Sequence record: DRR723986_5582
Length of the DNA: 34,087 nucleotides
Reading direction: 5' to 3' (one strand)
Shown here: piece after piece, positions 1 through 34,087 of the stretch
Layout: each line of letters opens with the position of its first letter
Position numbering within the stretch: the stretch's first letter is position 1
The notes under the pieces: model-generated
What the model was told of the DNA's origin: nothing
Database searches by the model: none
The model's input: only the letters and a program-made list of their open reading frames with translations
Program-made: the position numbers and the translations under genes

Positions 1-720
1 GTAGGGATAGACGTAGTGCAGGCGCACCCAGATCCCGAACTCGCCGAGCGCTTCGCACAGCTCAAACAGGCGGGTTTTCAGCGGCCGACCGTTCCAGAAG
101 CCGGTGCGGTATTTGAGATCGACTCCGTAGGCGCTGGTGTCCTGGGAGATGACCAGCAGTTCCCTGACCCCGGCCCGCACCAGGCCTTCGGCCTCAGCCA
201 TCACCTCGCCGATCGGACGGCTCACCAGGTCACCGCGCATACTGGGGATGATGCAGAACTTGCAGCGGTGGTTGCAGCCCTCGGAGATTTTCAGGTAAGC
301 GTAGTGGCGGGGGGTCAGCTTGATGCCCTGAGGGGGCACCAGGTCGGTGTAGGGGTCATGCTGCTGTGTGCGGGGCACAAATTCATGCACCGCGCCAACG
401 ACTTCCTCGTAGGCGGCGGGACCTGAGACGCTCAGGACCTTGGGGTGCAGCTCGCGGATGTTGATCGCGTCGTCGCCTTTGCCCATGCAGCCGGTGACGA
501 TCACCCTGCCGTTTTCCTTCAGCGCTTCACCGATGGCGTCCAGCGATTCCTGTTTCGCACTGTCGATAAAACCGCAGGTGTTGACCACCACGACCTCGGC
601 ATCCTCGTAGCTGGGGACGATGTCATAGCCATCCAGCTTCAGCTGGGTGAGGATGCGCTCGGAGTCAACCAGCGCCTTGGGGCAGCCGAGGCTGACGAAA
701 CCGACTTTATTGGAAGCCAT
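1..720 (-). CDS. rimO: Ribosomal protein S12 methylthiotransferase (5' part; runs off the left edge)
   Basis: Not in the ORF track. Manual translation from ATG at 720 gives [27 protein letters not shown]..., NTCGFID, radical-SAM motif [10 protein letters not shown] and [10 protein letters not shown] at the window edge, with no in-frame stop. Confidence 0.96.
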
Positions 721-750
721 GGGGTAAATCCGGCAGGGGTGCGGGAGCGC

Positions 751-756
751 ATTATA
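751..756 (-). promoter_or_regulatory. Putative sigma70 -10 box for rimO
   Basis: Perfect TATAAT on the minus strand 30 nt upstream of the rimO ATG, followed by a GC-rich discriminator (GCGCTCCC); -35 weak. Confidence 0.55.
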
Positions 757-805
757 CAGGGCGTATCCCGAGGCCGGAAATGGCTTGCCGGCCCATGCCC
801 CGGGA

Positions 806-1870
806 CTACTCCTGTTGTGGAATCGGCAGCACCAGGTCGCCCGGCGCCAGGCCTGATACGACTTCCACCAGTGCATCTTCCGAGCGATGTCCCAGCTTGA
901 CGAAGCGGCGCAGCGGTCCGTTGCTCGACGCAATCCAGACCACGTCCAGCTGGCCAACTGAAGCGACTCGGTCGATGGGTATCACCAGTTGGTCGCGCTG
1001 GCCCGCGGGGACCAGCAGTCGCGCGTACATGCCGGGCAGCAGGCCTTTCTCTGAGGGCAGCAAGGCCTTGACCATGAAGCTCCGTGAGCCCGGGTCCGCG
1101 GCCGGCACCAGCTCCTCGATGGTGGCACTCAGGGTGCGTTCCAGGGATGGGATTTCCACGGTGAGTTCCTGCCCTTCCTGCAGCGGGAGGGCGAGCTGTT
1201 CGCGCACGCGCGCCTCGACCCGCAGGGAAAAGGGGTTATACAGCGACAGCAGTTTGGTGCCGGGAGAAGCGGTATCGCCCGGCTCAGCGAAGCGATCCAC
1301 CACGCGCCCGGCAATCGGGGAGCGAATCTGGCTGTAGCTCACCGCTGCCTCAGCTTCCTCAAGGGTGTTCCTGGCCGATGCCAGTCCCGCCGCCAGAGAG
1401 GCCTCGTCAGCCCGTGCCGCATCCCGATCCGCGACTGCGATCAGGCCGCGCTCAAACAGCTGTTCCGCCCGGGCCAGGTTCTGCCGCGCTTCCTGCAGGC
1501 GAGCCTCGACTGAGCGGATCTGTTCCTGCGCCCCCTCGGCCCGCGCCAGCAGGTCGCTGCTTTCCAGCTCCAGCAGCAGCTGTCCCTGCTCTACATAGTC
1601 CCCGGCTCTTACCCGGATAGCGGTGATCCGCGCCAGAATGCGCGAGGAGATGATGGTGGTTTCGCGAGCTTCCACCGAGGCGGGCACCGACTCCTGTGAG
1701 GGTACTGAGCGCGTCAGCACGGCCACTGCATTGTCGCTATTGGCCGGGTTCGCATCGGCGACACCGGGTTGGATCTTGTCGCGGAAATATCCCGCCATCG
1801 CCGCCACCAGCACCAGCAGGATGACGATGGTGACCAGTGGCAGCAGCCAGCCCTTCTTTGCTTTAGCCAT
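806..1870 (-). CDS. RND efflux periplasmic adaptor (membrane fusion protein)
   Basis: Start moved to MAKAKKGW (ATG at 1870, overlapping the permease stop). N-terminal TM anchor, lipoyl half-motifs ([25 protein letters not shown]), alpha-hairpin, LLPGMYAR and [10 protein letters not shown]. Confidence 0.92.
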
Positions 1871-4800
1871 GAGCAGAGTCCTTGTCGAAAACCAGCAGGT
1901 AAACCGTCGGCACGACAACCAGGGTAAAGGCTGTAGAGGCGACGATGCCAAAGATGATAGCCAGCGCCAGGCCGCTGAATACCGGATCGAGGGTGATGAT
2001 CAGGTTGCCTAACAGGGTGGTCCCTGCGGTGAGCAACACCGGCCGCATACGCACGGAGCCGGCCTGCAGCAGGGCGTCGCGGATGCTGGCTCCCTCGTTA
2101 CGGGCCTGGGCTATAAACTCGACCAGGATCAGGGAATTGCGCACCACGATGCCGGCCAGGGCAATCATGCCGATCATTGCAGTGGCGGTGAACAGCACGG
2201 GTTCCGGTGCGCCGGCGATAAGCCGCTCCCCGAACTGATTCATCAGCCAGAAGCCCGGCATGATGCCGATGATGGTCAGGGGAATGGCGGACATGATGAT
2301 CAGTGACAGGGCCGTGGAACTGGTCTGGACACGCAGCACAAAGAAGATCGCCAACAGGGCGAACAGGTAGCCCAGCCCCATGTCGCGGAACACGTCCTTG
2401 GTAATCTTCCATTCACCTTCACCGGTCCAGACGACGTCGGTACCTTCGGGTAGGCTCCAGCCATCCCCGGCACCGCTGGTGAAGAAGGTGCGGGTCCGCC
2501 AGTTGTTCGCAGCCCCCGTTGCCGCGTTCATGTCAGTGTGCACATCGGCGATGATCTCGGCCGGCGTACGACCGTTCAGTTCGGCCATGACGTACACCAC
2601 CGGGCGCAGGTCCTTGCGATGGATCGCCTGGTCTGCCACGCCCTGTTCGAACCGGCCCAGTTCGCCGATTGCGGCCAGCGGCTGGGGTGCTATTTCCAGG
2701 CCCTGGGCGGTACTGGCCTTGGCGACACCGGTGCGGCCCTTGACCAGCAGACGCTGGAAATCATTCTCGGTCGCGCGTTGCCGGGGATCGAGTCGCAGCT
2801 CGATCGGTAGCGGCCGCGCTTCCCGCTCCAGTTGCACGAAGCCGGCCACGTAGCCCGCGTTGGCCATGGCAAGGGTCTGGGCGACATCCTGGCTGGAGAT
2901 GCCCGAGAGCGCGGCTTTCTGTTTGTCTGTGACGAAACGCAGTCGTGCTTTGTCATGTTCGATGGTGGAATCGATTTCCACCACGTGCGCCTCCCGGGAC
3001 AGGCGCCCCATAAGATTGCGCGCGGCGGCCTTCTGAGTGCTGTAGGGGGTGAGGGTATCGCCGTAAATTTCCGCAACGAGCGTACTCAGTACCGGGGGCC
3101 CGGGTGGGACTTCAACCACCTTGATGTGAATACCGTCGCGGTTGAACGGAGCCAGTTGCTCGCGCAGTCGCAATACCAGTCCATGGGACTGGTGGGCGCG
3201 ATCGGCCTTGTCCGCCAGGGTCAGGCGCAGTTCGCCCATGTGCGGGCCCTGGCGCTGGTAGTAGCGGCGTACCATGCCGTTAAAGTCGATGGGGGAGGGA
3301 ATGCCGACGAAGGCGGCTATCGCCTGCACTTCCGGTACCCGGGTCAGTTCGGCACCGAGTTCGCGGGCCAGTGCCGCGGTTTGCTCCAGACTGGCGCTCT
3401 CGGGCATGTCGATCAGTACCTGCACCTCATTCTTGTTGTCGAACGGCAGCAGCTTCAGCGGCACCAGGCGCAGCACCGGGAGCAGGGCAGTCGCGATGAA
3501 CAATGCCAGCACCAGCCAGAGGATGGTTTTTGCCAGCCGCCGGTTATCGAGAATGGGTGCCATGATCCGGGCGTAAATGCCGTGGTCCGTCACTACGTCC
3601 GGTGTATCGCTGCTGGCATTTTCACGGAGCAACCGGCTGGCCAGCCAGGGCGTGACCAGAAAGGCGACCAGGGTGCTGCTGATCACGCTGACGGGCACAT
3701 TGAATGCCATTGGTGCCATGTAGGGACCCATCATGCCGGTGATGAAAGCCAGCGGCAGGAAGGCAACGATGATCGTCACTGTGGACATGATCAGCGGGAT
3801 GCGGATTTCGGCGATGGCCGCGACCACGCGTTCGCGCAGCGGCAGCGTGGTGCGGCTCATGAACCGGGAGATATTGTCGACCCCGGTGATCGGGTCATCC
3901 ACCAGCAGGCCCAGCGAGAGGATCAGGGCAAACAGGGTGACCCGGTTGATGGTATACCCCAGCGCCATGTCCAGGGCCAGGGTGACTCCGTAGCAGATGG
4001 GTACTGCCAGCCCGACCACCAGCGCCTGGCGCCAGCCCAGGAATACGCCGATGAAAATCACTACAGTGAGAATCGCGAAACCCAGGCTGCTGGCCAGGTT
4101 ATTAACTTTCTCGTCGGCGGTCTGGCCATAGTCTCGCAACACTTCGACATGCACTTCCGGGGGCAGGAATTCCGCCTCCAGTCGTGCCATGGTGTCGTGC
4201 ACTTCTTTTGCCACGGCCACCGCGTTGGCGCCGCGTTGCTTGGCTACCGAGATGGCGACCATCGGCAGTGACCCGGTGGCCCCGGCGGGGTGGTCCCCGG
4301 TGAAACTGATCCAGGTGTACTCGTCGGCTTCGGCCGGTCCATCCACGATGCGGGCCACATCCCGAAGGAAGACCGGGACGCCGTCGATGACGTTGACCGC
4401 GAGGTTTTCCAGTTCCTGTATATCGCGAACGACATCACCGCCCTCCAGCACGAGCGATTCATTACCCAGGGTCCAGTTGCCCGCATCGATGAGGATATTG
4501 GAGACCGCCAGCGCCGAGACGATGTCGGCAGCGGTAGTCTTGCGTGCACCGAGGCTCTCGGGATCTATCAGGATGCGCACCGTCCGCGGCCGGCCGCCGG
4601 CGATGTTGACCTCGCTGGTGGCGGGAATGCCCTGCAGCAGGGTGGAGACCTCGTCGGCGAAGCGGCGCAGTTCGTAGTCGCTGTAGCGCTGGGGGTTCTC
4701 GCTCCACAGGCCAAGCAGGACGATGGGTACGTCATCAACCTCGACCGGTCGCAGCATCCAGCGGCTGACTACGGGTGGGACGTGGTCCTGGTTGGAGTAC

Positions 4801-5147
4801 AGCTTGTTGTAGGTATTGAGGATCGAGTCCTCCCGGTCCTGGCCGACGTAGAAACGCAGGGTGACCGCAGCCTGGCCGGTGGCGGTGGAGGAATAGACGT
4901 TTTCCACGCCGGGTATCTGGGCCAGCAGCTTTTCCAGGGGGATAGTGACCTGCCGCTCGACCTGGGTCGCGCTGAGCCCGGGTGCTTCCACCAGCACGTC
5001 CACCATGGGCACGACGATCTGCGGCTCTTCCTCCCGCGGTGTATACAGCAGGGCCAGCAGGCCAGCGGCAAGGCCCAGCAGGAAGATCAGCTGGGGCAGG
5101 CCGCCCTGTAGGGCGTACCGAACTACCCGATCCAGGGGATGGGACAT
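1863..5147 (-). CDS. RND efflux transporter permease (AcrB/AcrD/AcrF superfamily)
   Basis: 1094 aa, two TM bundles with large periplasmic loops; PREEEPQIVVP, GLLVDDPI (TM4 Asp pair), GIVVRNSLILVEF, RMRPVLLT. Confidence 0.95.
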   Translation of the reverse strand: MSHPLDRVVRYALQGGLPQLIFLLGLAAGLLALLYTPREEEPQIVVPMVDVLVEAPGLSATQVERQVTIPLEKLLAQIPGVENVYSSTATGQAAVTLRFYVGQDREDSILNTYNKLYSNQDHVPPVVSRWMLRPVEVDDVPIVLLGLWSENPQRYSDYELRRFADEVSTLLQGIPATSEVNIAGGRPRTVRILIDPESLGARKTTAADIVSALAVSNILIDAGNWTLGNESLVLEGGDVVRDIQELENLAVNVIDGVPVFLRDVARIVDGPAEADEYTWISFTGDHPAGATGSLPMVAISVAKQRGANAVAVAKEVHDTMARLEAEFLPPEVHVEVLRDYGQTADEKVNNLASSLGFAILTVVIFIGVFLGWRQALVVGLAVPICYGVTLALDMALGYTINRVTLFALILSLGLLVDDPITGVDNISRFMSRTTLPLRERVVAAIAEIRIPLIMSTVTIIVAFLPLAFITGMMGPYMAPMAFNVPVSVISSTLVAFLVTPWLASRLLRENASSDTPDVVTDHGIYARIMAPILDNRRLAKTILWLVLALFIATALLPVLRLVPLKLLPFDNKNEVQVLIDMPESASLEQTAALARELGAELTRVPEVQAIAAFVGIPSPIDFNGMVRRYYQRQGPHMGELRLTLADKADRAHQSHGLVLRLREQLAPFNRDGIHIKVVEVPPGPPVLSTLVAEIYGDTLTPYSTQKAAARNLMGRLSREAHVVEIDSTIEHDKARLRFVTDKQKAALSGISSQDVAQTLAMANAGYVAGFVQLEREARPLPIELRLDPRQRATENDFQRLLVKGRTGVAKASTAQGLEIAPQPLAAIGELGRFEQGVADQAIHRKDLRPVVYVMAELNGRTPAEIIADVHTDMNAATGAANNWRTRTFFTSGAGDGWSLPEGTDVVWTGEGEWKITKDVFRDMGLGYLFALLAIFFVLRVQTSSTALSLIIMSAIPLTIIGIMPGFWLMNQFGERLIAGAPEPVLFTATAMIGMIALAGIVVRNSLILVEFIAQARNEGASIRDALLQAGSVRMRPVLLTAGTTLLGNLIITLDPVFSGLALAIIFGIVASTAFTLVVVPTVYLLVFDKDSAHG

Positions 5148-5175
5148 AGACGACTTCCTTTGCGATGGCTCGCGT

Positions 5176-5379
5176 TTACTGGAAAGCGCAGCCCGGCTGC
5201 CGACCCGTGGCCTTCAGGATCAGCGCCAGCGGGCAGAAGCCGGTGAAGGCTGCCTGCAGCATGTTGGCTCCGACGAAGGCGGTAAACCAGAGCCAGTAGG
5301 TGGAGTGAAGCTGGCTCAGCGCCAGGCTGACCAGGATGAATACACCTGCGATTGCGAATACCAGTCTGTCGACGTTCAT
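5176..5379 (-). CDS. DUF2892 / YgaP-like small inner-membrane protein
   Basis: 67 aa with N-terminal DR, two hydrophobic helices and TGFCPL motif; AAGGAG RBS upstream. Confidence 0.85.
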
Positions 5380-5466
5380 GGTGGAATCTCCTTCTGTTGG
5401 TTCAGGTCTTGCGTATCTCGATGTTGGTGTTGGTCAGCGCTACTCTCCCCGGTTCGGTTGAGGCGT

Positions 5467-5772
5467 TCAGGCCGCTTCCTCCGGGCAGTAAATATCGTGC
5501 AAGGTCTCCAGCACAGCCTGCACTTCCGGATTACTCAGGGAATAGTAAATGCGCTGGGCTTCCCGCCGTGTTTCTACCACTCCCGCGTCTCGCAGCCTGG
5601 CCAGGTGCTGGGAAATCGCCGACTGCCCGAGTCCGGTCAGCCGCTCCAGTTCGCCGACGGTGTGCTCCCGGGTCACCAGGGCGCAAAGCACCAGCAAACG
5701 GCTGGGATGGGCCAGGGATTTCAGCAGGCTCGAGGCCTGGGCCGCATTGGCTTGCATCAGGTCAATATCCAT
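5467..5772 (-). CDS. ArsR/SmtB-family repressor, BigR/SqrR/YgaV/HlyU type
   Basis: Start at MDIDLMQ (ATG 5772). LKSLAHPSRLLVLC, HTH QSAISQHLARLR and C-terminal LHDIYC; Cys30 and Cys96 are 66 residues apart. Confidence 0.9.
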   Translation of the reverse strand: MDIDLMQANAAQASSLLKSLAHPSRLLVLCALVTREHTVGELERLTGLGQSAISQHLARLRDAGVVETRREAQRIYYSLSNPEVQAVLETLHDIYCPEEAA

Positions 5773-5810
5773 AACAATGCGATAAGCTTGGGCTTGAAGC
5801 CGACCAGTTA

Positions 5811-5846
5811 ACATTAGATAATTATTATATTAGATTCAACTAATAT
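5811..5846. promoter_or_regulatory. Putative tandem operator of the ArsR-family repressor
   Basis: Perfect inverted repeat ATATTAG-N6-CTAATAT at 5827-5846 plus a degenerate copy ACATTAG-N6-ATTATAT at 5811-5830, in an AT-rich island between divergent genes. Confidence 0.7.
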
Positions 5847-5869
5847 TATTGATCAGGATCATTAAAACT

Positions 5870-6244
5870 ATGCTCACACCCTTACCAGAACTCATTGCCT
5901 CCGCCCGTGCCGGCTTGCGCTGCCTGGACGCCGAAGCCGCCATCCACGAGATCAGGGACAACGGCGGTACCATTGTCGATGTTCGTGAGCCGGTAGAGGT
6001 CAGTGCCACTCCGGCTCCCCATTCGCTGAACATTCCCCGGGGCATCCTGGAGATGAAAGTGATGGATGTGATCACGGATGCCGATCACCCGCTGTATATC
6101 CATTGCGCCACCGGTGGTCGCGCAACCCTCGCCGCAGAGCAATTGCAACGGCTCGGTTATTCCCGGGTTGCGGTCATAACCTGTCCGATCGATGTGGTGT
6201 GCGCCAAGCAGGCCCTGCTGGGCCCTGCCGGAGAGGGCGCCTGA
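5870..6244 (+). CDS. Single-domain rhodanese-like sulfurtransferase
   Basis: ATG at 5870 after a CAGGA RBS; IVDVREPVE, NIPRGILE and active-site loop HCATGGR. Confidence 0.9.
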   Translation: MLTPLPELIASARAGLRCLDAEAAIHEIRDNGGTIVDVREPVEVSATPAPHSLNIPRGILEMKVMDVITDADHPLYIHCATGGRATLAAEQLQRLGYSRVAVITCPIDVVCAKQALLGPAGEGA

Positions 6245-6246
6245 CG

Positions 6247-7026
6247 GTGGCAGCGACCGTAAACAGCGTTCGGGAGGGCCGGGTAACGGTGGTCACCCTT
6301 GCCCGCGCCGCGGTGCGCAACGCCGTTGACGGCGAAACTGCAGCGGCACTGGCTGAGGCGTTTCGCGCCTTCGACCAGGACCCGGACAGTGATGTAGCGG
6401 TGCTCACCGGTGAGCAGGGCCATTTCTGCGCGGGAGCGGACCTGAAAGCGGTTGCCGCGGGCGATGCCGCTAATCGCCTGGACCCTGAAGGAGACGGTCC
6501 GATGGGGCCGTCACGCATGGTACTGGGCAAGCCGGTCATTGCGGCAATCGCCGGTCACGCGGTGGCCGGTGGACTGGAACTGGCCCTGTGGTGTGATCTG
6601 CGCATTGTTGAAGAGAGCGCGGTACTGGGGGTGTTCTGCCGGCGCTGGGGTGTACCACTGGTGGACGGGGGAACCCTGCGGCTGCCGCGGCTGATCGGCC
6701 ACAGCCGGGCCATGGACCTGATTCTTACCGGGCGGCCGGTGGACGCAGCAGAAGCCCTCAGCATCGGTCTTGCCAACCGGGTGGTGCCAGACGGGCAGGC
6801 GCTGCCTGCGGCCCTGGAGTTGGCCCGGCAGCTCAGTCGATTCCCGCAGAACTGCCTGCGTTCCGACCGACTGTCAGCGATCGAGCAGTGGGGTCTGTCG
6901 GAAAGCGATGCGCTGGCCAATGAATTTCAACGCGGTATGCAGGTTATCGAGTCGCGCGAAACCCAGGCCGGGGCCAGCCGCTTCGCTGGCGGTCATGGCC
7001 GGCACGGGGACTTCGGCGACATCTGA
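6247..7026 (+). CDS. Crotonase / enoyl-CoA hydratase-isomerase family protein
   Basis: GTG at 6247 after a GGAGAGG RBS; RNAVD, FCAGADLK, KPVIAAIAGHAVAGGLELALWCD and LILTGRPVDAAEA. Confidence 0.9.
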   Translation: MAATVNSVREGRVTVVTLARAAVRNAVDGETAAALAEAFRAFDQDPDSDVAVLTGEQGHFCAGADLKAVAAGDAANRLDPEGDGPMGPSRMVLGKPVIAAIAGHAVAGGLELALWCDLRIVEESAVLGVFCRRWGVPLVDGGTLRLPRLIGHSRAMDLILTGRPVDAAEALSIGLANRVVPDGQALPAALELARQLSRFPQNCLRSDRLSAIEQWGLSESDALANEFQRGMQVIESRETQAGASRFAGGHGRHGDFGDI

Positions 7027-7036
7027 GACGCGCTGC

Positions 7037-7540
7037 CTAGAGGGAAAGATCGCCAGGTCCGCTGTAACTGCCCACCCGCAGTTCCTTGCGCAGCAGGCCC
7101 AGCAATTCCAGACAGTCCTCCCGGTTAAGAAATTCTCCAACCCGCACCCGCTCGCTGCGGTTGTGCAGGGCCAGTTGCGGGCCTTCCCAGGGGTGCTTTT
7201 CGGGCGTTACCGCCAGCCCGGAATCGGTGCGCTTGAACTCCCAGCTCTGGCGCGGGGCGTAGAATCCCTTGTCGATGCGCAGCCGATCCTCGCTCAGGGT
7301 AATCACGTGACGGTATTGCAGCTTCCAGTTGACGTAGTACAGGGCACTGCCCAGGGCGGCCAGTTCCAGGCCGGCGAAGGGCAGGATAGGCCAGGCGCCG
7401 GCGAGCGCGAAGCCCACGGCGATACCCACCGATGGCACGGCGATCGCGAGCAGCACCAGTTTATTGGTGCGCCAGGTGGCCGACTGATTGGGCTGGAGCA
7501 CAATCATCAGTCGGGATGCGTTTCGGGTGCTGGTGACCAC
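7037..7540 (-). CDS. DUF2244-family membrane protein
   Basis: LQPNQS motif, two TM helices with WPILPFAGLE, C-terminal VRVGEFLN..E. Confidence 0.75.
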   Translation of the reverse strand: MVTSTRNASRLMIVLQPNQSATWRTNKLVLLAIAVPSVGIAVGFALAGAWPILPFAGLELAALGSALYYVNWKLQYRHVITLSEDRLRIDKGFYAPRQSWEFKRTDSGLAVTPEKHPWEGPQLALHNRSERVRVGEFLNREDCLELLGLLRKELRVGSYSGPGDLSL

Positions 7541-7623
7541 AGCTGCCGTCCTTGTTATCGTTGCCTGATTCTAGCCAAATCGTGTGCGGGCGCACACGCT
7601 CGTAACAGCTTACGGAATAAGGC

Positions 7624-8427
7624 ATGACAACGGATCTGTTGATCGAACCCGATCAAATACCCGGTGACGTTCGGGTACTGGACTGTCGGTTTTCGCTGGC
7701 CGACCCGGCCCAGGGTCGGCGGGCCTACCTCGCCGGCCACATTCCGGGCGCACTGCATGTCGACCTGGAGCAACACCTCTGTGGCCCGGTGGGCCGGCAC
7801 GGTGGGCGCCACCCCTTGCCGCAGCCTGCGGCATTTGCCGCCACCCTTGCCAGTCTCGGGATCGGTCGTGATACCCCGGTGCTTGCCTATGACGACGCGC
7901 GCTTTGCTTTCGCCAGTCGCCTGTGGTGGATGATGCGCAGTTTGGGATACCGCCCACCGCGGCTGCTCAATGGCGGCTATGAGGCATGGCTGGCCAGCGG
8001 CGGTGAGCCGGAGGTGGGAGCAGTTGCGCCGGTTGCGGCGGCGGTGCCCGAGCCCGGGCCCGGCAACTACAAAGGGGTCTGCGATATTGAGGGCCTGCGT
8101 CAGTTACAGGAGGCGGGCGCCTGGTTGGTTGATGCGCGCGAATCCCGCCGCTACGACGGTATTGAGGAACCGATTGATCCGGTTGCCGGCCACATCCCCG
8201 GGGCGATTAACCGACCCTGGCAGGCGGTTACCGATTCTGAGGCTCGCTTACTGGACAGCAACAGCCTGCGCGCGCACTGGCACGATGCGCTGGAGGCGGA
8301 GCAGTTGGTGGTCTACTGCGGCTCCGGCGTTACCGCCTGCGTCAACCTGTTTTCCCTGGCAGCGCTGGGTCGCGATGATGCGATGCTGTATTCAGGTAGC
8401 TGGAGTGACTGGTGTACGTACCTCTGA
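7624..8427 (+). CDS. sseA: Tandem-domain sulfurtransferase (thiosulfate/3-mercaptopyruvate sulfurtransferase, SseA type)
   Basis: VLDCRF, GHIPGA (twice), GRHPLP, catalytic YCGSGVTA and C-terminal signature YSGSWSDW. Confidence 0.88.
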   Translation: MTTDLLIEPDQIPGDVRVLDCRFSLADPAQGRRAYLAGHIPGALHVDLEQHLCGPVGRHGGRHPLPQPAAFAATLASLGIGRDTPVLAYDDARFAFASRLWWMMRSLGYRPPRLLNGGYEAWLASGGEPEVGAVAPVAAAVPEPGPGNYKGVCDIEGLRQLQEAGAWLVDARESRRYDGIEEPIDPVAGHIPGAINRPWQAVTDSEARLLDSNSLRAHWHDALEAEQLVVYCGSGVTACVNLFSLAALGRDDAMLYSGSWSDWCTYL

Positions 8428-10449
8428 GGCAGCTGCCTGGGCCCGATACCAGATCGGTGACGACCAGGCCCGTTCCTGGAGAGTTTTTGGCAGGTCCGAG
8501 CGCGGTTCTTCACCGGCGCGGATAGCATCCCAGGTCGACCAGCGGCAGGTGGGGTTCTCCAGCACCCGCACGTAGTAGAAAGCATCGGCCGCGGGGTCGA
8601 AATCCGGGTCACGCCACAGGGTCTTCAGTTCCGCATCGCCGATGCCGGCGGTAATCGAGCAGTCAGTGAGACTGACGCGAGCACCGTTGTCAGGGCAACG
8701 GTGGGTGTTGCTGTCCGGGTTTGCGCCGTCCGAGCAGGCGACGTCAAAGACCTGTTCGCGATGGTCGCCGCTGTCCAGCCAGCCCTTGATAACCTGCACC
8801 CGCTGCAGCGGCGTGCCCTCGGTATCGGCGCGGGCCCAGACCAGGAAGGCGGGACTGGCCTCCAGCGGGCCGTCGAGTTCACCGCCCATGACAGTGGCGG
8901 AGTCGTAGGCCAGACGTACCAGGTCGGGGCGATCCAGATCGGCCTGTTGCAGGTTTGCGCCGGCAAAGAAGCGTACCTGGATGCGCGGTCCCGTGGTGGC
9001 AAAGGTTTCCTTGCGGCGGAAGGCGTCATAGATCGACTCGCGGGTATTTTCCTCGGCCCAGACGCCGGTCAGCCCCGACGCCGACCAGTACTCGAAGGAG
9101 GAGGTCTCCATATAGGTTTTGCCATCGACTTCCTTGATCATTTCCGGGTCCAGCAGGCGCGCGACGGTACCGTTGAGAAAGGACGCGGGAATCGAGCCGC
9201 GTGCCTCGGCGTCGCCATCCAGCAGGCCAACCTTGGAAAAGTAGTTGGCTTCATCCAGTGAGGCCGCGCCGGTATGGGTGTCGCTGGCGCCGACCAGGCC
9301 GAAGCGATAGGGGTTGAACACATCGCCCTCTGCCAGTTGCAGCCCGCGCAGGTAAGCGTCCCGGACGTAGCCGCCGGCGGGTTCGCTGTACAGTTTGGTG
9401 GCCACCCGGTAGGGGGCGATCTCGAAGTCAGCCCACTCATCGTTTTTCGACAACAGCGGGTGGGTGTCCGAGGTGCCTTTGACCTGGGTGATCTCCACCA
9501 GCGGCTCATTGCGCAGGCGCTGTTCGCCGTAGGCGTCGTCCAGGGGGTCGCCTGCCCAGTCCACCAGCTTGAACATCTGGCCGTTGGAGCCATTGGAATT
9601 GTGCGGGATGGCGAGGCTCTCAACGCCCTGTTCCCGCAGCGTGTCCATCCAGTCCCAGAGACCTTCGGGGTTCTGCGAGTTCAGGCGCGAGAAGGGCGCT
9701 GCCGGGAGGCGGTCACTGCTGCGGAAAATCACGTTGCGATGCAGGTTGCCCCGATCATCGGTCGATGACGTGTATTCGTAGGCTGCAAAGGTGGTGAACT
9801 GCCCCGGCGTATAGGCGGCATCGGCCGCCATGACGGTATCGCGCCAGGTATTGCGTGACACCTCGGCTACCGTTTCCGGGTCGATCGAGCCGTCGCGGAT
9901 CCCGGCCAATACCCCGGGAACAAAACCGAAGAATGCCTGCGACCTGGCCGGCGAACTCCACTCGTTCATGTTGCCGGGGTCGTTGATATTGTGCAGTGGT
10001 TCGGCGACCGGGTAGCGGGAAAAACGGGTGCGGGTGTCAGCCGCTTCCTTGACCAGGCCGAGAAACATGGCGTGGTCGGTGACGGCATAAAAGTCCAGGG
10101 GTCGCTGCAGCTGCATCTCGAAACCGCCGGGGTGTTGCAGGGGCATGCCGCGGGCGTAACGGTAGGCATCCTCCGGTGATGCCAGGGTGCCGAACACGTA
10201 GGCATCGAATGAGTTGGCCGTGTGCACGTGCAGGTCGCCAAAGTAGGCCCGCCGCTCGGGTTCTGGTGGGGGCCGGAACTGGATGATCCCCGTATCCGTC
10301 GGCAGCAGGCTGTTGTTGCCCGAGGCAGCGCCGGCGATGCCTACAGTGGGATTGGACTGGGCAGTGCGCAGTTGCTCGGTGTCGCTGCCACAGGCTGAGA
10401 CGAGCAGGCCGGCCAGCAGGCAGGCAGCGGGAATCGCGATACGGGTCAT
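8392..10449 (-). CDS. DUF3604 domain-containing lipoprotein (PHP-like metallohydrolase fold)
   Basis: 685 aa; lipobox LVSAC; YFGDLHVHT, LDFYAVTDH, LHRNVIF, IPHNSN, SDTH and QERAWSSPIWY. Confidence 0.85.
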   Translation of the reverse strand: MTRIAIPAACLLAGLLVSACGSDTEQLRTAQSNPTVGIAGAASGNNSLLPTDTGIIQFRPPPEPERRAYFGDLHVHTANSFDAYVFGTLASPEDAYRYARGMPLQHPGGFEMQLQRPLDFYAVTDHAMFLGLVKEAADTRTRFSRYPVAEPLHNINDPGNMNEWSSPARSQAFFGFVPGVLAGIRDGSIDPETVAEVSRNTWRDTVMAADAAYTPGQFTTFAAYEYTSSTDDRGNLHRNVIFRSSDRLPAAPFSRLNSQNPEGLWDWMDTLREQGVESLAIPHNSNGSNGQMFKLVDWAGDPLDDAYGEQRLRNEPLVEITQVKGTSDTHPLLSKNDEWADFEIAPYRVATKLYSEPAGGYVRDAYLRGLQLAEGDVFNPYRFGLVGASDTHTGAASLDEANYFSKVGLLDGDAEARGSIPASFLNGTVARLLDPEMIKEVDGKTYMETSSFEYWSASGLTGVWAEENTRESIYDAFRRKETFATTGPRIQVRFFAGANLQQADLDRPDLVRLAYDSATVMGGELDGPLEASPAFLVWARADTEGTPLQRVQVIKGWLDSGDHREQVFDVACSDGANPDSNTHRCPDNGARVSLTDCSITAGIGDAELKTLWRDPDFDPAADAFYYVRVLENPTCRWSTWDAIRAGEEPRSDLPKTLQERAWSSPIWYRAQAAASEVRTPVTPAT

Positions 10450-10509
10450 AGGTTGCTCATTGTTATCGGTTTGGGGTGATGGTATGCGCCGGGCGAGGAT
10501 ACTGCAAAG

Positions 10510-11184
10510 TCAGAAATCCGGCGGGCAGGCGACGCTCAGCAGTTCTGCGGTGCGAGGGTGGCGCAGGGTCAGCCGTGACGCGTGCAGTAACAGGCGTGGT
10601 GCCATCTGCAGGGCCGCGTCATGGGCGTACATGTCGCAACCGAGGATGGGGTGGCCGATTTGCTGCAGGTGGATACGCAGCTGATGCGAGCGCCCGGTCA
10701 CCGGCAGTAGCAGCAGGCGGGTGCGATCCCAGTGCCGTTGCATCACCTGGTATCGGGTCAGGGCAGACCGGCCCTCGGCGTGGCAGATTTTCTGCCGCGG
10801 TGGATTATCCAGGTCGCGAGCAATCGGCAGGTCGATTTCGCCCGCCTCTGCGCTGACCTGTCCATAGACAACGGCCTGGTAGGCCTTGGTCACTTCCCGG
10901 CGCTGGAACTGCCGGCTGAGTTCTGCGTGGGTCGCGGCATTCAGCGGGACCACCATGATGCCGGAGGTGTCCAGGTCGAGCCGGTGCACCATGCTGGCCT
11001 GGGGATAGCGCTGTTGCAATCGGTGGATCAGGCAGTCGTGGTTCAGGGGGTGACGGCCGGGCACCGATAGCAGCAGGTGTGGCTTGCGCACCATCAGCAA
11101 GTCCTCATCCTCGTACAGGATGTGGATGGCCTCCTGGCTATGGGGAACCAGGTAGGGGGGCAGCTCGGTGTCTGTCGCAGTCAT
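10510..11184 (-). CDS. rluA: RluA-family pseudouridine synthase
   Basis: Start at MTATDTELPPY (ATG 11184); KPHLLLSVPG, catalytic HRLDLDTSG, TGRSHQLR and GHPILGC; no S4 domain. Confidence 0.88.
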   Translation of the reverse strand: MTATDTELPPYLVPHSQEAIHILYEDEDLLMVRKPHLLLSVPGRHPLNHDCLIHRLQQRYPQASMVHRLDLDTSGIMVVPLNAATHAELSRQFQRREVTKAYQAVVYGQVSAEAGEIDLPIARDLDNPPRQKICHAEGRSALTRYQVMQRHWDRTRLLLLPVTGRSHQLRIHLQQIGHPILGCDMYAHDAALQMAPRLLLHASRLTLRHPRTAELLSVACPPDF

Positions 11185-11248
11185 GGTGCGCTTACTGTAT
11201 GCACTCGCCGGGAAATGTACACTGGATTTTTTGCCACTGTACCCAGCC

Positions 11249-11911
11249 ATGATCGAACACCCACTCACCAGACAGATAGCGGAGCAACTGCCCGGCGCCA
11301 GGATAGAGCCCGCCGTGTTGCCGTTGTGCGCCGAGATCGAGTTGTTACTGCTCAATGCCGACTACCCGCAGCACGCGCTGGCCCCGGAACTGGCCCTGCG
11401 GCTGATGGAGGAGCCGCTGTACTGGACCTTCTGCTGGGCCTCGGGCCAGGTGCTGGCGCGCTGGTTACTCGACAACCCGGAGCTGGTGCGGGGCCGGCGA
11501 GTACTGGATTTCGGCTGCGGTTCGGGCGTGGCGGGTATAGCGGCGGCGCTGGCGGGCGCCCGGGAGGTGATTGCCTGTGATATCGACCCGTTGGCTTTGC
11601 AGGCCAGTGAGGCCAATGCGCGGCTTAATGGGGTCCAGCTGGTACCGGTGGCCGACTTTCACCAGGTCGACGGCGAGTTGGACCTGATCCTCGCGGCGGA
11701 TGTGTTGTACGACCGCTCCAACCTGTTCTGGCTGGAAGCGTTCCAAGGGCGCGCTGCGCAGGTGCTGGTGGCAGACTCGCGGATTCGCGACTTAGACCTG
11801 CCGCCCTATCGCCTGATCGGCCGGGCGCAGGCCAGTACCATTCCCGACCTGGATGAATCGGCGGAATTTCGCGAGGTGCGGCTCTACCAGGCCGCCAGGC
11901 GTGACGGGTGA
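11249..11911 (+). CDS. Class I SAM-dependent methyltransferase (protein lysine methyltransferase, METTL20/ETFBKMT-like)
   Basis: ATG at 11249; PLYWTFCWASG, motif I VLDFGCGSG, post-I CDIDP and ADVLYD (DxxY). Confidence 0.82.
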   Translation: MIEHPLTRQIAEQLPGARIEPAVLPLCAEIELLLLNADYPQHALAPELALRLMEEPLYWTFCWASGQVLARWLLDNPELVRGRRVLDFGCGSGVAGIAAALAGAREVIACDIDPLALQASEANARLNGVQLVPVADFHQVDGELDLILAADVLYDRSNLFWLEAFQGRAAQVLVADSRIRDLDLPPYRLIGRAQASTIPDLDESAEFREVRLYQAARRDG

Positions 11912-11923
11912 TCTGGTGCTGGC

Positions 11924-12478
11924 TCAGCTGGTACCCGATTCCTGGCGATCGCCGCCACGGCCCAGCAGGCGGAAAAAGGCATAGGATGGGTCTCCTTCAC
12001 CGGGGCAGCCGATGTGGGAACCCTCGATCAGGGGGTGGCGGAGATCAACCCGGGATGGCTCGTTGACTGTGGCCCAGTCCGCCAGTACCGCACGCTGGCT
12101 GAATTTCCACTGGCCGTCCCGGCGCTGGTACTGGTCCAGGTAGCGGCCGCCGATAAACAGGTCGATAGCCCCCGTTTCCGTCGCCACCTTGTGATAGGCC
12201 AGCACGTAGTGCTCGCCCTCGGCATAATCCCCATCGAGCGCGATGATGGAGCTGGTGATGTTGTGGTGGAGGATCTCCATCGGCGCCTGGATCTCGGGCA
12301 GGCGGTCGATGAATTCCATCGCCAGGCCCTTGAAGAAGCCACCGTGATCATCGATCGCATCATCGTGGTAGAGCGTGCGCAACAGCGCGTGATCGTGGCG
12401 GTCCGATGCCCGGCAATACATGTGGACCAGGTCAATGATGGCCTGCTTGTCGAGTAAGGCCTGCAGTTCGGTGTTCAT
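11924..12478 (-). CDS. NTF2-like / SnoaL-like domain protein
   Basis: Start MNTELQALLDKQAI (ATGA overlap with the pdxJ stop); YCRASDRHD, LYHDDAIDDHG and GGRYLDQYQRRDGQWKFSQR. Confidence 0.85.
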   Translation of the reverse strand: MNTELQALLDKQAIIDLVHMYCRASDRHDHALLRTLYHDDAIDDHGGFFKGLAMEFIDRLPEIQAPMEILHHNITSSIIALDGDYAEGEHYVLAYHKVATETGAIDLFIGGRYLDQYQRRDGQWKFSQRAVLADWATVNEPSRVDLRHPLIEGSHIGCPGEGDPSYAFFRLLGRGGDRQESGTS

Positions 12479-13242
12479 AGGGTTTTCCCCAGTGCGTGTT
12501 GGTAGGCCCTGACCGCGTTGTCCAGGCCCATGCCGAGGGCATCGACGGTGAGCGCGTGACCGATCGAGACCTCGAGCAGCCCGGGCACGGTGGCGAAGCG
12601 GGGCAGGTTGTGGAGATTCAGGTCGTGGCCCGCGTTCAGCCCCAGGCCACATTCCGCAGCAGCCTCGGCGGCGGCGACAAAGCGCGCGAAGACCGCGTCC
12701 ACATCTCGCTGCTCTTCGAATGCGCGGGCGTAGCTCTCGGTGTACAGCTCGATGCGGTCGGTGCCGGTCTGCGCGGCCAGGCGAATCTGCTCGGGGTCCG
12801 GATCCATGAACAGGCTGGTACGGATGCCCAGGGCCTGTAATTCGGCGACCAGCGGGGCCACCCGGTCACCGTCCCGTTTCAGGTCGAAACCGTGATCGGA
12901 TGTCAGCTGCGCGTCGCCGTCAGGGACCAGGGTGCACTGGGCGGGACGAATCTCGCGCACCAGCGCCATGAACCCGGGATAATCGCTGATCCCGGGTCGG
13001 TCGCTGCGGCGTGGCCCGGTGAATGGATTGCCCTCGATATTGAACTCGACATCGAGCATCGCCACGAGGTCGAAGCAGTCCTGGACGCGGATATGGCGCT
13101 GGTCCGGGCGGGGGTGCACGGTGATACCGTCGGCCCCGGCATCGATACAGATGCGGGCATGGGTCGGAACGTCCGGATTGCGGGTATCGCGCGAGTTGCG
13201 GATCAGCGCAATCTTGTTCAGGTTGACGCTGAGCGCGATCAT
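12475..13242 (-). CDS. pdxJ: Pyridoxine 5'-phosphate synthase
   Basis: LSVNLNKIALIRNSR, GITVHPRPDQRHIR, NIEG, CTLVP, IELYT, NAGHDL and EVSIGH. Confidence 0.93.
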   Translation of the reverse strand: MIALSVNLNKIALIRNSRDTRNPDVPTHARICIDAGADGITVHPRPDQRHIRVQDCFDLVAMLDVEFNIEGNPFTGPRRSDRPGISDYPGFMALVREIRPAQCTLVPDGDAQLTSDHGFDLKRDGDRVAPLVAELQALGIRTSLFMDPDPEQIRLAAQTGTDRIELYTESYARAFEEQRDVDAVFARFVAAAEAAAECGLGLNAGHDLNLHNLPRFATVPGLLEVSIGHALTVDALGMGLDNAVRAYQHALGKTL

Positions 13243-13811
13243 AGCAGGCTCTTGCGCACGATCTCCTGGATAAGGATCGGTTCGGTGGGCACGTCACTGT
13301 GGGTGCCGACGCGCATGACCGGGCTGGTGGCAATGAAGTCCACCACATCCATGCCATCGGTCACTTCGCCGAACACCGTGTAACCTTCCTGCCCCGGGGT
13401 CCAGTCAAGGCGCAGGTTGGTGCGCTGGTTGATGAAGAACTGGCTGGTGGCGGAGTCCGGGTCGTTGGTCCGCGCCATGGCGATGGTACCGCGCACGTTG
13501 TGCAGCCGGTTCCGGGCCTCGCTGACGATCGGTTCCTTGGTGGGTTTCTCGGTCATGTCGGGCAGCATGCCGCCCCCCTGGATCATGAAATTCGGTATCA
13601 CCCGGTGAAAAATGGTGCCGCTGTAAAAACCCTCGTCCACGTATTGCAGGAAATTGGCCACAGTAATGGGGGCCTTGTCGCGATACAGGCGGACGCTGAT
13701 GTCGCCCTGGGTGGTTCTGATGATGACCTCGGGGTTAGGTAGCGGGGTCTCCTCCGCGAGCAGGGTCGGTGCGATGAGGAAGCCAAGTGTCAGCAGCAGG
13801 GTTTTGAACAT
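13239..13811 (-). CDS. ppiA: Periplasmic cyclophilin-type peptidyl-prolyl isomerase
   Basis: Signal peptide MFKTLLL...LLA; APITVANF, IFHRVIPNFMIQGGG and MARTNDPDSATSQFFIN. Confidence 0.92.
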   Translation of the reverse strand: MFKTLLLTLGFLIAPTLLAEETPLPNPEVIIRTTQGDISVRLYRDKAPITVANFLQYVDEGFYSGTIFHRVIPNFMIQGGGMLPDMTEKPTKEPIVSEARNRLHNVRGTIAMARTNDPDSATSQFFINQRTNLRLDWTPGQEGYTVFGEVTDGMDVVDFIATSPVMRVGTHSDVPTEPILIQEIVRKSLL

Positions 13812-13838
13812 TTTCGGTCTCCGGTTGATCATCTGCGG

Positions 13839-14513
13839 TTATGCCCAGCCAGTGTTGCGTTTGCGCTTGGGCCACAGGCGCGGCACCACCAGGGTAATGA
13901 TCACCCCGAGCAGCACGGCCAGCGCGCCGTCGAGAAACGCGCTACTGCGCAGGCTTTCCTGCAGGCGCTGGTTTTCCGATTCCAGCATGCCGGCCTTGGA
14001 ACGCAGGTTTTCCGCCTCTTCGGCGAGACGCCGGTTATCGCTGTCGAGCTGGACCGCGTTACCCGAGATCTGCTTGAGCTGGGCCAGTTCCTCGGTGACC
14101 GAGCGCAGGGTGGATTCGGTGCTGCTGCTCTGGTCGACGAGTTCGGTCTGCTCGCCCTTCAGTTGGGTGAGCTCAGCCCGCAGGCTGTCGTTCTGTTCCT
14201 CGAGGCCTGCGACCCGTTGTTCTGCCGTTTGCAGCTTGACCTGTGCCGGGATGTCTTCCATCAGGTACTGGGTGCGGACCCAGCCGCTGGTGCCGCCGCC
14301 GGTCGAGATCTCTGCCCAGTCGCCGTCTTCCGACACCTGGGACACGGTCAGCCGGGTGCCAGAGGGCAGGCCGCGGTGGATGATGCGGTAGTCACCGCCG
14401 GCACCGCTGCGCACCGGGATGTACTGCTTGTCTGAGATGTAGCGGACGTCCTGTGCCTGGGTGGCGGAGGCCGCCAGCACGGTGAGCAGGGTGATTATCA
14501 GCGAACGCAACAA
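13839..14513 (-). CDS. SH3-domain protein with coiled coil and C-terminal TM helix (YgiM/HtrG, TIGR04211 type)
   Basis: TTG at 14513 after a GAGGAG RBS; signal peptide, RYISD..YIPVRSGAG..YRII, GWV..QYL, coiled coil, TM helix and basic tail ending in W. Confidence 0.85.
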   Translation of the reverse strand: MLRSLIITLLTVLAASATQAQDVRYISDKQYIPVRSGAGGDYRIIHRGLPSGTRLTVSQVSEDGDWAEISTGGGTSGWVRTQYLMEDIPAQVKLQTAEQRVAGLEEQNDSLRAELTQLKGEQTELVDQSSSTESTLRSVTEELAQLKQISGNAVQLDSDNRRLAEEAENLRSKAGMLESENQRLQESLRSSAFLDGALAVLLGVIITLVVPRLWPKRKRNTGWA

Positions 14514-14579
14514 AACGGACTCCTCAGGCGGTAAAAGCGGTAATTTCAGGGCTCGCAAGCATAGCACGGGCCTCGCTGC

Positions 14580-14879
14580 TCAGGGCAGCACGACCTTGTA
14601 GGGTTTCACGGTAACCCGGCTGAATACGCCGGCGCTGACATAGGGGTCATCGTCCGCCCAGACGGTAGCTTCCTCCAGGCTGCCGAACTCGGCGATGACC
14701 AGGCTGCCGGTGAAGCCGGCTTCACCCGGGTCCGTGGTGTCGAGTGCCGGATGCGGCCCGGCGGCCAGTAGACGGCCCTGGTCAACCAGGGCCTGGAGTC
14801 GTTCCAGGTGCGCTGGGCGGGCCTGCTGGCGCAGGGCCAGGCTATTGGGTACGTCCTCGCAGAGGATGGCGTATTACAT
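14580..14879 (-). pseudogene. yciI: YciI-family protein with in-frame TAA at codon 2 (pseudogene or sequence error)
   Basis: Not in the ORF track. Reads ATG TAA TAC GCC ATC...: [98 protein letters not shown]. Full YciI length, directly downstream of yciB. Confidence 0.88.
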
Positions 14880-14884
14880 CGTGA

Positions 14885-15484
14885 TCAGCGCTCCGTGGCC
14901 CGCTCGTCGGCGGGTTCGTCTTTGAGGTGCGGACTGACGATGAGTGCCGTCAGCACGGTAAGCAGCAGGGTGAAACCGATCGCCGAGTAGAGCTTGTAGC
15001 TGACCCAGGTGGATTCGCTGTAGCCATAGGCGACCACCAGGTTGAGCCCGCCGACAAGGGCGAAGTTACTGACCCAGAGCAGGTTGAGGCGGGCCCAGAC
15101 CGGCTTCGGCAGCCGGATCTGGCTGCCGAGAGTGCGTTCCATGAGGTTCTTCTCGCCGATGAACTGGGAGCCGGCGAAGACCAGCGCCAGCGCCCAGTTG
15201 AAAATTGTCGGCTTCCACTGGATGAACATCTGGTTGCGGAACAGCAAGGTAGCGCCACCAAAAATACAGACTGCGAGCAGCATCCACAGCAGGCGTTTTT
15301 CCAGCTCCCGGGTCAGCAGGTAGCTGATCACGACCTGGATAGCGGTGGCGATCATCAGTACAGCGGTGGCGGAAAAGATCCCGTCGAGGGTGTATTCCCA
15401 GCTGCCAAGCGTGAGTATCTGCCCGTCCAGTTGGTAGACGATGAAAAACAGTGCGATGGGAACGAACTCAAGTAATTGCCGCAT
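14885..15484 (-). CDS. yciB: Inner membrane septation protein A (YciB/IspZ)
   Basis: Start MRQLLEFVPIALFF; FGGATL, FIQWKPTI and WVSYKL. Confidence 0.92.
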   Translation of the reverse strand: MRQLLEFVPIALFFIVYQLDGQILTLGSWEYTLDGIFSATAVLMIATAIQVVISYLLTRELEKRLLWMLLAVCIFGGATLLFRNQMFIQWKPTIFNWALALVFAGSQFIGEKNLMERTLGSQIRLPKPVWARLNLLWVSNFALVGGLNLVVAYGYSESTWVSYKLYSAIGFTLLLTVLTALIVSPHLKDEPADERATER

Positions 15485-15579
15485 GATCCTTGCCTGGTTG
15501 CGCCGTGATACCCTTAGGTAACCGGTGGGGTGGGGCTCGCCGCCGAACCCGATTGACCGAAACTCGAAGTGTAAAGACT

Positions 15580-16446
15580 GTGCTGATCGACTTCCATACA
15601 CATACTACCGCGTCTGACGGTGCGCTCGCCCCGGAGGCCCTGCTTGACCGCGCCCTGGCGCGCGGTATCGACCTGTTTGCCATTACCGATCACGACACGG
15701 TTGCCGGTTACCGGGCGGCGCGTGATTATTATACGGGTATTCCTGCAGAGATGGTCCTGGTGTCCGGGGTCGAGCTGTCGTGTCGCTGGTCGGGGACCAC
15801 CATACACGTGGTGGGACTGGGTATGGACTGTGATCATCCGGTGCTCTGCGCGGGCCTGGCCCGGCTCGACCAGGCCCGACTCGACCGCGGGGCGCAGATA
15901 GCCCAGCGGCTTGCCCGGGAGGGTATGCCCGGCGCGCTGGAAGGTGCACTGGCGCAGGCCGGCCAGAGTCAGCTAGGCAGACCGCATTTCGCCGCCTGGA
16001 TGGTTGAATCCGGTCACGTCCGTGATCCCGGCGAGGCCTTTGACCGCTACCTGGGCCAGGGCAAGACCGGGGACGTCAAGGCCTTCTGGCCGGAACTGGC
16101 CGAGGTGACCGGCTGGATCGTGGACAGTGGCGGGGTGGCGGTCATGGCGCACCCGCTCAAATACCGCTATACCCGGATGAAACTGCGGCGCCTGCTGGTG
16201 GACTTTCGCGCCGCCGGGGGTGGGGCCATGGAGCTGGCCTGCGGCTACCAGAAGCCGGAGCAGGGGGCCCAGTTGCAGCGTCTTGCCCTGGAGCTCGGCT
16301 TGGCGGTCTCCGCCGGCAGCGACTTCCACCGCGACGGTGCCTACGCGCCTCCGCTGGGTGTAGAATTGCGCCACCTCGGGGGGCTGCCGGGCGTCTGGGA
16401 ATGCCTCGCGGGGATCACCGGGGCCATCAGCGAGACGCCGTCTTGA
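15580..16446 (+). CDS. yciV: PHP-domain 5'-3' exoribonuclease (YciV/TrpH/RNase AM family)
   Basis: GTG at 15580; DFHTHTTASDG, AITDHDT, GVELS, GRPHFA, AHP and GSDFH; upstream of yciO. Confidence 0.87.
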   Translation: MLIDFHTHTTASDGALAPEALLDRALARGIDLFAITDHDTVAGYRAARDYYTGIPAEMVLVSGVELSCRWSGTTIHVVGLGMDCDHPVLCAGLARLDQARLDRGAQIAQRLAREGMPGALEGALAQAGQSQLGRPHFAAWMVESGHVRDPGEAFDRYLGQGKTGDVKAFWPELAEVTGWIVDSGGVAVMAHPLKYRYTRMKLRRLLVDFRAAGGGAMELACGYQKPEQGAQLQRLALELGLAVSAGSDFHRDGAYAPPLGVELRHLGGLPGVWECLAGITGAISETPS

Positions 16447-17066
16447 GCCAGTTTTTCCAGATTCATCCTGAAAACCCGCAGGCGCGGCTGGTGCGTCAGG
16501 CGGTGGACATCATTCGTGACGGCGGTGTGGTGGTCTATCCCACGGACTCCGCCTATGCCCTCGGCTGTCACATGGGCGACAAGAACGCCCTGGACCGGAT
16601 CCGGCGTATCCGCCGGCTGGATGACCGGCACAATTTCACCCTGGTGTGCCGCGACCTGTCGGAAATTGCCAGCTATGCCCGGGTGGACAATGCGGTCTAC
16701 CGGCTGTTGCGGCACTGCACCCCGGGGCCGTATACCTTCATCCTCAAGGCCACCACCGAGGTGCCCCGGCGGATGATGCATCCCAAACGTAAAACCATCG
16801 GTCTGCGGGTGCCGGCCAACCCCATCGCCGCGGCCTTGCTGGCCGATCTTGGCGAGCCCCTGATGAGCGTTACCCTGATCATGCCGGGGGACGAATACCC
16901 GCTCATCGACCCCTACGAAATCCGCGATTTACTGGAGCATGACGTGGATCTGGTCATCGACGGGGGCTACTGCGGCATGGAGCCGACCACGGTCGTGGAT
17001 CTGGCGGATGAGGTACCTATCCTGCTGCGAGCTGGGAAGGGCGACATAGCGCCTTTTGAGGATTAG
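16443..17066 (+). CDS. yciO: Sua5/YciO/YrdC family protein (YciO paralogue of TsaC)
   Basis: TTG at 16443 overlapping the upstream TGA; SQFFQIHPENPQ, YPTDSAYALGC, HNFTLVC and TPGPYTFIL. Confidence 0.92.
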   Translation: MSQFFQIHPENPQARLVRQAVDIIRDGGVVVYPTDSAYALGCHMGDKNALDRIRRIRRLDDRHNFTLVCRDLSEIASYARVDNAVYRLLRHCTPGPYTFILKATTEVPRRMMHPKRKTIGLRVPANPIAAALLADLGEPLMSVTLIMPGDEYPLIDPYEIRDLLEHDVDLVIDGGYCGMEPTTVVDLADEVPILLRAGKGDIAPFED

Positions 17067-17103
17067 TCAGGTATACTGCGGGCAAACCAGCGCAGGTAAG
17101 CCA

Positions 17104-17991
17104 GTGTCCGCCAACGAAACCACGCCCGAGCAGCCAGCCGACGCCCCCGGGACCCCGGCTGCCCACAACCCAGCTTCGAAAACACACCTCAACGGACCGC
17201 TCAAACCCCAGCAGGCTGAGATGCCCTTTGCCGTGGTAATGGGCCAGGCGGTCACCGAACTGCCCAAGGATCTGTACATCCCGCCGCAGGCGCTGGAAGT
17301 TTTCCTGGAGGCCTTTGAGGGCCCGCTGGACCTGCTGCTCTACCTGATTCGGCGGCAGAACCTGGACATCCTGGAAATCGACGTCTCGGAGATCACCGCC
17401 CAGTACATGCAGTACGTGGAACTGATGGATGCCATGCAGTTCGAGCTGGCGGCGGAGTACCTGCTGATGGCGGCGGTGCTGGCCGAGATCAAGTCACGCA
17501 TGCTGCTGCCCCGGTCCAGCGAGATCGAGGACGAGGAGGAAGATCCGCGCGCCCAGCTGATCCGCCGACTGCAGGAGTACGAACGCTTCAAGAAGGCGGC
17601 CGAGGATATTGAGGAAATGCCGCGGCTGGAGCGCGACACCTGGGTGGGCAGCGCCAACCCGCCGGACCTGAACCGCAGCCGGCCCGACCCGGATGTCGAT
17701 ATGCGCGAATTACTGTTAGCACTGGGTGAGGTGCTGCGGCGCGCGGACATGTTCGAAAGCCACCACATCCAGCGCGAGGCCCTGTCGACCCGGGAGCGTA
17801 TGTCACAGATTCTCGACAACCTGTCGGGCAAGCAGTTTGTGCCCTTCGTGGCCCTGTTCTCCGCCTCCGAGGGTCGTCTGGGGGTTGTAGTCACCTTCCT
17901 CGCGGTAATGGAACTGATCAAGGAATCCCTGGTGGAGATTGTGCAAACAGAGGGCTTCGGGCCCATCCATGTGAAGGCAAGGTCAGAGTAA
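17104..17991 (+). CDS. scpA: Segregation and condensation protein A (kleisin)
   Basis: FEGPLDLLLYLI, AAEYLLMAA.LAEIKSRMLLP, DPRAQL and VVTFLAVMEL. Start uncertain (GTG 17104 or ATG 17221). Confidence 0.9.
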   Translation: MSANETTPEQPADAPGTPAAHNPASKTHLNGPLKPQQAEMPFAVVMGQAVTELPKDLYIPPQALEVFLEAFEGPLDLLLYLIRRQNLDILEIDVSEITAQYMQYVELMDAMQFELAAEYLLMAAVLAEIKSRMLLPRSSEIEDEEEDPRAQLIRRLQEYERFKKAAEDIEEMPRLERDTWVGSANPPDLNRSRPDPDVDMRELLLALGEVLRRADMFESHHIQREALSTRERMSQILDNLSGKQFVPFVALFSASEGRLGVVVTFLAVMELIKESLVEIVQTEGFGPIHVKARSE

Positions 17992-17994
17992 GTT

Positions 17995-18765
17995 ATGTCG
18001 GATACGGGACTGGTAGAGATCATCGAAGGCGCGCTGCTGGCCGCGGGGAAGGCCCTGACCGTTGGTCAGCTGGGCGATCTCTTCGAAGAGCATGAACGGC
18101 CGGATAACACGGATATTCGCGAGGCGCTGAAACAGGTCGCGGAGCGCTGTGATGGCCGTGGTTTCGAGTTGCAGGAAGTGGCCAGCGGGTTTCGTTTCCA
18201 GGTGCGCCAGAATCTCAGCCCCTGGGTCGCCCGGCTGTGGCAGGAGCGCCCGCAGAAGTACTCGCGCGCACTGCTGGAGACCCTGTCGCTGATCGCCTAC
18301 CGCCAGCCGATCACTCGCGGCGAGATCGAAGAGATCCGCGGCGTCGCGGTCAGCTCGAATATCATCAAGACCCTGCACGAACGTGAGTGGATTCGTGTGG
18401 TGGGTCACCGCGATGTGCCCGGACGTCCGGCCATGTACGCCACGACGCGCCAGTTCCTGGATTATTTCAACCTCAAAAGCCTCGACCAGCTGCCGGCCCT
18501 GGCGGAAATTCGCGACTTCGAGACCCTGAACGTGGAACTCGGTTTCAGTGAACCGCTGCCGGAGGGTGAGTCTGCGGCGCCGGGCCTGACCGTAGTCGGT
18601 GGGACCGAACACCGACCGGCCGACGATGCCGATGCTGAGCCTGGCCAAGAGCCTGAGGCCTCTGTGAGCGAGGCCGAGTCGGACGCCGTGGCAGCGGCGG
18701 ATGAAGCTGAAGCAGCTCCGGCAACAGGCGAGGACAGCGGCGCTGAGCCCGAAGTTCGAGCCTGA
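17995..18765 (+). CDS. scpB: Segregation and condensation protein B
   Basis: SRALLETLSLIAYRQPITRGEIEEIRGV, PGRPAMYATT..FLDYFNL; acidic low-complexity tail. Confidence 0.95.
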   Translation: MSDTGLVEIIEGALLAAGKALTVGQLGDLFEEHERPDNTDIREALKQVAERCDGRGFELQEVASGFRFQVRQNLSPWVARLWQERPQKYSRALLETLSLIAYRQPITRGEIEEIRGVAVSSNIIKTLHEREWIRVVGHRDVPGRPAMYATTRQFLDYFNLKSLDQLPALAEIRDFETLNVELGFSEPLPEGESAAPGLTVVGGTEHRPADDADAEPGQEPEASVSEAESDAVAAADEAEAAPATGEDSGAEPEVRA

Positions 18766-18780
18766 TCCGCGAAACCTGAT

Positions 18781-19758
18781 ATGACCCCCAAATCCGCCCC
18801 GGAAGTCATCGCCGACCCCGACTCATCGGATGCCGGCCAACCGGCTGACGGCGAAAAACTGCAGAAAGTGCTGGCCCGAACCGGGCTCGGCTCGCGGCGT
18901 GAAATGGAGCGCTGGATCGAGGAAGGACGGGTAACCGTTGACGGCAAACCCGCCCGGCTCGGTGACCGGGTTGACCGCAAGGCGCGCATTGCCATCGACG
19001 GCAAGGCGCTGGATGCGGCGCCCGCAGGCGAAACCCGCTGCATTCTCTATCACAAGCCCACCGGCGAAGTATGCTCGCGCAAGGATCCCCAGGGTCGGCG
19101 CACCGTTTTCGAGCGCCTGCCCAAGCTCAAGGCTGGTCGCTGGATTTCCATCGGCCGCCTCGATTACAACACCTCGGGTCTGCTCTTGTTCACCACCGAT
19201 GGTGAGCTGGCCAATGTCCTGATGCACCCCTCGGCGAATATCGAGCGCGAGTACATGGTGCGGGTCATGGGGAATGTACAGGAAGACATGCTGCAGCGGA
19301 TGACCGAAGGGGTCATGCTGGAAGATGGCATGGCCCGCTTCACCGATATCCAGGACGGTGGTGGCGATGGTATCAACCACTGGTTCTACGTGGTGCTCAT
19401 GGAGGGGCGTAATCGCGAGGTGCGCCGACTCTGGGAATCGCAGGGGCTGACCGTATCCCGGTTGAAGCGGGTGCGCTACGGCGAGGTATTCATCCCGTCC
19501 CGGGTCAAGCAGGGCCAGTGGGTGGAGCTGGAGCCCAAGGAGGTCAAGAGTCTCTATCGCATGGCCGCGCTGCCCGGTAAGAAGCTCAAGCGCAATACTG
19601 CAAAAGAGCGTGAGCAGATGGAGCGACAGCTGGCCAAGCGCAAGCAGCGCGGTCCTGGCAAGCGCGCCGCCGCTGGTCGCCCGGCAAAACCCGAGAAGAA
19701 GAAAAACGAGGACAAGACTGCCAGGCGCGGCAAGTCGAAATCCGGCAAGAAAAAGTAA
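18781..19758 (+). CDS. rluB: 23S rRNA pseudouridine synthase B
   Basis: S4 domain EKLQKVLA..GLGSRR, GRLDYNTSGL and EGRNREVRRLWES; basic tail; follows scpB. Confidence 0.93.
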   Translation: MTPKSAPEVIADPDSSDAGQPADGEKLQKVLARTGLGSRREMERWIEEGRVTVDGKPARLGDRVDRKARIAIDGKALDAAPAGETRCILYHKPTGEVCSRKDPQGRRTVFERLPKLKAGRWISIGRLDYNTSGLLLFTTDGELANVLMHPSANIEREYMVRVMGNVQEDMLQRMTEGVMLEDGMARFTDIQDGGGDGINHWFYVVLMEGRNREVRRLWESQGLTVSRLKRVRYGEVFIPSRVKQGQWVELEPKEVKSLYRMAALPGKKLKRNTAKEREQMERQLAKRKQRGPGKRAAAGRPAKPEKKKNEDKTARRGKSKSGKKK

Positions 19759-19821
19759 GCGTTACGCGGTATGCGTGACCGCTCGCTGATCATGTGCTGC
19801 CGTACGGAGAGGTTCAAAGTT

Positions 19822-21444
19822 ATGCGCTGGTTCCTGCTGGCCTGTTCCATGCTGCTATCCACGACGGCGTTTGCCCAGGCGTCGGCACCCTCACCGCAGT
19901 TGGCCCAGATTCTCGACGACCCGGTACTGGCCGCCGCGGTTGAACTCGATGGCCGATTGCTGTTCCGGGTGCGCGGTACCGCCGCTGTTCCCGCGAAGGA
20001 GCGTGCGGCAATGATCCTGGCGAAGATCCGCGAGGTAGCGGATGACCCGTCGATTGACCTGGCGACCGGCCGGATGGTGCCTGTCGACAATGCCATCGCC
20101 ATCGAGTTCGGTGACGTGCGGGTCTTCAACCTCTTCGAAGTGGATGCCCAGCTCGATGCAGTACCGCTGGATATCGCCGCCACAGGCGCGTTGATGCGCA
20201 TGACTGATGCCATTGCCGACTATCGGCAGGCGCGGGAGCCCCAGCGGTTGCTCCGCAATACCTTGCTGCTGCTCGGCTTTTCCCTGCTCGCCGTAGCCTC
20301 CCTGTGGGCCTGCCTGCGCATTTTTGGCTGGCTTAACCGGATCGTCGAGGGTCACGTTAAAAGCCGTCTGGAGAAGCTCGAGAAGGCCTCGCACCGGATT
20401 ATTCATACGGGCCAGATATGGGCTTTCGTCGGCGGCCTGGTACGCGGTATCCGCCTGCTTGCAGTTATCGGCATCACCCTGGCGTGGCTCAATACCGCCT
20501 TGAGCCTGTACCCGTGGACCCGCCCCTTTGCCAGCGGCATCTTCCGGATGGCGCTGGATCCACTGCAGCGTCTGGGAACCGGTCTGGTCGAATCCTTGCC
20601 CAAGCTGCTGTTCCTGCTGGTGCTGTTTTTTATCGTGCGGATTCTGCTGCGGATGCTGCAGACGTTTTTCGAGCGGGTAAAACGGGGCTGGATCCAGCTG
20701 GAGAAATTCGATCCCGACTGGGCCATGCCTACCTACCGCATTGTCCGGGTAGTGGTTATCGCCTTCGCCCTCGTCGTGGCTTACCCCTATATCCCGGGTT
20801 CTGACTCCGAGGCATTCAAGGGCGTGGGCTTATTCATGGGTGTGGTGCTGTCGATTGGCTCGACCAGTTTTATCGCCAATATGATCGCTGGCTACAGCCT
20901 GACCTATCGCGGCGCCTACAAGGTTGGCGATCTGGTGCGGATCGGGGACCACACCGGCAAGGTTGAGGATGTGCGGGCGATGAGCACCCAGATTCGCTCG
21001 CTCAAGAACGAGGAGATCAACATTCCGAATTCGGTGGTCCTCGCCAGTTCGGTGATTAACTACAGTACGTATCAGCGGGGGGAGGGCCTGATCCTGCACA
21101 CCGAGGTCGGGATCGGCTACGACGTGCCCTGGCGCCAGGTGGAGGCGCTGCTGTGTCTGGCGGCAGAACGGACCGACGGACTGTTGGACGATCCGGCGCC
21201 GTTCGTCCTGCAGCAAGCGATGGGCGACTTTGCGGTGACCTACCAGCTAAACGCCCACTGCCGTGATGCGCACCGGATGAACAGCATCTACTCACAACTG
21301 CACGGTCATATCCAGGACGTGTTCAACGAGCAGGGCGTGCAAATCATGTCGCCGCATTACGAGGGTGATCCCGCTGAGGCCAAAATCGTGCCGCCGGAGC
21401 ACTGGTTCACCGCCCCGGCAAAGCCACCCTCGGCAGATGCCTGA
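19822..21444 (+). CDS. MscS-family mechanosensitive channel with N-terminal periplasmic domain
   Basis: ATG at 19822 after GGAGAGG; signal peptide ending AFA, TM helices, YKVGDLVRIG, IPNS and VGIGYDVPWRQV. Confidence 0.88.
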   Translation: MRWFLLACSMLLSTTAFAQASAPSPQLAQILDDPVLAAAVELDGRLLFRVRGTAAVPAKERAAMILAKIREVADDPSIDLATGRMVPVDNAIAIEFGDVRVFNLFEVDAQLDAVPLDIAATGALMRMTDAIADYRQAREPQRLLRNTLLLLGFSLLAVASLWACLRIFGWLNRIVEGHVKSRLEKLEKASHRIIHTGQIWAFVGGLVRGIRLLAVIGITLAWLNTALSLYPWTRPFASGIFRMALDPLQRLGTGLVESLPKLLFLLVLFFIVRILLRMLQTFFERVKRGWIQLEKFDPDWAMPTYRIVRVVVIAFALVVAYPYIPGSDSEAFKGVGLFMGVVLSIGSTSFIANMIAGYSLTYRGAYKVGDLVRIGDHTGKVEDVRAMSTQIRSLKNEEINIPNSVVLASSVINYSTYQRGEGLILHTEVGIGYDVPWRQVEALLCLAAERTDGLLDDPAPFVLQQAMGDFAVTYQLNAHCRDAHRMNSIYSQLHGHIQDVFNEQGVQIMSPHYEGDPAEAKIVPPEHWFTAPAKPPSADA

Positions 21445-21450
21445 CTATAA

Positions 21451-22200
21451 CTACTGCGCGCTCAGGGCCTGGCCGTTGATGCCGATACTGTCATCGCCCA
21501 TCAGGAACAGGTAGGCGGCCATGATGTCCCCGGGGGACCGATTGTCCGAGGGGGTTTCCGCGGGGTAGGCGCTGCGGCGCATGGCGGTGTTGGTTGCCCC
21601 GGGATTGATGCTGTTCACCCGGATGCGGGAGGTGTTTTCCAGCTCATCAGCCAGGACCTGCATAAAGCCCTCGGTGGCGAACTTGGAGACGGCATAGGCG
21701 CCCCAGTAGGCTTTCCCTTTGCGGCCGACGCTGGAACTGGTAAAGACCACCGATGCCGTTTCTGCTGCCTGCAGCAGGGGTAGCAGTGACCGGGTCAGCA
21801 GGAACTGGGCGTTGACGTTTACCTGCATGACCTCCTGCCAGGCGCTGTAGCCAGCACTTTCAATCGGTCGCCGCTCGCCCAGCAGGGCGGCGTTGTGCAG
21901 CAGGCCGTCAAGGCGGCCGAAATTCTCCGCCAGGGTGTCGGCGAGTTTGTTGCTCTGCGCCTCACTCAGGCTGGCCAGGTCTGCCGGCAGGATGGCGGCC
22001 TGAGGCCAGCCCTGCTGCTCAATCTCATCGTAGACCGATTCCAGCTTGTGCTCGTTGCGTCCCAGCAGCAGGACGGTGGCACCGTGTTGCGCGAAGCTGA
22101 GCGCGGCGGCGCGGCCGATGCCGTCGCCGGCACCGGTTACCAGGATGACCTTGTTGGCCAGCAGCGTGTCCCTCGCCACATACTCACTGGGGTTGTGCAT
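21451..22200 (-). CDS. yciK: YciK-family short-chain dehydrogenase
   Basis: Start MHNPSEY; TGAGDGIG, LHNA, SSSVG, YAVSK and NPGATNTAMR. Confidence 0.9.
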   Translation of the reverse strand: MHNPSEYVARDTLLANKVILVTGAGDGIGRAAALSFAQHGATVLLLGRNEHKLESVYDEIEQQGWPQAAILPADLASLSEAQSNKLADTLAENFGRLDGLLHNAALLGERRPIESAGYSAWQEVMQVNVNAQFLLTRSLLPLLQAAETASVVFTSSSVGRKGKAYWGAYAVSKFATEGFMQVLADELENTSRIRVNSINPGATNTAMRRSAYPAETPSDNRSPGDIMAAYLFLMGDDSIGINGQALSAQ

Positions 22201-22213
22201 GGCTATCTCCCGT

Positions 22214-22888
22214 TCAGCTGCCAAAGATGAGTTGCTGCAGGTCGGTGCTCCGATCTGCCCTGACGCTGGCGCCCCAGCTGCCCGGGTCATCGCCCGGCTC
22301 GATATAGCCATAGGCGGCGGCGATGGTGTACATGCCGGCCCGCCGGCCCGCTTCGATATCCCGCAGGTGGTCACCGATGTAAATTGTACGTCCCGGTGAA
22401 CAGGCGAGCTCTCGGCAGTTGAGGAACAGGGATTCCGGGTGCGGCTTGCGCTCGGTGACGTCGTCAGGGCAGACCACACTGCCGGGGCGTGGTGCCAGTT
22501 GCAGGCACTCGAGCAGGGGTTCGGTATAGGCTCGCGGCTTGTTGGTTGCAATCCCCCAGGCAATGTTGCGGTTGCCGAACTCGGTCAACAGGTCCTCGAT
22601 CCCGGGGTAGGGGCGTGCGGCGCTGCCCAGTACCTCGCTGTACAGTTCAAGCAGGCGCAAGCGCTTGCTTTCGAAGTCCGGGTGTTCCTCGGCCAGGCCC
22701 AGCCCGAGGCTGACCAGCGCTCGGGCGCCGTTGGACACGGTCATGCGAATGCGCTCGGCGGCCATCGGAGCCAGTCCGTGTTCGGCCCGCAGGGCCTGTA
22801 CCACAAGCACGAATTCATCGGCGGTATCGATCAGGGTGCCATCCAGGTCGAAGATGACCGCCTGCAGCTGGGCGGGTGGCTGGCTCAT
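22214..22888 (-). CDS. mupP: HAD-IA phosphatase, probably N-acetylmuramic acid 6-phosphate phosphatase (Gph-like)
   Basis: [19 protein letters not shown] and IGDHLRD; position between ubiG and yciK matches Pseudomonas mupP. Confidence 0.75.
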
Positions 22889-23595
22889 GCCGGTCTCGAT
22901 GCCCGCACCAGGTAGTTCACCGAAACGTCCTTCGGGTTCAGGCGATAGCGCCGGGTGAGGGGGTTGTAGGTCATCCCGGTCATGCCTTCCAGGACCAGCC
23001 CGGCGGACCTGATCCAGGCCGCCAGTTCCGAGGGCCGGATGAACTTGGTGTATTCGTGGGTGCCGGTCGGTAGCAGGCGCAGGATATGTTCCGCGCCAAC
23101 GATCGCAAAAGCGAAGGCCTTGGGATTGCGGTTGATGGTGGAGAAGTACAGTGCGCCGCCGGGGACGACCAGCTCGCCGCAGGCCTGGATTACTGCCGCG
23201 GGATCCGGGACGTGCTCCAGCATTTCCAGGCAACAGACCACGTCATAGCTGGCAGGTGCTTGTGCCGCCAGTTCTTCGGCCGTGGTCTGGTGGTAGCTGA
23301 CCTCGGCCCCGGATTCCAGCTGGTGGATGCGCGCCACTGACAGCGGCGCCTCGCCCATGTCGATGCCGGTGACGGTGGCACCACGGTGGGCCATCGACTC
23401 CGCGAGGATGCCGCCGCCGCAGCCGACGTCCAGCAGGCGTTTGCCGGCGACCGGCGAGTGCTCGTCAATCCAGTTGGCGCGCAAGGGATTGATATCGTGC
23501 AGTGGCTTGAACTCGCCGCCGCGGTCCCACCAGCGCGAGGCGAGCGCCTCGAACTTGGCAATCTCCGCGGGATCAACATTGGGTTTATCGGTCAC
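22885..23595 (-). CDS. ubiG: Ubiquinone biosynthesis O-methyltransferase
   Basis: [35 protein letters not shown] and EMLEHVPDP. Confidence 0.96.
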
Positions 23596-24941
23596 AGTGC
23601 CTCACCAGTTTTTGCTATTTTCTGTTGCCATTGCCGTGTTCGCCGTCCCAGCTCCCGGATGTCGATCCCCGGCAGTTCCCGGTCCACCAGTACCGCGCGT
23701 CCGGCGACCCAGCTGTGGCTCACCTGACTGCCGTTGCAGGCGTAAACCAGCTGCGACAGGGGGTTGTACAGGGGCTGTGTTTCGGGCTGGCCCAGGTCGA
23801 CCGCGATCAGGTCGGCCTGTTTGCCGGCAACGAGGCTGCCGGTAATGTCATCAATGCCCAGCGCCCGGGCCCCCCCGATCGTTGCCAGGCTGAGGGCACG
23901 TGCGGCCGGCAGGCTGGTGGCGTCCTGGCTGCTCAGCTTGGCCAGCAGGGCGGCGGCCTGCATCTCCCCGAACAGGTTCAGGTCATTGTTGCTGGCGGCG
24001 CTGTCAGTTCCCAGGGCGACGTTGACCCCCGCGGCGAGCAGTCGGGTCACCGGGCATGCCCCGGAGGCGAGTTTCATATTGGACTGGGGGCAGTGGACGA
24101 CGTGAGCGCCGGTCGCCGCCAGCAGGGCGATATCCTGGTCACCCAGGTCGGTCATGTGCACGCATTGGGTGCGCGGCCCGAGCAAACCAAGCCGATGCAG
24201 GCTATCCAGTGGCCGTTCGCCGTTGAGCTCCACCGCCTGCAGCACCTCACCCCGGGTCTCATGGAGGTGGATGTGCACCGCGAGGTCCAGTTCGGCCGCC
24301 AGGGTCGCAATCTTTACCAGGTTGGGTTCGGATACCGTATAGGGCGCGTGGGGCCCGAAAACGACCGAAACCAGCTCGCTGTGCTTGTAGTCGTCCCGCA
24401 GGGCCAGGCCCTTGCTGATGTACTCGTCGGCGTCCCGGGCCCAGACCGTGGGGAAATCAAAAATCGGGAAGCTGATCTGGCAGCGGATCCCGATATCCCG
24501 CGCGAGCCCGGCGACCACGTCGGGAAAAAAGTACATGTCACTGAAGGTCGTGGTGCCGGAGCGCAGCATCTCGGCGATGGCCAGTTCGGTGCCGTCGCGG
24601 ACAAAGGCCTCGCTGACATGGGCTGCTTCGGCGGGCCAGATGTGCTGCTCCAGCCAGGGCATCAGGGACTGGTCATCGGCATAGCCCCGCAGCAGGCTCA
24701 TGCCCGCGTGCCCGTGGCTGTTGACCAGGCCCGGCAGCAGCGCGTGTTCGGGCAGGTCGAGCACTTGCGAGGCGGCGATGGCGGAGGTTTCGGCGCGTGG
24801 CAGGATCGCGCTGATCCGGCCATCGGTGACGGCGACACTGTGCCCTTCGAGTACCAGGCCCTCCGGTTCGACCGGGATCACCCAGCCCGCGTGGATGAGC
24901 AGGTCAGCCGAGGCAGGAATGGATTGTCGGGTTTCGTTCAT
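23592..24941 (-). CDS. mtaD: TRZ/ATZ amidohydrolase, probably 5-methylthioadenosine/S-adenosylhomocysteine deaminase
   Basis: Start [38 protein letters not shown] and GTDSAASNN; conserved position upstream of ubiG. Confidence 0.8.
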
Positions 24942-25069
24942 AGTACGCCGCAAGCTGCTCAAAAATTGCCCAGTCGGCCGCCGTTTCCGGTGCGGATGGG
25001 ACGTCGCGCGGAAGTATAACCGCAATTTGCCCCGCCCCGCCCCGGAGGTGGCTTAACACCGTAAAAACA

Positions 25070-25098
25070 TGGCGATGCGGCGCCCGCTCCCGTATAAT
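25070..25098 (+). promoter_or_regulatory. Putative sigma70 promoter of gyrA
   Basis: TATAAT at 25093-25098 with weak -35 TGGCGA at 17-bp spacing. A divergent TATACT (minus strand, 25013-25018) could serve mtaD. Confidence 0.5.
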
Positions 25099-25217
25099 TT
25101 GGGGTTTGTGCCAGGGGGGTCAAAAGGCCGTTCAGAAGCCGTCCCCGGGGCTGAAACCGCCGGGGTTCGCGCCATAAGAATCAAACCCCGGCAAGGGAGT
25201 CAAGGAAACCATTCCGC

Positions 25218-27782
25218 ATGGGTGAAATCGCCAAAGAAATCCTGCCCGTCAACATCGAGGACGAGCTGAAGCAGTCCTATCTCGATTACGCCATGAGCGT
25301 GATTGTCGGCCGTGCACTGCCCGATGTGCGCGACGGCCTTAAACCGGTTCACCGGCGGGTGCTGTTCGCCATGAACGAGCTCAACAACGACTGGAACAAG
25401 GCCTACAAGAAATCGGCCCGGGTGGTCGGTGATGTGATCGGTAAGTATCACCCGCACGGGGATTCTGCGGTGTACGACACCATCGTACGTATGGCCCAGC
25501 CCTTTTCCATGCGGTACATGCTGGTGGACGGGCAGGGCAACTTCGGCTCGATCGATGGCGATTCCGCCGCCGCCATGCGTTATACCGAAATCCGCATGCA
25601 GAAGATCTCCCACGCGATGCTGGCGGATCTCGACAAGGAAACGGTGGACTTCGTCGACAACTACGACGGCACCGAGCAGATCCCGGCGGTCATGCCTACC
25701 CGGGTACCCAACCTGCTGGTTAACGGCTCTTCCGGCATTGCCGTGGGTATGGCGACCAATATTCCTCCCCACAACCTGACCGAGGTGGTGAGCGGCTGCC
25801 TGGCGCTGATGGCCAGGCCGGAAATTACCATTGATGAATTGATGGAGCATATCCCGGGCCCCGATTTCCCCACCGCGGCGATCATCAATGGTCGCGCGGG
25901 CATCATCCAGGCCTATCGCACCGGACGCGGGCGTATTTACGTGCGGGCGCGGGCCGAGGTGATCAGCGATGAGAAAAAGGGCAAGGACACCATCATCATC
26001 CACGAGCTGCCCTACCAGCTGAACAAGGCGCGGCTGATCGAGCGCATCGCCGAACTGGTAAAGGAAAAGAAAATCGAGGGCATTACCGAGCTGCGGGACG
26101 AGTCCGACAAGGACGGCCTGCGGGTGGTGATCGAGCTGCGCCGGGGCGAAATCGGCGATGTGGTGCTGAACAACCTGTACGCCCAGACCCAGCTGCAATC
26201 CGTGTTCGGGATCAATATGGTCGCCCTGGTGGACGGCCAGCCCAAGGTGCTCAACCTCAAGGAAATTCTCGAGGCCTTCATACGCCACCGTCGCGAAGTA
26301 GTGACCCGGCGCACGGTCTACCTGCTGCGTAAGGCGCGCGAGCGGGGCCACCTGCTGGAGGGTCTGGCGATTGCCCTGGCGAACATCGACCCGGTCATCG
26401 AATTGATCAAGTCGTCACCCTCGGCCACGGAAGCCCGTGAGAAGCTGATTGCGCGCCCCTGGCTGCCCGGGGAAGTGATTGCGATGCTCGAGCGCGCCGG
26501 CGAGGATGCCTGCAAGCCCGATGACCTCGAACCCCAGTTCGGCCTGCACGATGGCCACTACCACCTGTCACCGGCCCAGGCCCAGGCGATTCTCGATCTG
26601 CGGCTGCACCGGCTGACCGGCCTGGAGCACGAAAAGCTGCTCAATGAATACCAGGAAAAGCTCGGTGAGATCGCTGATTACCTCGAGATCCTGAGTGATG
26701 CCGACCGGCTCAAGCTGGTTATTCGCGAAGAACTGGAAGAGATCGCCACTGAATACGGCGACGAGCGCCGGACCGAGATCAGCGCCTCCCAGCACGACCT
26801 GACGGTAGAGGACCTGATCACCGAGGAAGACAGGGTGGTCACCATCTCCCACGGCGGCTACGCCAAGACCCAGCCCCTGTCCGACTACCAGGCGCAGCGT
26901 CGGGGCGGTATGGGCAAGTCCGCCACCGCGGTCAAGGACGAGGACTTTGTCGAGCACCTGCTGATCGCCAGCACCCATGCCACCATTCTTTGCTTCTCGA
27001 ACATGGGCAAGGTGTATTGGCTCAAGGTCTTCCAGATTCCGCTCGCCGGACGCAACTCCCGCGGCCGGCCGATGGTCAACCTGCTGCCGCTGGAGGAGGG
27101 TGAACGCGTCACCTCCATCCTGCCGGTAGAGGGCTATACCGAGGGCCACTTCATTTTCATGGCCACCGCTAACGGTACGGTCAAGAAAACCGAGCTGACC
27201 GCATTTGCCCGCCAGCGCAGTGTGGGCCTTCGCGCCCTGGAACTGGATGAGGGCGATGTGCTGGTTGGCACCGCGATCACCGACGGCAACTGCGATGTCA
27301 TGCTGTTCAGCAGCGAGGGCAAGGCAGTCCGTTTCCGGGAAGAAGACGTAAGAGCCATGGGGCGTACAGCGCGCGGGGTTCGTGGCATCAAGCTCGGTGC
27401 GGGCCACCAGATGATCTCGCTGATCATTCCGCAGGACAGTGGGCGGGTACTGACAGTGAGCGAGCACGGCTATGGCAAGCGCACCGAGGTCGGTGAATTC
27501 CCGACCAAGGGGCGTGGCACGATGGGTGTTATCGCCATGCAGACCAGTGAACGTAACGGCAAGCTGGTGGGTGCGGTGCAGGTGTTTGAAGGCGATCAGC
27601 TGATGCTTATCTCCAACCAGGGCACCCTGGTGCGGACCCGGGCGGAAGAGGTATCCATCCTGGGGCGGAATACACAGGGTGTGCGGGTGATCCGCTGCAA
27701 GACCGATGAACGACTGGTGAGCGTGGAACGTATCGAAGAGCCGGAAGAAGAGCTGCCGGCGGACGAGGAAGACCCCGCATAG
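25218..27782 (+). CDS. gyrA: DNA gyrase subunit A
   Basis: [43 protein letters not shown], active site AAMRYTE, GyrA-box variant QRRGGMG and acidic tail. Confidence 0.98.
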
Positions 27783-27790
27783 CGTGTGCG

Positions 27791-27826
27791 TCCCGGCCTC
27801 CCGCCTGGTACGGCGGGGAGCCGGGA
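27791..27826 (+). other. GC-rich intergenic hairpin after gyrA
   Basis: TCCCGGCCTCCCGCC / GGCGGGGAGCCGGGA, 15-bp stem with one mismatch and one G-U pair, 6-nt loop; no U-tract. Confidence 0.55.
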
Positions 27827-27900
27827 TTCGCGGTAGCGGCCCCGGACCGGGTGCTCCGTCGCCATAGCCATTTAACAGCAACTCCAAGGAAACACTGACC

Positions 27901-28980
27901 ATGACCCGCTTGTACAATTTTTGTGCCGGCCCGGCGGCTCTGCCGGAACCTGTTCTGGAGATCGCCCGGGATGACATGCTTGACTGGCATGGCCGCGGCC
28001 TCTCGTTGATGGAGATGAGCCACCGCAGCCCGGAAGTGGTCGGCGTGGCGGAAGCCGCCGAAGCGGCGTTGCGGCGCCTGCTGGGCATTTCCGATGATTA
28101 CGCGGTACTGTTCCTGCAAGGCGGAGCCAGCACGCAGTTTTCCGCGGTGCCGCTGAACCTGGCTGCCGAAGGCGCCCGGGTCGATTACCTCAATACCGGG
28201 CAGTGGTCGAAGAAAGCCATCGCCGAGGGGCGGCGTTACTGTGACGTCAATGTGGTGGCCAGCGCCGAAGACACCAACTTCTCCAGCATTCCCGCTGTCG
28301 ACAGCTGGCAGCTGAGCACGGACGCCGCTTACCTGCACTACACACCCAATGAAACCATAGGCGGCGTCGAGTTTTTCTGGACCCCGGACGTTGAGGTGCC
28401 GCTGGTAGCGGATATGTCCTCGACCATCCTGTCGCGGCCCCTGCGGGTGGATGACTTCGGGGTGATCTATGCCGGCGCGCAGAAAAACATCGGCCCGGCG
28501 GGCCTGACCCTGGTGATCGTGCGGCGCGAGCTGCTGGGCCGGGCCGTCCCCCAGTGCCCGGCGATGCTGAACTGGCAGACTGCGGCGGAGAACGACTCGA
28601 TGTACAACACGCCGCCGACCTTTGCCCTGTATCTGGCGGGCCTGGTGTTCGATTGGCTTGAGCAGCAAGGTGGCCTGGCAGCCATGGAAACGCTGAATCG
28701 GCGCAAGGCGGAAAAGCTCTACGCGGCGATCGACGGCAGCAGCTTTTACGCCAACCCGGTGGAGGTGCCGAGTCGCTCGTTGATGAACGTGCCCTTTACC
28801 CTCGCTGACGCGGCCCTGGACAAACAGTTCCTGGCCGAATCCGAGGCGGCCGGCCTGCTCAACCTGAAAGGCCATCGCTCCGTGGGTGGCATGCGGGCCA
28901 GCATCTACAACGCGGTTTCCGAAGCGGCGGTTGATGCTTTGATCGGCTTCATGCAGGATTTCGAACAACGTAATGGATAA
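27901..28980 (+). CDS. serC: Phosphoserine aminotransferase
   Basis: NFCAGPAALP, EMSHRS, GAQKNIGP (PLP lysine), YNTPP and GHRSVGGMRASIYNA. Confidence 0.97.
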   Translation: MTRLYNFCAGPAALPEPVLEIARDDMLDWHGRGLSLMEMSHRSPEVVGVAEAAEAALRRLLGISDDYAVLFLQGGASTQFSAVPLNLAAEGARVDYLNTGQWSKKAIAEGRRYCDVNVVASAEDTNFSSIPAVDSWQLSTDAAYLHYTPNETIGGVEFFWTPDVEVPLVADMSSTILSRPLRVDDFGVIYAGAQKNIGPAGLTLVIVRRELLGRAVPQCPAMLNWQTAAENDSMYNTPPTFALYLAGLVFDWLEQQGGLAAMETLNRRKAEKLYAAIDGSSFYANPVEVPSRSLMNVPFTLADAALDKQFLAESEAAGLLNLKGHRSVGGMRASIYNAVSEAAVDALIGFMQDFEQRNG

Positions 28981-28995
28981 ATCGGCCCGCTAGCT

Positions 28996-30117
28996 ATGGC
29001 AGACGAACGCAATCTTGAGCAGGTCAGGGCGGATATTGATGCCATTGACTCGCAGATCCAGGCGCTGATCAAGCGGCGGGCAGAGTGTGCCCAGCGGGTG
29101 GCCGAAATCAAGCTGGCCGAGATGCTGGCGGCCCGGGAGCGTGGCGAGACCGAGGCCGGGGAGGTTGTCTACTACCGGCCGGAACGCGAGGCCCAGGTGC
29201 TGCGTGCGATTATGGCGCGCAATGAAGGTCCGCTGGCGAATGGCACGGTGGCCCACATATTCCGCGAAATCATGTCGGCCTGCCTGGCCCTGGAGCGGCC
29301 GCTGCAAGTGGCCTACCTCGGGCCCGAAGGTACCTTCACCCAGGCCGCTGCCATCAAGCATTTCGGCCACGCCGCGGTGTGTGTACCCCAGGGCACGATC
29401 GATGCGGTGTTTGGCCAGGTGGAGTCCGGCGAATGCAACTACGGGGTGGTCCCGGTGGAGAACTCCACCGAGGGCATGGTGAGCCACACCCTGGATAACT
29501 TCATGGACTCCTCGCTGAAGATATCCGGCGAAGTCGAAATGCCGATTTATCACCACCTGCTGGTCGCTCCCGGTAGCCGGGAGGCGGACATTACCCGTAT
29601 CTGCGCTCATCAGCAGGCGCTTGCCCAATGCCGCAACTGGCTCGACAAGCACTGGCCCAATGTGGAGCGCGAAGCGGTGTCCAGTAATGGTGAGGCTGCC
29701 CGGATCGCGGCGTCGACGCCGGGGGTGGCCGCAGTGGCGGGAGATATGGCCGCAGAGCAGTACAAACTGGAGAAACTGGCCGAGCATATTGAGGACTATG
29801 CGGATAACACCACGCGTTTCCTTATCGTCGGGCGGGATGAAGTACCCCCCAGCGGTCGCGACAAGACCTCGATTATCGTCTCCAGTCGCAACAAGCCCGG
29901 CGCCCTGTTCGCCTTGCTGGACCCGTTCCGCCGTGGCGGGGTGAGCCTCACCCGTATCGACACGCGGCCGTCGCGTACTGAGAAGTGGGCCTATGTGTTC
30001 TTTATCGAATTCGAGGGCCATGTCCAGGACGCCAATATCGCGAAAATTCTCGGGGAGCTGGAAGAGCAGTCAATCTTGCTGAAGCCCCTCGGTTCCTATC
30101 CGCTGGCGGTGATGTAG
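28996..30117 (+). CDS. pheA: Chorismate mutase / prephenate dehydratase (P-protein)
   Basis: N-terminal AroQ domain (RADIDAID, RPERE), YLGPEGTF, PVENSTEG, NTTRF and ACT domain. Confidence 0.95.
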   Translation: MADERNLEQVRADIDAIDSQIQALIKRRAECAQRVAEIKLAEMLAARERGETEAGEVVYYRPEREAQVLRAIMARNEGPLANGTVAHIFREIMSACLALERPLQVAYLGPEGTFTQAAAIKHFGHAAVCVPQGTIDAVFGQVESGECNYGVVPVENSTEGMVSHTLDNFMDSSLKISGEVEMPIYHHLLVAPGSREADITRICAHQQALAQCRNWLDKHWPNVEREAVSSNGEAARIAASTPGVAAVAGDMAAEQYKLEKLAEHIEDYADNTTRFLIVGRDEVPPSGRDKTSIIVSSRNKPGALFALLDPFRRGGVSLTRIDTRPSRTEKWAYVFFIEFEGHVQDANIAKILGELEEQSILLKPLGSYPLAVM

Positions 30118-30127
30118 GCCCTGCGGG

Positions 30128-31033
30128 ATGAGCTATCGCACCGACACGGTGGTTATTCTGGGGCTGGGCCTGATCGGGGGGTCGCTCGCCCGGGCCCTGC
30201 GCGAAACCGGCTTCAGCTCGCGATTCATTGGTTATGGCCAGCGTCTGCCCAGTCTCGAGCGTGGGGTAGAGCTGGGGGTGATAGACGAGTACACCCTTGA
30301 CCTGTCCGAGGCCATCGACCGGGCTGACATCCTGGTCATTGCCGCCCCGACCCTGGTCGCTGAGGAACTGCTCGAGGAAATTCTCGCCCGGCTCGGGGGG
30401 CGCGCCGAGCAGCCCCTGATTACCGACGTTGCCAGCGTCAAGGGCAACCTGTACCGACGGGCGGTGGCCGCCCATGGCACGATGCCGGCCAGCCTGGTGC
30501 TGGGTCACCCCATCGCCGGCTCGGAACGCTCGGGCGTGGCTGCCTCCGATGCCCGCTTGTTTCACCGGCACCGGGTGATCCTGACACCGGATCCCGCCAA
30601 TGACCCGGAGGCGGTCGCGACCATCCGCCGGATGTGGGAGGCGACAGGAGCCGAGGTGGTATCCATGGACGTGGAGCAGCACGACCGGGTGCTCGCGGCG
30701 ACCAGTCACCTGCCGCACGCCCTGGCCTATGCCCTGGTAGACGCCCTGGCCCAGTCCGATGCCAGTGAAGATATTTTTCGGTTCGCCGCCGGCGGATTCA
30801 GGGACTTCACCCGTATCGCTTCCAGCGACCCGGTGATGTGGAAAGACATTGCCCTGGCCAACCGGGAGGCCCTGTTGTCCGCGATCGATGAGTTCAGTAC
30901 CCACCTGGACCAGCTGCGCGGGCTCATCGCCGACGGCGATGCGGATGGCCTGCTGCAAACCTTTAGCCGTGCCAAGCGCGCACGGGATGAATTCGCCGCG
31001 ATCCTGGCTGCGCGCCAGGCCGCCAAACCCTGA
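30128..31033 (+). CDS. tyrA: Prephenate/arogenate (cyclohexadienyl) dehydrogenase
   Basis: GLGLIGGS, TDVASVK, GHPIAGSE, HD...A.TSHLPH and GGFRDFTRIASSDP. Confidence 0.93.
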   Translation: MSYRTDTVVILGLGLIGGSLARALRETGFSSRFIGYGQRLPSLERGVELGVIDEYTLDLSEAIDRADILVIAAPTLVAEELLEEILARLGGRAEQPLITDVASVKGNLYRRAVAAHGTMPASLVLGHPIAGSERSGVAASDARLFHRHRVILTPDPANDPEAVATIRRMWEATGAEVVSMDVEQHDRVLAATSHLPHALAYALVDALAQSDASEDIFRFAAGGFRDFTRIASSDPVMWKDIALANREALLSAIDEFSTHLDQLRGLIADGDADGLLQTFSRAKRARDEFAAILAARQAAKP

Positions 31034-31047
31034 CTGAGGCGCAGAGC

Positions 31048-32352
31048 ATGGAATTCAAACTGATGCCAGGCGGCGCGGTCACCGGTGAGGCCCGGGTCCC
31101 CGGTGACAAGTCCATCTCGCACCGTTCCATCATGCTCGGGGCCCTGGCTGAGGGCGTCACCGAAATCAGTGGCTTCCTCGAGGGTGAGGATGCACTGGCC
31201 ACGGTGGCGGCTTTCCGCGCGCTGGGTGTCGAGATCCAGGGCCCTGACGACGGCCGGGTGACCATTCACGGCGTTGGCCTGCACGGGCTCCAGCCCCCGC
31301 AGACGGCGCTGGATATGGGTAATTCCGGGACCAGTATGCGCCTGCTCGCCGGGCTGCTGGCTGGCCAGCCCTTCGCCTCGGAGCTGACCGGCGATGTGTC
31401 ATTGCTGGGGCGGCCCATGGCCCGGGTTATTGATCCGCTGACCTTGATGGGCGCCAGAATAGGCAGCGCCGAGCAAGGCCGGCCGCCCTTGCAGATTGCA
31501 GGTGGCAGCAGCTTGCACGGTATCCATTACGACCTGCCGATGGCGAGTGCCCAGGTCAAGTCCTGTATTCTGCTGGCAGGGATGTTCGCCGAGGGGCGAA
31601 CGTCGGTAACCGAGCCGGCTCCCACCCGCGATCACACCGAGCGTATGCTGCGTGGCTTTGGCTACGATGTGGTCACCGGGGACGGGGTGATTGCGCTCGA
31701 CGGCGGTGGTCGCCTGCAGGCCTGCCGTATCGAGGTGCCCGCCGATATTTCCTCGGCGGCCTTTTTCCTGGTGGCCGCGAGTATCAGCCCTGGGTCAGAC
31801 CTGTTGCTTACCCACGTGGGCATCAACCCGACCCGGATCGGGGTGCTGAATATTCTCCGGCTGATGGGCGCGGACATCACGCTCAGGAACGAGCGCGAGG
31901 TGGGCGGTGAACCGGTTGCCGATATCCGGGTGCGCTACGCCCCGTTGCACGGTATCGATATCCCCGAAGACCAGGTGCCGCTGGCAATCGATGAGTTTCC
32001 GGCACTGTTCATCGCCGCTGCCTGCGCCGAGGGAACCACCACGCTGCGTGGTGCCGAGGAACTGCGGGTCAAGGAAAGCGACCGTATCGCCAGCATGGCG
32101 GAAGGCCTCAGCACACTGGGCATTCACAACGAAGTGCTGGACGACGGCATCGTGATTGAGGGTGGTAGCCTGGGAGGCGGTGTTATTCGCACCTTCCACG
32201 ACCACCGCATCGCCATGGCTTTCAGTATTGCCGCCCTGCGGGCAGATGCAGAGATCCGGGTGCTCGACTGCGACCACGTGGCGACTTCCTTTCCCGGCTT
32301 CGACGCCCTGGCTCGCGGCCTCGGCCTGCAGATATCAACTCTCAACGACTGA
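31048..32352 (+). CDS. aroA: 3-phosphoshikimate 1-carboxyvinyltransferase (class II EPSP synthase)
   Basis: PGDKSISHR, GNSGTSMRL, SAQVKS, RDHTE, ELRVKESDR and DHRIAM. Confidence 0.97.
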   Translation: MEFKLMPGGAVTGEARVPGDKSISHRSIMLGALAEGVTEISGFLEGEDALATVAAFRALGVEIQGPDDGRVTIHGVGLHGLQPPQTALDMGNSGTSMRLLAGLLAGQPFASELTGDVSLLGRPMARVIDPLTLMGARIGSAEQGRPPLQIAGGSSLHGIHYDLPMASAQVKSCILLAGMFAEGRTSVTEPAPTRDHTERMLRGFGYDVVTGDGVIALDGGGRLQACRIEVPADISSAAFFLVAASISPGSDLLLTHVGINPTRIGVLNILRLMGADITLRNEREVGGEPVADIRVRYAPLHGIDIPEDQVPLAIDEFPALFIAAACAEGTTTLRGAEELRVKESDRIASMAEGLSTLGIHNEVLDDGIVIEGGSLGGGVIRTFHDHRIAMAFSIAALRADAEIRVLDCDHVATSFPGFDALARGLGLQISTLND

Positions 32353-32354
32353 CC

Positions 32355-33038
32355 ATGAGTACCCTGGCCCCGGTGATTACCGTGGACGGCCCCAGCGGGG
32401 CCGGCAAGGGCACGATCAGCCATATGCTGGCTGATGCGCTCGGCTGGCACCTGCTGGACAGCGGGGCCCTGTACCGGGTGACCGGCCAGGCTTGCCTGAT
32501 AGACGGGGTGAGCTGGGAGGATCATCCGGCGGTGACCGAGATCGCCAGGCATCTGGATGTCGCTTTCCGCAGTGCGCCGAACGGCGAGGTGCTGGTGACT
32601 TACCGTGGGCAGGATGTGAGTCGCGCAATTCGCACCGAGGAGGGCGGACGTGGTGCGTCCACCGTGGCGGCGATTCCCAGCGTGCGTGAGGCCCTGCTGT
32701 CACGGCAACGCGAATTCCGTCAACTGCCCGGGCTGGTGGCGGACGGGCGCGACATGGGCACCGTGGTTTTTCCCGATGCGCCGCTCAAGTTTTTCCTCAC
32801 CGCGAGCGCCGCGGAGCGCGCCGCCAGGCGCTATAAGCAGTTGATGGCAAAGGGGGAAAGTGTTAGTCTCCCGCGCCTTCTCGAGGACATCGAGGAGCGA
32901 GATGCGCGCGATAGTAACCGCGCCGTGTCGCCTCTTGTCCCCGCGGAGGACGCCATCGTCGTCGACAGCACCGCCACCCCGATCGCAGATGTGTTCGCCA
33001 GGGTGATGCACGAAGTGAGTGCAAGAGGCCTGAAATAG
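32355..33038 (+). CDS. cmk: Cytidylate kinase
   Basis: DGPSGAGKGT, DSGALYR and DGRDMGTVVFP. Confidence 0.97.
   Translation: MSTLAPVITVDGPSGAGKGTISHMLADALGWHLLDSGALYRVTGQACLIDGVSWEDHPAVTEIARHLDVAFRSAPNGEVLVTYRGQDVSRAIRTEEGGRGASTVAAIPSVREALLSRQREFRQLPGLVADGRDMGTVVFPDAPLKFFLTASAAERAARRYKQLMAKGESVSLPRLLEDIEERDARDSNRAVSPLVPAEDAIVVDSTATPIADVFARVMHEVSARGLK
32841..32869 (+). promoter_or_regulatory. Putative rpsA promoter inside cmk
   Basis: TTGATG-N17-TAGTCT with extended -10 TGn, in the 3' part of cmk where E. coli has an internal rpsA promoter. Confidence 0.6.
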
Positions 33039-33077
33039 CCCCTATATTCGCTTAAATTCGTCGAAATGGCATAAATC

Positions 33078-33197
33078 GACCATCTTGTCGCATGGATCCA
33101 GCAGCTGCGTCATGGGTGGTCAGGATGAACAGACCCGGTCGTGCTGGACGCCCGGCGACGTAGGCAGCAATGCCCAACTATTAACAGGTAATGTGTA
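33078..33197 (+). promoter_or_regulatory. Structured rpsA 5' leader
   Basis: Hairpin 33078-33121 (GACCA/TGGTC base, GGA in loop), hairpin 33138-33159, then an AU-rich stretch and a short AGGT SD before the ATG. Confidence 0.5.
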
Positions 33198-34087
33198 ATG
33201 AGCGAATCCTTCGCTGAGCTATTTGAAGAAAGTCTGAAAACCGTCGATATGGAGCCTGGTTCGATTGTGACCGGCGTGGTTATCGACATCGATAACGAGT
33301 GGGTGACCGTCCACGCGGGCCTTAAGTCCGAAGGCGTCATTCCTCGTGCCCAGTTCACTGATGCAGCAGGTGAGTGCACCCTCAACATCGGTGACGAAGT
33401 ACAGGTAGCCCTGGAAACCGTCGAAGACGGATTCGGCGAGACCAAACTGTCCCGCGAAAAGGCCAAGCGTGCCGAAGCCTGGAAAGACCTGGAAGCTGCA
33501 CATGCGGCGGACGAGATGGTCACCGGCGTTATCAATGGCAAGGTCAAGGGCGGCTTCACGGTCGACATCAACACCATTCGCGCGTTCCTGCCAGGTTCCC
33601 TGGTCGATGTACGCCCGGTGCGTGAGACGACCCACCTGGAAGGCAAGGAACTCGAATTCAAGGTCATCAAGCTGGACCAGAAGCGCAACAACGTCGTTGT
33701 GTCGCGCCGCGCGGTGATGGAAGAGGCGAACAGCGTCGAGCGCGATGCGCTGCTGGAAAGCCTGCAGGAAGGCATGTCCGTCAAGGGCATCGTCAAGAAC
33801 CTGACCGACTACGGCGCCTTTGTTGACCTGGGCGGCGTGGATGGCCTGCTGCACATTACCGATATGGCGTGGAAGCGCATCAAGCACCCGTCAGAGATTG
33901 TTGAAGTCGGTCAGGAAATCGACGTCAAGATTCTCAAGTTCGACCGTGAGCGCAACCGCGTCTCCCTGGGCCTCAAGCAACTTGGCGAGGATCCCTGGGT
34001 CGAGATCACCGGGCGCTACCCGGAAGGCAGCCGGGTCAAGGCACGCATTACCAACCTTACCGACTACGGCTGCTTTGCCGAGCTGGA
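33198..34087 (+). CDS. rpsA: 30S ribosomal protein S1 (5' part; runs off the right edge)
   Basis: Not in the ORF track. Manual translation: [45 protein letters not shown] and [25 protein letters not shown]. Confidence 0.98.

Follow-up and report, generated by a model that had tools for sequence, protein, structure and literature searches.

We consider it fairly probable that the locus described here is a sulfide or sulfane-sulfur stress module, in which a unit resembling ygaV-ygaP, made up of the two-Cys ArsR repressor, the rhodanese and a DUF2892 membrane hairpin, is combined with a permease and adaptor from a distinct RND family. The locus lies in a window of 34,087 nucleotides, that is, the whole stretch of DNA analysed (sequence record DRR723986_5582), and its features are collected in Table 1. 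Four genes lie on a single strand, with gaps of 87 nt between arsR and the DUF2892 gene (5380-5466) and 28 nt between the latter and the permease gene (5148-5175), and with an overlap of 8 nt (1863-1870) that places the adaptor start over the permease stop. They diverge from the rhodanese gene across a spacer of 97 nt (5773-5869), the G+C content of which is 29.9% vs 63.3% for the whole window. A preliminary description of this DNA had reported the same five genes, distances and AT-rich spacer, and the ORF coordinates, Pfam matches and base composition all agree with it.

Table 1. Features of the locus; coordinates are those of the window.
Feature	Position	Strand	Size and basis
MFP (RND periplasmic adaptor)	806-1870	minus	354 aa; ORF, Pfam and NCBIfam
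RND permease	1863-5147	minus	1094 aa; ORF and Pfam
DUF2892 / YgaP-like transmembrane protein	5176-5379	minus	67 aa; ORF and Pfam
Two-Cys ArsR-family repressor, YgaV/SqrR/BigR type (assigned)	5467-5772	minus	101 aa; Pfam HTH_5
Candidate operator	5824-5849		imperfect 10-6-10 inverted repeat
Single-domain rhodanese	5870-6244	plus	124 aa; PF00581
Crotonase/enoyl-CoA hydratase family gene	6247-7026	plus	PRK08259

The regulator is most similar to the sulfide-responsive repressor of E. coli. Counted from MDIDL (an alternative upstream ATG at 5814 gives a 115-aa ORF), the ArsR protein has exactly two cysteines, Cys30 in LLVLC and Cys96 in IYC, as had been described previously. It is an ArsR/SmtB winged helix-turn-helix protein by its Pfam match (PF01022 HTH_5, 1.8e-14), and the NCBIfam model NF033788 HTH_metalloreg scores 89.7 bits (cutoff 55). 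E. coli YgaV is 54% identical to it, with both cysteines aligned (YgaV Cys31 and Cys98), and the best solved structure is also that of YgaV (3cuo, 101.7 bits); HlyU, BigR and the 6o8k-6o8o series, which we take to be SqrR, are among the other top matches. The cysteine spacing of 66 residues equals that given for BigR (C42/C108) and SqrR (C41/C107), and Cys50 and Cys116 of sHdrR are the same distance apart (PMC12423496). The preliminary label of a BigR/SqrR-type repressor thus holds as far as the two-Cys YgaV/SqrR/BigR/HlyU branch is concerned, to which we assign the protein with YgaV as its nearest characterised relative. The name BigR itself should not be used, because the BigR equivalog model NF040642, although the best-scoring one, reaches only 103.2 bits against a cutoff of 155. 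In the passages of PMC9774250 that deal with YgaV, a Cys31-Cys98 tetrasulfide is described, formation of the persulfide-dependent polysulfide bridge between the two cysteines is accompanied by loss of DNA binding, and ygaVP is derepressed by sulfide.

The divergent spacer contains a candidate operator. Its core, ATTAGATTCAACTAAT at 5829-5844, is an ATTAG-N6-CTAAT palindrome located inside the longer inverted repeat, one arm of which includes an exact TATAAT on the minus strand (5829-5824). This palindrome has a single match in the window vs 0.19 expected. In related loci, drawn from the best 80 of 673 permease matches, the shorter form TTAG-N6-CTAA precedes 14 of 20 two-Cys ArsR genes and none of the four ArsR genes devoid of the first cysteine, with 30 sites over all 1.217 Mb of loci. 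A promoter/terminator scan returned no more sites than were found in shuffled sequences. According to the same passages of PMC9774250, YgaV autoregulates its expression from a 16-bp palindromic operator, the YgaV/SqrR form being ATTC-N8-GAAT.

The rhodanese and DUF2892 proteins together correspond, on sequence comparison, to a split YgaP. The rhodanese opposite the pump operon, already recognised in the preliminary description, begins with MLTPLPE (the ORF as listed opens at TTG 5849), matches PF00581 with 1.4e-8 as well as solved rhodaneses, carries the active-site loop CATGGR, and could be aligned with 21 rhodaneses of related loci and with the rhodanese half of YgaP. Since no hydrophobic N-terminal stretch is visible by eye in the translation, the protein is probably cytoplasmic. 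The DUF2892 protein matches PF11127 (YgaP-like_TM, 7.3e-14) and the YgaP transmembrane-domain structure 2mpn, and its hydropathy profile has two hydrophobic segments. Cys49, in an FCP motif, aligns with YgaP Cys159 and is kept in 22 of 23 locus copies; a second cysteine is at residue 64. Both domains of YgaP, a rhodanese with a six-residue Cys loop and DUF2892, are thus present, on two polypeptides instead of one, while in one related locus (L075) a fused YgaP-like form follows the permease. The crotonase gene has its GTG start 2 nt past the rhodanese stop in the junction sequence and, because only these 2 nt separate them, is probably co-transcribed with the rhodanese gene. Its product matches PRK08259 with 412.9 bits (cutoff 273); as relatives of it occur in none of the 78 loci from the best 80 of 673 matches, we rejected it as a conserved member of the module.

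In order to assess the neighbourhood of permease relatives we used these 78 loci, which derive from the best-scoring 80 of 673 confirmed matches and are not a random sample, and family profiles seeded from the window's own proteins. Small families were counted by profile searches over all ORFs of the loci, because longest-ORF gene calling hid the window's own small genes under spurious high-GC ORFs. The preliminary description had proposed scoring how often the permease clade occurs with DUF2892, rhodanese and two-Cys ArsR genes, and the association was borne out: of the 54 loci that extend 3 kb or more beyond the pump in both directions (full-context loci), 29 contain a sulfur gene no farther than 3 kb away, with DUF2892 found in 20 loci, rhodanese in 18 and two-Cys ArsR in 15; in the complete set of 78 the number is 35 (22, 20 and 17, respectively). 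The bin nearest the pump (0-1 kb; 139 kb of sequence) contains 18-20 matches for each of the sulfur-gene families and the 4-8 kb bins (373 kb) contain none, every match being no more than 4 kb from the pump. The gene arrangement is more than chance, because in related loci members of the three small families are concentrated within 1 kb of the pump, whereas none lies at 4-8 kb.

The linkage is persistent. In 13 related loci the permease gene is preceded, on its own strand and at a distance of 0-83 nt, by a two-Cys ArsR gene; DUF2892 occurs in the orders ArsR-DUF2892-RND-MFP and MFP-RND-DUF2892, and its presence requires at least 12 changes on the permease tree. Further recurrent neighbours are an SQR-like oxidoreductase, a Blh-like persulfide dioxygenase, DsrE2, and fusions of CoA-disulfide reductase with rhodanese. 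Linkage to DUF2892, rhodanese or SQR was seen in Gamma- and Alphaproteobacteria, Desulfobacterota, Planctomycetota and Cyanobacteria, and the 10 plasmid or chromid records inspected (of 145 matches) contained DUF2892 in seven cases, ArsR in five and rhodanese in three. No sulfur gene was found within 3 kb in 25 of the 54 full-context loci (from the best 80 of 673 matches), nor near the two genome-derived proteins most similar to the permease (L006, 76% identity, and L002, 74%), the upstream search included. In 8-13 loci a histidine kinase and a LuxR-type response regulator are present instead.

The permease is a member of a distinct, unnamed RND family. It matches ACR_tran over its full length (3.3e-143, 479 bits, Pfam), whereas the top NCBIfam subfamily model gives 415 bits vs a cutoff of 1250, the top solved structure 217 bits, and identity to AcrB is 23%. 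The Asp pair of TM4 (D417/D418) and Arg1033 are present, and Arg1003 stands at the position of AcrB Lys940. Throughout the clade, the equivalents of AcrB Asp407, Asp408 and Arg971 are kept, and the Lys940 position is Arg in 71 of 71 members. We therefore rejected membership in the HAE-1 group (AcrB/MexB type), on the grounds of both the model score and this substitution. Invariant in the family are E39, E40, D139, K303, R338, R402, M473, M477, M991, K572, R627, R632 and H655, and the polar signature is conserved across 35% to 89% identity. The adaptor, the ATG of which (1870, MAKAKKGW) sits inside a longer ORF at 806-1951, has an N-terminal membrane anchor and matches HlyD_D23 (3e-20, Pfam) and TIGR01730 RND_mfp (188.9 bits, cutoff 94.9, NCBIfam); an MFP relative adjoins the permease in 71 of 79 sources (the window and the 78 loci from the best 80 of 673 matches). 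A gene for an outer-membrane factor was not found in the 34-kb window, and adjoins the pump in 17 of these 78 loci and in three of the 10 inspected plasmid or chromid records. A complex prediction for DUF2892 with permease fragments TM2-7 and TM8-12 scored 0.00, a value that speaks neither for nor against an interaction, in a set-up that differed from the calibration and left the supplied alignments unused.

Could the cargo of such a pump be metal-sulfide complexes, metalloids or thiophilic metals (Cu, Ag, Cd, organotin, Se/Te species) that sulfide makes toxic or mobile, the regulator simply reporting the sulfide condition? We find this unlikely. Membership in the HME group (CusA/CzcA type) was rejected, as TIGR00914 scores 218 bits vs a cutoff of 701 and the CusA Met sites are not kept. 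For this comparison we assumed the residue numbers of the CusA methionine sites, and all numbered positions used are indeed Met in the E. coli CusA sequence; one of the 11 aligns with a permease Met, which is not conserved in the family, and a CusA-like metal relay was thus rejected as well. The family does have invariant Met where TM6 and TM10 approach the periplasm (M472/M473/M477, M991/M994), and charged residues are invariant at many positions, which sets it apart from a greasy multidrug pocket; both features would suit a metal substrate. The same is true of the selenium-linked neighbours in a few loci, namely a TIGR03169 oxidoreductase (L036, L037 and L058) and a YHS (seleno)protein (L006 and L011). 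Moreover, YgaV was first identified as a tributyltin-responsive repressor, as cited in the YgaV passages of PMC9774250, and H2S-induced RND pumps of Azospira were read by their investigators as metal-sulfide exporters (PMC5358917). However, the only cysteines of the regulator are the two of persulfide type, and the recurrent neighbours are sulfane-sulfur enzymes, with no metal chaperones or metal sensors among them.

It is quite unlikely, in our opinion, that an ordinary hydrophobe or multidrug pump has come under a reactive-sulfur-sensing repressor, as in MarR/MexR-controlled pumps, with organic electrophiles, thiol conjugates or membrane-damaging compounds as cargo. The best NCBIfam and solved-structure matches of the permease are multidrug-type RND permeases, the AcrB TM4 Asp pair and TM11 Arg are retained, and sulfane sulfur is reported to induce efflux genes under MarR-family control. 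Nevertheless, all multidrug models remain far under their cutoffs, the conserved signature of the family is polar, and its association with DUF2892, rhodanese and SQR is maintained across the phyla listed above, a pattern not readily expected of a generalist pump. Finally, that ArsR, DUF2892 and rhodanese are a self-contained ygaVP-like unit next to an unrelated RND-MFP pair with its own control is most improbable, given the short gaps and the overlap on a single strand, the 13 loci with a closely spaced two-Cys ArsR gene and the concentration of sulfur genes within 1 kb of the pump, even though the two nearest relatives have the pump without sulfur genes and the promoter/terminator scan of the locus gave no signal above shuffles.

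For the favoured reading, a sulfide or sulfane-sulfur stress module, the gene content, homology, conserved cysteines, operator motif and conserved neighbourhood are documented here directly, and induction by H2S as well as a fitness requirement under H2S have been published for an operon of similar make-up in Azospira (PMC5358917). What we infer is that the module is repressed and derepressed in this organism, that its genes are co-transcribed, which way the pump transports and, most of all, what it carries. A repressor dimer would sit on the ATTAG-N6-CTAAT palindrome, itself overlapping the putative -10 region of the divergent promoters. Persulfides or polysulfides would bridge Cys30 and Cys96, with the tetrasulfide of YgaV and SqrR as the model, and release of the repressor would switch on transcription in both directions, of the rhodanese gene and of arsR-DUF2892-RND-MFP. 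At the cytoplasmic face of the membrane, sulfane sulfur may then be handled by the rhodanese and by the conserved DUF2892 cysteine, while the pump, together with an outer-membrane channel encoded elsewhere, may expel sulfide-derived toxic species from the interface of inner membrane and periplasm. A more specific version, in which DUF2892 is a dedicated small membrane partner of an RND family not recognised before, its conserved interfacial cysteine is loaded with sulfane sulfur by the cytoplasmic rhodanese, and the pump takes zero-valent sulfur (polysulfide or S8) out of the membrane and expels it via the outer-membrane channel, is conceivable but rather doubtful. If true, the pump would be the first of the RND type to export an inorganic sulfur species, and a general means by which bacteria from Proteobacteria to Planctomycetota release sulfur to the outside and tolerate sulfide.

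Disposal of toxic sulfane sulfur arising from sulfide oxidation is only partly understood in bacteria. Known exits run through the sulfite/thiosulfate exporters (TauE) or through transporters of the YeeE/PmpAB type. The association of a widespread RND family with DUF2892, rhodanese, SQR and persulfide sensors, along with the H2S-specific fitness effect published for a pump operon of similar make-up in one organism, suggests a further exit, or a means of protection, that has yet to be studied. Knowledge of its cargo would give a function to DUF2892/YgaP-TM genes and to RND genes beside SqrR-type regulators, and would be relevant to how marine, sediment and host-associated bacteria tolerate sulfide. 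For experiments, the window offers a compact and clean case in which the operator can be recognised.

A close published parallel by architecture is the sulfide-induced operon of Azospira suillum PS, Dsui_3440 (DUF2892)-3441 (RND)-3442 (SQR)-3443 (MFP) (PMC5358917). In that 2017 dataset the RNA-seq log2 value of the RND gene Dsui_3441 rose under sulfide from about 0.8-2.3 to 8.2-9.6, and mean BarSeq fitness was lower at 1 mM H2S than with no stressor, both for the RND gene (-2.21 vs -0.76) and for the MFP gene (-2.12 vs -0.81), while deletion of the operon left the rate of H2S oxidation unchanged; the authors saw a general stress or metal-sulfide efflux response. Likened by architecture alone, both operons combine DUF2892, RND and MFP, but the Azospira operon has an SQR gene inside and no ArsR is reported for it.

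The preliminary description had taken the transport arm to be an RND pump here. Linkage of ArsR with RND genes has already been published (PMC12423496, 2025, section 2.1 and Table S1), and the RND pump is therefore no new transport arm. Table S1 lists RND genes beside two-Cys ArsR genes in R. capsulatus (SqrR), Halorhodospira halophila, Acidithiobacillus thiooxidans, Rhodopila globiformis (with rhodanese), Rhodoplanes elegans (with sulfurtransferase) and others. The SqrR/BigR/sHdrR/SoxR regulators of that survey resemble ours in adjoining RND genes, which we liken by annotation; the survey differs in being regulator-first, with the pumps uncharacterised and DUF2892 occurring 0 times in its supplements, and its list does not include Halieaceae, whereas the window host is a marine, Halieaceae-like gammaproteobacterium. 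The persistent linkage of DUF2892 with the pump appears to be unreported in the literature searched. The 'SqrR' of the P. putida selenite paper is a different, sigma-54 protein and was set aside as a parallel.

With AcrAB-TolC, MexAB-OprM and CusCBA the window pump shares the 12-TM RND architecture with an adaptor, the TM4 Asp pair and the TM11 Arg. It differs from them in models that score far under cutoff, its own polar and Met signature, the order of permease then adaptor gene, Arg in place of AcrB Lys940 and the absence of the CusA methionine relay. E. coli ygaV-ygaP, in turn, has the same kind of regulator with both cysteines, the same rhodanese and DUF2892 domain including its cysteine, and a 16-bp palindromic operator with different inner bases; in the window, however, YgaP is split over opposite strands, and the operon has genes for an RND permease and an adaptor placed within it.

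The small genes of the module (rhodanese and DUF2892) are better described as a split YgaP, and its regulator as YgaV-like. In E. coli, YgaP is one protein in which a rhodanese is fused to the two-helix DUF2892 membrane domain; the window rhodanese aligns with its first half and the window DUF2892 protein with its second, including a cysteine equivalent to YgaP Cys159. Because these two proteins match the YgaP halves, the locus can be read, from its sequence, as a ygaVP-like unit with an inserted RND permease-adaptor pair. The DUF2892 cysteine stands in a (F/W)C(P/L) motif in 22 of the 23 copies adjoining permease relatives among the best 80 of 673 matches of a genome scan. A YgaP-like rhodanese-DUF2892 fusion (11406-11990), with a Cys-rich C-terminal tail (GGCCCG), was seen 25 nt past the permease in a Tepidisphaerales MAG (locus L075). 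The rhodaneses of the window and of related loci L001, L003, L010, L015, L017 and L018 carry, besides the catalytic cysteine, two more semi-conserved ones near the C-terminus (TC...D..VC), which might form a second redox pair.

The ORF map bore out all five gene positions of the preliminary description and matched exactly its gaps of 87 and 28 nt, its 8-nt overlap and its 97-nt spacer, which is indeed AT-rich (29.9% G+C vs. 63.3% for the window); each family assignment is backed by both Pfam and NCBIfam. The remaining genes are those of an ordinary chromosome (rimO, gyrA, pheA, aroA, cmk, rpsA, scpAB, pdxJ), and the gene content of the whole window includes no outer-membrane factor gene. Since permease relatives of 78-84% identity are named Halioglobus, Haliea, Seongchinamella and similar, the source organism is a Halieaceae-like marine gammaproteobacterium. 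The GTG start of a crotonase-family gene lies 2 nt past the rhodanese stop with GGAGAGGG just before it, therefore these two genes are probably co-transcribed; a crotonase relative was found at none of 78 related loci (best 80 of 673 matches). At a distance of 1.4 kb from the module there is another rhodanese, with tandem domains, whose end overlaps convergently, by 36 nt, with that of a DUF3604 gene.

Features of the module and its surroundings in window coordinates
Feature	Position	Strand	Basis
Adaptor (MFP)	806-1870	minus	ORF + Pfam/NCBIfam
RND permease, 1094 aa	1863-5147	minus	ORF + Pfam/NCBIfam
DUF2892 protein, 67 aa	5176-5379	minus	ORF + Pfam/NCBIfam
ArsR, 101 aa	5467-5772	minus	ORF + Pfam/NCBIfam
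Candidate operator core	5829-5844		inverted repeat
Rhodanese, loop CATGGR	5870-6244	plus	ORF + Pfam/NCBIfam
Crotonase-family gene	6247-7026	plus	PRK08259, 412.9 bits (cutoff 273)
Tandem-domain rhodanese, resembling 3-mercaptopyruvate sulfurtransferase	7624-8427	plus	PRK11493, 125 bits (cutoff 250)
DUF3604 gene, 685 aa	8392-10449		

The ArsR protein has the two cysteines described earlier, Cys30 and Cys96 (numbering from MDIDL). Of the solved structures, E. coli YgaV (3cuo, 101.7 bits) is the closest to it, followed by HlyU, BigR (3pqj) and then the 6o8k-6o8o series, which we take to be R. capsulatus SqrR. It shares 54% identity over 93 residues with YgaV of E. coli K-12, with both cysteines aligned. 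The proposed BigR/SqrR-type repressor thus holds as far as the two-Cys branch is concerned, with YgaV as the closer relative. BigR proper was ruled out: the NCBIfam BigR equivalog is the top model, yet its score of 103 bits is short of the cutoff (155), and the protein is for this reason a member of the two-Cys branch but not BigR itself. According to PMC9774250, YgaV forms a Cys31-Cys98 tetrasulfide, and the ygaVP operon under its control is derepressed by sulfide. We consider it likely that the window regulator senses reactive sulfur, and hold with equal confidence that the pump belongs to its regulon.

The spacer contains an imperfect 10-6-10 inverted repeat with the core ATTAGATTCAACTAAT, the sole match in the window (0.19 expected), and an exact minus-strand TATAAT lies within one arm. 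Among loci from the best 80 of 673 matches, TTAG-N6-CTAA is present in the 259-nt upstream region of 14 of the 20 two-Cys ArsR genes and in that of none of the four ArsR genes lacking the first cysteine; the 1.217 Mb of these loci contain just 30 such sites. The operator described for SqrR and YgaV in PMC9774250, ATTC-N8-GAAT, has an equal 16-bp span. The window has one TTAG-N6-CTAA site, while several related loci have pairs 16 bp apart (L007 7604/7620, L009 1980/1996, L017 7598/7614); at L040 an additional site (7569) lies between the ArsR and DUF2892 genes.

The permease is covered from end to end by ACR_tran (479 bits), but its scores against the curated NCBIfam models all stay well short of the cutoffs (415 vs. 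1250); its top solved-structure match scores 217 bits and its identity to AcrB is 23%. The TM4 aspartate pair D417/D418, Arg1003 and Arg1033 are invariant or nearly so in 71 clade members, with arginine at the AcrB Lys940 position (Arg1003) in 71/71. To these is added a family-specific set made up of E39, E40, D139, K303, R338, R402, K572, R627, R632, H655 and methionines 472, 473, 477, 991 and 994, the first three of these methionines in a GMMGPYMAPM motif (residues 472-480). Judging by AcrB topology, many of these residues presumably lie near the membrane-periplasm interface. The signature is unlike both AcrB and CusA, and it is mostly kept in plasmid/chromid relatives of ~35% identity, most of which, where aligned, retain M473, M477, M991 and Arg1003.

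We judge it reasonably probable that the pump protects from sulfide or sulfane-sulfur stress; that its cargo is sulfane sulfur itself is less likely than not. One rival cargo is thiophilic metals or metal sulfides: metal-sulfide export is how the authors of PMC5358917 read RND induction in Azospira, while the CusA methionine sites are not retained in the window permease and its own invariant methionines (472-480, 991-994) fall outside them. Another is an organic cargo, with the pump placed under a sulfur-sensing switch. A third rival reading is that the adjacency of pump and sulfur genes is incidental. Sequence alone cannot decide between cargoes. Some family members may handle selenium instead of sulfur, as hinted by neighbours such as a TIGR03169 'N-terminal to SelD' oxidoreductase (L036 5607-6830, L037 and L058; 352.6 bits vs. 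cutoff 310) and a (seleno)protein with a YHS domain (L006; L011 6939-7409).

In order to assess the suggested co-occurrence of the permease clade with DUF2892, rhodanese and two-Cys ArsR genes, one genome per species was scanned. This gave 78 loci (from the best 80 of the 673 matches that were confirmed), whose permeases are 42-76% identical to that of the window and which belong to Gammaproteobacteria, Desulfobacterota, Myxococcota, Planctomycetota, Verrucomicrobiota, Sumerlaeota and further groups; every ORF of 40 aa or more was compared with profiles that had the window proteins as their seeds. The outcome was positive. Within 3 kb of the pump, any sulfur gene was found at 35 of the 78 loci (DUF2892 22, rhodanese 20, two-Cys ArsR 17, all three 8) and at 29 of the 54 whose flanks each extend 3 kb or more (20, 18, 15 and 7, respectively). 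Two results speak against the association: sulfur genes are lacking within 3 kb at 25 of these 54 loci, and near the pump at L006 and L002, the two nearest permease relatives among the 78. As an internal control, matches were counted by distance from the pump, and the first kb (139 kb of sequence) held 20 ArsR, 18 DUF2892 and 18 rhodanese matches, the 4-8 kb bins (373 kb) none.

With AcrB as the root of a FastTree phylogeny of 72 permeases, the minimum number of presence/absence changes across the 53 full-context rows was at least 12 for DUF2892, 7 for rhodanese and 4 for two-Cys ArsR; DUF2892 is therefore phylogenetically the most scattered partner, and it occurs in two orders, ArsR-DUF2892-RND-MFP and MFP-RND-DUF2892. 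In the same sample (best 80 of 673), the pump is also accompanied by an outer-membrane factor (17 loci), SQR-like oxidoreductase (5), Blh-like persulfide dioxygenase (3), DsrE2 (2), CoA-disulfide-reductase-rhodanese fusions (3) and a histidine kinase with a LuxR-type regulator (8-13 loci; clusters of 13 and 12 loci). The last pair suggests alternative control in lineages without the two-Cys ArsR; it was seen at L004, L007, L020, L040, L049, L050, L052, L053, L055, L065, L066 and L076.

An independent NCBI-annotated set of 145 plasmid/chromid records with a relative, of which 10 picked from the top 30 were inspected, agrees with this association: the annotation places DUF2892 next to the pump in 7 records, ArsR in 5, rhodanese in 3 and an SQR-like oxidoreductase in 4, and none of these in two (Polaromonas, Flammeovirga). 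In Paracoccus versutus pTAV3 (L082) and Agrobacterium salinitolerans (L090), with relatives of 35% identity, the adaptor gene comes straight after a DUF2892 gene, and close by is a pair formed by a DUF5368 gene and an FAD/NAD(P)-binding oxidoreductase. In Paracoccus the locus further includes another DUF2892, an ArsR, a TIGR01244 sulfurtransferase and an MBL-fold hydrolase.

Our literature search on DUF2892, with or without RND, found no description of its linkage to a pump, and the portions of the literature available to us described no characterised RND pump tied to sulfane sulfur or rhodanese. Two-Cys sulfane-sulfur-responsive ArsR regulators often adjoin RND transporter genes, with cases listed in about a dozen organisms, R. 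capsulatus SqrR among them (PMC12423496); the available part of that survey neither characterises the pumps nor mentions DUF2892. In Azospira suillum PS, the operon Dsui_3440-3443, likened here to the window module by annotation and operon content, encodes an annotated DUF2892 protein, then RND pump, SQR and MFP. According to PMC5358917, its RND transcript rises with sulfide from log2 about 0.8-2.3 to 8.2-9.6, and deletion of the operon leaves the H2S oxidation rate unchanged.

Mean BarSeq fitness of the Azospira operon genes (PMC5358917)
Gene	No stressor	1 mM H2S	H2S spike
DUF2892, Dsui_3440	-0.08	-0.15	-0.33
Permease, Dsui_3441	-0.76	-2.21	-2.69
SQR, Dsui_3442	-0.75	-0.86	-1.17
Adaptor, Dsui_3443	-0.81	-2.12	-2.63

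What pumps of this family export is a real and directly testable question. Since earlier papers have described both ArsR-RND pairing and a DUF2892-RND operon that responds to H2S, the window locus is a further case of a noticed, uncharacterised arrangement; what appears to be new is that, for a distinct RND family marked by a conserved signature of its own, DUF2892 is the most persistent partner.
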